A DNA stretch of 62,334 nucleotides, filler included, from Choristocarpus tenellus KU-1152 (lineage: Eukaryota; Protista; Phaeophyceae), in NCBI GenBank assembly GCA_964200185.2. It is 7 parts of 7 records of this genome, joined end to end, with 100 filler letters (N's around TTAATTAATTAA, not from the genome) between each part and the next. Parts side by side here need not be neighbours in the genome. Positions count along the whole stretch, not along the records: positions 30,635 to 41,997 come from CAXNAD020002367.1; 6 more parts are not named here. One strand, given 5' to 3'. The translations under genes and the position numbers were made by a program. Positions within the stretch are counted from its first letter, which is position 1; each line of letters starts with the position of its first letter. Shown piece after piece: positions 1 through 62,334 of this stretch. Below the pieces are notes generated by a model. It was not told the DNA's origin. It saw only the letters and a program-made list of their open reading frames with translations, and searched no databases.

Positions 1-103
1 GGAACCTCACTCGGTACCACGGTATAACGGTATATGGCATACGAGCAATACGGTATAATAACAGACAAACATGCTTTCCACACATATGTATATATTTATA
101 TTA

Positions 104-257
104 TATTATTATGCGCTCTGACATTTTGCAGATGTGTCAGCGGAAAACCAATGAAAACTATATACATACGTGTATATAATGTCCTCAACATAAGAATATA
201 TAGTTTTCATTGGTTTCCCCCTGACACATCTGCAAAATGTCAGAGGGCATAATAATA
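104..257. mobile_element. Fold-back / MITE-like element: 61-bp inverted arms, 32-bp loop
   Basis: Left arm 104-164 and right arm 197-257 are reverse complements with 3 mismatches. A diverged copy of the arm occurs at 59442-59498. Confidence 0.75.
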
Positions 258-370
258 AAATAATAACATTTATCCCTATTACTGTAAAAAAAAAAGTACC
301 TTACCCCCATTTCTTTTTTGAAATTTGCTTTGCCCTACCTTCCATCATAAACCTTTCACTGAAGGAGACA

Positions 371-3300
371 ATGGGCATTCATGGACTAACTAAGCTTTTG
401 TCTGATGAGTGCCCTGAATGTATGAAAGAAGTGGATCTAGATGCCCTCACGGGTCGCAAGATCGCCGTTGATGCATCAATGGCGATGTACCAGTTCCTGG
501 TAGGTAGTGCACGTGACCACAAAGTCCCACACACTAGTATCTATTTTCAAATTTCTTGAAACTTAACTTGGTCCATCACACTTTAATGTCCTCACAACTC
601 TTTATACCACTAATACCTGCGGCAGATTGCTGTTCGTTCGGGAGGAGAGGGTAGCTCTCAAATGCTAACGAATGAAGCTGGTGAGGTACGTGATCGGTCA
701 GGTCGCCATCATAGGTAGGGAAGAGTTTCTCACCCAACAACCTACCGTTCAGATTTAGCTCGGGTTCACTTTTGTTACTATTTTGGTGGTACAGGTGACT
801 AGCCACATCCAGGGCATGTTCAACAGGACTATCAGGATGCTCAGCAAGGGCGTGAAACCATGTTACATTTTTGATGGAAAGCCTCCTCAGCTGAAGGGAG
901 GGGAGGTGAGAATCACACCTAGGCTTGTGCGGCAACCCTGCGTGGTGATTCTTTTTTCTTTAACTGCGCACGATTGAACAATCGGCCGCCCTCGAACCAC
1001 AGCTTGCTAAACGCACGGCTAAGCGTGTAAAGGCTGAGGAGGAATTGAAGACGGCCACAGAAACGGAGAACAAGGATGATGTTGACAAGTTCTCCAAACG
1101 GCTGGTGAAGGTCACTCGTCAGCACAACGAGGATTGTAAAAACTTGCTACGTCTCATGGGGGTGCCAGTCATCGATGTAAGCGGTGCTAGACAACAGATG
1201 TCAAGCGTAGGTACTTACCAGTTTCGTTCGCGTGCCGCAGATGTTTGCTCTTCGTTGTTATATGTTTCTAAGGAGTTACATTTTGTTTTCTTGTCTTTTG
1301 CACCATAATGCGCAGGCTCCTTCGGAAGCAGAGGCGCAGTGCGCGGCCTTGGCCCAAGCGGGGGCAGTATTCGGGACTGCCACGGAAGATATGGATGCCC
1401 TTACTTTCCGTACCCCGAAGCTGCTACGGAAAATGACATTTTCTGGGGCCAAGCAGCCTATTCTGGAGGTTGACTACCAAAAGCTACTGCAGGTTTGATT
1501 TATTTAGTTATATCTCACCCAATGCGTGAAAATGTAGGGTGAGACAATTATCATAAATAAGTATCATGGTCAACTGAGTGCTGTGTTGAAGTGTTGATAT
1601 TGCATCATATAAACTAGAACTGTACCATACAGGTTACACCGACTGACCCTTTATTCAAATATTAACTATTATTTTGCCAAACACTCTTACATGCAACATC
1701 GCCCCAACCAATAAAAAAAATGGAAGGTTGGTCCTTTAGTGAAGAGATTCAAGTCCCTGGCTCTTGATTCTTTCCTTATACTCTGAAGTATATGGTTGGT
1801 AGTTGAGGTGAGAGTTATTCACTGTCTCCAGTCATCTTGTGGTTAAAAATCCTTCAAAGGGTCACTTGTAGGAAGGCAATTCTTTCCTTAGTATCCAATA
1901 TTAAGTGTGGGGAACTCTCTGATATATTCTGTACATATCTAATGTATGTTCCTGTCCCTGGCAATCTAATATACACATTGTTGTGCACCTCCACATGTAA
2001 TTTCACTGCACTGGACCTGTCAGCACTTTTGATTGCATCTTTAAAACCAGCTCTTCAAGACAGTGTGCCAGTATACTTACTCTCCAGAAACTCATTTCCA
2101 ACAATATGCAGTCATCCATCAATCCATCACAGTAGTAGTACATTTATCATTACTAAGCCCAATCGAAGGGACCCAAGGAATTGGACACTAGTTTGACAGA
2201 GCGTGTGCCCCAATCCACAATGTTGAGATACATTGCAAATAGGGTAGCACTTGTGACACCCATCATTTGGTGAGACAATCTTCCGCTGGACATTTATAGA
2301 ATTTCTTCCACTTGGAAAGGGAGACTTCTGTTAGTGTGCTTCACAAATCTGTTACCCAACCATTGCTGCAATGAAAAGATGATAGGTTACATAATCCATG
2401 GAAGGAAGGGGTGGGGAGAGCATCTGAGCTCAATCTGTCCCAAACACTTTATGATTCTAAACATACATGCTTTGAAGAGTGCTGACATGGCTAGTGTAGT
2501 TAAATGGTGCAGGATATGAAATTAGTTCGCATGAGAGTGTCCAAGAATATTCAACAGCAAGTAATGATGAAAGGATTTGCACTCCACTAATTCATCTGTG
2601 GAATGTTCGATCATCAAGGACTGAATATACTGAGTGTACTTGGCAATGGTGAGGTTCTATACATTCTGTGCTGACCTTTTTCCATTATATATGTTTTGAT
2701 TGCAGATATAAGTTGGGATCCGCTTCCTATGGTAGAGAGTATCTAGTCTATCGTGTATGGAGGGTATGCAATGCATTCTAGTTCATGATGAGTTTTCTGG
2801 TTGGCATATACACTATATTTCCTACGATTTAAACCAAAAGTTTTAAGTTGTCAGACCTGTTTGGTCATTCCCCCACCACTTTGATGCTCTTGGAGGGTCT
2901 GGATCTTAGTTACGAGAAGTTTGTGGACTTGTGCATTCTCTGTGGCTGTGACTACACTGGTTCTATCAAGGGCATTGGGCCCAAGAAAGCCCTCAACCTC
3001 ATCCGCCAGGTGGGAGGAGGTCTGTGTTCCCAGGCAGAATCTGAATGTGATGCCCCATGCAAGACAGTCCCAGAAGTTTGTTGACACTTTTAGGCTGTGT
3101 TCACAAGGCAATGTGAGTGTGGGTACAATCGTTTGTTGCCAATGTTTTGTATTGTGCAGAGATCTTAGTTCACTTTCTGTTGTATTCCCACTCTGTCAGC
3201 ATGGCAGCATCGAGGCAATCATTTCACAACTTGATGCCTCAAAATACCCAGTCCCGGATGATTGGCTTGATAAAGCGGAACGGGCTAAGAAGAAGGACAA

Positions 3301-4516
3301 AGCTAAGGAGGCAAGAGCCAAGACAGCAGAGACCAAGCCAAAGGAAATGGTGAAGGATAAAGAGCATGAGGGAGAGGAACCCAAAAAAACTGAGTCAGGA
3401 GATTCCTCCGATATAGTCAGTAAAAATGATAGCAACAAAGATCTCATTGGTAAACACTCCAGAGAGGATGAAACAGAGGACAGCCTTGAAAGTGACGAAG
3501 AAGAGCCGCCCATGTACTTGCAAGCTCGAAACGTCTTCCTCAACCCTGAGGTGGGAGAGGTAACTTAGTATCTTGTATCCATAGGAAAGTCAACTACTGC
3601 AGGACAGGAAATAAGTATACATTTCCCCATACCTTAGTACTCAAATTCGTATGTGCAAATGTTGGTGGAATGTTAGTGGCAACATTCTAATAATCCTCAT
3701 TCATGTTGTATAAATGTCTCAGGTGTCATCACCCAGTGAGTGCAAACTGAAGTGGACTGACCCTGATGAAGCTGGACTGCTCAAGTTTCTTGTAGAGGAG
3801 AAAGGGTAAGTCAGTTCTTTGTTGTAGTGGAGAGGGTCATTAATCTCTAAGCAGTGTTTTTGTTCACCATGTCTCCTAAACCATCGCTGGCAGATTCAAT
3901 GCAGAGCGGGTGGCATCAGGCATTCTGAAGCTCAAAGATGCTCGCAAGAATACATCACAGAAGCGCATGGACAGGTGAGAAAGTGTGTCATGTTTTCAAC
4001 ACTGTTCAGAACTATGGTTATCTCTATCAATTGAATACTCTAAGATTAAGGTTAGTATCTGAGGTCAATAGTCTTAAAAACCAAAAGGTTTAACCAGTCA
4101 AACATGTGTACATTGTTGTTGAGCATCCCAGGTATTACATCATATAGATGCATTGCATCTCAAGAGTAAAGATGAGTTATTATTGTTTCAGCATGCATGT
4201 AGTCTGCACATTTAGTGTAGAAAATATGTCAACAACTCTATTCAGGCAGTCCTTTGTTTAGTAGGGACATGCTTGTAAATTGCATTCATTGAATTATCTT
4301 GTCACATCTCAAGAGTTGTTCTGAATTGTATTGATGCCACAAGTAGTTCTGAGTCCACCCACTCCTCATTCAGAATCTTTTTTTGTGCTTTGATTTTTTC
4401 TGCCTTGAAGCTTCTTCAGCACAGTTCCCAACCCAAATGCGGGTGCCAAGAGAGCTTCTACTAAAGGAAAGGTTGTCTCGGGTGGGAACAAAGGGAAGGG
4501 AAAGGGGAGAAGGTAG
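371..4516 (+). CDS. FEN1: Flap endonuclease 1 (XPG/RAD2 family), complete, 10 exons, about 461 aa
   Basis: Exons 371-499, 626-685, 795-905, 1003-1176, 1316-1492, 2896-3009, 3200-3550, 3723-3805, 3894-3974, 4411-4516 splice in frame. Motifs: [56 protein letters not shown]3[20 protein letters not shown] box QKRMDSFF, basic C-terminal tail. Confidence 0.97.
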
Positions 4517-4648
4517 CAAGATCTGGGCATATCCCACCTTTCAGCAACCCTGCTGTTGTACCCTCTGCATAACACAAATGTGTTTTTACCTGGTGTTCCT
4601 CAATACAGTCAGCTCATGGGATTAAATGCCTTCAGGAAAAATCTCACT

Positions 4649-7600
4649 TCACTGCAATAACAGCTTCCTCTCCTTGAGAGCTATTTCAATGGATGAAACT
4701 TCTAAATCCATATCATTTATGAGTTCTCCAGATCTTTGAAGAAGGAAAACTTGTCCAGTTTGATTTTTACTGACTTTCAGCATTTTGCATCCTTTGACAA
4801 ATTTGGACCACATTATCACCCTGCTTTGACAGGCATAGCAATTCAGGGACAAGTGCAAAACCAAGGGGACATATATGTTGTGCAAATATGAGACTACATG
4901 TGATCCTTGAAGGAAATAGGGTGCAAGAATTATGTCCTCTCAACCATCATGATTCTTTGTATGGATGGTTGTTCTCATCAACATAAAATGCACCTTTGCT
5001 GGCAGTGTAATCTTGTGCTGTTATCATGCTATGAAAATGTCAATAATATGGTATTCCTTCATTGAACAAGTGTAGCAGTGCATGCATTTTGATGTCAAGT
5101 CTGAGTTGAACTTTGCCACCACCAAGAATTGCAGTACATTATGCATGGAAATATCTCACCTCTTTCTTCTTCAAGCTTTCGAAGTCTCTTATGGCAACCA
5201 TATCAGCCTTAGCTTTGTCCAAGAAATGATCTTCTTCAACATTATAAAACATCGAGAGTGATGCACTCACACGTAGTAGTAATGCTTGGTCTCGTATGTC
5301 AACTGGTACAGATTCATAGTCAATAATGAAAGAGCAATCCTCTATTGCATAGGCATATTGACTCAGCTCTATGTAAACCTGTGAAGAAAGGGTCAAGGGC
5401 AAATGGAAGGTGAAGTAAATAAACACAGGAACATCAAAAATCGAAGAGCTTGCAGGGTACATATTTTGAGTGGAACTTGGGATGTTACAGCTTTTCACAT
5501 GAATACCTGAGACTGTTCTAATACTTTGTCTTTGCCTCACCTTTGCACGTTTGATGTAGCACAAGATGTTTTCTGGGTGAGCCACCATTGCTCTTGTGAA
5601 CAACTTCAACGCTGCCTGATTACGTCCTTGAAGGAACTGCTGGTTGCCTTCATCCATAAATGTATCTACTGCATACAACTGGGCATTTCTTTCCTCTTCT
5701 GTTGTATCCTCTCTAACTGCTATCCATGTCCAGTCACTGTTTTCAGCGCCACCTTCCTCCACGATAGGAACCTTCACCAGATGAGGTGAATTTGCTAGCC
5801 CATCACAGTCTTCATTTGTTGCATCGTGGGTAAGAGTATCCACATTCATCTCCCTCTCCTGATCAAATGTTGCTTGCTGCTGATGGGTGAAAATGTTTGT
5901 GTTGCCCCTGTCTCCTGCACCAAGATATCCCAGTAGGGTACCAGATCATCAAGATTAAAATCATCCTAGAGGTGGAGTATCCACCACATTCACAATTTGG
6001 AACAGATGGATTTTATCTCACCAACATGATCTCCAGGTGTTGAAGTGTCCTCATGTGAAGCAATCTTGGGTATCTCCATAAGAGGTTGCGTGTCTGGCTG
6101 CTGCTTCCCAAACACAAACAGCAGTGATTGGTGTGTCAGTACCATGGCGATGATCTCTTTCCCCATTAAACCACACACCTAACTTAGGAAATCAGGTAAG
6201 GCTTCCCCTCCCAATAATTAGTCACTAATGACCCCAACAGACAATTATTTGGTCAAAACATTGAGTACCACATCATTGGTGGGCACACCTGAATCTGCTT
6301 CTCATGTTCTATGAGTGTTTCAGTAATACAGGTATCGCACCTGTGGTATGAAGGATGACAAATATTCATCACCTTCCTGTTCAGTCATTTTGTCCATCAC
6401 TTTATGTAGCAGCTTGGCAGCCTTCAAAATGTATACACAGGATATGAGATAAACAATAGACCACATGATACATGAGACAGTGAAAGCCATGCGCTTGCAG
6501 CAGGCAGCAAGCAGTCATTGAGGTTGAGCCTATCAAAGAAGGCAGACACCCCTGGTATGAGAGTAAAATCTCATTGATGAGGACCACACACAACTTGAAA
6601 GCCTTGTTCCAACGCAAATAAAACGGGTGCCATAAAGAAGAACAATGACTCTTGCAAAATATAATTGCACATGGTGCAAACAAAACAGATCACGCCACAA
6701 ATTGTGGCAAATCTTGCCTGCTTATTAGTTTGATCATTTCCCACCACCCTCGCCAGATCTTCACATGCACCTGCCAAGTATGGCCTTGGCTGAGACCATC
6801 GCGCAAGACCACGGCGGTAACCAGCTTTGGAGTTGTTAGGTTCAACAGCAAGAACCAAAGATGCAGATTCCTCTGCCTCCTTGAAGTATTTCAAGAAAAT
6901 ACATGCTTGAGCTCGATTATTTGCTGCTGCAACATTTCCTGGATAAACATTCAATGCTTCTCGGTATAGTTCCAAGGCCTGCTCATACTCACCCACTTTC
7001 ATGTGAGAGTTCCCTTTCATCCGGAGAGAATCACTCTGCTCAATTTGTTCATCCTTGAAATATAGAGAAGCAGCTGCAGTGCAGAGGGAGAGATTTGTAA
7101 AAAAGGTTCCAGCATTAAGGTTTCTCCCAGTTCAGTAGGGTTAAAGAGTACATATTTTGATTGGTCTTACAGAATAGAAATATTCAAGGTTTTCTCCTTA
7201 GAAATCCAGAGAGATGTCAGCAAATTTACATACGGGAGATCTACACTGCATGCCTGCAAGGTTGACCCTTGAAGCACCATCATTGCCTTCTGCCGTAGAG
7301 TTTTGCGGGTTCAACATTCCACCAGTTTCAACTGCATACTTGGAAAACTGGAGAAATTCGGCTTTCAACATCAGAGCCTCTTCATTAGCAGGATCAACCT
7401 AGCAGTAGGGCGAGAGATCACGGAAATAACCGAAGGCAACACAAGTTAGTCAGCCCTGCACAGATGTATGGATGTGTTCTTTGTGGTCTCCATGTGGGCG
7501 TGCTCACCTCAAGCACCATGTCCGCAGTCGTCGTCACTCGGTCATACTGCCTGAGTTGAATGAAACATTGTGCCATCCCCCGAGCCAATCTCACAATGAT

Positions 7601-7819
7601 CTCGTTCTGCCCAAGGATGTCTGGAATGGGGTTTGTTTTGACTTTTTGTAGCGCCTCGACGAATTTCTCTCTGGCCATCTCGAACTTGTTATGGGCCAGC
7701 AGCATTTGAGCCTGACCCTCCAAAGCCACTGTCTCAAGATCTTCGCTCCCATTTTTTTTTCCTTCCCCCAAGTCGTACATAACTGGCACTCGGCGTATTG
7801 AGTTCTGCAGAATGGTATC
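4649..7819 (-). CDS. Multi-TPR protein (three TPR clusters); 5' end not resolved
   Basis: Exons encode TPR motifs: 'AQMLLAHNKFEMAREKFVEAL', 'KGNSHMKVGEYEQALELYREAL..NNRAQACIFLKYFKEAEESASLVLAVEPNNSKAGYRRGLA', 'EGNQQFLQGRNQAALKLFTRAM..YIKRAKVYIELSQYAYAIEDCS'. Splice phases are compatible down to the stop at 4649-4651. Confidence 0.8.
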
Positions 7820-9578
7820 CTGTGGGAAGGAGGGTGTGAGGTAGAGCATGCTCAGGTGAACTTGTGAAACTCAACATGTTTCCATATTGCGATAAGTATT
7901 CTTTCCAACATCATAGTTTCGTTTATCCTCCAACGACTCTGAACGACTCTGAAGAGGTCAGTCTCCCCTGCTACTACTGTAGTGGTCAAAACTATATGTT
8001 GTCCTCCTGTATGTATCTTACACCTACCTTTATGTTAAGATGCAGCAACAAGTTCAACGAGTTTTGCTTACTTTTCTAAAAGGAGGGTCGAATGAGGCAC
8101 AACCTGATCAGTGTACCTCTCGAGTACACTTCTACTGTTAGGAAGCGACCATTCAAGGTCTCCAGGCTGGACCTTTGTTAGCACAGACACAATAGTCAAA
8201 TCTCAAATCAAATCAAGACATCCACTTTTCGAGATACTTTTTTGTGGGAAAGAAGCGAAACACTTACTCGAATTAAGTAATTACTCACAACCGTATAATG
8301 GTTCGTATGTTCTCTGGTGGTGTAAGTATATTAGATGAACTTAGTTGTGTTAGTCGGTTGCTATGTCCACAGTCACTCTGGCACAGGAGGGTCAGGGTTC
8401 GAACCCCGGCTGTACAGACAAGAATTTCTCCACAGGAAATTAAACTTGGATGGGGCAAGCTTGGGTTCTTTACATCAGATTAACCTTGCCTCTGCAGAGC
8501 CGTCTCTAGTTAAGGAAGTAGCATTGAGATTGGGAAAGCTGAATGTTACTTCTCGCACCATTACCTTACTATTACCTTACTACCTTTTGCTTAACCACAA
8601 AGGAAGGCATCCACGCAAAGATCTGGATTGTGGCAGTGAAGATTCGTTGCAGACAGATTAAGTACACATCAGACTCAACGGAGGAGACGGAGCAACGAGG
8701 GTGGGACGGATGAACCCAATGCATGAGAAAAGGCATGCATGGAACGAGATGCAGCGTGCACTGCCATCTGACCACAGATCAACAGGCTAGGTAGGGTGGA
8801 GGTAATAGAGAAGTTCGAGACTAAAAGTGAGCAAATGCAGATAATAATAACCAGTACATAATATTAATACTTCGTACTAGAAGTAGTCTCATAGTTCCTA
8901 GTGTTATGAATCGTATCATAGGAGTTGAATCAGTCTGGGAGGATTACATGGAAGTATGATCGAAACCGAAAATCTTTGGTCGATTTTTCGATTATTTTAT
9001 ATTTTATTGTCTAGAGCGTTTAGGATAGAATAAGGAATACAAAAAGGGACATCTACCTCATAAACATCATCTCTAGGACTGTAAAAAAATATGGATGTGC
9101 CCAGGTACCCTGAAGACAGTGAGGGTGAGTTTCTAATCAACCATCTGCCGCATATGCACACTTGTGGAGGATGATGGCAAGCAAGGTGGTGTGTGGGAGA
9201 CTGTGAGCGATTAATGGCGAAAATGGGTCACTTGCTGGAAGAACATCATCACATCATGACCTACTACTCCACATTTCACCGTTTGAAGTTGTGGCTGATG
9301 TACCCTTCAACAGGGCAGGGGTCATGAATACCATTAAATCTGCTTGAGATATGCAGGATGGCAAGGATTGAACCCCAGAGAGTCATACAGGGATGTACTA
9401 ACTTGGCGGCGGTCCATCTTTTCCGTGGTGGACCACTTCCTGTACCTCAAGCCCACCATCATTTTTCACGAGAATAGCGATTATGGTGACCCACCAAGCA
9501 CTTCGACATTTGAGTGGGAGGTAAGCAATTGGTATGGGGACGTAAAACAGAAATTGGAAGTACTTGTGTTACAGGCCC

Positions 9579-9678
9579 NNNNNNNNNNNNNNNNNNNNNN
9601 NNNNNNNNNNNNNNNNNNNNNNTTAATTAATTAANNNNNNNNNNNNNNNNNNNNNNNNNNNNNNNNNNNNNNNNNNNN
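9579..9678. other. Artificial contig linker (44N-TTAATTAATTAA-44N)
   Basis: Identical 100-nt structure occurs six times; the 12-mer gives stops in all six frames. Confidence 0.98.
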
Positions 9679-9748
9679 CAAAAATCCCGACATGAAAAAA
9701 TTGACCCCAAATGGACAGCCGCCACCCCCTCCCAGATACTTTCAGCTC
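9679..9748 (-). mobile_element. Terminus of TIR element family B (GAGCTGAAAGTATCTGGG...GGCGGCTGTCCATTTG)
   Basis: Reverse complement aligns with 57970-58076; truncated by the contig end. Confidence 0.7.
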
Positions 9749-9750
9749 TT

Positions 9751-10023
9751 GAGCCGAAGTAAACGAGAGGGACTCACCCAGGTTTTTGGCCGTTTTGCAT
9801 ATGAAGCCTTTTTTCTTCAATCTCTTTCAATTTACCCGTATTTTTATTTTTATGGATGAAGTGCTGAGTTTGACTTGAGAGCGTCTGTTTCTCTATTATT
9901 TGAAAATTTTCAACACAATTCAGAAAATATTCTACTCTTGTTGGTAATAAAAGCCGCATTTTGTGCGTATTTGTTAGCATCCTTTAAAATGCAACCCTGG
10001 GTACCTCTCGTTTACTTTGACTC
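9751..10023 (+). mobile_element. MITE family D copy 1
   Basis: TIR GAGCCGAAGTAAACGAGAGG ... CCTCTCGTTTACTTTGACTC; flanked by TCTT/TCTT; homologous to 42293-42550. Confidence 0.85.
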
Positions 10024-10661
10024 TCTTCTGTTGTCCGAACTACTTTAGCGTGTTGTGTGGGGCGCCAGAAAGTGTTCTGTGGTGTTTGGTGACCTTTTTT
10101 TGAAGCTAAGCCCAGTCATCGTGCCGCTAGTTCGTATACTCCCAGCATTTAGAAGACTGAGGAGGGCAGTCAATTATAGATAGGCATGTACATCGCCTGT
10201 CCAAGTAATAAGTTACCTAAAATATGCTGGCGTGGGTCGAGCACAGGAGTTTTGTCCCTTGTATTCATGCACCAAGGGTTGAGAGGATAATCAATTATAC
10301 AATTTAATCTTGGTATTAGAACAATATAATAGTACTATGCTTTGAAGAACTTCATAGATGATTCAGCAGCAGCACATTCAGCAGTAATGGACGTAGTACA
10401 GAATCAAAATTTTCATCATTGGAGTAGGTTGTTATATATGCAAATTTCAGGATGGCTAAATTCATGTAACCTTTACAATTATTCTGTGTAACTTTTAGCG
10501 TTATTGTATTCAACACTTCGTCAGTAGGATGATATGTTCTAACCCTGTTAGTGTTGGCATCCATGTCTTGTCCCTGGAAATGTATGATATAGAGGCAAAG
10601 GTTCTTACATGAGCACTTATGTTGAGGTGCCTAGAACCAGAAAATGTCGAAGGCTTTCATA

Positions 10662-10924
10662 TAGTTAAAAGTATCTTAGAGGGTAGAGCCGCGTCCATTT
10701 GGGGGTCAAAACCCAATGTTGTGATTTTGATGTAATTTTTGCTGTCATGCTTGTTAGGAAGCATCAATATCCTTGTTCGGACACACCTTTTCATAACGTA
10801 CACTTTTTACCTACTCTAAGACATTTCGGAGTAGGTAAAATGTCAAAAATAACCTGTGGGAAGTCAAGCCCCAAACGGACAAACAGGGCAAAAATCTCAC
10901 CCTAACCCTAACATACTTTCAATC
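10662..10924 (+). mobile_element. MITE family A copy 1
   Basis: Homologous over its full length to 14893, 15498, 43077 and 52635; degenerate ends; flanked by ATA/ATA. Confidence 0.85.
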
Positions 10925-11205
10925 ATATTCTACACAAGCATGTGTGTGTGTGTGTTCATGTGTGTTGCACAAGCACTGCAGTACGAAAATGCTTAACATT
11001 ATTCATAACATTAGAGAAGTGAGGCAGGGTATATCACCTTCAGAGAACCTTTCCTAATGCACACTGAATGCCTCTCCAATCATTGTTCCATACCCTGTCG
11101 TTCACACCTCCTTGGTGTTCCTCATCTGATGCTTTCCTCAACCTTGAACTCCTAGCATTCAAACTCAATGGATGCCACCCATGGGGACACCTCACCCGGG
11201 CACAG

Positions 11206-14200
11206 GTTACAGAACTCAAGAAGACCTTGGAGGATCTAAAAAGCGAACACACCTTTGCCCTCCACCGCAAAGCCACCGAGTGGATGGACGACCTCAAGCA
11301 GGCAAGCGATACAATCTTGGATGCCTATCACAAAGTTGCAATGTTTCTAATGAGTGCTACTCACTTTATGAATATTCATGTCTTGAACACAGCATCCTTT
11401 GCTGCTACGGAAGTGCTGCTGTCTCTGAGTAGTGCAGTGCAATGGGGGTAAAATGGCATTTTTTCAGTCAATATCCTTTTGTACAAAGACATCATATATA
11501 TATATATATATATATTGTGCCCTACATGGTTCTGGAAAAGGTAGATTAATGGCTTACACCGCATCATCCCGTGGTGCTATTAATGATTGCCCGTAGGGGA
11601 TGTGGAGCATGCTCCCCTACACAGTGGCTCCAAAGAAACAAACTCTACAATATGGTTGTAGACTGTATGAACCCTTACCTAAGAATAGAGAGTTAAAATT
11701 AGGGTGTAGAGCTCGGAGGCATGCAGTGAATACCCCCTACATTTGAATATATGTTTGAAAATACGTTGAAGTTGAAGAACACCCCTGTAACGCAATGGTT
11801 TTAGCAAGCAAGGCTAGGTGTGTTACAACAGAGGCGGGAATGGTTTCATCTGGTCTATGCGACATGCTCAGGATCCAAAATAGATGCGTGACCGGAAAGT
11901 GAGTTTTGGTTTTTGTCAAGGGCGACTAGAATGTGCCTCATGATCTCATGCTACTGCTAATAGTGTCAGTGCTGCAATCAGGTACGGATTGGAGGGTGTC
12001 CTGATTAGAGCACCAAATACCTTCTTGAGAGAGGATATTGCTCCCTCCTACATATATTTTGAGTCAAGAAAAGGAGGGGGTGTCAAGATTGTGTGAGGTA
12101 CTTGGTCTCTCCATATGTAGGTGTCTGCCTCTAATTGAGGAGGAACAAGAGGTTATCTTTGTTGTTGGTCAACACTTCAGAGTTGGTGATTGGCTATGAC
12201 ATGCATGAACAACCGACTGAGCTCATGGGAAGAGCTCCATGTCAAAACACAAAGCGTAGTGTTGTAATGGGTGAGATATAATTACATTACAATTAGACCT
12301 TTGCGATAGGTTAGTTCTTTCCTTTCACCCTTCCGTCTCCATAACCTGCCTCCTCTTTTACGCTCCTATATTCTGGTGTTGAGGTAACCTCTCATGTAAG
12401 TCAAGTCATGGATGTATACTGGCACTCTTCAACATTTGTTGACTCTAGATCCAAAAACTTGTTCAGGTGGGGGAGGAGAAGGAGAGCATTATCGCCGAAA
12501 AAGATGCCCGATACGAAGACCTCCACCAAAGACACGATACCATGATCCGGGAAAATCGCGAGGAGGTAGACAAGAAGAGCAGGCATCATGTGCAGGTGAC
12601 CCCTCCCCATTGCCGCTATGATCAACTGCATGTACCGTTAGAAACAGGGCTTTGCTTCTTGGCTTTGTGGGCTCGAAGGGCAGTCACAAAGAAGCCAAGG
12701 GGCTTTACACGCTTCCACACTCCTGTACATATATGTAACGGCAAAGAGGATACACCAACAGACACAAGGAAATGCAAATATGGGCATGTTTGTGTGTGTG
12801 CATCCTTATAGTAGGTTGATAATATTCTGTATACACCAATTTGAATTGTGCTTGGGCTTGGCCTCTCATTTCGGTCTTGATTCTTGATCCTGACCATTAG
12901 GCTTGTTGTCCAACAGGTCTGATGCTTTTCTTGAGTACAGTGGAGTAATGTGGTTGTTTAGTTGATCGTTGACACATCTGCCTCCTCTCCTAACTGCCTT
13001 GACTCTGTGCACCCATACTGTCGTCAGCACTGACAGACACAACCCAACAGTGTAGAGAAGTCACCTTGTGCCACTATAACCAGAGAAATCTGCAGAGAAA
13101 GTGACTGCCCGTTGATAAAGCTTTTCAACTCCTTCTGAAGCACTGGGCCGTCTCACTTTTGTTGGATGTAGCCCCTACACACATCCATAGGTATGTCCAT
13201 CATTTAAGTGCAGAGATCAGAAGTGTGTCTAACAAATATGCCCAATTGTGAACTCATGCCTAAAATCTTGATTCACCAACCTGTTCAAGGCACGTCTATT
13301 TCCCCCTACCAATTTACTTTGGAATGGACAGCGTGCCTTGTGTTGCAATTGCTACTACAATGCATGGCCCCCCATGACCTGTTATTCTTACCCCCGCACC
13401 AGAGGTATAAAAAGGCAAACATCTCCCTTTCACCTTCCATTTAACCCTGATTCCTGCCAACTCTGATTCCTCTTTCTGTAACTGCCCCTCTGTGTAGGTG
13501 GTGCAAGAGTTGGAGAATCAGTACGAACACCGCCTGGCAGTGGAACTAGACAGGTATGACAAGCTCAGTGAGGAAGTGGAGACTGTGCAACAACGCTGTG
13601 AAGGCTTGCTGGAAGCACAGCAGCAGGGGCATGAGTGGGAACTCCGATCAAGGGACCAGGTACCCTATTTTTAGGGGGCAGTGATGGAGAGCTGTCCTTC
13701 TCCGTCCTCTCTCCAGAGCCTATCTTCCTCTGCTCAATATGTAGTACCCTTGTTCGTTTCGGTTACATGTTCTTGGTCCCTGCTTGGCCCTTTATCCCTT
13801 CACTAACCCTTCCATTAAAACCACCTCAACGTTTTGTCCCCTTTCATTTCTTTGTGCATGCAACTGGTGAAACACCAGGCAGCACACAAGATGGAAAAGG
13901 AGCTAAGGCTACAGATTGAACGGCTCCAAGAAGATAGAAATTACAACGATCAGATGTATAGAGAGGTGAGCATAATCTGGAAAAAAGCAGCAGTAGCAGC
14001 AACATTTGGAAATGCAGTGGTACCTTGTACTCTGAAGTACGCCATAAATGAGAGGATTCCTTAGATAAGTGTCCCTGATACTGATCCAAGCCTCTTCTCC
14101 TTGTTAACATTCAACATTGTGTTCCCAACCTCAGTCACAGAAGGCCACACTTCATCCAAACCCTGAGCTGATACTTCCAGCCCCATGTTCTCAACCAAAG

Positions 14201-16866
14201 GAAATCCCTCGATGTCAATTCCACTACAGCTCCCCAGACTCAACACAAGCGGCCCAACTCCTACCTAATGTATCAGCCAGCATCACTCCGTCTATATTGA
14301 GCTGCAACGGTCTTTTTTAGGCGAAGACATACACAGCAGTGCAGATATCACCCACCTGGGCGAGTGAATAACCTTGTTGCAGACTGAGGCATCAACCCCA
14401 CCGCTAACCCTAACCCCAATCCTAACCCTAACCCTAACCCCCACCTTGTTGTTCTCCCTAGCTAGTGCGGTACTGTAGAAGTGTAATACAGACAGGCCCA
14501 AACAAGTTTCAACTCTAACTGACCCATTTGCCCAAGATCACTCACATTATTTGTACGCCTTTTGATCGCCCAAGGAGTTGACTTGTGTTGTCCCTAACCC
14601 TAAGCTACAACTGTGGTCTCAACGTTGGCCTTGAAATAATCAGCCTCATGACTTGGACAACCATATCCATACCCCCTGGCTTGTGCCTCAATGCTGTTAA
14701 ACCCTACTTCACAGGTGCTTGATCAGCAGGAGCATGAGTACGAGATAGAGCTTCAGCAGCTTATGGCTGCAGCTGAGCAGGAGCTCAATGGAGAGAGAGA
14801 AAACACAGGAAAGCTTAGAGCTCTTCTGCAGGTGCTAGAAGGTCGATTTTAATCTCTCTTTTTCTTTGCAAAAATAAAAATAACAAAGTGCTGGGTCAAA
14901 GTACCTTAGAGGGTAGAGCCGTGTCCGTTTGGGGGCTGAAATTTAATGTTGCGATTTTGGTGCAATTTTGACTATCGAAAGTGTCAATATATCCTTGTTC
15001 CCTACACAACATTTCGTAATGTATACATTTTACCTACTCCGAAACATTTCGGAGTAGGAAAATGTCATAAAGATTGGGGGGAAGCCAAGCCCCAAACGGA
15101 CAAACAGGGAAAAACTCGTACCCTAACCCTAAGATACCTTCTCTCTGCTTGTTCTGACTACTTTAGAGTGTGTACTCAGCCTGCACACGGCATTAGAAGC
15201 AGTGTGCGAGTGGCACTAGGGTTAGGGTTAGGGGTGGGAAAAAAGGACAAGAAATCTAGGAGAAAGAGGGCACATGAGTGAGAGGAGAACGGATAAGAAG
15301 AGTAAAGTGGCACTGATGCTGGTGGGATCAATTGTATCTGATCTGGTCTTACCAGGCTCACATGCAACAGTTGCTGGGTCCGGACAGGCATGTAGAACCG
15401 GAATATATGTGTTTTACCATTCGAGTTATAGACATACTTCATTTGCCCTTCCTCTTGCAACTATCCAGGAAATTTTGGCTTGATGAAACCAACCACTGAG
15501 CCAAAGTATCTTAGAGGGTAGAGCCGCATCCATTTGGGGACCAAAACATCCAATGTTTCGATTTTGATGTAATTTCAGCTATCGTGTTAGTTAGGAAGTG
15601 TCAATATCCTTGTTCTGGACTCACCTTTTCATAACATACACGTTTTACCTACTCCGAACTATTTTGGAGTAGGAAAATGTCACAGAAATCCCGAGGGAAA
15701 GCTAAGCCATCAATGGACAAGCAGGGCAAAACTCGTACCCTCTAAGATACTTTCACTCACTGCTGCTTCGTGAAGAAGGCATGTGGTGTCTGTCTGGGCA
15801 TAACCCCCGAAAAAGAAATCGTCCATGAGTATGCATCACTACATTACAAGGATCTGAACCCTCCTCCCCCTACCCCCAACTCTTCCCCATCACGAGCAGT
15901 CACGAAAAACAAAGGAAGATCAGCTGAGGAAGAAGATGATGGAGGTGCAACGGAGTTCCAGTGCCCGGGATATGATGTTTGCTCTCGAAAAGGGAAAGAG
16001 AGAGAAGCTTGAGGCCACTATGCATCACTTTGAGACCCACTTGCACGAGAGGGAGGTCATGCTGGCCGAGAAGGTTAGCAAACTAGCTCAAAGCAAGGGC
16101 TGTTGTTGGTTGGGCTTGCGTTGCAGGGGTTGGCTTGCTGCTTTGGTTCTTGTTTCTCTCCATGAGCATATGTTGAGTTCAATATAGTTTCTTGTGAAGT
16201 ATATTTACTCCACCAACATTGTTATTTTAACTTCGTGGAGTGGTATTTCAAATGTTTCCCGACATAGATACAATATAACTCATGTACTACAGTTGTGAAG
16301 TGAGTAGTAGGGAATGTGGTAGGTTTTGGGCCTGGATTGGTGTTGATGGAAGGGAGGGAGGGCATGGAGGTAGAGATCCCGACATGTCATTAGGTAGTTT
16401 TTCTATTTCTATATTCAACTTTGTGAGGTTGTGGTGTGACTGGGGTCAGAATAGGGTAGATAGTATATTCTGAGTTAAATATGTAGTTGTGATTTGAAGT
16501 TTAAATGCAGAAGCTCCTGGATGTAGGCACTGCTTCCCATTTCAAGTGCTGCTGTAGTTTGAAATAAGTACTTGGTACCAATAACTCATTATTTCAACGA
16601 ACATGTACTTAAAAAGGCCTCCCTTGACTATTGCTACTCTCTCCTCCTTTCTCAACCAACCGACATGACTGGCTCCTTCTTCATACCACGCTTGCTCCAA
16701 ATACGCCTAGAATATTGTATATGCATGAATTAAATCACATTTTTTTCTACAGGAGAACTGCTCTAAGCCAGAGTCATCCTCACAAACCTTACCTTGACCC
16801 TCGTGGCCTCCAGGAGAAGACGATATTGGAGCTGCGCAGCAACAACACAACTCTGGACAATTTCAG
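11206..16866 (+). CDS. CFAP57: CFAP57/WDR65-family axonemal protein, C-terminal coiled-coil part (partial at both ends)
   Basis: Exons 11206-11301, 12467-12595, 13498-13659, 13879-13965, 14715-14831, 15900-16073, 16814-16866 splice in frame. 'ELENQYEHRLAVELDRYD', 'QQEHEYEIEL', 'EREVMLAEKEKTILELRSNNTTLDNFR' resemble CFAP57 family motifs as recalled; could be a paralogue. Confidence 0.75.
14402..14441. repeat. Short interstitial telomere-like (CCCTAA)n tract
   Basis: cgctaa ccctaa ccccaa tcctaa ccctaa ccctaa cccc; a shorter (TTAGGG) run lies at about 15217-15234. Confidence 0.7.
14893..15145 (+). mobile_element. MITE family A copy 2
   Basis: GGGTCAAAGTACCTTAGAGGGTA ... CTAAGATACCTTCTCTC; flanked by TGCT/TGCT; intronic. 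Confidence 0.88.
15498..15758 (+). mobile_element. MITE family A copy 3
   Basis: GAGCCAAAGTATCTTAGAGGGTA ... TACCCTCTAAGATACTTTCACTC; flanked by ACT/ACT. Confidence 0.92.
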
Positions 16867-17060
16867 GTCAGGGGATTCAAGCCCCTGCTAATCATGTTGT
16901 AGGGCGAGCAAGGGTAGGTTCTCTCTGTCCCCCTATGTTCCCACTCCTCAAAATACTGGTGTGATCCTCTCCTTTTCCTGCTCTCCAATTACTTCTCCAC
17001 TGCTGTCCTTTCAAGCAATCCTTTGGCTTGAAGTATCTGGGGTGGGTGGGGGGGAGGGGG

Positions 17061-17160
17061 NNNNNNNNNNNNNNNNNNNNNNNNNNNNNNNNNNNNNNNN
17101 NNNNTTAATTAATTAANNNNNNNNNNNNNNNNNNNNNNNNNNNNNNNNNNNNNNNNNNNN
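17061..17160. other. Artificial contig linker
   Basis: 44N-TTAATTAATTAA-44N. Confidence 0.98.
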
Positions 17161-18011
17161 ATCCTTAAAAGATAAATTTAAATTTTATTTTTTGAAAATT
17201 GCTAAAAAAAAACCCCCCCCCCCCCCCCTCTACTATATACCCACTTTTTTGTGCTAAAAAACATGGTCTATGGGATATATATTTCACCATAATAAGCAGA
17301 ATATGTCAGCCTGGATGAAAATTGAGGTAAAGCTTGTACACATACCCTGGCCTATCTACATAGATGAGAACACAAAGACTGCACTATTAATGCGGTATTG
17401 TGTTGTTTATCAGGAATAATCTCACCTTATCTTTTGTGCTTGTCTTTCTTGTGATTGAGAGGGGTCGTGAATCATAGGTATTGCTTATACTGCTCCAAGA
17501 TCGTCTGTTGTTTTGATCTGAAATAATGGATAACTACTTATCAGAACATTTTTTTTGGTATATTGTTACCCTGACAATAGAAAGAATAATACTCTGGCCA
17601 GCTAAGAATGGCCAGGTCTGAGCAATCATGTCAAGATTATGTAAAGGTTAGGATAACTTTTCTTCTCCGTTTTTCACATTAAAAAATAGTCTATATGCCA
17701 CATGGATCCCGAAAAGATGATTTCCACCTGCAGTGACTACTTTGAATTGCATATTAACAATAATTCTGTTGTTGCCACCACTCGAATTACCCATAAATAT
17801 TTGACTCAATGCCTGATGTTTGCATCAATTTAAGAGTTGAGTTACTTACTCAGTGTTCAGGTGCAACACAAAACATTGAGCTTGGGGAGGACAACAGATG
17901 TCGAGATGAAAACAGTCCCAACCACAGTCCCGGGAAGATGCTTGATACTGCAGCAAACCAGATGCAATATTAACAGTTGCTTAATGTTTGTGTTTGTGTG
18001 CGGTCAGTTAC

Positions 18012-20438
18012 CTTCAAGCCCACCAGCTCCCTTGCAACCTCTTGATGCTCCTGTTCAGTTTCAAGTTGCTTCTGTTGAGAAATTGCACCTTCCACAGTAG
18101 CATGTGCCACCACTGCCTCAAGCTCCAGGACATATTGCTCCACCGTGACCCCCTTCTTATCTACTGTTGCGACCACTCCAGCTGTGTCTTCTGTTTCCTG
18201 CCTCCCCACCTCAGCGTCTCCTCCACTGATTGGTGATCCTTCTTCCCCTGCCCCTTCTGCCTCTCCCCCAATATCAATGTCTCTCCTAGCTTTTTGCTGC
18301 CCGGCAAACATCTTCAGGACATCAAGTCTTTCCTGTAATGATCGGCTACATCCGTCTCCCACTGCTCTATCGCCTGGGGACAGAACAACTACTTCCCCAA
18401 GTTCTCCAGTATTGCCAAGTCCATTGAATGCCCTTGACACCGCTGTCTCGAGCTCATGCAGACGCTCCCTGTGCCCCAGCAGCTCTCGCTCATAGGAGGT
18501 GGACCTAGACTTGAATATCTCCTCCAGCCCCTCAGCCCGTGCCTTGTGAGCCAAAGATTCAACATGCAGCTTCTGCAAGTCCATTTCCTTTTCCTCAAGT
18601 GCCTGCGCTGCTTCATCCGCCAAGGCAAGAGCCTTATTCTCTCTTGCAGCAGCTGCACCCTCTGCATCCTGAAGTGCGCTTGTCTCTGCCTTGCACCTCA
18701 TAGAGATCTCCTCAACAGTCTCACGGTGCTCATCCCCTAAGATACGAAGTGCTTCCTGGCGCTCAGCATCCTTGGCATGCACAATAGCCCTCGCTTTTGT
18801 CTTCATCTGTTCCAGACTGGTATCAAGGGCAGAGACCTTCTGCTCCTGCTCTTGAACCAATTCCTCAAGTTCTGCCTCCCTGGAGGCCCGTTGTGCATCT
18901 GTTCCGAGGAGTGACCTAACTTTCCGCTCCAGTTCATCAATCTGCTGCTTGGCATCTGTCTGCACCTGCTCTGCTTTGGCTGTTACCTCTGCAACAGTGG
19001 CTGCAAACTGTGCTGCCACTTCAGCAGAGGCAGTTTCAGCATTGGAGGATGCTGTAGCTGCAGCAGCGGTTGCCTTGGCAATGACCTCTTCCATACTGCG
19101 TTCCATCTTCTGGAGTTGGTCTTCCCTTTCTTTACAGGCGTTGCTCATCGCATCAGCCAAAGCTTCAGCTACCTGACGTTTCTCCTCAGACTCCAATAAT
19201 GACTCCTTGTGCAGATGCTCTGTCTCTAAAAGGTTTCTAAGACTGTCTTCCCTTTCTTTCTCAAGTGCGTTTTTATGCTCTAATGACAGCTCCTGCAGTC
19301 CTACACGAAGCTCATCATCCCTACACCTAATCTCGACAAGATGTGCCTCAGCAAGGGAGTCCAGGGTTTTGGTATGTTCCGCATCCCTTGCACTTAGAGC
19401 TTCAGCAGACTTCCTTTCCTCCTCATTGGCCTTGGCCTGGTGATCACGTTGCAAGTTGGCCAGGATTTGATCATGATCGTCCTGGACCTTAGCAAGGATT
19501 TGTCCATGGTCATTGTCCTGAATAATCAAGCTCTCCCCATGAGCTTTAGTAGTCTCCTGGAACTCCAATTTGTGCTCATGTGCCAGAGATGTGAGATGTT
19601 CCTCCCATTTTGCTTCTTCAATAGTCAGGGCTTGTTGATGATTGGCGTGCATTCTGACTAGGGCCTCTTCATGCTGGCTAGCAATCTCAGTGGTGATTGC
19701 TGCAAAGTCGGCCTCCTGTAAAAGTTGGAGTAAGGGGGGTGACATTCTATCTTTGCAAGGTAAAACCCTTCGCCAATGAGCAGCTTAGCTCCATGCAGTC
19801 AATTGTGAGGTGTACAGCAAGACCATTTGCTATGTATGCCATGAAGAGTATGGGAGTATTCAATGAGTTGACTTCTAACAACAATTGTCAAATACTTCCA
19901 GAGGCAAGAAATCTGTTTTTCTTGAATCAGAGTACGTTTCTGAATAGCTGGATACGAATAAAGGTTCACAGGGTAAGCAGTAAGGAGCCCCATGCTTTGC
20001 TGCACAACAAATTGAGTACATGCTTTTACAATCTATGGGGCACTTGGAAATCTACATGATTTAATTCTGATTGTGTGTCCCACAGAGTAGCAATCACATA
20101 CACACATACGCGTATATCTCCTGAATCAGCATGTTTGGAAGGACTGAGACACTTTCACAAACCTTTGCTGCCAACTTGCTGGCATGCTCACACTCCTTCA
20201 CAGAAAGGCGCGAAGTCTGCTTCTCTTCCATCTCTTCTCTTGTGCGTATCAGTGCCTCAGCGTGTCTTTCTTCTAAAAAAACGCATTGTGCCCCGTGCTC
20301 CATTGCTACCTTTCGTGCAGCAACTTCAGCAGCCTCCTTTCCTTTCAAAGCCTCAGTCAGGAGTTGATCTCTCACTCGCGACAGCTCCGCGTCATGGGCA
20401 CTCTTGCTTGCAAGGGCAGCAGCAGCGCTTTCAGCAGC
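18012..20438 (-). CDS. Large E/A/K-rich coiled-coil protein, partial
   Basis: Exon 20438-20163 and a 1704-nt exon 19715-18012, both with CAG acceptors and GT donors in phase 0. Heptad-like composition; no recognisable domain. Confidence 0.8.
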
Positions 20439-20673
20439 CTGGAGAAAAATCGAGGGATAGCCAACAGAGGACACATTATAGTTTGAAAGGTTACTGTAAG
20501 GGGTGAGTTGGGGTGGATTGGAGAGGGTTAACTCTGAGGACATGGTGCAGCAGCAGTGAGTGTCTAAAACTATTGGTTCATGCAGTGAAAGCAAATACCA
20601 TTCACAAGTACCAACAACTAGAGATAGAGAGTGGCAAAAGTATCTGGGGGGGGGGGGGGGGGGGGGCTACACC

Positions 20674-20773
20674 NNNNNNNNNNNNNNNNNNNNNNNNNNN
20701 NNNNNNNNNNNNNNNNNTTAATTAATTAANNNNNNNNNNNNNNNNNNNNNNNNNNNNNNNNNNNNNNNNNNNN
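20674..20773. other. Artificial contig linker
   Basis: 44N-TTAATTAATTAA-44N. Confidence 0.98.
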
Positions 20774-20846
20774 CTACCATGTGGGTAGCCAGCTCATCCA
20801 GGAAGCTTTCTGCTTGCTTGCCGAGGCGCCCAAAACTTTCCACCGC
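20774..20846 (-). mobile_element. Fragment of a CRE-type non-LTR retrotransposon (restriction-like endonuclease C-terminus)
   Basis: Minus strand reads AVESFGRLGKQAESFLDELATHMV, matching the 'aVEs.GrLG..a..fl..La' motif of RLE-encoding LINEs; cut by the contig end. Confidence 0.6.
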
Positions 20847-21770
20847 ATCATCATAAAGATCAACAAAAGGAGAAGTGAGTAGGCGATGGATATGGATGCG
20901 TCATTACTTCTGTCACAACATCGAATAAGATAGATATGGAGTGTCTCTGGTATCAAGGAAAAAAGAAAATGATGACATCACCCACATATCACCAATCATA
21001 ATAATACTACCTTTTCCACAAGATATCCTCGATCACAACATCATCAAAATATCGCAATCTAAAATAAAATAATATAAATATATAATGACCTCACTCAAAC
21101 CTCTCTCCAATCAATGACCTCAGTCATTCTTACCACTCATTCTAGTTTTTTCGTTTCATTTGAATGTAGACCTATTTTGTGACAATACTTCTACAGGAAC
21201 GAACGCAAAGTGAGAGGCGCGCTTATCGCCTTACCTTGTGGATAACGTGGAAGTTCAGCTCATGAAATTAACATCTCAGGTTCTCTTTTGGAAAGGGTTT
21301 TGTGGTCAGACTAGAGATTGGGTTGAAATAGCGAGCGGGGAGGGTCTTGGTGGACACAACTTCAAGACAGTAAGATGTGGCGCAGTTCTTGTGAGTGCTT
21401 TGCGACCATTAAACCCGCAAAGCATGTGAGGCAGATTTCATCCTCAAAGCGGCCTCTCAATGCCGCAGGTGTTGCTTTCACCATGGGAGATCAGGTGCGC
21501 TGTTAACTAGTGGGGCCTATATTTACGACCTTGTGGCACACTAAAAAAATATTATTAATAGGTATGATTCCTGTCCGTGCGATCCGATATGCTCTAACTG
21601 CTATCATAGTCAAAATACCTCTCTCGCTGCTACTTCACGCGCTTGTAATCTTTGCCGTAAACTTTGATAATTTCCAGGAACCAGAATTCGCGATCGTTTC
21701 AAAGTTATGCGGTGATCTTCTTGCCCAAGAGGCATCACGGCGCTTTCCACCAATTGAGCGATCGCTATCG

Positions 21771-24700
21771 ATGATGTCTTCAGCGGCAGTCATGGTAGCT
21801 GCCAACAGGAACGTCCCCGCACCAGCCAGAAGACTAAACACAATGATCGCTTCTGCCAGTGAGAGCGAGGACGATGACCTTTTAAGGTCGCTAAGCTCGA
21901 AAGAGACGACCCCCCTCTCTCTACGGGACCTTCACGCATTTTGCGCTTCGCCAGACGCTGCTGCCCGAGAGCAGCAGGCCCAGTTCTTGCACCGAGAGGT
22001 GGGTTAGGGCGTAAGCCTTACTGATATCCTGTTGCTGTGGTCACTAAGTGATCCATTTGCGTATCATCTGGACCTCGTTCGAAGTTGAGACCTCCAATGG
22101 CTACTTTGTACCCACTTTTGTCTAGGAAAACTCGATTGGAATATATTGGTCATGTTGATAGGGCAATGGACAACACGTCTCAAGGGTGTTCAAGTTGAAC
22201 TATTTTACATGGAATACACAATTGTACAGTCCTGGCACCCACCAGGGTATACTGGAATACGAACGAGGAAAGTTCCTTGAAAACCCTGTCTTGACGTCTT
22301 CTTAGGAGAGCATCTCTACAGTAGGTATACACGGCATGTGGCAATTTTCCGACTCCTTCGCCCTGTTAAAGTCATTTTGAAGTCATGGCCCCTGAAAAAA
22401 TGCAAGAAATCGCAAACTTCACTTGCTTACTTTCAGCACTTCACCCCCCCTGCCCTCCCCCCTACCTGTCCAGCTCCCTATCCGATTTGCGCAAAGGGTA
22501 ATCGAGCTCCAGAATTTGCCGTATGGTCTGTCCGATACAAAGCCCGTGAAGGAAGCTGCTGGGTAAGACCCTTATTCTTTCTCCACTGCACCAAACTCAT
22601 CTCACTGCCCAGCCCCTACCATACCCTAACCTTTTCCTATCGCAATAATCATGGCACATATATTATTTTGAACTCATGGTGCTGAAGTTTTAAGGAGTTG
22701 AGGTCATTCATAAATTTTCCAGAATATAGAAAATAATGGATATGGATTGCAAGTACATATTTTCATTCGCATGTAGTAGATATTGTAGGCAGAACAATGA
22801 TGCACAAAGAAACACTTAATGAGGGCAGTTGCCATTGCCATGCTGAAAGCCCAGGAAAACTTGAGCCTACAGTACATCTGCCACATGTGTGTTTGTCATT
22901 GGTTGGTACAGTACTCTTGACTGTGATAAACAATCTGATTGATGTTTGGCTGCAGATTAGGCTTAGAATTGTAGTCTGCAAATTTGACTGCATTTCTTGT
23001 ATTTTGATAGGGTCTTCATTTTGGTTAGTTACAAAATTTAGAAGTTTTTTTGATGTACCCATATTCTTTTTCGTTTTCACTCCTCTGCAAGGTGGTATGC
23101 CCGTATCATGCACAGCATGCAGGAGTGCCCGGTACCAAAGGGAGAATTGGGAGAGGCACGTTTTACTTCATTCCTGGCATCGCTGGTTCTGGATCACACG
23201 TGTATTCCACAGGCCCTAAGCAAGGGGGTGCTTGAGCTCAGTGAAAGGTGACACACAGATAGGAAAAGTCATACCTTGGCTGCCTGAGTTCCTACTTTTG
23301 ATGTTTTTTTTCTGAAATGGCTAAGGTTCTACATTGCTATTGAAGATCACATTTTTTGATCATTTCGATATGGTTGCACTGAAACCTGTCCAAGAAAACA
23401 ACCTGACATGCAAGGCATGGTGTGCTGAAAGGGTGGTGGGGGATCGATCCCTTGCAGGATGCAAGTGTTTGTGGGGTTCCTCTCATTATGGTTGGTATCG
23501 TTCTGCAAGTATAGACCATTTTGAATAATGTACTCCGTTTTGATTGTAGCAAATGTTTGCCCCCCTCATGTGCAATTTCTGGTTTGTAGGTGGAATAATT
23601 GACACTTGGTGCTTTTTTTAGTGGGTTAGTGTGAACTGGCTGAAGTGTGTTGGGTAGGTCAAGAATTCAAGAGTCCCTCACATGCTTTTATGCAGTGCAG
23701 CCCCAAGTAAGAAGAGGATGCAGCAATAGCGATACACAGTACCTGAATATCAATTGATTGTACAATTATGAACCACCAATCTTCAAAATCTAGAGTGCAG
23801 TGGAGGCAGGTACGAGTATAATAATGTGTCTATTTTGATGTCTGTGTTAACTCATATATTTTCTGCTTTTTCACATTTCAATTTAAAACTATCAGGGGGG
23901 GGGGAGTGGCTGAACCCCTGTTGTTGGGTTGATTGTGGAAAGGTAGGACATTACGAATGTAGGGCTGCCTGGTTGTATTTCTAATATGTGGCATTCCTGA
24001 CTATGTTAAACTAGCATCAGTGTGGGAGACTTTCTGGGTGAATAGTTGGTTGCCCCTTTAAGGCAGATAAGCTACATGCCAGAGTGCAGTAGAATTCTTT
24101 TACAAATCAAACATCAGATACATTCTTATTTTCCGAATCCTTTGCGAGGATTGGATGAGCGCACTTGCTTACCTTGAAAGCTTGCAGCAGGGCATTTTCT
24201 AACTCTGAGAGGTGTTACTCATTTCACCACCTCAGTCTACTAATACTGAAAGAGAAAAAACTGTTGTTGAATGAGAAGCAGATGAGTTCAAAATTGGACT
24301 TCATTATGATGAGTGGTTGGCATACTGAAGTGTGTACCTCCTACATGAATATGGGGTAGAGGTGTTATCCTCTGAATGCACATGTTGTACAATAGCAACT
24401 GTAAAAAAAAAAATTGTGTACTAAATAGCAGACTGTTCTATTTATTCCCACCCATTAGTATGGCATTGAAGAAGATACGATCTGTAGGGCAGTTGTACTG
24501 TACCTAATTTGATCCTATGTGGGGGTGGAGGAGGAAGGTCACTGTACAAAAAGCAGATGGATATTAATCTGTAGGAATGGGATTCAAACTGCTAGTAAGT
24601 TCAAAGAATGAATCTGAGTCTTAATTTCCCAGGATGTAATTGGTGGGGAATGTTCTGAGGCTCGTGGCATTTCTTGTGAAGGTGTTAAGTACTCTTTGCT

Positions 24701-27700
24701 TGTCCATGTTTGATGTTTCTGCTTTGTAAGTGTATAAGTGAAAACTTTGAGTCTCTTCAGTCATATTTTTACCCGGTGTAGTGACTGAAAGGTGGTTCGA
24801 TGAGGAAGTTCCTACAGCACAATAACATAGGTTTTTTCAATGTATTGCAATACCCTGGAGTTCCTAATGACTTAAGTAATCTTTGACACTGTGTGTTCTT
24901 CACCCCTCCCCTACTTTCCCCCTATTTCTCAGGGTTGATGTAGGGATTGTCCAGCGTCACCGTATGGACAGGGTGTTAGACAACTTCTTTATTTCCCGCA
25001 TCAGCATGCGTTTTCTGGTTGAGAACTTCATAGCAAGCAAGAATAACAGACCCGGGTTCTCGGGTGTCATTGAAACAGAGTGCTCTCCGCTGGAGGTGAG
25101 CTGTGTGCCTCAATAGATGGGGGGGGGAGAGATCCAGTGTGGCATTTAAGTAAGTTGATGGATGGGAAAAAACTGTTCCTGTATTTGATTTATTTTTATT
25201 AATTAGTCACATTTGCAGCTTGTATTGGTTTTTGCTGTCACAAGTCTCAGGAAAGCAGGTGAAGTGCAGTACTTTTTGAGGTAGCTTCATTGGTAAGCCA
25301 GGGCTCACATTGTCTCAGGAAGCAGCAGATAGGGAAGCTACGAATGCAGTTCCCTTTTTTGTATGATGTTTGTGTCGTCAGTGTACCACTCCTACCGTCA
25401 TCTCACCCATTGGATTAAACCCCACCGCAAAACGACCTCTTCCTAATTCCTCTACATGCTCTTACACTCCACTCTCCTCCTTTAAGGCTGCACAGCTACA
25501 AATATAGGCCCTCATCCTTCCTCTTCCCCAAACCTCTGAGTTCTTTTTTGTTAGTGGCCTCTCTCACACCTCGAGTAAACTCGACCCCTTTTCATCGTGA
25601 ATCGAAAGGTGGCCTCCAAGGCTGCAGCTGATGTGGACCGGCTTTGTCGTGCACACATTGGTGACTGCCCGGAAATTCAACTCCTCGGCCGACCGGAGGA
25701 CACCTTCACCACTGTGACATGCCACCTCTACTACATCTTGTATGAACTTCTCAAGAACAGTTGCAGGGCCACGGTGGAACATTCGAGGAGTAAGAATGGC
25801 CCTGGGGCTCCCTTGCCGCCTGTACGGGTGAGATGTGGAGATGGGAGGAGATTAGTCTAGAATTAGCTGTTGTGGATCCCACAACACAGTCAAAATATAG
25901 AAGGTACAGTCTTGCGACCATAAGGAATTCAGATAAGCCCCTTGCTAGAGGAATCCACCATTTTTTGTGGATAGTTGTGAGGGTATTGCACTATGCATAT
26001 CTCGGGGGTGTAGGAGTTATAAGCTTCATGGGCATTGAAGTTGAAGTTCTATCCCAACCAGTACATGAGATGTTTGGTGCTGTTCATTGAGCAATCCAGC
26101 TGGCGAGTCAAGAACATGCACTTACACATTATGCGCGATTGCTTTTGCCCTCCTAAATTTAGCATGTTATCTCTGCCAGTATGCCACTCACCTGCACTGT
26201 ATCAATCCTTCTACATCACACATGCTCGAAAATTCCCGCAGATGATAGTGACTCGTGGGAAGGAGGAAGTAACAATCAAGGTCATGGATGAGGGAGGTGG
26301 AATTAGACGGTCCGATCTCCAGCACGTGTGGTCATACATGTACTCGACAGCTCCAAGGCCGTCGCCTGATCAGCTTGGAGGCGTGCCGCTGGAGGAAATG
26401 TCCGGTGAGGTTTGTTCTTCTCTAGCCTTCTTGAACACACCTTGTTTGAAGGACATGGACAACCCTTTAGCTGTGCGTGTAAGACATGCGATTTCAATTT
26501 CAAATGTGTATTTGAAGTGTTAACACAGTGCAGTATTCACCGATGTGGAATTGCTTTTTGCTTCTGACAATGTACGATGTGCGCTGATTTTTTTCTTGGA
26601 ACGGGAATGGAACGGTCTTGCGATTGCGTGTCCGCTAGGTGTGATGTCCAGCGGGAGTACGTCAGGGATTGAAGAAAAGTATGCATTTGCAGGGTATGGG
26701 ATGGGCCTTCCCTTGAGTCGCCTGTACGCTCGCTACTTTGGTGGCAGTCTAAAGCTCAGACCGATGGAAGGATACGGAACTGATGCCTATCTGCATATGC
26801 ACCGGTGAGTTAATGGTCTCTCCCTTGACAGACTCAGAAGCGCTTGTCCTAGATTGTTCCTTCCTTTTGCACCCCCTTGTGATTTTTGGTTTGCACTCAA
26901 GCAACCTTGCTGTAGTCACGTCAGTGATTGGATTAGACCTTTTTACACACTAATATTTGTGAAGTGTTTTAGGTATTTGTATTTCTGTACGTGATACAAT
27001 GTTGTGATACGATCACCTGCGTGTTCTGAGGAAATTGAACTGTGAAGATCACTAGCACCCTCAGAAGGATATTGGCTTTTATCCATGTGTTTACTGGTCT
27101 GATTGAAGTGAGGCATTCCCTCATCTACTCCCTTATCTACGCGGGGGCAAGCACCCTTGCAATGTGTGTTATCAACTTCATCATCGGAACCTACGAAAGA
27201 GTCCTTGTCTCATTGTTGTACTTGGGTATTACCATACTGTTCATTGTACCGGTGATAGATAGTCTTGTGTATCTCCCTGTGCAGCTTACTTCTACACAAT
27301 TTATCCTAGTACAGTGATAACTGTGACAAGCAGAATGAACAGCAAATGTCTTTTTTAAGACAGAACTGTGTATTCTAATAAAGCACAATAAGGTAGGTAC
27401 TGCATGAATAAGAGACTACCATACACCGTGTATATTTTCTGCCACTAATAGGTGGTTCATGTTGTGTTGGCTTGTTAATATATTTTCATTGTTCTTTGTA
27501 TTAGTTGATTGTCTGCTCCTATGTTGTACCCCATGATCATTGCCAATTGAACATTGTCATTTCCGGGTTGTTGGGGCTTGAAATCAGGGGATATGAAACC
27601 AAAAAAAGGTCTGAAGATCGACTCCAAGTGGATGTTTCTGTTTCGTTCTTCTAAAAAAAATTAGTTGAGGAATAGGCCTGTGGTCAAGGTCTTTTGCAAG

Positions 27701-27896
27701 CCGAACTCCTCTCAATCCCCCGTCCTTGCTCACATCACCTGATTCCAACCCTATTCCTATACTGCACCCTCACCTCATCTTACCTTTGTGTGGCAGTTTG
27801 AAGACTAACTCGGAGGAAAGCCTTCCGACTGCATTGGGCGAGACATTGAGGGTTATGTCTGATGACGGCAGAGTGCTTGCCTCTGCTAGCAGGTGA
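21771..27896 (+). CDS. PDK: Mitochondrial pyruvate dehydrogenase kinase / BCKD-kinase family protein
   Basis: Exons 21771-21998, 22474-22562, 23092-23247, 24933-25095, 25609-25827, 26242-26404, 26639-26804, 27797-27896. Motifs: [47 protein letters not shown] box [10 protein letters not shown]1 DEGGG, G2 [26 protein letters not shown]. Start codon uncertain (alternative ATG at 21483). Confidence 0.92.
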
Positions 27897-30534
27897 TAGT
27901 CATGTCCTCCTTTGAAGTGTGTTGCACCTGCTGACTCAAATTCTATTCATTTCAGGAGTTGAGCCTACGCTAACATGCATTGTGTCCCACCCTGCCACCT
28001 ATTGGTCATTAACAAGTTGACAAGCATGAAACTTTCTTTTTGGTAGTGCTTACACATTAGCTCACCTGTTTATAATTTAATGGAGGTAAGTAAGATGCTG
28101 CTGGATCAGGTGAATCACTTGGAAATCCAAGAGAAAGCTATGCCTTCAACTGAGATACCTGTTACATAGGATTACTCTGTCAGTTATAGACCTGTACCAC
28201 TCATTGGTGAGCATGACACCCCCACCGTTCTCTCCTGTACTGTTGAAGGTCATGGGACTTGCCTGCATCTGATGACAGCAAAGCTCGTGCCCTTATCCGT
28301 AGCTTGGGTAAGGGGCTGTGACATTATATGTTTTAATGGTTCACTCTCACTGGCAGCACCTGGCCAAGCAGTCAAGATATCTACAGCTTCCTGTATTTTT
28401 GTAAACCCAAGTTATTTCATTGGGAAAAGTTGCCTGCAGTTGTAGCGATCATGAAAAAATATTTAGAGGAAACTGAGGTTGTCCTGACTAGAAAATGCTT
28501 GTGGAAATTGTGAGTGGGGCATATGTGATGTCATATTTTGTGACTCGATGAGTGTGCTCTTTTGTAGTGTTTATGGTTTTATTAGTGCAGTTTGTTTTCA
28601 GGATTTGATATGGTTATGGTTCCCTGTCCTAGTAGGAGGCAGCTTCTTTGTGCAGCTGCTATATAGAGTAACAAGAGGGTGTAGACAAAGAATGGGTGAA
28701 GTGGACAAAACAGCAGTTACCCATAGCAAAGTTGATGACGGAAGTTGGGGGGTGGGTGGGATGGAGTGGAAGTGCATTCTATTTAGTATCACAACCTATT
28801 GCTAGGTTTGTATTTCTCAAAGAAGAGCAGAAGCAAGCAGTGTCGAGTGTGCCTGACTAGCTCACTATCACCAAAAATTCTGACTTCAATTACTTTATGT
28901 TGTAGGCCACACCTTGGTAGAAATGTTTATGGAAGAAATCAAAGATTGATTCTGTGGGGCCAAGTTGCATGGTAAAGGTATGCTGTGCGGGATATTTTAT
29001 TTGTACACAAGATATTTGTGGAAGCCTTCTCTGTTGCCTACCATGCCTGGTACACCAAAATGTTGGCACGAGTATGTTGAAACAATGCTCACACGGCAAC
29101 TTTGTTGAACTGGTGACGAGCACTCTCTGTGCCTCAGGCACAGACACAACTGAGGCCTTACTTTGGTCTTATTTTGGTGAGCTGATCCTTGATGAAGGTA
29201 AATCCTCATTCAAGGGTTTGTCTTATTTTGGGGTGCTTGATACTACTGCTACTGGCTTTATGTATATTTGATGTTAAGCACCTTTTTCTTTTCAAGTGTG
29301 CAGTGATGCTGTACTCTGTTCTGTTTCATACGATTGTGTGGGTGATTGGATAGCATCATGCCTGCACCTTCGCTGTTAAAAGTTACGATAGTTGGGTACG
29401 TCTTTTGGCAGAGCAATGGAAAAGCAATGCTCTTTTGACCGGGATTCTAGAGGTAATTGTATGCAAAGGAATACACTAAAATGGTGTGTGTGCATACTCC
29501 ATACGCCCACACAATTGATGCCGAAAAGCAAAGGTAGAGAATGAATATATTCCTCAAAAGGAGGAGAAAAATAAACCAGCAGATTTTTTATGGATCACAT
29601 ACACCATCTTCAGCACCTTGCCGCAAGACTTGGATTCGACAACTAATGACCCTGCTTGCTTTTAATGATAGCAATTGCCTTGCTTGCATTGTGACATTCT
29701 GGAGATCAGAGGAGTGACAGTGCCAAGGCCGGAAAGGCACATGACTGTGTCAAGCACAACCTGCATCAAATGGGGATAATTTGGGTAGAAATATGGTACA
29801 TGAAAGGGGTTAAAATGATTGTAATCGCTTACGTTTTCTGATTGGTTGACATGATGAGTCAGAAGGGGATTTTATTCATTTTTAGGGAACTGCCAAAACA
29901 AGTTCATTTAGCCTCAGTCACCAATTACAATAAAACATTGGGTTTGCCTGCAGGCTTGTCGTTGGCTCGCGATTTTGCAAATATTATGTGGGCGAACGAC
30001 TTACCTCCTACAGCGACCTCTCAAGACTAGAACGGTTCTACTCGTCCACCCACTACATTCCTTGAATAATAGAAATATTATTCACCGAACAGAGTTAGAA
30101 GTCTAGTGTGTCTTGCCATGTTGCGAAAAGGCTGCAGTCGCTCAGGGTTGTTGGGGCTCAGACCTCACGTCTTTTTTAAGAGTTTAGTAGGCTTAATATG
30201 TCGTCTTTGGATATCCTTTTCAACTTGCTTTTTTGTCTCTATTCAGCAGGGCCTGATCTTCCATTGTATCGTTTTTCCTGCAGCATGATGTATGCGGTGA
30301 AAGAGTTGAGTTGCGTTTGAGACAGTAGTGTTGTTTTCTCGGTTGTGATGAGATATGTTCTATGGTTTTGAGTCGAGACACTACATACAGACAGACAGAG
30401 AGATATTTCAGATGGCAATCGTTTTTTGGTGCCTTGAGAATGCTTGTTGGAACAGAGAGAAAACAGCCTCTCAGCAAAATTGAGGATGGAGCATACCATG
30501 GAGGATGAGTTTGACCCAAAAGTGTGCGCGGGAA

Positions 30535-30634
30535 NNNNNNNNNNNNNNNNNNNNNNNNNNNNNNNNNNNNNNNNNNNNTTAATTAATTAANNNNNNNNNN
30601 NNNNNNNNNNNNNNNNNNNNNNNNNNNNNNNNNN
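30535..30634. other. Artificial contig linker
   Basis: 44N-TTAATTAATTAA-44N. Confidence 0.98.
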
Positions 30635-32175
30635 AGAGAGCAAAGGTTACTCCCACGCCTTTTCGTTTTTCCTTAAGTAGTATTTGTCAATGGATATGGC
30701 AGTATATGTTACAATTTCTAGATGAAGAAGAGAATGTGTAGATAACTCTAATCTTTGTACATTTTTTTAGTATTGAATATTCTTTTTTTTCATCTAGCCT
30801 CAAATTTTATTCATAGAAACGATACATTTTAGTATTCAAAAATGTAAATAAGTAACTGAAGATGTGATAAATGGAAATAATAAAATTTCGAACTACTTTG
30901 TGCCATAGTCTGACTGAACTTTCTTTGATATATTTTGATAGAAGTTATCTTCAGTATTAACGTGTGACCTAAACCGTATATGTCGCATATGATTTGATTC
31001 TACTATTACAAAGTGAAATGGAGAAGTGTAATAGAACATTTGCATTAGGCTGGTTCTACCTTTGGCATGCTACTGGTTAACATAAAATCTGTGTCAGAAA
31101 GCCAGTGGTATTTTTTTCGTCCACTTTTTTTCAGTGGCCCCTTCATTTTCAATAATCTTGTAATACAAGATACAGAGAGTATCCTAAATTTGTTGATGAA
31201 GTAATAACGATATGAACACAGCCTGACATGAAGTTTTTTTAATTTGGTTATATTTTGTTAATGTTGCACTACATGAAATCTACGCCTTAACTCTACCCCA
31301 CACAAGGTTTTTCACAAGTGGTATGTTCAAAAAATTCCATTTCTATGCTGATCTTATGTATTCTAGGAACTTTTTTTTTGTGTTACATAAAATATTAAGA
31401 ATCGATACAACCAGTTTCACGGATGAGATCAACCATCAAGATGAGCTAGTTGTACCATTTTTGTCTTATCTCTTTTTCTTTTATTTAAAGCTTGTACCAT
31501 GATTTTTTTATTTCAATATATACCAATCATTCAACCACAAATTTGTAATTTTACCAAATGAGAGGGGTGAAAGTTTAGAATTAACTTCAGTTATATGTTT
31601 CACCTCACTGCTTTCTATACCCACCCTATTTAAATTAGCTTGAAAGTACATGATGTCCGTAACATGATTGAACACAATATCAAGGAACAAGAGGATACCG
31701 ATGATAAAGATGATATTTATTTGCACACTATTCTCTACCAGTACAAGAATGTCGATCACAGATCCAAAACAAAAAATATGTATTTTTGTTGTCTCCAAAC
31801 TAACCAACCCTAACCCTACTGAACTACCTATCCCCATCAGTTTTTATGAGATGGATATTCTGCCATAAATTGGAAAAGGTCTGCTCTCTGTCCTTGTTAT
31901 TTGATAAAATTTATAGTGAACAACAATTACGGTACAGCCCTGACACCATCACATGACAACTCTACCTTAATTTTACCTACCTTTTAAGATCCGTATGTTC
32001 TTTTTAACAGTCTAACATGACAAGACTATGTTACAACACTTTATTTGTATAGTTTTTTACTATAACTACCATGGTCCACCTAACTTTTTGATGCAATAAT
32101 AGTGTTCCTATAGGGTTACCACATAAGCATTGGTTTGTCCATGAGAAATCTAACACGGGGAGTATATGCAATCAG

Positions 32176-35100
32176 GTCCTATACCGCTGGAGCTTGGTCT
32201 CCTCAGTGCACTCAAATATATTGACCTCAGCGACAACCAGCTTTCCGGTAAGTTTTTTGTAGCTTGATTGTCCACAGTTGGTAGAGAGAAAGATGTGTGT
32301 TGAACACAATGCTCATGTAGGATACTATGTTGATCCTCTTGTAGATGTGAACATTCAGTAAGATTTTAAGCGGCCCTTCTGAGTTGGTATCTGTAAGTTG
32401 TAGAACTTTTTTATTGTGTTGTTTTTATCGTGAGGTACTTGTTATGACTTTGTTCAAGTTCAGGTGAACAAATATGTGGTCTGAAGATACTAGTAGGTAT
32501 TGGTATGTTTATTCTGTGTGATATTTCTACTAATCATGAGATACCCTCTTGCACTGTGTATTATCATACCAGCCCTTTCTATCAAAATTATATCTCGGTG
32601 AAAAACATTTGGCCTTGAAGAGGTTTGAACTTGCAACAATGAGTGCAAGAATTAGTAGAGTGGTTTTTTTTGCCGTTCTGTATTTTTTTATGGGATAATC
32701 GTTAGTCCCTTACTACGAGCTAACTTGTTTATGGTTCTTAATGTAGGGCACTACTGCATTCATTTACCTGAAGGTTGTTCCTGTTAGGGTTATTGGTCTT
32801 CTGTCTCATTTCTGTCATGTTTTTTAACTCTTGTTTACCTTTGTAGTTCTAGATTGCTGAAGCATGGATTTGCCAGTTGTAAGATGTTACTTGGAAATGT
32901 GTTCGTTAGAGTTGGTTTGTGGTTGAGAGTGACCTCTTTACCTTTTCTGAAGAATTATATTGTTCGAATGAGCTTTTCTTCTTAAACCTAGCTGGTGACC
33001 TGTTCTCTCTGGACTCTGGGATCTCTGCGTTGATTGTTTTAACATACACCTACATGGAAGTGTTTATTTTGAATGAATTTAGCTAATATTTTCATTTGCG
33101 CTTGTGGTTCGTGGATCTCCTTGAAATGTCAACCATGCTTGGTGTTCGTGACTTTTCAGGGAAGATTCTTCGTGGCGAGGAGTTGGATCAATGGAGAAGA
33201 GATCTTTTGCACAAGCTTCAGCATAGGCCATATGTAGATGATTGCTTGAAGATATTTGCTGAACTTGAGGAACTCATGGATGGTTGCACTTCAACAAACA
33301 TGCAAAACTCAGTCAAGAACTTGGCCACATTGATGGGTAGAGTTTCTGGATGGGCAAGAGATGATGATGTGAGTGAAATCCTTGCTCTTGAGTACATTCA
33401 TCAAATCTTTCACACCTGTGTGATGCTTATATAGTCTTTTAGTTGAAGAGTAAATTGAGTTACAATGTACCACTTGTTGATGGAGTGAGCAAGAGCATTT
33501 CAAATATTAGGACAAAAACATTTTAAATGTGTTCTTTTCTGAGGTCATGTAAATTTTGTTGTCTTCCATTTATCACACTTTGTTGTAGTTACCTGAACCT
33601 TATCTTTTGTGACTCCTTCCTTAGATCCCTTGTTGATTTGGTTGAGGATTATTCATTTAAGGATTTTGGAAATGTTTAAGTAATCTTGTGCGTCTTCATT
33701 GGAGTTTTAGGGTTAGGGTCCTTGGCATGTTCTTGCAATCCATCTTTTATCATCTATACCCGAAATAGGTGTGTTGCCTTGAGTAGACCAAGGGTCCTTT
33801 CATGAGTGGATCAAATGTTGTCTACAGAAGCCCCACTATATTGCCATGTTTAAATTCTCTTGTAGCCAGAGGCTGCATTGGGTCAGGCCAGACTGTAAGA
33901 AGACAAGCAACTCCTTTTAGGAAGACACTAGTTGGGTAAATAATGCTGGTCTAGCAAAGGTGGACAAGTGAAACCTGCCAGTACTTGATTTCCCATCAGA
34001 AAGAGTAGCCTGTGATAGAAGGCAAGAAACAAATGTAAATACCTGTTTTGACAATGGCTTTGGTTGGGTGGGATGCATCAAACCGAATAAATTAACTCAA
34101 GGGTTATAGCCCACTAGTGTTTACAATACTGTAAACAGCTGTTGTCAATTACCTGCATTAAATAATCAACCTTCTCCTTTGAAAAATGTTTTCTTTGTCT
34201 TTTGTCATACAGACTAGGGAAAGTTCCTTGTGGATGAAGAAGCTAACAGACCTGAAGCGTTACCTCAACATGTTGCTTGAGGTGAGTTTTCTTGGGCTTT
34301 GATGGCAGGATCATTGCTAGAGCTCTCTTTTACTCTCAACACAGTTACTGTAAACCTAACTCTAAGTTATGTTGTCAGGGTTGTGACGACATTGTCTGCG
34401 ATCTATATGACACTAACACCTTTGTGACTGCTTGATATCACTATTGAACCAACCCTGTCCCTCCCCCTTCCTATCCACTTCAAATGGGATTGATATGATT
34501 GATGTTCAGCTCCTACCTACCGGATGAGTTCGTTACCTGCTTTGTTTGGATAATTTTTTGTTAGTTTGTATTGCATGCAGAAATATTCCTAAATTTATAT
34601 CCCTCGCTTAGGAAACCCATAACATTTTCTACAGGGTTACACAAAAAGTATTTATTTGATGTTTTTGGATATCTAATTTTGGTCCTATGCAGTTTATAAT
34701 GGTTAGGACTTGTAAAAATCTCAGTTGGGATTGCAACCATGCTCCAGTTCTATGACGTGTGGAGGGAGCACAATGGGGGGGTCCCTCTAGACCTGTTACT
34801 GGATATGTCCAAAAAGATGGTTGTAGATTTGCGTCATGAACAGAGCACATAAATTCAAGATTTGTTCTGAAAACTATTATTGAAGAACTTCTTTGGAATA
34901 GGTGCAGGCCAGCTCCTCGTATGTCTTGAGTCCTCAATATTGAAGTACCCTTTCCGCTTTTTTTTATTTGAAGGGTGAGTTTATCTTTTAATTGCCAGAG
35001 GTCTTGTAGAGAGTACTTTTTTTTGTGGGGATGATTTATCTTGGCCGTGTAATCTTCACTTTTTTTGGAGAAGTTTTAAGGTAAACTAGCACTACTAAGT

Positions 35101-38100
35101 TGTACATAGTTTACTAGGGAATATTATCTTTTTTCGGCTTTTCGGTTTTTTTATCCATTTTTGAATGTAATTCACTTTTTTTTTGTATGGTGCAAGGGCT
35201 TGCTTCAACATCAGTGAGGCATTTATGATGTGGGTGGTGGCGGGTAAATATTGGTTTCAGTTTAGGTAGCGATATGGTATGAATAAGAACAGTTCATGTG
35301 TAACGTTTGAAATTGTTACACCATTTTGGTATAACTATGTAATGCTCTATAGCAGTGTTGACTTGTGTTCCTTTTTTTTTTTAAGAGTTCCCTATATTTT
35401 CGGGTATCTCGGCTGCCTGCTTGGCTGTATGCTTCCATTTCATACAGTGGGATGTGTGTAATGTATTCCGATCTTGAAGAGGCTTGTGGCATGTTGGTGT
35501 ATTTGTTTCTGCTTTCTTTTGCTTAGCCAAGTGTGAAATACATATATCCAATTGTGATGTCTTTGCGACTGAGAGGATCACTAGTTATAAATTACAGCAT
35601 TAATAATTTAACATGATATTTTAACGCAAGTACAAATCTTGTGTTGTGGGAGTGTTATCATGCCTAGATGTAGCATAGGATTGCCTAACAGAATGAATTC
35701 TTGTTCCCTTACACTATATCATCTCATTTGACACCATCATGCTTGTTGGTTCTGATGTGCCTCACTTGATTCTACCCTTCTCACCCATTCTTCCTTACAG
35801 TGCTATAGCAGATATAATGATGTCACTATCTTGCCCTAGCTGAGAAACCTTCCACCTTAATACTTTGCTGGATCTTGTGCTTTGCAGTTGATTCAATACT
35901 ACCACAGGACTGGCAAATGGGATAATATGGAGAGATCCAACCTGTGGTCATTGAGGCTTCGTCAAGTAGAATCTGCTGCTGAGAGTATTGTTCATCGACT
36001 TGAGGAGGTGGGTCAAGTCCTGACCGTAAACGATTCTCAAAGTGCCTTTGAAGTATCAATAATGGACAGATGTTATGGTGTTGGAGACAACTCTTCTTCT
36101 ATTACTATTAGGAAAGTGACACCTTGCCTTGGACATGCGTTTGAACTGGGCATCCGACTCCTTCGTTACCTGATATTGATGTGTATCCATCTTGTTTGTT
36201 TCCTAATGCTGATGTGTAAGTATTGTTGACCAATGCGGTGCATCACTTTTCCTCTCTACCTGCCAGGAGGAAGGACCAGTGTCAGGTGCTAGGACTACCA
36301 CCTCTACCATGAGTGCAGAGGATTGGCAGCATGCTGACAACATGATTGGACAAGGTGGCTTCGCCCAGGTATAGTACATGGATGTCGATACAGAGGAGTT
36401 GGATAGAGAACTCTGAAAATTTGAGGCAACTCCGACGGAGACTGATGATATGTCTAATTACAAGGCATAATCCATGCCCGTATCAGGTGTATCTTGTAGA
36501 TCACTTTGGTGTTAATGCTGCTGCAAAGGTCATCAATGTGACTGGTGATCACGAGTTGCACGAACGACAGCAGGTCATAGCTAAGGAGTGCAGTACCATG
36601 AAAAATTTGCAGGGATCACCACATGTGCTTACCCTTCTTGGTGATATTGTGCATGATGAAAAGCAGGTGAGGAGTGTATGGTGTGGTTGCTGATCTTGTT
36701 AGGTAAACAACATCGACTTTTTTTGTGAGTTTCTTTGAATGTCAAATGTTCTTCAGCACGAGTCTTGTTTTCTAACATGTCCTTAATTCTTCACTTTGGG
36801 TCATAAACTCTTAGGTATTTTCCTTTGCGTAAAACTATGGAACTAGCAAGAGTTGAATAAAAATGAATTCAGAATTTCTCACATTCATGTGCCTTCCAAT
36901 CATTGTCAATGGTAGTTCATCATGTTCACAGAGTTCTTACCTGGTGGAGACTTGAGGACTTTATTGAATGCAGCTAAGGAAGCTGGGTTCATGGAAGAAA
37001 AACTACAGAAAAGAATCATCACGGATGTTGTGGCTGGCATGAAACACGTACATGCCAATAACGTCATACATGGAGATCTCAAGTCTCTGAACGTAATGAT
37101 GGATAGTCATGGTAGGGCCAAGGTGAGTGCCAAAGCGAATGCCTGAATGTAAAAGATATTGATTTCCTACATGGATGATGAGATAGGAGCATGGCCATGT
37201 TGGAGTATTGTTTATCATTCTTGATACATGGCATTTCTTATTCTTGATATTTACAGAGAACAATAGAACATTAGAAGCTCGGAAGAAGGGGCTCTGAATG
37301 TGTACAGCTGTAGATAGAGAATTATCATACAACCAGGACACGAAAAGACCCTTTTCTAGATGAGGTATGAGTGCTACACAAAATCGAAGCATTTGTATGC
37401 TATTGTGTATTGGAGTACGTGGATGTACTTGATAGTGTATCTGTTCTATCTGTATTTACTGTTATTGGTGTCCTCTCCAAAATACTGGAGACTTTTCGCG
37501 GGCTGGTCTTCAAAGATAAAAGTGAAGACATATCTCATGCAACAAATATATTCATTTTGTATTTTTGGGGTAGAGGCATGTAAATAAGAGCACACCACAT
37601 CAAACCTCAATTAATGAACCTTCATTGTTTTCTCTCTTGTTGATTTCTGGTATTGGTTGTCCACATAGTATATAGCACTCATACACATTCTAAAAGAGTT
37701 TTTTTTCATGTGTTCATTGTATGACAAAAATTCTTTTTGTAAACCTGGACACATTCAGAGTCCCTTAGTTTGAGGTTGCAATCATTATGGAACCCTTACA
37801 AAACCAAGAACACCTTTGTGCTTAAAAAACCTTCAATATTGATAACCACAGCACCTTTCACAGCGTTTGCACTATATCCTTGTTGATTTCACTCTATCGT
37901 GCACAAACCTCCCTTCATCTCATGGGACACAGGAAATATTCTGGAGCTATAGTATGCAATGCTCTATAGTGTGCACTTGGAAATTTTGAATGCTGAATTT
38001 GAGGATTATCTTGATAGATGTTCTAATGTGTCCTGCTGTTGAAGCCCTCCTCCTCCCTCCAGGCACCTCTCTCTGTGTGCGGTGTCTGTTTTTCCTACCT

Positions 38101-39170
38101 TGCACTAGTATCACCTCCTCATCCATTTCTTAGATGCATGAATGACTTCTGTATTGCTTACATCTTGATACGTATCTCACAGATAGCAGATTTTGGACTC
38201 TCACGAGTGGTGACAGTGTTGACTTCAGGTAGCAGTGTCCTGCGCACGGTATGGGGAAGAACCACGGCTTGGGCTGCTCCCGAAGTGTTTCAAGAGGAGA
38301 AGAGTAGCAGAGCTAGCGATGTTTACAGGCAGGAGAAGTACTAGTACAGCAATAATTATTATTTTTCTGATGTTGTTAACAGATAATTTGCAGGTGAAAT
38401 TGAAATGGGTCTGAAGTTGAACTAACTTGATTAAATTGAGACCCAAACTAACCTGAAGGCAACAACGTGGGTAGTGAGTGTCTATGCCATAGGGGCGAAT
38501 GTTTGGCTTCTCCTGCATAGATGTTATATATAGACAGAAGTATAGTAGTAGTTGAGGTTGACTATTGTTCAGTGTTTTGCTCAGGAATCGCTAAAGAAGA
38601 ACTAACAATGTCGATGAGATTGGCTGCGCAGTGGAAATATACAGTTATCACAGTTTTGGTTAGAACTTCAAACACACATAATTGCAGGGCAACAAATGCA
38701 CCACCTAAAAGACCTGTTTTACCTGTAACGTCCCAGCACAATCATGGAATAAGGGACAACTTTTGGGAAAACAACTGAAATGCCGATTTCTTCAATTTGG
38801 TATGGTGTGGATAATTTCATGATTTGTTGAACTGAGGCTATTGTACTGTTGTTACAGTTTGTAACACTCTTTCCACAATTGTGTGATGGATCCTAGATCT
38901 GTGGTCAAGAGATACTATATTTTTGCCTTGTTTTGTACTGGTGAATCCAGCTTTGCTATTGTGTATTGGGAGGTGCTCACACTTGAAGTTCCTTGGAAGG
39001 GTAAAGCTGATAGCGCAATCATGTACAGTGTGGGCATTAAGGAGGAGCGCCCACGGCTGCCTCTGGACACGCCTGCCAAAATCAAAAGGATCATCACCAA
39101 GTGCTGGGCTACAGATCGAAGGAAGCGGCCAACTATTGAGGAGGTGGAGGAGCTGGTAAGGGTCTCATAA
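32176..39170 (+). CDS. LRR + helical domain + TKL-type protein kinase (5'-partial)
   Basis: Exons 32176-32247 (GPIPLELGLLSALKYIDLSDNQLS), 33160-33368, 34213-34281, 35888-36007 (or 36052), 36267-36368, 36487-36666, 36916-37122, 38183-38328, 38951-39170 are phase-compatible. Kinase motifs: IGQGGFAQVY, AAAK, HGDLKSLN, DFG, WAAPE, SDVYSFAIV.WE, CW..D..KRP. Confidence 0.85.
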
Positions 39171-41687
39171 TTTATGAAGTATAATATGTTGCACATCTTC
39201 ACTGCCCAAACAGATTGCATCTACTCTCCCTGAATTCGTAGCCTGGGGGATCATCAACCTTCAGATGATCAACCTTCAGTCAAGTCGGTGGGAATTAAGT
39301 TTTGTTGTCACTGGTGACTTGTCATTAACGGCACAGGTATCCCTATCAGAGTATGCCATGTACGTTAGTTTTATGTTGGTGGGGCCAAGTTTATGCATCA
39401 GAGATGGAAACTGACTGGCTTTAGGAATTCCTTTCTATCTAGGCGACCCTCCTAAATCATAGTGTCAGTTTAGCAGTTCCTCTGTTTTGTGTTATCCTCA
39501 GATACACTACAAAACGTTGATAACCCTCATTTTCAAGTATAAGGTAAGTGTTGCCCTGTTGTATAGGAAGGTCTTTGTTCTGTGCAACTCGAACACAGCT
39601 GTATTTTTTTTGGTTACCTTGTCTGTTTTGTTTCTTCCCTCCTGCCATCCCTATCATCACATATGCAAATAATGGACAGAAAATATGTATCATTTTGAAA
39701 CTAAAGACTAACCTACAGCATTGCATTAAAAATTGAATATTAACTGCAAGCAAGTTACAGTAGCTGATCTACCTACATGTCGTCTTTGTAACCGTTTTTG
39801 TTAATAAAGTGTTGTATACAACGGAATATGCGCATGGACAGGAGTGTCTACTCTTGTTTAGCTTCCAAGATATTGCTTCAGTGGCTACATAATTTCTTGC
39901 TTGCGTTTGTCATTTTTTCTAAGTAGATTGAATTCCTAATGTTATGTTTCTCATTGTGTTCTGCTAATATTTGTCTTACCCTCTTCTTTACTGTCCCTTT
40001 GCACTTGTTACATTACTACTACCTTTGTTGATCTAAATCATTGCCAGCTTGCAATGCCAGATGCAGGGGGGGGATGGCTAAATTGGTTGTTTGGATGATG
40101 CGTGTGATTGAGTTTGGAACAAACACCTGCCACTTGGAAGCACAGTGCAGCTTTTGCTTGAATGTTTTTGGCATAATGAGCTGCACAGGCGTTACACTAG
40201 ATTTTGCACTGTTGGGGCGATCATCATCTCTTCGGTAAACCTTTGAAAGTACCAAATACCGAATTCACAATGTTGGTCAAGGCAGAGACAAGTACATGAG
40301 ACCGTGAGACATGTTCATGGTGTTTTCAGTGGAGGTGTAATTGAAGGGAGATGAGATGTAGCAATTATAGAGGGATATAATGGATTAATTCAGCAAGGAG
40401 TTCAAGGCAGGTTCAAGAGGCGACTCTTGCTCTGACCATACACGATGATCGGCACAGCTGGTAGATGTCTGACATTTGAGAGTGAGGGATGTTTTTTTGA
40501 GGATGGCAAAGACGAGTTGAGATCATTGGAAGTATCCACTGAGTCCATCGACAAGAAACTGGGAATGTTTCTATGCATATGTGGTAGAGCATGTGCTTGG
40601 ATGGGAGGAGTGAGTGTTGTGGTTATCGTCGGGTTGAGTTAGGATCACATTGGTGAGTGGTTTTGTCTTGTGTGTCTGGAGGGTAGAGAGGTCTGTTTGA
40701 ATTCTTCATTGCAGTGATATTTCCCTTTTTTGAAAGTTGAATTGCCATCAAAGTGTCGTACAGTTAGTTGTTTAGTGCTCTAAGGATTACCTACCTTTAT
40801 AAAATAGCACTTTAGGATCAAGACATAATTTTTACTAGCTCACAATACGGAGTGCTATAGGATACCTCTGTGTACGAGTGGTGAACATACAGTTCTGCTA
40901 GAAAGATCTTAGTGGTTGGATGGTTTATTTGAAGTGGTCGAGTGGTGAGCAAAAGGATTAGTTGTAGGGAGTTCAATTGATCTTTTATTGTTAGGGTGTA
41001 TTGCTTTCTTAATGATGAGCGTTACTGACCAATCAATCTCCTTGTTTCTCTATTTTTCACCACTCTGCATGCCAGGATGTACCACACACCCTTTAATTTT
41101 GTTGGATACCCCTCTTTAGAGTTTTGAAAGCCTGTTCGTTTTTATCGTTAGTGTGTATAAAATAAAGATTTAGTTACCAAAGTACACAGTGAGGATAAGT
41201 CATGATCCAGATCTGATAGTGTATTAGACCAAACCAAACAGGACATACTTCTGTTTTGCTGTGTGTTTTTTTTTACATTATTTGGAAAACACACAAGCAA
41301 GCAAGAATGTGCAGTAAACATTCATTTACATTTGTAGAGCACACATTATATACATTCATTGTAGAAATACACACAGTAAATCACTCATCAACATTGTGCA
41401 TTAGACCGATCCAGGGCAAGCAGGGTGAAGGATGTGATGCTTTCTATCTCCAGAAAGGATCATGTCTATGTACACCTTGGGGATCTCCCCCCCACTGTTT
41501 CCATACCAATACACTCTGCCAAAGTGTACAACAATGTAAATACAACAATACAGACATGAAAGACTTCAAGAACAGGCATAAGGTTAAAGTTGAAAAAAAT
41601 AAATAATATGTTAAAAAAAAAAGAGAGGACATGATGTGGGAGACCTCAAAATCCACACCCAAACCTACGCAGCAAATGTCCCTTCTT

Positions 41688-41958
41688 GGGTCATAGTATC
41701 CTAGAGGGGAGATGTTTTGATGAGGTTGTCCATTTGAGGCTATACAAGGTGGTGAAAGATACCCCACTTTGATGCCCGTTTTGGGGCGACTTTCCTTTCA
41801 ATTTGGCTCGGGCAGGGGGGGAGAAAAAGAAGGGACCTTCAGATGAAGATGATAGCACTTACATGAGACAGGTTCAGCCAAATGAAATGAAAATCACGGT
41901 AAGTTCACACAAGCCCCCCAAAGGACGCCTGATAACCCCTCTAGGATACTATGTGCCT
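41688..41958 (+). mobile_element. MITE family E copy 1
   Basis: GGGTCATAGTATCCTAGAGGGG ... CCCCTCTAGGATACTATG; homologous to the reverse complement of 60842-61118. Confidence 0.8.
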
Positions 41959-41997
41959 TTTCACAGACACTCGAATACCCTAAAAGGGCATCCTGCA

Positions 41998-42097
41998 NNN
42001 NNNNNNNNNNNNNNNNNNNNNNNNNNNNNNNNNNNNNNNNNTTAATTAATTAANNNNNNNNNNNNNNNNNNNNNNNNNNNNNNNNNNNNNNNNNNNN
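41998..42097. other. Artificial contig linker
   Basis: 44N-TTAATTAATTAA-44N. Confidence 0.98.
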
Positions 42098-42292
42098 CCC
42101 CCCCCCTCTCAGATACTTTGGGTCATAAATCGATGAGAATGTGCTAGCCTTCCAAAACCCATCGAAAACCATTCTGCACACTCAATTGTCTGCAGGGCAA
42201 CCTCGGTTACACTATGTCAGAGTCAATATTTTATGTTTAGAAGTGGCAAGTGGCTACCTGTCCATTGCAGGGTAATGTATCTGGAACACAAG

Positions 42293-42550
42293 GAGCCAAA
42301 GTAAACGAGAGGTACCCAGATTTTGACCATTTTTAATTTTGAGTCTTTTCTCAATCTTTTTCAAGTCATCCATATTTTGTGGATGAAGTAAGTGTTAATT
42401 TGACTTGTGAGCGTTGGTTTCTCTGTTGTTTAGATAAGTTTGACAGAATAAAAAAGACATGCAATGCACACTTTTTTGCAGCCAGTTTTGACATGTATCT
42501 ATCAGTATCCTTAAAGTGCATCTCTGGGTACCTCTCGTTTACTTTGGCTC
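42293..42550 (+). mobile_element. MITE family D copy 2
   Basis: Perfect TIR GAGCCAAAGTAAACGAGAGGTACCCAGA / TCTGGGTACCTCTCGTTTACTTTGGCTC; flanked by AAG/AAG. Confidence 0.92.
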
Positions 42551-42841
42551 AAGTGTTGGAGGATAGTCACTTATAGCAGTACATAAGGACTGCTTCAATT
42601 CAATTCTTCAGAACTTTCCGAGTAAAGCACCAGGTAGGTAGTTAGCTCCCATGCCCGTCATTATTCATAAGAAGGTGTTGCCCTCGCCTATGGATCAATA
42701 TCGGCTTGACTCCTTAGTTGGGTGCAATAGGCGGAAGTTTGAGATCACGGTCAGGGCGTTGTTGAAGTTTGGTAATCTCCTGAGGTACTGATAAGGTAGT
42801 CAGTGCTGTTTACTTTCTCAGTAGCTCAGGAGTTACCTAAA

Positions 42842-43365
42842 GAGCCAAACCAATTGAGAGGTGGGCATGTTTGAACCATTTTGCATTCTAAGCCATCTTT
42901 CTTACCCTGAGGAATACACTCTATCCCACTGGTTTATGTGTGCAATAGAATAACCAGACTTGATATTCCACCTTTCCACACACAGAGTGACACCACAATT
43001 CAGCAGAGACTACTTCTGTAATTGTACGATATATTGGAACCTCTGTCCTTTCTTGGGATCCTTAAAACACAAGCATGAGTGAAAGTATCTTAGGGTTAGG
43101 GTACAAGTTTTGCCCTGTTTGTCCGTTTGGAGCTTGACTTCCCATGTTTTTTTAATGACATTTTCCTACTCCAAAATATTTCGGAATAGGTAAAATGTAT
43201 ACGTTATGAAAGGTGTATCCGGAGCAAGGATATTGACACTTCCTAACAAACATAATAGTCAAAATTACATCAAAATCGCAACATTGGATTTTGACCCCTA
43301 TTTGGACGCGGTTGTACACTCTAAGATACTTTGACTCCATGCCTACCTCTCATTTGGTTCGACTC
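42842..43365 (-). mobile_element. MITE family C copy interrupted by a family A copy
   Basis: GAGCCAAACCAATTGAGAGGTGGGC ... GCCTACCTCTCATTTGGTTCGACTC; flanked by AAA/AAA; about 260 bp once the nested element is removed. Confidence 0.88.
43077..43337 (-). mobile_element. MITE family A copy 4 (nested)
   Basis: GAGTGAAAGTATCTTAG ... CTAAGATACTTTGACTC; flanked by CAT/CAT. Confidence 0.92.
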
Positions 43366-43624
43366 AAAGTTCCAACAAAAGCTACTTCCAGGGTTCTCAA
43401 GCTGTCAGACTCAACGAGGTTTCACTTGGGGGTTGCTATGCCTCCCATCAAGAGCTACCTTTGTTGATGGGTCAGTTACTAAAGTGCAGTTGTGTATAGT
43501 GGTGGTCTGTCAGCCTTTTGGCGGATGTGTGAACATGATGGGAATAATACCCACGAAAGTAGCATCTGTTGAAACTTTGGTAATCCAAGTTTCGGCCTAG
43601 TTCATCTAAAGTAACTGTTGATCC

Positions 43625-43880
43625 GAGCCAGACCAATTGAGGGGTAGGCAGGGTTGCCTTTGAAGGATCCCGAGAAAGGGAAACATTACGTCATTTTGTA
43701 CACTTACAGAAGGAGCCTTTGCTTGAGTGTGGTGTCACTTTGTGTGTGGAAAGGGGGAACATCAATTTTTCACACACTTATTGTACACATAAAAAAAATA
43801 GTGTATTGCACAGGGTAAAGAAGGTGGCTTAGAATCCAAAAAAGAGTCCAAACATGCCTACCTCACAGTTGGGTTGGCTC
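43625..43880 (+). mobile_element. MITE family C copy 2
   Basis: GAGCCAGACCAATTGAGGGGTAGGC ... GCCTACCTCACAGTTGGGTTGGCTC; shares the internal block TGTCACTTTGTGTGTGGAAAGGGGGAACATCAATTTT with 46651-46917. Confidence 0.88.
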
Positions 43881-44334
43881 TCTACAAAGTCAAGGTGCTA
43901 AACTCTCTTGGAGAGATGGCAAGCCACTGCTCGCCTTCCTGCTGTCAACTAACAAAAAGCTGAGATGGCCTTTAGAGCTTCAGACATTGAACTCCAGCAG
44001 AGATAACAAGGCAGCATGTTGCCCAGACAATTCATTCCATTACCTAGAAAAAACTCCCACCCTACAGTGAATATTGCAGAGTAACCTTCATCTACCAACT
44101 GCCACAGCAGTAGTACACTGTAGTAAATGGAAGCAAATCGTTGTTGGCCTTGATGTCCTAACATTACATGCTACTGCTGGACAGGCCTCCTTTTTCAATC
44201 AACTTCTAGCATAGCGTTTCACTAACTACTGTCCCTGTCCCCCTAAGATTGGCCAAGACACCCACAGTACTACTCTCTGCCGACAATAAACGAGAATTGC
44301 GCCACCCATCACTCCTGACATTTATTTTGTACAG

Positions 44335-45647
44335 GCTGCTGCACTGGTAGATCACTCAGCGGATGCGGCCGTTGGGAACGTCACGGGCTCAAATTCCGTT
44401 AATGTTTTTCTTGGTCTGGGTCTCCCTTGGACAATAGCGACTATCTACTGGTGGATCAAAGGAAGGACCCCAGAGTGGGAAGAGCGCTATGGGGGGCCAA
44501 ATGGTCCGGGGAATGACCCTTTGGTGAGTTTGTTGAGAGTTACCAACCAAGGCTTCTATTTATTTGGCACCAAATGAAAGCCTCCCTCCCTCTAGTGGAG
44601 TATAGAGCTGAGCGTGCAACCTTCTAGTGCTCTTTCTTTTCAGACTTGATGACACACTTCTGGTGGAGGCATTTTTTTTCACCAAGTTATTGACTTGATT
44701 TAGTCTCATGCATCCACTATCAATAAGTAGTAGAAGATACATTACTTTAGCCAGTATCGCCCCAACTGCTAGGCAAATAGAGGCAAACTGGCCGAAGCAT
44801 TTGGTGGAAGGGATTGGTAGATAGGACACGTATCTTTGCTTGGCAGACAAGGCCAAGCATGGTACTACTATATTTCAAAGTAGTAGTATTACTCAGACGA
44901 GAAATGTCTCTACATCTTCGAAGCTTGACATGCCGAGATGTAGAAATTACTCATGGAGCCCATGTTGCAGGGTATAGTTGCATCATCTGTCTCCAAATGC
45001 ATGTGAGCGGCGAATGTGCCCTGGGACTAAAAGCAAGGCATGTAAACAGGGTATCAATTTAGATATGGTGGGGGACCTTTCTTTGATGACAACACTGGAC
45101 ACAAAAACCCGAATATCTTAGCCATAGTTTGATTCTGCCCACGCTTGTTGCCTTTGAGGTTTGTCGTATCATATTTTTTGTGCTTACCTCTGCTGGATGT
45201 TGTGCTGTGTCTTCATCGGCTGCTTGTTGCGCAAGCAATTCACCCCATTCAACCACACCTTTTCCTGTGGTAAGTCATCGGTCTGAACTATTCAACGCAA
45301 AACAAACTGTGCTGCAGCATGATCTCCTAGCACTAATCACAAAAACCTAGAGGGTTTCCAATACCACCTGTCGGGGTTCCTTCTGTTTGCATTGCCAGGC
45401 TCCAAACATTTATGCGGACTATCCAGATGGGGGCTTCGTGATGCCAGCAGGCAATGTGGGTAGCAGTGTGGCGATTTTCACTCTGTGCGGATTGGTCTGC
45501 CTCTTGGGGCTTGCTTATCGACGAAAAGAGTATGGGGGGGAGCTGGGTGGCCCCAGAGTGCCTCAGCTCATAACTTTTTGGGGGTTTGTTGGTCTTTGGT
45601 TCATCTACATTTCCCTCTCTATTGTTCAGGTATACGGTCTTATATGA
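44335..45647 (+). CDS. NCX: Na+/Ca2+ exchanger (NCX/SLC8 family), last two exons
   Basis: Exon 44335-44523 has the alpha-2 repeat ADAAVGNVTGSNSVNVFLGLGLPW. Exon 45399-45647 has GFVMPAG, RR..YGGELGGP and LWFIYISLS, then the stop. Upstream exons are not on this contig. Confidence 0.93.
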
Positions 45648-46650
45648 GAGTGTAGGCAGACGATTCATCGAGGTGGATCCCTCAGGAACTAAGATCCCTG
45701 TAAGTAATTGTTAACGTAGCAGTAGTACTGCTAGTAGTATTGTGGGTAAAAGCAAATGGCAGGGCTCCAAGCAGTCCTAGAAATGAGAGGTTTCCCTGCA
45801 CGACCAACTTCCTAAGCACTGTACAGCAAGTTGTGGGGGACCCCTCCAAGAGGTTGTGTGTGACTTGGTTCCTCCGGTGATGAAAATTGTCGGGAAGATG
45901 ATCGCAGTTCAACCTGTTAGAAGCCTATAGGGTAGCCCCAGGGAAAGATCCGCGAGGGAGAGGCAGGCTGGACACTGCTGCAGGAGGGCAAAAAGAATTA
46001 TCAGGCATAGCGTTGACAGACTGACAGATGCATAACAACCAACAAGGGGACTCGTAGTTGGTTGGTCAGACTGGTGCATAATCGTTCAAAAGCGAGTGCT
46101 TAGACCTGCAACACAGAAGAATTTTTTGCACCATCAATATGAAAAGTTGGAGCCTGAGGGAAAGCCCAGCAGGACACAAGACACATACAGAGAGTGTCAG
46201 AATGCAGGTCTACCTTTTGTCAACAGGAAGGAGAACAGCAGAGTGAGGGGGTTATACGAACTGCTCTTTTGCCAACCAAGAGAACACACAATTAACTGTC
46301 TGTGCAAAATTACTCAGGAAATTACCTCTACAGGTATTACCACTACAACCGTACACACACTAACCCAGTAATTTACTGCTCACAACACTCCACCCCAAGC
46401 AAAAGTATGCATATATATATTTGAGAGAACTGCTGAATATCTTGCCATAATACAAACAAGTATGCAATTGTGGGATATGCATACGAGCCTTCGTATCTTT
46501 AGAGGGGTCTAATTTTGGTCATTATTGGTATTTAGGGCTTTTGAAACTTCCTTCCTGACACTCAATTCCCTTGTCTGAAATGCAGCTAACCTCCCTTAGG
46601 AGGGTCTGCTATAGAAGCGAACAAAATTGTCTGTCCATTCCTATGCTAAT

Positions 46651-46917
46651 GAGCCAAACCAATTGAGAGCCAGGCTGGGTTGCATTTGAAGGGTTCTGAG
46701 AAGTGCAAAAAGATGCCACTTGATACAATTAATTGCAGAAAGAGTCTTTGCTTTTGGTTGTAGTGTCACTTTGTGTGTGGAAAGGGGGAACATCAATTTT
46801 GCGTACACTATTGTGCACATAAAGCAATGAAATAGAGTGTAATACACAGGGTAAGAAAATATGGCTTAAGAAAGAAAAAATGGTTCAAAGCTGCCTACCT
46901 CTCAATTGGTTTGGCTC
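46651..46917 (+). mobile_element. MITE family C copy 3
   Basis: GAGCCAAACCAATTGAGAG ... CTCTCAATTGGTTTGGCTC (perfect 19-bp TIR); flanks AAT/GAT. Confidence 0.9.
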
Positions 46918-47132
46918 GATACTATTTTCTAGTATCACTACCTTCAATATATTCGTGGTATAATTCTTTATATTTATTAACTTTGTGGAATATTCCAACC
47001 CATCGTTAGAGGCACTACACACTGTACAGTAGGCACTAGTTCTAGTTCTTACAGTTCGGGCAGGCTAGATGTCTTCTAGTTCAAAGGCACGGTATGAAGT
47101 GGATGATGAAGGGGTGTTCTTGGATGATTGTG

Positions 47133-47270
47133 GAGTGGTGTGGGGGAGTGGAAAGTGGGGGGAAGTGTTGGGAGGGTTAAGTGGTGTTGAATGGTGTGGT
47201 GGAGTGGTGTTGAGTGGTGTGGGGGAGTGGAAAGTGGGGGGAAGTGTTAGGAGGGTTAAGTGGTGTTGAA
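47133..47270. repeat. G/T-rich direct duplication (about 59-bp unit, 79-bp period)
   Basis: GAGTGGTGTGGGGGAGTGGAAAGTGGGGGGAAGTGTTRGGAGGGTTAAGTGGTGTTGAA starts at 47133 and 47212. Confidence 0.85.
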
Positions 47271-47525
47271 TAATAAACAAAATCCCAAGATGCCGAACCG
47301 TGAGAAATGATATCAAGTAGGTGGGGTGGACCTCGTTTGTGACAGTATGACACAACTCCTTACGCGTTAGAGTTAAAGGATCAGTGTTTTGATCCTCAAC
47401 CAGATTTAATGTTTCGTTGTAGTTTGAAGTAGTATGTTTCATGTTCCAGAGATCCTCCAAAAAAAAAAACAATTGCCAGATCAGGAGAAGGAAGGCAACA
47501 TGCAAAGTAGGGTGGGTGTACATAT

Positions 47526-47762
47526 GAAGTTAAATCAATTTTGAGAGGTAGGAGGGAAGGTTGCATATTATGGATCTCGAGAAAGGGCAAAAAGATGCAT
47601 TTTGTACAATAATAATCGCAGGAAGAGTCTTCTTTGCTTCATTGTGATGTCACTCTGTGTGTTGAAAAGGGGAATATCAATTTTGCGTACACTATTATTG
47701 TACACACAGACCAAATGAAGTGTTAGATTATACCGCAAATACATGGTGAGAAAGATGCCTTT
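47526..47762 (+). mobile_element. Degenerate MITE family C copy (right TIR lost)
   Basis: Contains TGAGAGGTAGG..GGTTGCAT..GAGAAAGGGCAAAAAGATGC and TGTCACTCTGTGTGTTGAAAAGGGGAATATCAATTTTGCGTACACTATT. Confidence 0.75.
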
Positions 47763-48033
47763 GGCAAATCCTCAATCTATGACAAAGGATTGAACGGACA
47801 TTTTGGAAGTAGTTGAGTTTTTTTCTTCGTGTAGTAACTCACATTTTCAATCTGCTCGTGTCTATTTATTATTCAAGATTGAGATCATAAGAGTCAGTCA
47901 TCACTACCACCAAAGTATATAAAGGAAAAAGAGAATTCTTGTGACTCCTCAATATAAACCCTATATTGTCAAATGTCACATCAGTTGGATACCCTCATAT
48001 GTCACATTCCAACCCATTCATACACAAAAAGGA

Positions 48034-48087
48034 TCAGTCAGGCATACATCAAGGTCAGTCAGGCATACATCAAGGTCAGTCAGGCAT
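48034..48087. repeat. 21-bp tandem repeat, about 2.6 copies
   Basis: Unit TCAGTCAGGCATACATCAAGG at 48034, 48055 and partially at 48076. Confidence 0.9.
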
Positions 48088-48180
48088 TCGTTTCTCAGAT
48101 CCGTCAAATCCCTCCACAGTATTCCTAATAAACTTTACCCACATCCCCAAACATATTTGTTGCAGTGCTTGGTGTCAATA

Positions 48181-48240
48181 GAGTCTCTCTTCCCCTTGCA
48201 AGTTTAGACCGCCAACCCGAATATGGGGGAAGAGAGACTC
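48181..48240. repeat. 60-bp inverted repeat with perfect 15-bp arms
   Basis: GAGTCTCTCTTCCCC-30 nt-GGGGAAGAGAGACTC. Confidence 0.85.
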
Positions 48241-48317
48241 CTTGTCTTTAGTTTTTTAGTGAGGGTTAATCATGATCGTAACGATCCGTTAGATATCATA
48301 CATAATTGTTACGCCCA

Positions 48318-50266
48318 ATGCCGCCTACTCAACGTTCTACCCCCCATGGCCTGTTGGACAGCAGGCTGAATGATTTACTGAATGTATTGTTGGGGAGGAA
48401 CGAAGGTACCTTGGACGCGTCGACCTATTTTGTGTCAGATGTACTGATGTCTGAGGGTGTTGATGATCTTCAAGGTGGGGAGACACCGGTTGAGGTGGTG
48501 TCATCGGTCTCCATCCATTATCCTGAAGGCCTTCTTACCGTGTCTAGTTCAGGATCTTCGATAGATTCTCTCTCTTATTCTTCTTCCATAAGTGCCATTC
48601 CATTGGCGACTAACGAGTGGCGACAGACCCCGTCTAATGAGGTCCTTCCACTTCCTACCGTTGGCACGGAGCCTGCGGTCATCACAAGAATGGATGATAA
48701 AACTATCTCGGCCAAGGGAAATGGTACCACCAACCAAATCAATGATGAAAAGACAGCAAAAAGGACCAAGCATGCATTAGCAGAGCGCAGACGTCGCGCA
48801 TCACTCCCTGCTGAAGAGCGCGTAGCACAGCGCCAGAAGCGCGCAGCGGTGAGTGCTGCCATAATTCAAACCATTGTCTAGTTTTGAACTACTTGGAGGG
48901 TACTACCCCGTCAGTCGTGTTATCGCAAGATATACTGATAGGTGAGAGTCTGTAGTAGTTTTACCCTGAATCACTGGAAGTGTCCGTTCATTTGAGACAT
49001 AGCCCCTCGCCCTAACTCAACATATTCCCCTTGCCTCGTATAAATGCTATCTCCGTTCCCCCACACCTCTCCCGCATTTCCTATATCTTAACCGTTTCGT
49101 TTCTTCAGGCGGAACGTAGGCGGGTGGCAGCGTTATCGGAAGTTGAGCGCGAGGCTCAGCGCAAAAAACATGCTAAATCGGAGCGTGACCGTCGGGCAAG
49201 AATGACGGAAGAGCAGCGCATCCAACACCGGGAGAGGCGTGCCGAAGCCCTCCGGAGGCGGCGTGCAGCTTTGACACCTGAGGAGCGCCGATTAGAGAAG
49301 GAGTGCCACGCCAGAGCAGAACGCCAGCGAAGGGCTTCTCAATCTGTATGCAAGAACCAGGGCCTTGTTAAGGCTGATGCCCAGATGACCCAACCCAACC
49401 CTTGTGCACAGGTGCAAGTGCAAAGCCATGTGAAGACAGAGTCACAGGCTGATGTGGATGCTAATGTGCAGGCTCATCAACAGGAAGCCCTTGAAGCCCA
49501 GATGACTGCAGCACGCTTGGCTTTTGGGGAAATTCAGGGTGCAAATGCTGATGTGATACCAGGGGTTGTGGCCGAGGCAACAGAGATTTGGGAGGCTCAC
49601 GAGCAACACCAACAGACAACCCTTTCAACGAGTCTTGCTGCACAAATTGCTACAGAGGTGGATGGCAGAAGCACATCTGTGACCGCTGAAGCGGATATGA
49701 GTGCAGCAGTGGACCCCTCAGCACCTCAAGTTGTGAATAATACTGCTATCATCACTGCCAATAGCGGATCCACAGACCTTGCAGATGGTCACGCAAGTCT
49801 CCTTCTGGCTGACATCCAAGGGGGTAGAGGAAGGGCAGAGACCTCTGCTGGAGATGTTGCCTTGGCAGGGGGGGTAGGGGACTTCCATACAGAGGAAAGT
49901 GGAGGAGGTGGACTGTACCCTCTTCCACATCTAGAACAGGAGACGAGAGACGCTGAAGGTGCACATGAGGGAAAATCTAGTGATTATTCTCATTCCTCTT
50001 TCATACAGGATGGGGGGACAGGGTATCAGAGGGATGATACCTTTGGCCGTCTTGTAGGACCTATTGCGAGGGTTGAGGAAGAGGCTGCGGAACAAACTGT
50101 AGGGTTTGGTGGTCTTATGGATGGCATGCAACCTATTACGACATCTGGGGAGGGGATGTCATCAGGGGGCATGGATTTTCTGTCAGGAGCGGCAGTTCGT
50201 GAGGGAGTGACTGAAGGTGATGGAGGCGTGTCTGGGAGGGGCTCTCTTGAGATGGCACAAGTGTGA
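48318..50266 (+). CDS. Protein with five tandem 23-aa basic helical (STPR-like) repeats and acidic low-complexity flanks, about 562 aa
   Basis: Exons 48318-48848 and 49109-50266 (GCG|GTGAGT ... TTCTTCAG|GCG). Splicing keeps the 23-aa period exact. Start codon inferred. Confidence 0.82.
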
Positions 50267-52634
50267 TTGGGAGGGTGGTAAGAGGGTAGGATCATGTAAA
50301 TATAATTTCAATTTTGCCCCCCACTGGTGTTGTTGACTGAGGGAATGACAATGCTGTCCGTGGACTGGAATTATCTGCGCAGTGAGCCCCTTTGTGAAAG
50401 CTATATGACCGTATCAAACATAGACTGCATTATATTTATATTTTCCATGATTGGATGAAAATATCATGTTGAGCTTGACCAGATCTCCTTCTGTGCTATG
50501 TTTTTAATGTGTGGAGTGCACCCATGTGTGTACGTATTTATCCTCTCCAGAGCTTAAAAATCAAGTTGGATACAAACTTGACTCATGCTTGCTTTGAGGA
50601 GAGTGAAAAACCCAGCTAATGTGGAGATGTCTCTGATTATGCACAAGATTTGCTCACTTGCTACAATTTGCCATGACTGCATGAATAGTATTCTGTTCTT
50701 GGAAGCCTCTGCTGTGATTAGTATATACTATAGAGGTCTGTTATTGTATCTTGTGTGGTGCATAGATGGACATGCTAAAAGCGCCTCTTCTTCTACAGCA
50801 GCTTGTGTTAGACGGGCATTATTTGCAGCATGCAGGGTAGTTAGTAGAAATATCAGTACTTGTAGCCGTGTTTGCACCAGAGTAAGAAGTCCCCCTCCCC
50901 TCCCTGAACATATCACAATTGTCCGCTGGGTAGCAGGAACATTTTACCAACTATAGACCACATCAAGAAGGATGGGGTGAAGAGAGTGTGCTTGCAAGGG
51001 AAAGCTTGAGATTGACCGCGTAAATAGTGCTGAATCTGTTGCGCCGCTCATGTATCTATTTCCAAGAGGTGTTTATTAATATATATATATATATTTCTGC
51101 ATATCTGATTAATAGGGGTGTTTGACACGATCGACTTCCCACCTAAAGCCAAGTTCCCACTTCCTAGACCTATAACAATAGAGACTCTAACAAGATACTG
51201 CCAAGATTGGAGTTTGCTCTGAAGTACTATGTGGGATACGGCAGGGTGCAGTGTGAAAGGATCCTAGCAAATGGATGTGTCATGAAATATGAAACTTAAA
51301 ATCTGTTATATTTTTTTATATAGTAGAATTCTATTGCTTGTCCTGATGTTTACTCCCCTCGTTGCTGGCATGATCAATATTTGTGAGGAATGGCCTCCTT
51401 GTGTGAAGTATGCATTCAACCAAGGTTGACAGAGCATGGAAAATTGCCTACCACGGGTATTTAGAAGTGCAGAGAGAGAGAGGTAGGGACAACGAAGCTT
51501 GTTTAGATTGATCCGGGACTGCTGCACACTGAGGCATGGTGCAAAAGGTGTCCCGCTCAACTCCTTGCTCTTCCAACTTGGACGAAAACACCATCATTAA
51601 TGCACACTGTGATATTAGACCTGGACAGGGAGAGGTTTGCTAGTTTCCTGCGTATTGTTGGGTCACTCTCCCCAATCGTATCGGAAGTTCTGCAGTTTCA
51701 GGAAATGATCTCTGAGATTTCGAGGACACCTAGGGATGAGGCTCGATTGCTCTCGGAACAGCTCCCTCGAGAAGGCGCCGTTTTTGCTGTGTTGGGTTAG
51801 TACCTTATTTTGCCCACAGATGAGGAGCAGGGGGACAAATGTGAAGGGAATGATGTTGAGAACATATTAGTATGTGCTGACTGTAAACCTGTAGGATGGT
51901 GGGATAATTGGACAAGCAATGACATTGTCAAATGGAGCAAAAGTATGTCTGACTTTTCTTTGTCAATGAGTTTGGCTCCTCGGCATCAACGGCTTGCTGA
52001 AACACCTTTGGGTACTGCAATACTTGCTGGTACAACCACTGCAACTCTCTGGCCTCTGCAAAGTACACCTGGAACCACTTTGAAATAATAATGAATAGCA
52101 TGGGAGGAAGAATCAAGCAGTGCTCTTGGCTATTAAAATCCTCATTCAAAACACTTTTTCCTCCAATATCCACCAGAACTTGGGTTAGAGGGTCAGCAGG
52201 ACACGCAGGGTCAGAATAAGAAAATTCAAGAACCTAATCTCCTGTTATACTTGGCTTTTTTCTCTACTTCCTAGGGGATTTGGAGGTCAAGGGATGGGTG
52301 TACCACGGTGGAACAAAGAGTGATATCTGGGGAGTAAGGCCGAGATTAAAAATAGGTTTAAGGGAGTAGAAAAGGTTGCAGTGCCCATACATCCTTCTCA
52401 ACTCCATAATTGCTCTATGGTTGCCTCGCCACTTAGGTGTGCTTAGAAGAGTAATTTCTTGTTCACAGTCGTCAAGCAACAAGTCATACTGAGTCATCCT
52501 CAATTGCGATACTCACGATTTTGCGTGCTTTTCTCAATGACGGATGAATACGGCCATTTCTGAAAACTGAAAAAAATTGCGTTGGCATATTTTTCAAACC
52601 ATATGCTTCAAAAATAAAATAGATATATACGTAT

Positions 52635-52893
52635 GAGTGAAAGTATCTTAGAGGGTATGGGTTTTGCCCTGTTTGTCCATTTGGGGCTTGGCTTCCCATG
52701 GGGTTTTTGTGATATTTTTCCTGCTCCGAAATGTTTCGGAGTAGGTAATATGTATATGTTATGAAATGGTTTGTCCGGAACAAGGATACTGACGCTTCCT
52801 AACAAATACGACGGATAAAATGACATGGAAATCGCAACATTGGATTTCGGCCCCCGAATGGACGCGGCCCTACCGTCTAAGATACTTTGACTC
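52635..52893 (-). mobile_element. MITE family A copy 5
   Basis: GAGTGAAAGTATCTTAGAGGGTA ... TCTAAGATACTTTGACTC; flanked by TAT/TAT. Confidence 0.92.
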
Positions 52894-53520
52894 TATTTTT
52901 ATGTGTGTGCCTATACCTCATCATACCTGTATGCAAGGCACATACATAAAAACTTTGTGGAGATATGTACAGTAATGTATGGTTCGCATTTTGCAGAATT
53001 GTTCTTTGAGTTCTTGTTGCATTGGCTAAAATGCTGCAGTATGTAAGATGCTCCCTACCTTTCAAACATGGAAATGCCTGTCTTGAGATAAATTATGTAT
53101 AGAGATTTAGTTCCACTCTATAACAGAAAAATAAAATATGGTAGGCAGGCTTATGGTTTCATTAGGCGCACCTTGCTTGGAACCACTTTCCCAGCCATTT
53201 TCCCAGTCAGCCTAGCAACCTTCCTTGCAGCGTAGTGACTGTTCCAGGAGAGGAAAAGATTAGGGGTGACCTCATTTGTTAGGCCACCGAGGTCTCAGGA
53301 TATGCATTTTGTTTCAATTACCTTTCATACAAGGTGACAACAAACACCACATGAAATGCAACATGAAACACATTTTGACCTACCCACCTATCAAGTAGTT
53401 CAAAGTATGAAATATCTGTACCACATGGCCATGCAGTATCACCCCAAGAGCACAATGCATTGGATTGTAGGTGGTCAGTTTCAATTTATTGAGGCCTCCG
53501 GCATGAGAGCATCTTAGAGC

Positions 53521-54893
53521 TTATTCTCCCCGCCCACCCTCTTCCTGCTCTTCACGTGCCCCAAATGTACTTTGTGTCAGATCCTTCTTCTGATTAAGAA
53601 AATCCGATGAATAGAATGATGTATCCCTATGATCTGTGTAGATCTCAATGATGTCCACATAAGATTTTCGCAGCAAATTTGCATCCTCACCTATTCGTGG
53701 TGTAGACCTTCCTTCTCTCTGCCATTACCTGTTCATGCTCTTTGTGTATTGCAAGGGGGGACACTGAGCAGGGCGGTGTTCCCAGGCAAAAACATTTTTT
53801 TTAAAGTACAAAAGTAGGGATGGTATCAGATTCAAGCTGCGTGAATAGGAGTAAGGTAGATATCACACTGTAGGGCACTACCTAAGAGTAATACACCAAT
53901 AGTACAGAACCCCCCTCCCTAATACTCTTTTCTGTTGCAGTTTTAAAGATACAAAGGCGTACCTTCAGCTCCTCTGTTCCTATGTGTACAATTTGGAGCC
54001 CTTGACTTTCTTGACAGTGATAGGATGGCCCTAATCAATTCTCCAGCAAGCAACTAGAACGAAATTGGACACTGTTCTCATCAGCACTTGACATCACCTT
54101 CTCTGTTCTTCTCCACCCACTTGCTCCACAAGATCAAATCCATTACAAACGCCTGGCAGTCATTAAAACTCTTAGCATATCCAAATTTAAAAAATCGGAC
54201 GCACCCACAACCCCCTTTGGAGTGGGAACTCCGAGCACTTTATGCCCGCCTGAGCGCCCAGCTTTCAAGCTGCAGTGACTGTCCTGCTCCTTCAATGTAG
54301 CCTTGCCCTGTATAGAAACACCTAGCTGCTGGAGGTTGTCTCGTGTATGGTTGACATATATACTCGGGTCTGTTGGATCAGGTGCTGGTTCCCTCAAGGT
54401 AGCAGAGTTGAATTTACTGTCTAGTACTTGGCTAGTGTAGTAACCTCGTATTGGGAGTAGTTGCTCTGACGCCAACATTGACCTCTCCCGTTCAGATTGA
54501 TCTAGCCCTGCTTTCATCTTTTCTCTCGTCTTGACCATCACACCTAAGAAAGAGCTGCCAAACTTGCTTGTGATTGGTGGGCTTGCCAGCCCGCCTGGGA
54601 CAAGGCTTTGCCCTTGGCTAAGTGCCCTCATCCGCCGATTGAGAGTCAGGGCTTCTATGGCAGTCAACAATGTATGCTCGGCATTGAGGCAATTGCCATA
54701 TACCTCTAGAGAGAGCAAGTTAGGCAGAACAATGAGCGCTGAGTGTAAAGCTTGCACTCCTGTCTCTCCTATAGAATTGGTACTGAGATCAATTGCCCGC
54801 ACAAAACCTTGGCTGGTTCTACAAACGTTTTCAGCGCAGCCACTCTGTCTGGCCGTGCCTTCACCTGCCTGCATCACAGATTATACAAACAAA

Positions 54894-54934
<41 letters not shown>

Positions 54935-57869
54935 TATGTATGAAGTGGTTAGTGTTGAAGTAATAAAGCTTGGGTATTGAAATGCATATAATACAGACAA
55001 AAGAATTCCAGAGCCACGTTGACTTACTGCTACAGAATTGTACATGTAGCTAGAAGTGAACCTTTCATCCCTTGGAAGTGATGACAAGTCTGCCTTTCTT
55101 CTCCATTTTGTGCTTTGGGGAAAGAGGACAATCAGAGAACAATCAGAGAACAATCTTCAGTACCACTTCATTCTTTCTTAGTCTTTGATCAATACTTCAT
55201 ATGAAATGGTTGAATCTCACTTAGAGCCAGGCCAACCAAGAGGTAGATAGACTTGCATTTTATGGATCTCGATAAAGAGAAAAGAAGACGCCATCTTGTA
55301 CAATTACAGAAAGAGCCTTTGGTTGATTGTGGTGTCGCTTCAGGTGTGCAAAGAGAAAATATCAATCTTCCGGGAAAAATTGTACACAAGAAGCAATGAA
55401 ATAGAGTGATTACATCATGTATGAGCGATGATTTAGAATGCAAAGGGGTACAAACCTGAATTTGTTTGGCTCTGACTGTCCAGTCTTTGCCTTGCCAAAA
55501 AATACCTTTGAAGATTATAGTTCGAAGTATATTTCTAGATTTGTCTCTGTGCGCATCACGCACATATCTGACCCAGCTCATGTTGCAACTGTAATCCTTT
55601 CCATTACAGTCTTACCTGAAGAGCAAGGCTGTTATTACAGGCAAGATCCATCTTCTGACCCTGGTCAGTGAGTCCCTTCGAGATATGAAAGGCCCCTGTG
55701 TCAGTGATGCAGTTGTGGGAGAGATCAAGCTGAGACAGTGACCTACTTTTTGCAATGGTCTTGGCAAGAGCTTCTGCAGCGGTGTCTGTGATCCCTGTGC
55801 AGGCCAGTCCCAGCACCTGGAGGTGGCTATTGCACTGAAGAGCAGAGGCAAGGGCAATGACTCCTGCATCCAGAATTCTGAACAGCAGAAATAGGATATT
55901 CACATCGGCAAAAGCAAAAACTGTACATTTTAAGGGAAATCAATTACATCTGAATTCACAATGCCAACTTGGTATTTCTTAGTTCAGCTATAGCTTTTCA
56001 GTACTACCATAGTGCAGAACACACTCTGGAACACACTCGTTCAAGCACCAAGTACCTGAAAATCCCTGGGAGTTCTACAATTGCAGACATAATCATCGCA
56101 GAATTGTATTGTAGATAAATTAACCACAACTACCATTTTTCAAATACTACACCAAAGACAGAATTTGCCCTAATAGTTCCTAAGATATGAGCTAGGCATG
56201 TACATTCTACCATCCTTTGCTGAATTCATGCTCCATGGTGCCTCACCGTTGGTCAGAGAGATTTAGAGTCACTAGTGGACAAGGGGGATTTCCCAAGCTA
56301 TTGTCCAGGGCCAGGGCCAGAGCAGTTGCACCTGGAGCACGGATGATGTCAACCACACGACTTTGTCCCACTCCATATTCATCCAACCCCACACTTCTGT
56401 TGTTTTATCCCATGTAGCCATGGAATGAATTGGGGTAGAAAATATCATGATTGGGAAGGTTGATGAAAGGTGGACACACAACAAACATCCCAATTCGTCC
56501 AAAAACGACAGTGTGAGAGAATGTATTACAAGGATTTGGTGAACACAAACGCATACTAAAAACCGTGCAACTGGTCAACACAGTACCTACAGAGTTCAAG
56601 GTAAGCACGACAACCTGTGCCATCTTTTTTTCCAATCTTACCGAACCTAGTCATTATTGGTTTGGGCCCGGAGAGGTCCAGCCCTGTAAGGTTGCATATT
56701 CCAGACCGCAACAGGTCAGCAAGGCTGCTGGCGCCTGCATCAGTGATGCGGTTGCCTCCAAGCGACAACATTCTAAGATGCGAATTGAGATAGAGGGACT
56801 GAGCCAATGCTCTGCTTCCCCTGTCGCCAACTAAATTGCTGATCCAGTTGTGATACAGGGCGGGTCTTAGTTGGAAATAGGTTTTTGCTTGATTCGGTTA
56901 GCAGGGAGGTTTAACATTGATTCGAAGTGTTCGAAGCAATGTCCACGGGGTACGAAAAGATGCAGGATACTAAGAATAGAATGACCCACACAACTTTAAA
57001 TCTGTATGTTCAGGAAACACTCTGGTGCAGTGTAGTTCCAGTGCCACGATAAAGGTACTTCGTACACGTTAAGTTTCTCTTACCAACTTCAGCTTTATTT
57101 GGCGGTATATTCAATACAAAACTGCGGAAACATTCGAGAACTAGACATCTACTCCCAGTAGTACCTACTTCCGCACTACTGTTGCACGACCGAGACATTT
57201 CAGATTTTGAACGGCCTCACTTGTTTAGGTTGAGGCTTCGCATAGTGTCATTGGTCTCTAGAGAGCTGGCCAGGACAAACACCCATGCATCATCCAGTCC
57301 CTCTCCCTGAAAGCTGGCTGCCGCAGCTCGGTGGTCATTATCGGCGATTAATGCAACCGCCTCTGAAAGTCGACATACGACTTTCATTTTCTGTCCGTTT
57401 CCGTTGCTCGACTTGGAGATCCGAGAGAGGAGAGGGGTCCCTTGCAGTCTTGGATGGCTCATTTGTTCAATGACCTTAAGTAGGTGGAGATCAGTGGTGA
57501 CCCGTCATCGCAGCAGCACGATAAGTGTTGGTATCCCCACCTACTCAGTAAACTGTTGTTGTCTGCGTTGCTTTAAAGCTTGGAAAATGCCTACCTTCCT
57601 TTCTTCTGGTAAATACATATCCTGACTCAAATTTAACATTTTGCTCACCCCTAAGTTTTGCAGATCCTGCTCGAGACCCTGGTCGATTCCACGTTCCTTG
57701 GTATCCTGGGCCTTTTTCGCCTGTTTTTGCTTGTTCGACTCCCTCGATCTAAGACGCTTGATCGTGTGGCTACGGTTGAGACTAGAAAACGGCCTTCCAT
57801 CGTCCTATCAATGGTGCCGCAAATAGTGAGTAGACAGCGTAATGTAAGACCTAGCCCTACGAGGTCCAT
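53521..57869 (-). CDS. RNI-like (28-aa) leucine-rich-repeat protein
   Basis: Exons encode 'LASSLETNDTMRSLNLNNNLVGDRGSRALAQSLYLNSHLRMLSLGGNRITDAGASSLADLL', 'LQVLGLACTGITDTAAEALA..LSQLDLSHNCITDTGA', 'IDLSTNSIGETGVQAL..LEVYGN'. Terminal exons are tentative. Confidence 0.8.
54896..54933. repeat. (CA)n microsatellite next to an acceptor site of the LRR gene
   Basis: About 16 uninterrupted AC units preceded by (AAAC)n. Confidence 0.95.
55224..55472 (+). mobile_element. Diverged MITE family C copy
   Basis: GAGCCAGGCCAACCAAGAGGTAG ... TTTGTTTGGCTC; shares AAGCAATGAAATAGAGTG with 46651-46917; flanks TTA/TGA. Confidence 0.75.
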
Positions 57870-57969
57870 GCAATAGTAGCGAAGAGTAGACCTCGGTACA
57901 TTGAGTACACCTGCAATAAATCGAGTCAATCAATCAATCAAACCAACCTTACTCAACCAAAAACGAGCA

Positions 57970-58076
57970 GGGCTCAAAGTATCTGGGGGGGGTGGCGGCT
58001 GTCCATTTGAGGGTGATTTTTTCATGTCGCGGTTTTGGGATGATTTGGTTGCATACGTCGGATGATAATGTAAATG
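57970..58076 (+). mobile_element. Terminus of TIR element family B
   Basis: GGGCTCAAAGTATCTGGGGGGGGTGGCGGCTGTCCATTTGAGG..TTTTTTCATGTCG; matches the reverse complement of 9679-9748. Confidence 0.75.
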
Positions 58077-58176
58077 NNNNNNNNNNNNNNNNNNNNNNNN
58101 NNNNNNNNNNNNNNNNNNNNTTAATTAATTAANNNNNNNNNNNNNNNNNNNNNNNNNNNNNNNNNNNNNNNNNNNN
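58077..58176. other. Artificial contig linker
   Basis: 44N-TTAATTAATTAA-44N. Confidence 0.98.
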
Positions 58177-59441
58177 GTTTCGGTGAGAGTTTGCAGCAGG
58201 GGGGCAGTATTCCAGATCTACCTGCTTGCCCCAGTGGTCCAACTTACGTTCGTACATTAGAAAGAGGAGAAAGAAGGGATTGAAACACCATTCATTGTTC
58301 TTAATTCCCACGACTGTATAAAGTGGGGGTGGAAAATATAAGGAACCACAGCGGGAAACAATGCTTATAGGGTGAGAGATTTCGGAGGGCAAAGGTTGAT
58401 AAGACCTCTACAATCCTGACGTCTTGTATTGCGAAAGATGGAGAGTAAGTAGATGGGTCGGGAAGGGTGAGTTCAAGGAATGAACTGCGGGTCAGAACAT
58501 TCTCCCAAGTAATACCATCTGAATGTATTCGAGTTAGAAGACAGACTCACCTACATTGAGGTTTCGGGTCTGGGAAGTCACTGCCCGTCCCACCCTGCCA
58601 CAGCAAGCACATGGTGAAGGCAGCAAATGTTGGGATTTCTCGCATGCCTTACGACAATCAATACAAAGTATTCCCTCACAAGATACCTAATTGCTTACAG
58701 CTATAGGCAGAAAACATTGGATTCACAGAAGAACTCTGCGCAATATCTCCATAATGATTATTCGATTACTGGCCGACCTCGCTATTTATTGTTCACGGTC
58801 TTCATGAATACATGATAGGACGCCACAACTAAGCGGGACATTGACTGGATCATCCTCGCTGGCCATCCACCCTACATATTTTACCACAGAGTACACAAAG
58901 CATAGCACAGATCCATAATTTATAGAATGTCCTACTTGTAACTCTCTTAGTGGGGAACCTGGACAACGAGGCTTCTATCCCTGACATGCCACAACTAGGT
59001 AAACCAATACGTCAGAAAAAGATGTATCTATTCCTTCTCCCTTCATGGTGAGTGTGAATACTGCCGAGACGCACCTGGTGGAAGCTCTTAATACCGTGGA
59101 AAGCATGACACTTGTGGGAGGGCTTTGGTCTGTGGAACTAGAGGGACCAAGAAGATGTCAGTGTGGGACACGACCATGAACCATGCACCCTTCACCATCA
59201 AACCAATGGAACGCGAAAATCTCTGCGCGCGGATCTGAGAAAGTAAACAAACGTATGCGTGTTGTGTTTTTATTAGAGTACTTGTATAAATGTTACTACT
59301 ACTATTACTACTATAATATTATTGGATAGAAAATTGGAGTTTTTGTCAACATTTCAATTTGATTCAGTTCGACTAATCGAATTTTATCTAACCGATTCGA
59401 TCATAGTCATAAATTGTTTCAGTCCACAACACTATATATTT

Positions 59442-59498
59442 TATTATTATCCCCCTTCACATTTTCCAGATGTGTCAGGAGAAAAAACAATGAAAACT
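59442..59498 (+). repeat. Solo diverged arm of the 104-257 fold-back element
   Basis: TATTATTATCCCCCTTCACATTTTCCAGATGTGTCAGGAGAAAAAACAATGAAAACT versus TATTATTATGCCCTCTGACATTTTGCAGATGTGTCAGGGGGAAACCAATGAAAACT. Confidence 0.75.
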
Positions 59499-60841
59499 GT
59501 TCACATGTCAGAAAAATCCCTAAAAACGTAACAGTTGTCACAAATATATACACATCTACATATACATTCATGATTAGACTTTCAGAACGTTACAATTTTT
59601 AGTGAGGAGGTTTACCAATCATTTCGAGATGACCGTAATCATTTTTGTGAGAGTGACAGATTGTCTCGTTCACTAAAATCTCAAAAACGTGTTTAGAAGC
59701 GTTTTCGTCATACCAACGATGTGTACACTCAATCAATAGTAAGGATGGAGGGTTGAAGTCGAATTATTAACAACTCATATACATGTCAACATGAACCCAC
59801 TTACTACATGTATAACCCACAAACCAGTTTCGTTTTCATTGTAAGTGGGTGTCAACACATCATAGGAAGTAATGTTCTCCTGTAATATTGTATCAAATAC
59901 CATATGGAAGGGCTCTCCGTTTTGACCTGTGTTAGAGTTGCACTTGATGCGGATTTCTGGCATCGAAATGCCCAACAGGGTCCACTCTTCACAAGAAACC
60001 TGATCAATGGTGACCACCTCCCACTCTGGTTCGTCTTGTGCGAGGATATCATTTTGTTGAGTGTACACATCGTCATCATCACCTTGTTCTGAATGATACT
60101 GAGATTTAGAAAAACGGTCTACGATTTTCACATACGTTAACACATTGTGTTTACATTTCCTGAGAACTGTTAATAATGCAAGTAACATCAGTTATGTATG
60201 ATTTGGTCTGGAAAAGTAACGTACACTGCACACTGTTATAGATGATTTCAACTGGAATGCTGTACACGCAACTACGTAGTGTTGCATATATTTCCATTGT
60301 CAGTGTTATGGGCGCAAAATAGTGCTGCCTTTTAACGCAACACACGTTGTGTCATGACACAAGAATGTAATGTTGTAACATTAGTTTTGCTGGAACGATT
60401 TAATACGCTGTGTTAACAAAATCAATGAACTAACACAACACCTCATGTTTGGAATATCATATAGGTGAGTGTGGATATGCTATAGGCGATAGTTCTTAAT
60501 GATGGTTTCATAAACACCAATATGAGCTTGAAGTCCTCGAATTTTGTATGTTGTGCTTCTTGGCCGTTTTTCATTATTTAGCCATTACAAGCCCGTCCAT
60601 TGCATTTGCATCAGTTCTTTCTATACCTCAATCAAATCTCAAAGTAATCAAAGTGAGAGATCCAGGATATTTGATCAATAAAAGTAATCAAGAGGTACAC
60701 AGAGTTGTATTTTAAGGATGCCAGGAAAGATGTGCAAAATTTGACTTTTTTTACAAATTCGTGTGCCATTTTTTCTGAATTGTATCCAAAAATTTCAAAC
60801 AATAGAGAAATCAACCCTCTCAAGTCAAACTTAGCACTTCG

Positions 60842-61118
60842 GGGCCCATAGTATCGTAGAGGGGGAGTCAGGTGTGCATTTGGGGCCTGTACGACCCTGT
60901 AGTGATTTCATTTCCATGTCATTTGAGTGAATGTGTCAGATGTAAGGGCTCTATTCTTCATTTGAACCCACCTTCCTTCTACATCCCCTTACTTGAACCA
61001 AATTTGAAGGAAAACCACTCCCAAAACGAGTATCAAAAAGGAATATCTTACCACATCCCATCGTGCCCCGAATGAAGAGGCTGGACTAAACTTGCCCCCC
61101 TCCAGGATACTATGACTC
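60842..61118 (-). mobile_element. MITE family E copy 2
   Basis: GGGCCCATAGTATCGTAGAGGGGG ... CCCCTCCAGGATACTATGACTC; interior aligns with 41688-41958. Confidence 0.78.
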
Positions 61119-61124
61119 TCAACC

Positions 61125-61214
61125 ATAGAAATATGGGTAAATTGCAAAAGATCAAAAAACCTTTCTATAATGCAAAACGGCTAAAAACTGGGTAACTCTC
61201 GTTTCCTTTAGTTC
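61125..61214 (-). mobile_element. Truncated MITE family D end
   Basis: ATGCAAAACGGCTAAAAACTGGGTAACTCTCGTTTCCTTTAGTTC matches the reverse complement of 9751-9800. Confidence 0.65.
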
Positions 61215-61832
61215 ATAATATTTCCATTGTGACACCATCTGCAGCACTCATTATCAGCCTAGAGTCTTATGGATTGGAGGTATATATCCCACCATGGTAA
61301 GCTGCTGGGACCGCTTTGTGATGTATTCATGGTTGAAGGGAATCTCGATAGTAAAATTTACAATAAGAACGGAAAAAAATGTAACATCTGGATTTGCCAT
61401 CGCATATCGAAGTCATCACTATACAACTTAAATAGAAATAGATCCTTACAACTGAACGAAACACTGAGAAACACTGTGACTATCAACTCTATTGATAAAC
61501 AGTCCAATATATCCTATCTCATCCTGAAAACTTGTAATGGAGGAGGGGATGGGGTTGTGCAGGTGATGGAGGAAGGCGACGACGGTGCACGAGACAGGTA
61601 AGAAACAAATATAAGTGGAGGGCTTAACCCAGCTCCGGGAATAGATACCCAGGCCTCGATTTTGCAGAATGGAGAAGGGTGGGAAGAGAACAGAATGGGC
61701 CCACATGGGGACGAGGTGGAGGTGATCGAGGATGGGAATGGCGGCTGACGAGATAGGCACGGGCAAGGGGGAAACATAAGCAGAGCACACCACTCCTCTT
61801 CGGTAATAGGTAGACATGTTTTGTCTCTGCAG

Positions 61833-62334
61833 GATGGCGAAGCCTGGACGGAAAACCAAACTAGTACACAGGGGGATGGGGCCAGAGAGGTGGTAGAGGC
61901 ACATGACGATGGTAGCAGGGAGAGGCACCCGCCCCTACACGGCTACGAGGAGGTGGAGGCAGGGGAGGAGGTGAACAGAGATATCACGATGCTTCAAAGG
62001 CCACCCTCCCCGACCAGGAACCCCAACCCACGCCCATCCCAACAACCATGTCAGCTTACACCGGAACACTGTGCGATCTGTTTCTCCGAGATACAACAGC
62101 CAGTACTCTCTTTCTCCTGCACACATTCACTGGATCTCCGCACCAGACCTCTACATCCCATCCCATGCCCCACCTGTCATACCCCTACCAGCCCCAAACA
62201 CTACTACGCTGCCATGGAGGGGAGTGTGGGAACCGAAGCCGTGCTGGAATCCATCCGCTCATTATCATCCTCCACCCCTTTTGCCACCTCACCATTTCGC
62301 CTACTCTCCATTCCACGCCCTCACCCCCCCCCCC
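61833..62334 (+). pseudogene. Open frame running to the window end with an incomplete RING finger
   Basis: After TTGTCTCTGCAG the frame reads DGEAWTENQ...EHCAICFSEIQQPVLSFSCTHSLDLRTRPLHPIPCPTCHTP...; not in the ORF track because there is no stop before the window ends. Confidence 0.45.

What the first reader, a model, noticed from the sequence alone, without database searches (positions are those of the whole stretch)
32176..39170. LRR - helical bundle - kinase: candidate MLKL-like intracellular immune protein
Seen: after the last LRR and a cap (GEELDQWRRDL) come about 120 aa of amphipathic helices (DDCLKIFAELEELMDG..NSVKNLATLMGRVSGWA..LTDLKRYLNMLLELIQYYHR..LRQVESAAESIVHRLEE), then an intact kinase. 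There is no transmembrane segment and no Roc GTPase. Established: a four-helix bundle plus kinase is the MLKL cell-death architecture, and brown algal ROCO proteins use shuffled LRR exons. Inference: a sensor (LRR), executioner-like bundle and active kinase fused in one cytosolic protein, an architecture I do not recognise as described.
Basis: partly seen in the sequence, partly recalled or inferred. Interest (0 to 1): 0.8.

Follow-up and report, generated by a model that had tools for sequence, protein, structure and literature searches.

The report
Brown-alga LRR, MLKL-like bundle, active kinase
This brown-alga gene joins a leucine-rich repeat, a four-helix bundle predicted to resemble the membrane-attacking domain of the cell-death protein MLKL, and an apparently active kinase, with no membrane anchor found; this layout has not been described for brown-alga LRR-kinases, and it still lacks RNA proof.

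Summary
The piece is a whole 11.4-kb contig of the brown alga Choristocarpus tenellus. On its + strand lie nine phase-compatible exons:
- one 72-nt type I LRR exon;
- three exons encoding about 130 aa of helices;
- five exons encoding a TKL kinase with all catalytic motifs.

- **Sequence:** the related helical domain of Ectocarpales LRR receptor kinases repeatedly hits Pfam MLKL_N just under threshold.
- **Membrane anchor:** no transmembrane exon was found between the LRR exon and the bundle, in the target or in a paralogue.

Caveats:
- No RNA evidence could be obtained, so the LRR-to-bundle splice is inferred.
- The annotated model starts inside the first helical exon.
- One donor site is GC where paralogues have GT.
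- The brace and the pseudokinase, both defining features of MLKL, are absent.

Brown-algal LRR-kinases are already known. The MLKL-like bundle and the anchor-less form appear undescribed. Any death function is speculative.

The parts
32176..32247 (+). Type I LRR exon. 72 nt, phase 1 to 1, encoding (G)PIPLELGLLSALKYIDLSDNQLS(G). It fits GxxPxxLxxxxxLxxLxLxxNxLx.
   Evidence: Splice sites and phase. Weak Pfam LRR_1 hit (E 0.015). Same exon type as in PMC3341825. Paralogue L005 has an intact 72-nt counterpart at 3592-3663.
33160..33368 (+). Exon A. A linker helix (about 33177-33224), then bundle helix alpha1 (about 33228-33278) and alpha2 (about 33294-33347).
   Evidence: Helix limits were carried over from the AF2 model of paralogue P0174 through alignments A1 and A3.
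34213..34281 (+). Exon B. First part of bundle helix alpha3 (TRESSLWMKKLTDLKRYLNMLLE).
   Evidence: The A-B-C junctions are the same in the deposited model P0001.
35888..36007 (+). Exon C. End of alpha3 (to about 35911), a short top helix (35918-35929) and alpha4 (about 35939-35992). An alternative donor lies at 36052/36053.
   Evidence: hhalign of this region against the Ectocarpales helical domain gives P 3.3e-4.
36267..36368 (+). Exon D. An acidic, Ser/Thr-rich linker (EEGPVSGARTTTSTMSAED...), then the glycine loop IGQGGFAQ (36345-36368).
36487..36666 (+). Exon E. Kinase strand beta3 with the lysine of AAAK (36526-36528), and helix alphaC.
   Evidence: Pfam Pkinase on P0001 residues 118-258, E 9.8e-25.
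36916..37122 (+). Exon F. Hinge to catalytic loop HGDLKSLN (37069-37092). This is a non-RD kinase.
   Evidence: Pfam Pkinase E 1.3e-13. This exon was the query of the exhaustive protein search.
38183..38328 (+). Exon G. DFG (38189-38197), the activation loop and APE. The donor is GC (gcagga).
   Evidence: Paralogues L003, L004 and L005 have gtagga at this site.
38951..39170 (+). Exon H. Kinase subdomains IX-XI, with the stop at 39168-39170. A possible donor (CTG|gtaagg) follows 39146.
   Evidence: Pfam PK_Tyr_Ser-Thr E 4e-10..
40048..40098 (+). Possible alternative last exon (LAMPDAGGGWLNWLFG, then stop), used if the donor after 39146 is active.
   Evidence: Sequence. The second deposited gene model on paralogue L003 ends at the equivalent stop. 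Inference only.

Best explanation
This is one copy of a recently amplified, Choristocarpus-specific branch of the brown-algal LRR-kinase family (TKL group, non-RD catalytic loop HGD).

Read across its exons, the protein has:
- a short plant-type LRR module; the N-terminal cap exon lies beyond the contig edge but is seen in a paralogue;
- a linker helix;
- a four-helix bundle of the MLKL_N / HeLo / CC kind;
- a 25-residue acidic, Ser/Thr-rich linker;
- a kinase with all catalytic residues.

No signal peptide or transmembrane segment was found. If the exons are joined as inferred, the protein is cytosolic.

Shown here: the exons, the motifs, the paralogues, the selection that keeps the reading frames open, the predicted bundle and its structural neighbours.

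Inferred mechanism: the bundle is a regulated membrane-binding or oligomerising module, held in check or released by the adjacent kinase and by autophosphorylation of the Ser/Thr linker, with the LRR as the input surface. This would work like MLKL or a plant CC domain. Whether the output is membrane damage and death or only signalling is open.
For: - **Organism and gene model:** contig CAXNAD020002367.1 of C. tenellus; the deposited protein CAM9367333.1 joins exons A-B-C-D-E-F exactly as read here.
- **Relatives:** the nearest full-length relatives by kinase exon F are Ectocarpus kinases with a conserved helical domain before the kinase (52-56% identity).
- **Pfam on the sister domain:** that domain hits Pfam MLKL_N collinearly in many members: P0198 E 7.6e-6 and 25.9 bits against a cut-off of 27; others 2.5e-4 to 1e-3; Rx_N also appears. 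One member carries a precomputed PF22215 hit together with LRR and kinase.
- **Link from target type to that domain:** hhalign P 3.3e-4 over helices 3-4. Shared near-invariant Cys, Tyr, Ser and Arg in alignment A3.
- **Fold:** the AF2 model of paralogue P0174:1-135 has pLDDT 81.6 and pTM 0.77, with four long helices plus a short top helix.
- **Paralogue L005:** it has an LRR N-cap exon homologous to Ectocarpus LRR receptor kinase residues 26-80 (E 1e-10). It also has an intact LRR exon upstream of its exon A.
- **No TM:** no TM-capable exon lies in the LRR-to-A intron of either locus.
- **Selection:** no in-frame stops where 4-8 would be expected by chance; exon indels are multiples of three; Ka/Ks 0.62-0.76.
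Against:
- The deposited models of all paralogues start at a Met inside exon A and omit the LRR exon.
- The target-type helical region has no Pfam, PDB-sequence or Atlas hit of its own.
- An HMM of the Ectocarpales domain scores P0001 only at E 0.029.
- Foldseek finds nothing significant.
- The low-confidence model of the Ectocarpales domain (pLDDT 60.6) gives only generic bundles and no MLKL.
- The target has a GC donor after exon G.
- One paralogue (L004) is frameshifted in exon G.
Confidence: 0.55

Rival explanations
1. The LRR exon is not part of this transcript. The gene starts at or just upstream of exon A and encodes only bundle plus kinase, the plain MLKL-like order, as in Ectocarpus proteins such as P0128. 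The LRR cap and LRR exons upstream are a separate small gene or relics of an ancestral receptor kinase.
For: - Deposited models of four paralogues start inside exon A.
- An in-frame ATG lies upstream of the exon A acceptor in the target (ORF 33096-33434) and in L005.
- Ectocarpus has family members with the helical domain near the N-terminus and no LRR or TM.
- The LRR module would be unusually short: a cap plus one or two repeats.
Against: - In two of three paralogues the first Met within exon A falls after helix alpha1. Yet the frame is open and conserved from the conserved acceptor onward.
- The LRR exon keeps its length, phase, splice sites and LRR scaffold residues in two loci whose flanking introns no longer align.
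- The phases match (1 to 1).
Confidence: 0.25
2. The helical region is an ordinary regulatory or dimerising juxta-kinase bundle. Its resemblance to MLKL is a common four-helix arrangement, not homology, and it has no membrane or death function.
For: - Foldseek and PDB sequence searches are blank.
- The Pfam hits are all below the gathering score.
- The domain occurs in essentially all Ectocarpales receptor kinases examined, which are usually discussed as developmental or signalling receptors (10.1101/2024.02.19.579948).
Against: - MLKL_N is the recurrent best Pfam family for the sister domain, with collinear matches in at least seven members.
- Six MLKL or CC-type entries appear in the top 50 of 48,161 chains, while the generic low-confidence model gives none.
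- The position directly N-terminal of a TKL kinase is the same as in MLKL.
Confidence: 0.3
3. This particular copy is a decaying duplicate (pseudogene or poorly spliced gene) in a family with fast birth and death.
For: - The donor of exon G is GC where three paralogues have GT.
- Paralogue L004 has a 1-nt deletion and a stop in exon G.
- Ka/Ks is 0.62-0.76.
- The copies sit on short contigs that are 77-93% identical, introns and flanks included.
Against: - All nine exons of the target are open, with intact motifs.
- Chance would give 4-8 stops at the observed divergence.
- GC-AG introns can be spliced (general knowledge).
Confidence: 0.15

Closest known systems
Brown-algal LRR-kinases / LRR receptor kinases (Ectocarpus: Cock et al. 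2010 as cited in PMC3268121; Zambounis et al. 2012, PMC3341825; Denoeud et al., 10.1101/2024.02.19.579948)
   Same: - The 72-nt type I LRR exon.
- A TKL, non-RD (HGD) kinase; these proteins give the best full-length matches to kinase exon F.
- A helical domain directly before the kinase.
- An LRR N-cap exon in the paralogue that is homologous to Ectocarpus P0096.
   Different: - No signal peptide, no TM and no 170-residue spacer were found.
- Only a cap plus one or two LRRs, against about six.
- The brace-like segment (…RRQxRLDQLEIP) is replaced by a short acidic, Ser/Thr-rich linker.
- The helical domain has diverged to the limit of detection.
- Zambounis et al. state that no Ectocarpus LRR protein has a coiled-coil motif, so the bundle was not recognised there.
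MLKL of animals and MLKL1-3 of seed plants (4BTF, 6UX8, 6KA4; 10.1101/681015)
   Same: A four-helix bundle with a short top helix sits directly N-terminal of a TKL-type kinase fold. These proteins are the best natural structural neighbours of the paralogue model. The sister domain hits Pfam MLKL_N.
   Different: - The kinase keeps its Lys, HGD, Asn and DFG, so it is not a pseudokinase.
- There is no two-helix brace.
- The bundle is not at the N-terminus if the LRR exon is joined.
- No RIPK3-like partner is known.
- No Pfam hit for the target type itself.
Plant CC-NLRs and helper NLRs (Rx, MLA13, NRG1; CC or CC-R bundle plus LRR sensor)
   Different: - No NB-ARC switch.
- The order is LRR-bundle-kinase rather than bundle-NB-ARC-LRR.
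- A kinase takes the place of the ATPase.
Brown-algal LRR-ROCO GTPases (PMC3341825, PMC11378527)
   Same: The same type I 72-nt LRR exon, and a presumed cytosolic LRR.
   Different: No Roc or COR domain. The space between the LRR exon and the kinase is filled by the helical exons.

Membership tests
Brown-algal LRR-kinase / receptor kinase family | LRRs encoded by 72-nt exons of type I (GxxPxxLxxxxxLxxLxLxxNxLx) or type II | tested here: met
   Exon 32176-32247 is 72 nt, phase 1 to 1, and fits the type I pattern (pattern from PMC3341825).
Brown-algal LRR-kinase / receptor kinase family | Kinase domain closest to those of brown-algal LRR-kinases | tested here: met
   The exhaustive search with exon F gave, as its best single-domain hits, brown-algal proteins (Choristocarpus, Ectocarpus, Scytosiphon, Hapterophycus) at 48-57% identity. 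No tree was built.
Brown-algal LRR-kinase / receptor kinase family | Signal peptide and a single transmembrane helix between the LRRs and the kinase | tested here: not met
   No 19-residue hydropathy window reaches 1.8 in P0001, P0173 or P0174. No TM-capable exon lies in the LRR-to-A intron of L001 or L005. The 5' end of the target is cut by the contig edge, so a signal peptide cannot be excluded for it.
Brown-algal LRR-kinase / receptor kinase family | Conserved helical domain immediately before the kinase | tested here: inconclusive
   hhalign P 3.3e-4 over 53 columns. HMM E 0.029. Shared Cys, Tyr, Ser and Arg columns in A3.
MLKL (animal and plant) | Four-helix-bundle domain (Pfam MLKL_N, PF22215) | tested here: inconclusive
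MLKL (animal and plant) | Two-helix brace between bundle and kinase-like domain | tested here: not met
   About 25 residues of acidic, Ser/Thr-rich linker. Model residues 126-135 have pLDDT below 50 and no helix.
MLKL (animal and plant) | Pseudokinase (catalytic motifs degenerate) | tested here: not met
   AAAK, HGDLKSLN, DFG and APE are all present.
MLKL (animal and plant) | Membrane permeabilisation after phosphorylation by an upstream kinase | not testable with these tools
   Needs an experiment.
ROCO proteins | Roc GTPase and COR domains | tested here: not met
   No GTPase hit in any exon. The deposited paralogue proteins hit only kinase families in Pfam.
Plant RLK/Pelle LRR-RLKs | TM helix and an RLK/Pelle-type kinase | tested here: not met
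   No TM was found. The family kinase (P0096) is closest to CTR1, TAK1, ZAK, RIPK1 and BRAF among solved structures, not to IRAK/Pelle.

The most novel reading that the evidence does not exclude
Brown algae carry a third, independent lineage of MLKL-like proteins in which the HeLo/4HB module is joined to an active kinase and wired directly to an LRR sensor. In Ectocarpales the LRR lies across the membrane, giving 'receptor-MLKLs'. In Choristocarpus all parts are in one cytosolic chain. Ligand binding would release the bundle to attack or remodel membranes, making a single-chain sensor and executioner.
Probability: 0.15. Interest if true: 0.85.

Novelty: new variant of a known kind. Interest (0 to 1): 0.6.

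Why it matters
Four-helix-bundle 'executioner' domains (MLKL, fungal HeLo, plant CC and CC-R) are a recurring end-point of immune cell death in animals, fungi and plants. Finding the same module in stramenopiles would extend its reach to a fourth multicellular lineage. There it would sit next to an active TKL kinase and be coupled to LRRs. It would also recast the brown-algal receptor kinases, so far described as LRR (or beta-propeller) plus TM plus kinase, as carrying a candidate membrane-acting domain. The anchor-less Choristocarpus form, from the earliest-branching brown-algal order, bears on how those receptor kinases arose. It gives concrete constructs to test: the bundle alone, and the bundle with the kinase.

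Tried and rejected
**Searches that found nothing**
- Sequence searches of the helical exons, one at a time, against Pfam, PDB sequences and the ESM Atlas.
- Profiles A1 and A2 against PDB sequences: no MLKL. A single best member against PDB: nothing.
- Foldseek on both models: no match at E 0.001 or better. The Atlas shape search was uninformative.
- Rfam: none. Tandem repeats: one trivial 15-nt pair. Direct repeats: none.
- Paper searches for MLKL with brown alga, Ectocarpus or stramenopile found nothing relevant. Fig. S9 of the Phaeoexplorer preprint is held only as an empty table, and no Choristocarpus entry was found in the stored part of Table S10.

**Weak results**
- The first fold (Ectocarpales domain, 10 sequences) was of low confidence (pLDDT 60.6). 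It gave only generic bundles.

**Readings rejected**
- ROCO: no Roc or COR domain.
- Plant LRR-RLK: no TM, and the kinase type is wrong.
- A hidden TM exon or further LRR exons in the introns: none found.

Exons were searched by reference, one by one. The joined forms used were the deposited proteins P0001 and P0174.
Full report
**What the piece is**

Places 30635-41997 are the whole of contig CAXNAD020002367.1 (11,363 bp) of assembly GCA_964200185.2, Choristocarpus tenellus. This is a brown alga of the early-branching order Discosporangiales (strain details in the supplement of 10.1101/2024.02.19.579948). G+C is 31-46%. There are no Rfam hits and no meaningful tandem or direct repeats.

**Check of the observation**

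Three-frame translation and direct reading of the DNA give nine + strand exons with matching phases. All acceptors are AG. All donors are GT except one GC.

| Exon | Places | Content |
|---|---|---|
| LRR | 32176-32247 | 72 nt, phase 1 to 1 |
| A | 33160-33368 | linker helix, alpha1, alpha2 |
| B | 34213-34281 | first part of alpha3 |
| C | 35888-36007 | end of alpha3, top helix, alpha4 |
| D | 36267-36368 | linker, glycine loop |
| E | 36487-36666 | beta3 lysine, alphaC |
| F | 36916-37122 | hinge to catalytic loop |
| G | 38183-38328 | DFG, activation loop, APE |
| H | 38951-39170 | subdomains IX-XI, stop |

- The LRR exon encodes (G)PIPLELGLLSALKYIDLSDNQLS(G). This is exactly the 'type I' 72-nt LRR exon GxxPxxLxxxxxLxxLxLxxNxLx described for Ectocarpus ROCO and LRR-kinase genes (PMC3341825).
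- Pfam recognises the kinase in exons F, G and H and in the deposited partial protein.
- The motifs GQGGFAQV, AAAK, HGDLKSLN, DFG and APE are intact, so the kinase looks active. It is of the non-RD type.
- Only one LRR exon lies in the piece.

A deposited protein, CAM9367333.1 (P0001, 264 aa), joins A-B-C-D-E-F at the same junctions. It starts at a Met inside exon A and runs into the intron after exon F. It is therefore a partial model, and I cannot tell whether it rests on RNA.

I did not type, search or fold a joined model of my own. Exons were searched one by one by reference, and the joined sequences used are deposited ones.

**Paralogues and selection**

The word search with P0001 found three more C. 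tenellus proteins: P0172 (86% identity), P0173 (71%) and P0174 (65%). The exhaustive search found P0020 (57% in exon F). Each lies on its own short contig, L002-L005.

- The loci are 77-89% identical to the target through exons and introns. With L003 the identity is 93% for 1.6 kb beyond the 3' end, so these are recent segmental copies.
- Exon lengths differ only by multiples of three. The exception is exon G of L004, which has lost one base and runs into a stop.
- Ka/Ks of the target against L003, L004 and L005 is 0.76, 0.62 and 0.75.
- Random substitution at 8% or 17% would give 4.3 or 8.3 in-frame stops, with a chance of none of 1.6% or under 0.05%. None is seen in L003 or L005. The family has therefore been kept open by selection while evolving fast.
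- The target's donor after exon G is GC where three paralogues have GT. This may or may not impair splicing.

**Is the LRR exon part of the gene?**

Indirect evidence in favour:
- The phases match (1 to 1).
- Paralogue L005 has an intact 72-nt LRR exon (3592-3663) about 1.4 kb upstream of its exon A. The scaffold residues are conserved and the exposed positions have changed, although the flanking introns no longer align.
- 2.1 kb further upstream, L005 has an exon homologous to the LRR N-cap of the Ectocarpus LRR receptor kinase P0096 (residues 26-80, 35% identity, E 1e-10). The equivalent exon of the target would lie beyond the contig's left edge.
- In two of three paralogues the first Met of exon A falls after helix alpha1. 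Yet the frame is open and conserved from the conserved acceptor.

Evidence against:
- All deposited models omit the LRR exon.
- In-frame ATGs exist just upstream of the acceptor.

On a membrane anchor: no exon able to encode a TM helix lies between the LRR exon and exon A in either locus. A possible start (ATGATG... at L005 1071) is followed by no hydrophobic stretch.

**The helical region**

On their own, the helical exons hit nothing in Pfam, PDB sequences or the Atlas.

*The sister domain in Ectocarpales.* The nearest full-length relatives by kinase are Ectocarpus proteins: CBN73941.1 (P0096: signal peptide, six LRRs, TM, spacer, helical domain, kinase) and CBJ48525.1.
- They share a roughly 190-residue helical domain before the kinase. 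It is found in about 40 proteins collected here. Some carry an LRR ectodomain and a TM; others have neither.
- That domain hits Pfam MLKL_N (PF22215) again and again, collinearly and just below the gathering score of 27 bits. P0198 gives E 7.6e-6 (25.9 bits). P0096 gives 2.8e-4, P0194 2.5e-4, P0192 4e-4 and P0197 1e-3. The best of ten domain segments gives 5.4e-5.
- Rx_N is a weaker hit. P0198 also carries a precomputed PF22215 hit beside LRR and kinase.

*The link to the target type.* This link is weaker.
- hhalign gives P 3.3e-4 over 53 columns covering helices 3-4.
- An HMM of the Ectocarpales domain gives E 0.029.
- In the merged alignment A3 a Cys, a Tyr, a Ser and an Arg are nearly invariant across both groups.

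*Folds.*
- The Ectocarpales domain with 10 sequences folded poorly (pLDDT 60.6). It gave only generic bundles in Foldseek and in the exhaustive comparison.
- Paralogue P0174:1-135 covers the complete helical region. It is 70% identical to P0001:1-118 and 51% identical to exon A of the target in alignment A1. Folded with the 27-row alignment A3, it gave pLDDT 81.6 and pTM 0.77. The helices are 4-33, 39-56, 64-94, 97-100 and 104-121: a four-helix bundle with a short top helix.
- Foldseek was blank, as is common for all-helical models.
- VIA-align against 48,161 representative chains put two designed proteins first, then mouse MLKL. The MLKL and CC-type matches were:

|---|---|---|---|
| 4btf_A | mouse MLKL | 10.1 | rmsd 3.0, 96 residues, model 17-126 on chain 2-117 |
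| 6ka4 | Arabidopsis MLKL3 | 9.5 | rmsd 2.7, 99 residues |
| 6ux8 | human MLKL N-domain | 8.7 | |
| 4m70 | Rx-CC | 8.3 | |
| 9fyc | MLA13 | 7.5 | |
| 7l7v | NRG1 CC-R | 7.3 | |

**What it is not**

- Not a ROCO protein: no Roc or COR domain.
- Not a plant RLK/Pelle kinase. The family kinase is closest to CTR1, TAK1, ZAK, RIPK1 and BRAF among solved structures.
- Not an MLKL in the strict sense. The kinase is catalytically equipped. There is no brace, only about 25 acidic, Ser/Thr-rich residues that are disordered in the model. The bundle is also not N-terminal if the LRR exon is joined.

**Known and new**

- Brown-algal LRR receptor kinases were reported with the Ectocarpus genome and re-analysed later (PMC3268121; 10.1101/2024.02.19.579948).
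- Zambounis et al. listed 15 Ectocarpus LRR-kinases as possible defence genes. They stated that no Ectocarpus LRR protein has a coiled-coil motif (PMC3341825).
- Full-text searches for MLKL or HeLo with brown algae, Ectocarpus or stramenopiles found nothing relevant.
- The gene family is therefore known. The MLKL_N-like bundle in it, and the form without a membrane anchor in Choristocarpus, appear to be undescribed.

**Verdict**

- Best reading (confidence 0.55): a fast-evolving, probably cytosolic LRR, four-helix-bundle, active-kinase protein of the brown-algal LRR-kinase family, whose bundle is a remote relative of MLKL_N.
- The mechanism is inferred by analogy: a kinase-controlled membrane-binding or oligomerising module.
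- A true executioner role has a probability of about 0.15.
- Main rivals:
  - the LRR exon is not spliced in (0.25);
  - the bundle is generic and merely regulatory (0.3; this overlaps with the best reading on architecture);
  - this copy is decaying (0.15).

Noticed in passing
P0096 residues 423-612 and about 40 related proteins: The Ectocarpales LRR receptor kinases share a roughly 190-residue helical domain between the TM spacer and the kinase. So do relatives without an LRR or TM, such as P0128, P0188 and P0192. This domain repeatedly hits Pfam MLKL_N just below threshold. I found no paper that mentions it.
   Followed up: partly
L004 5505-5649 (paralogue of exon G): This paralogue has lost one base in the DFG exon (145 nt against 146 nt). 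The frame runs into a stop (VADLDSQTWLQC*), so this copy looks like a pseudogene or an assembly error.
   Followed up: partly
window 37270-37376 and 37673-37782: An imperfect inverted repeat lies inside the intron between exons F and G. The two arms are about 110 nt each, 73-74% complementary, and 296 nt apart. It also shows up as reversed matches to paralogues L003, L004 and L005. It may be a small foldback element.
   Followed up: no
window 39872-41489 against L003 4985-6601: The duplication unit extends at least 2.3 kb beyond the stop codon at 93% identity. That is higher than within the gene (89%).
   Followed up: no
L005 1071-1086 and 1258-1457: A possible first coding exon (ATGATGGATGGAGTGG|gt) is followed by the LRR N-cap exon. 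No hydrophobic signal sequence is visible. This suggests a cytosolic LRR in the paralogue.
   Followed up: partly
P0155, P0158 (ENA metagenome proteins): These are proteins of unknown organism with animal-type LRR_8 repeats, a TM helix, the same helical domain and a kinase. The family therefore reaches beyond the named brown algae in the databases.
   Followed up: no
L004 606-871 (paralogue of exon A): The segment between the LRR junction and helix alpha1 carries a 57-nt in-frame insertion rich in Gln, Glu and Leu (QLEQESQLELESQLQQELQ...). This linker helix is therefore variable in length among copies.
   Followed up: no
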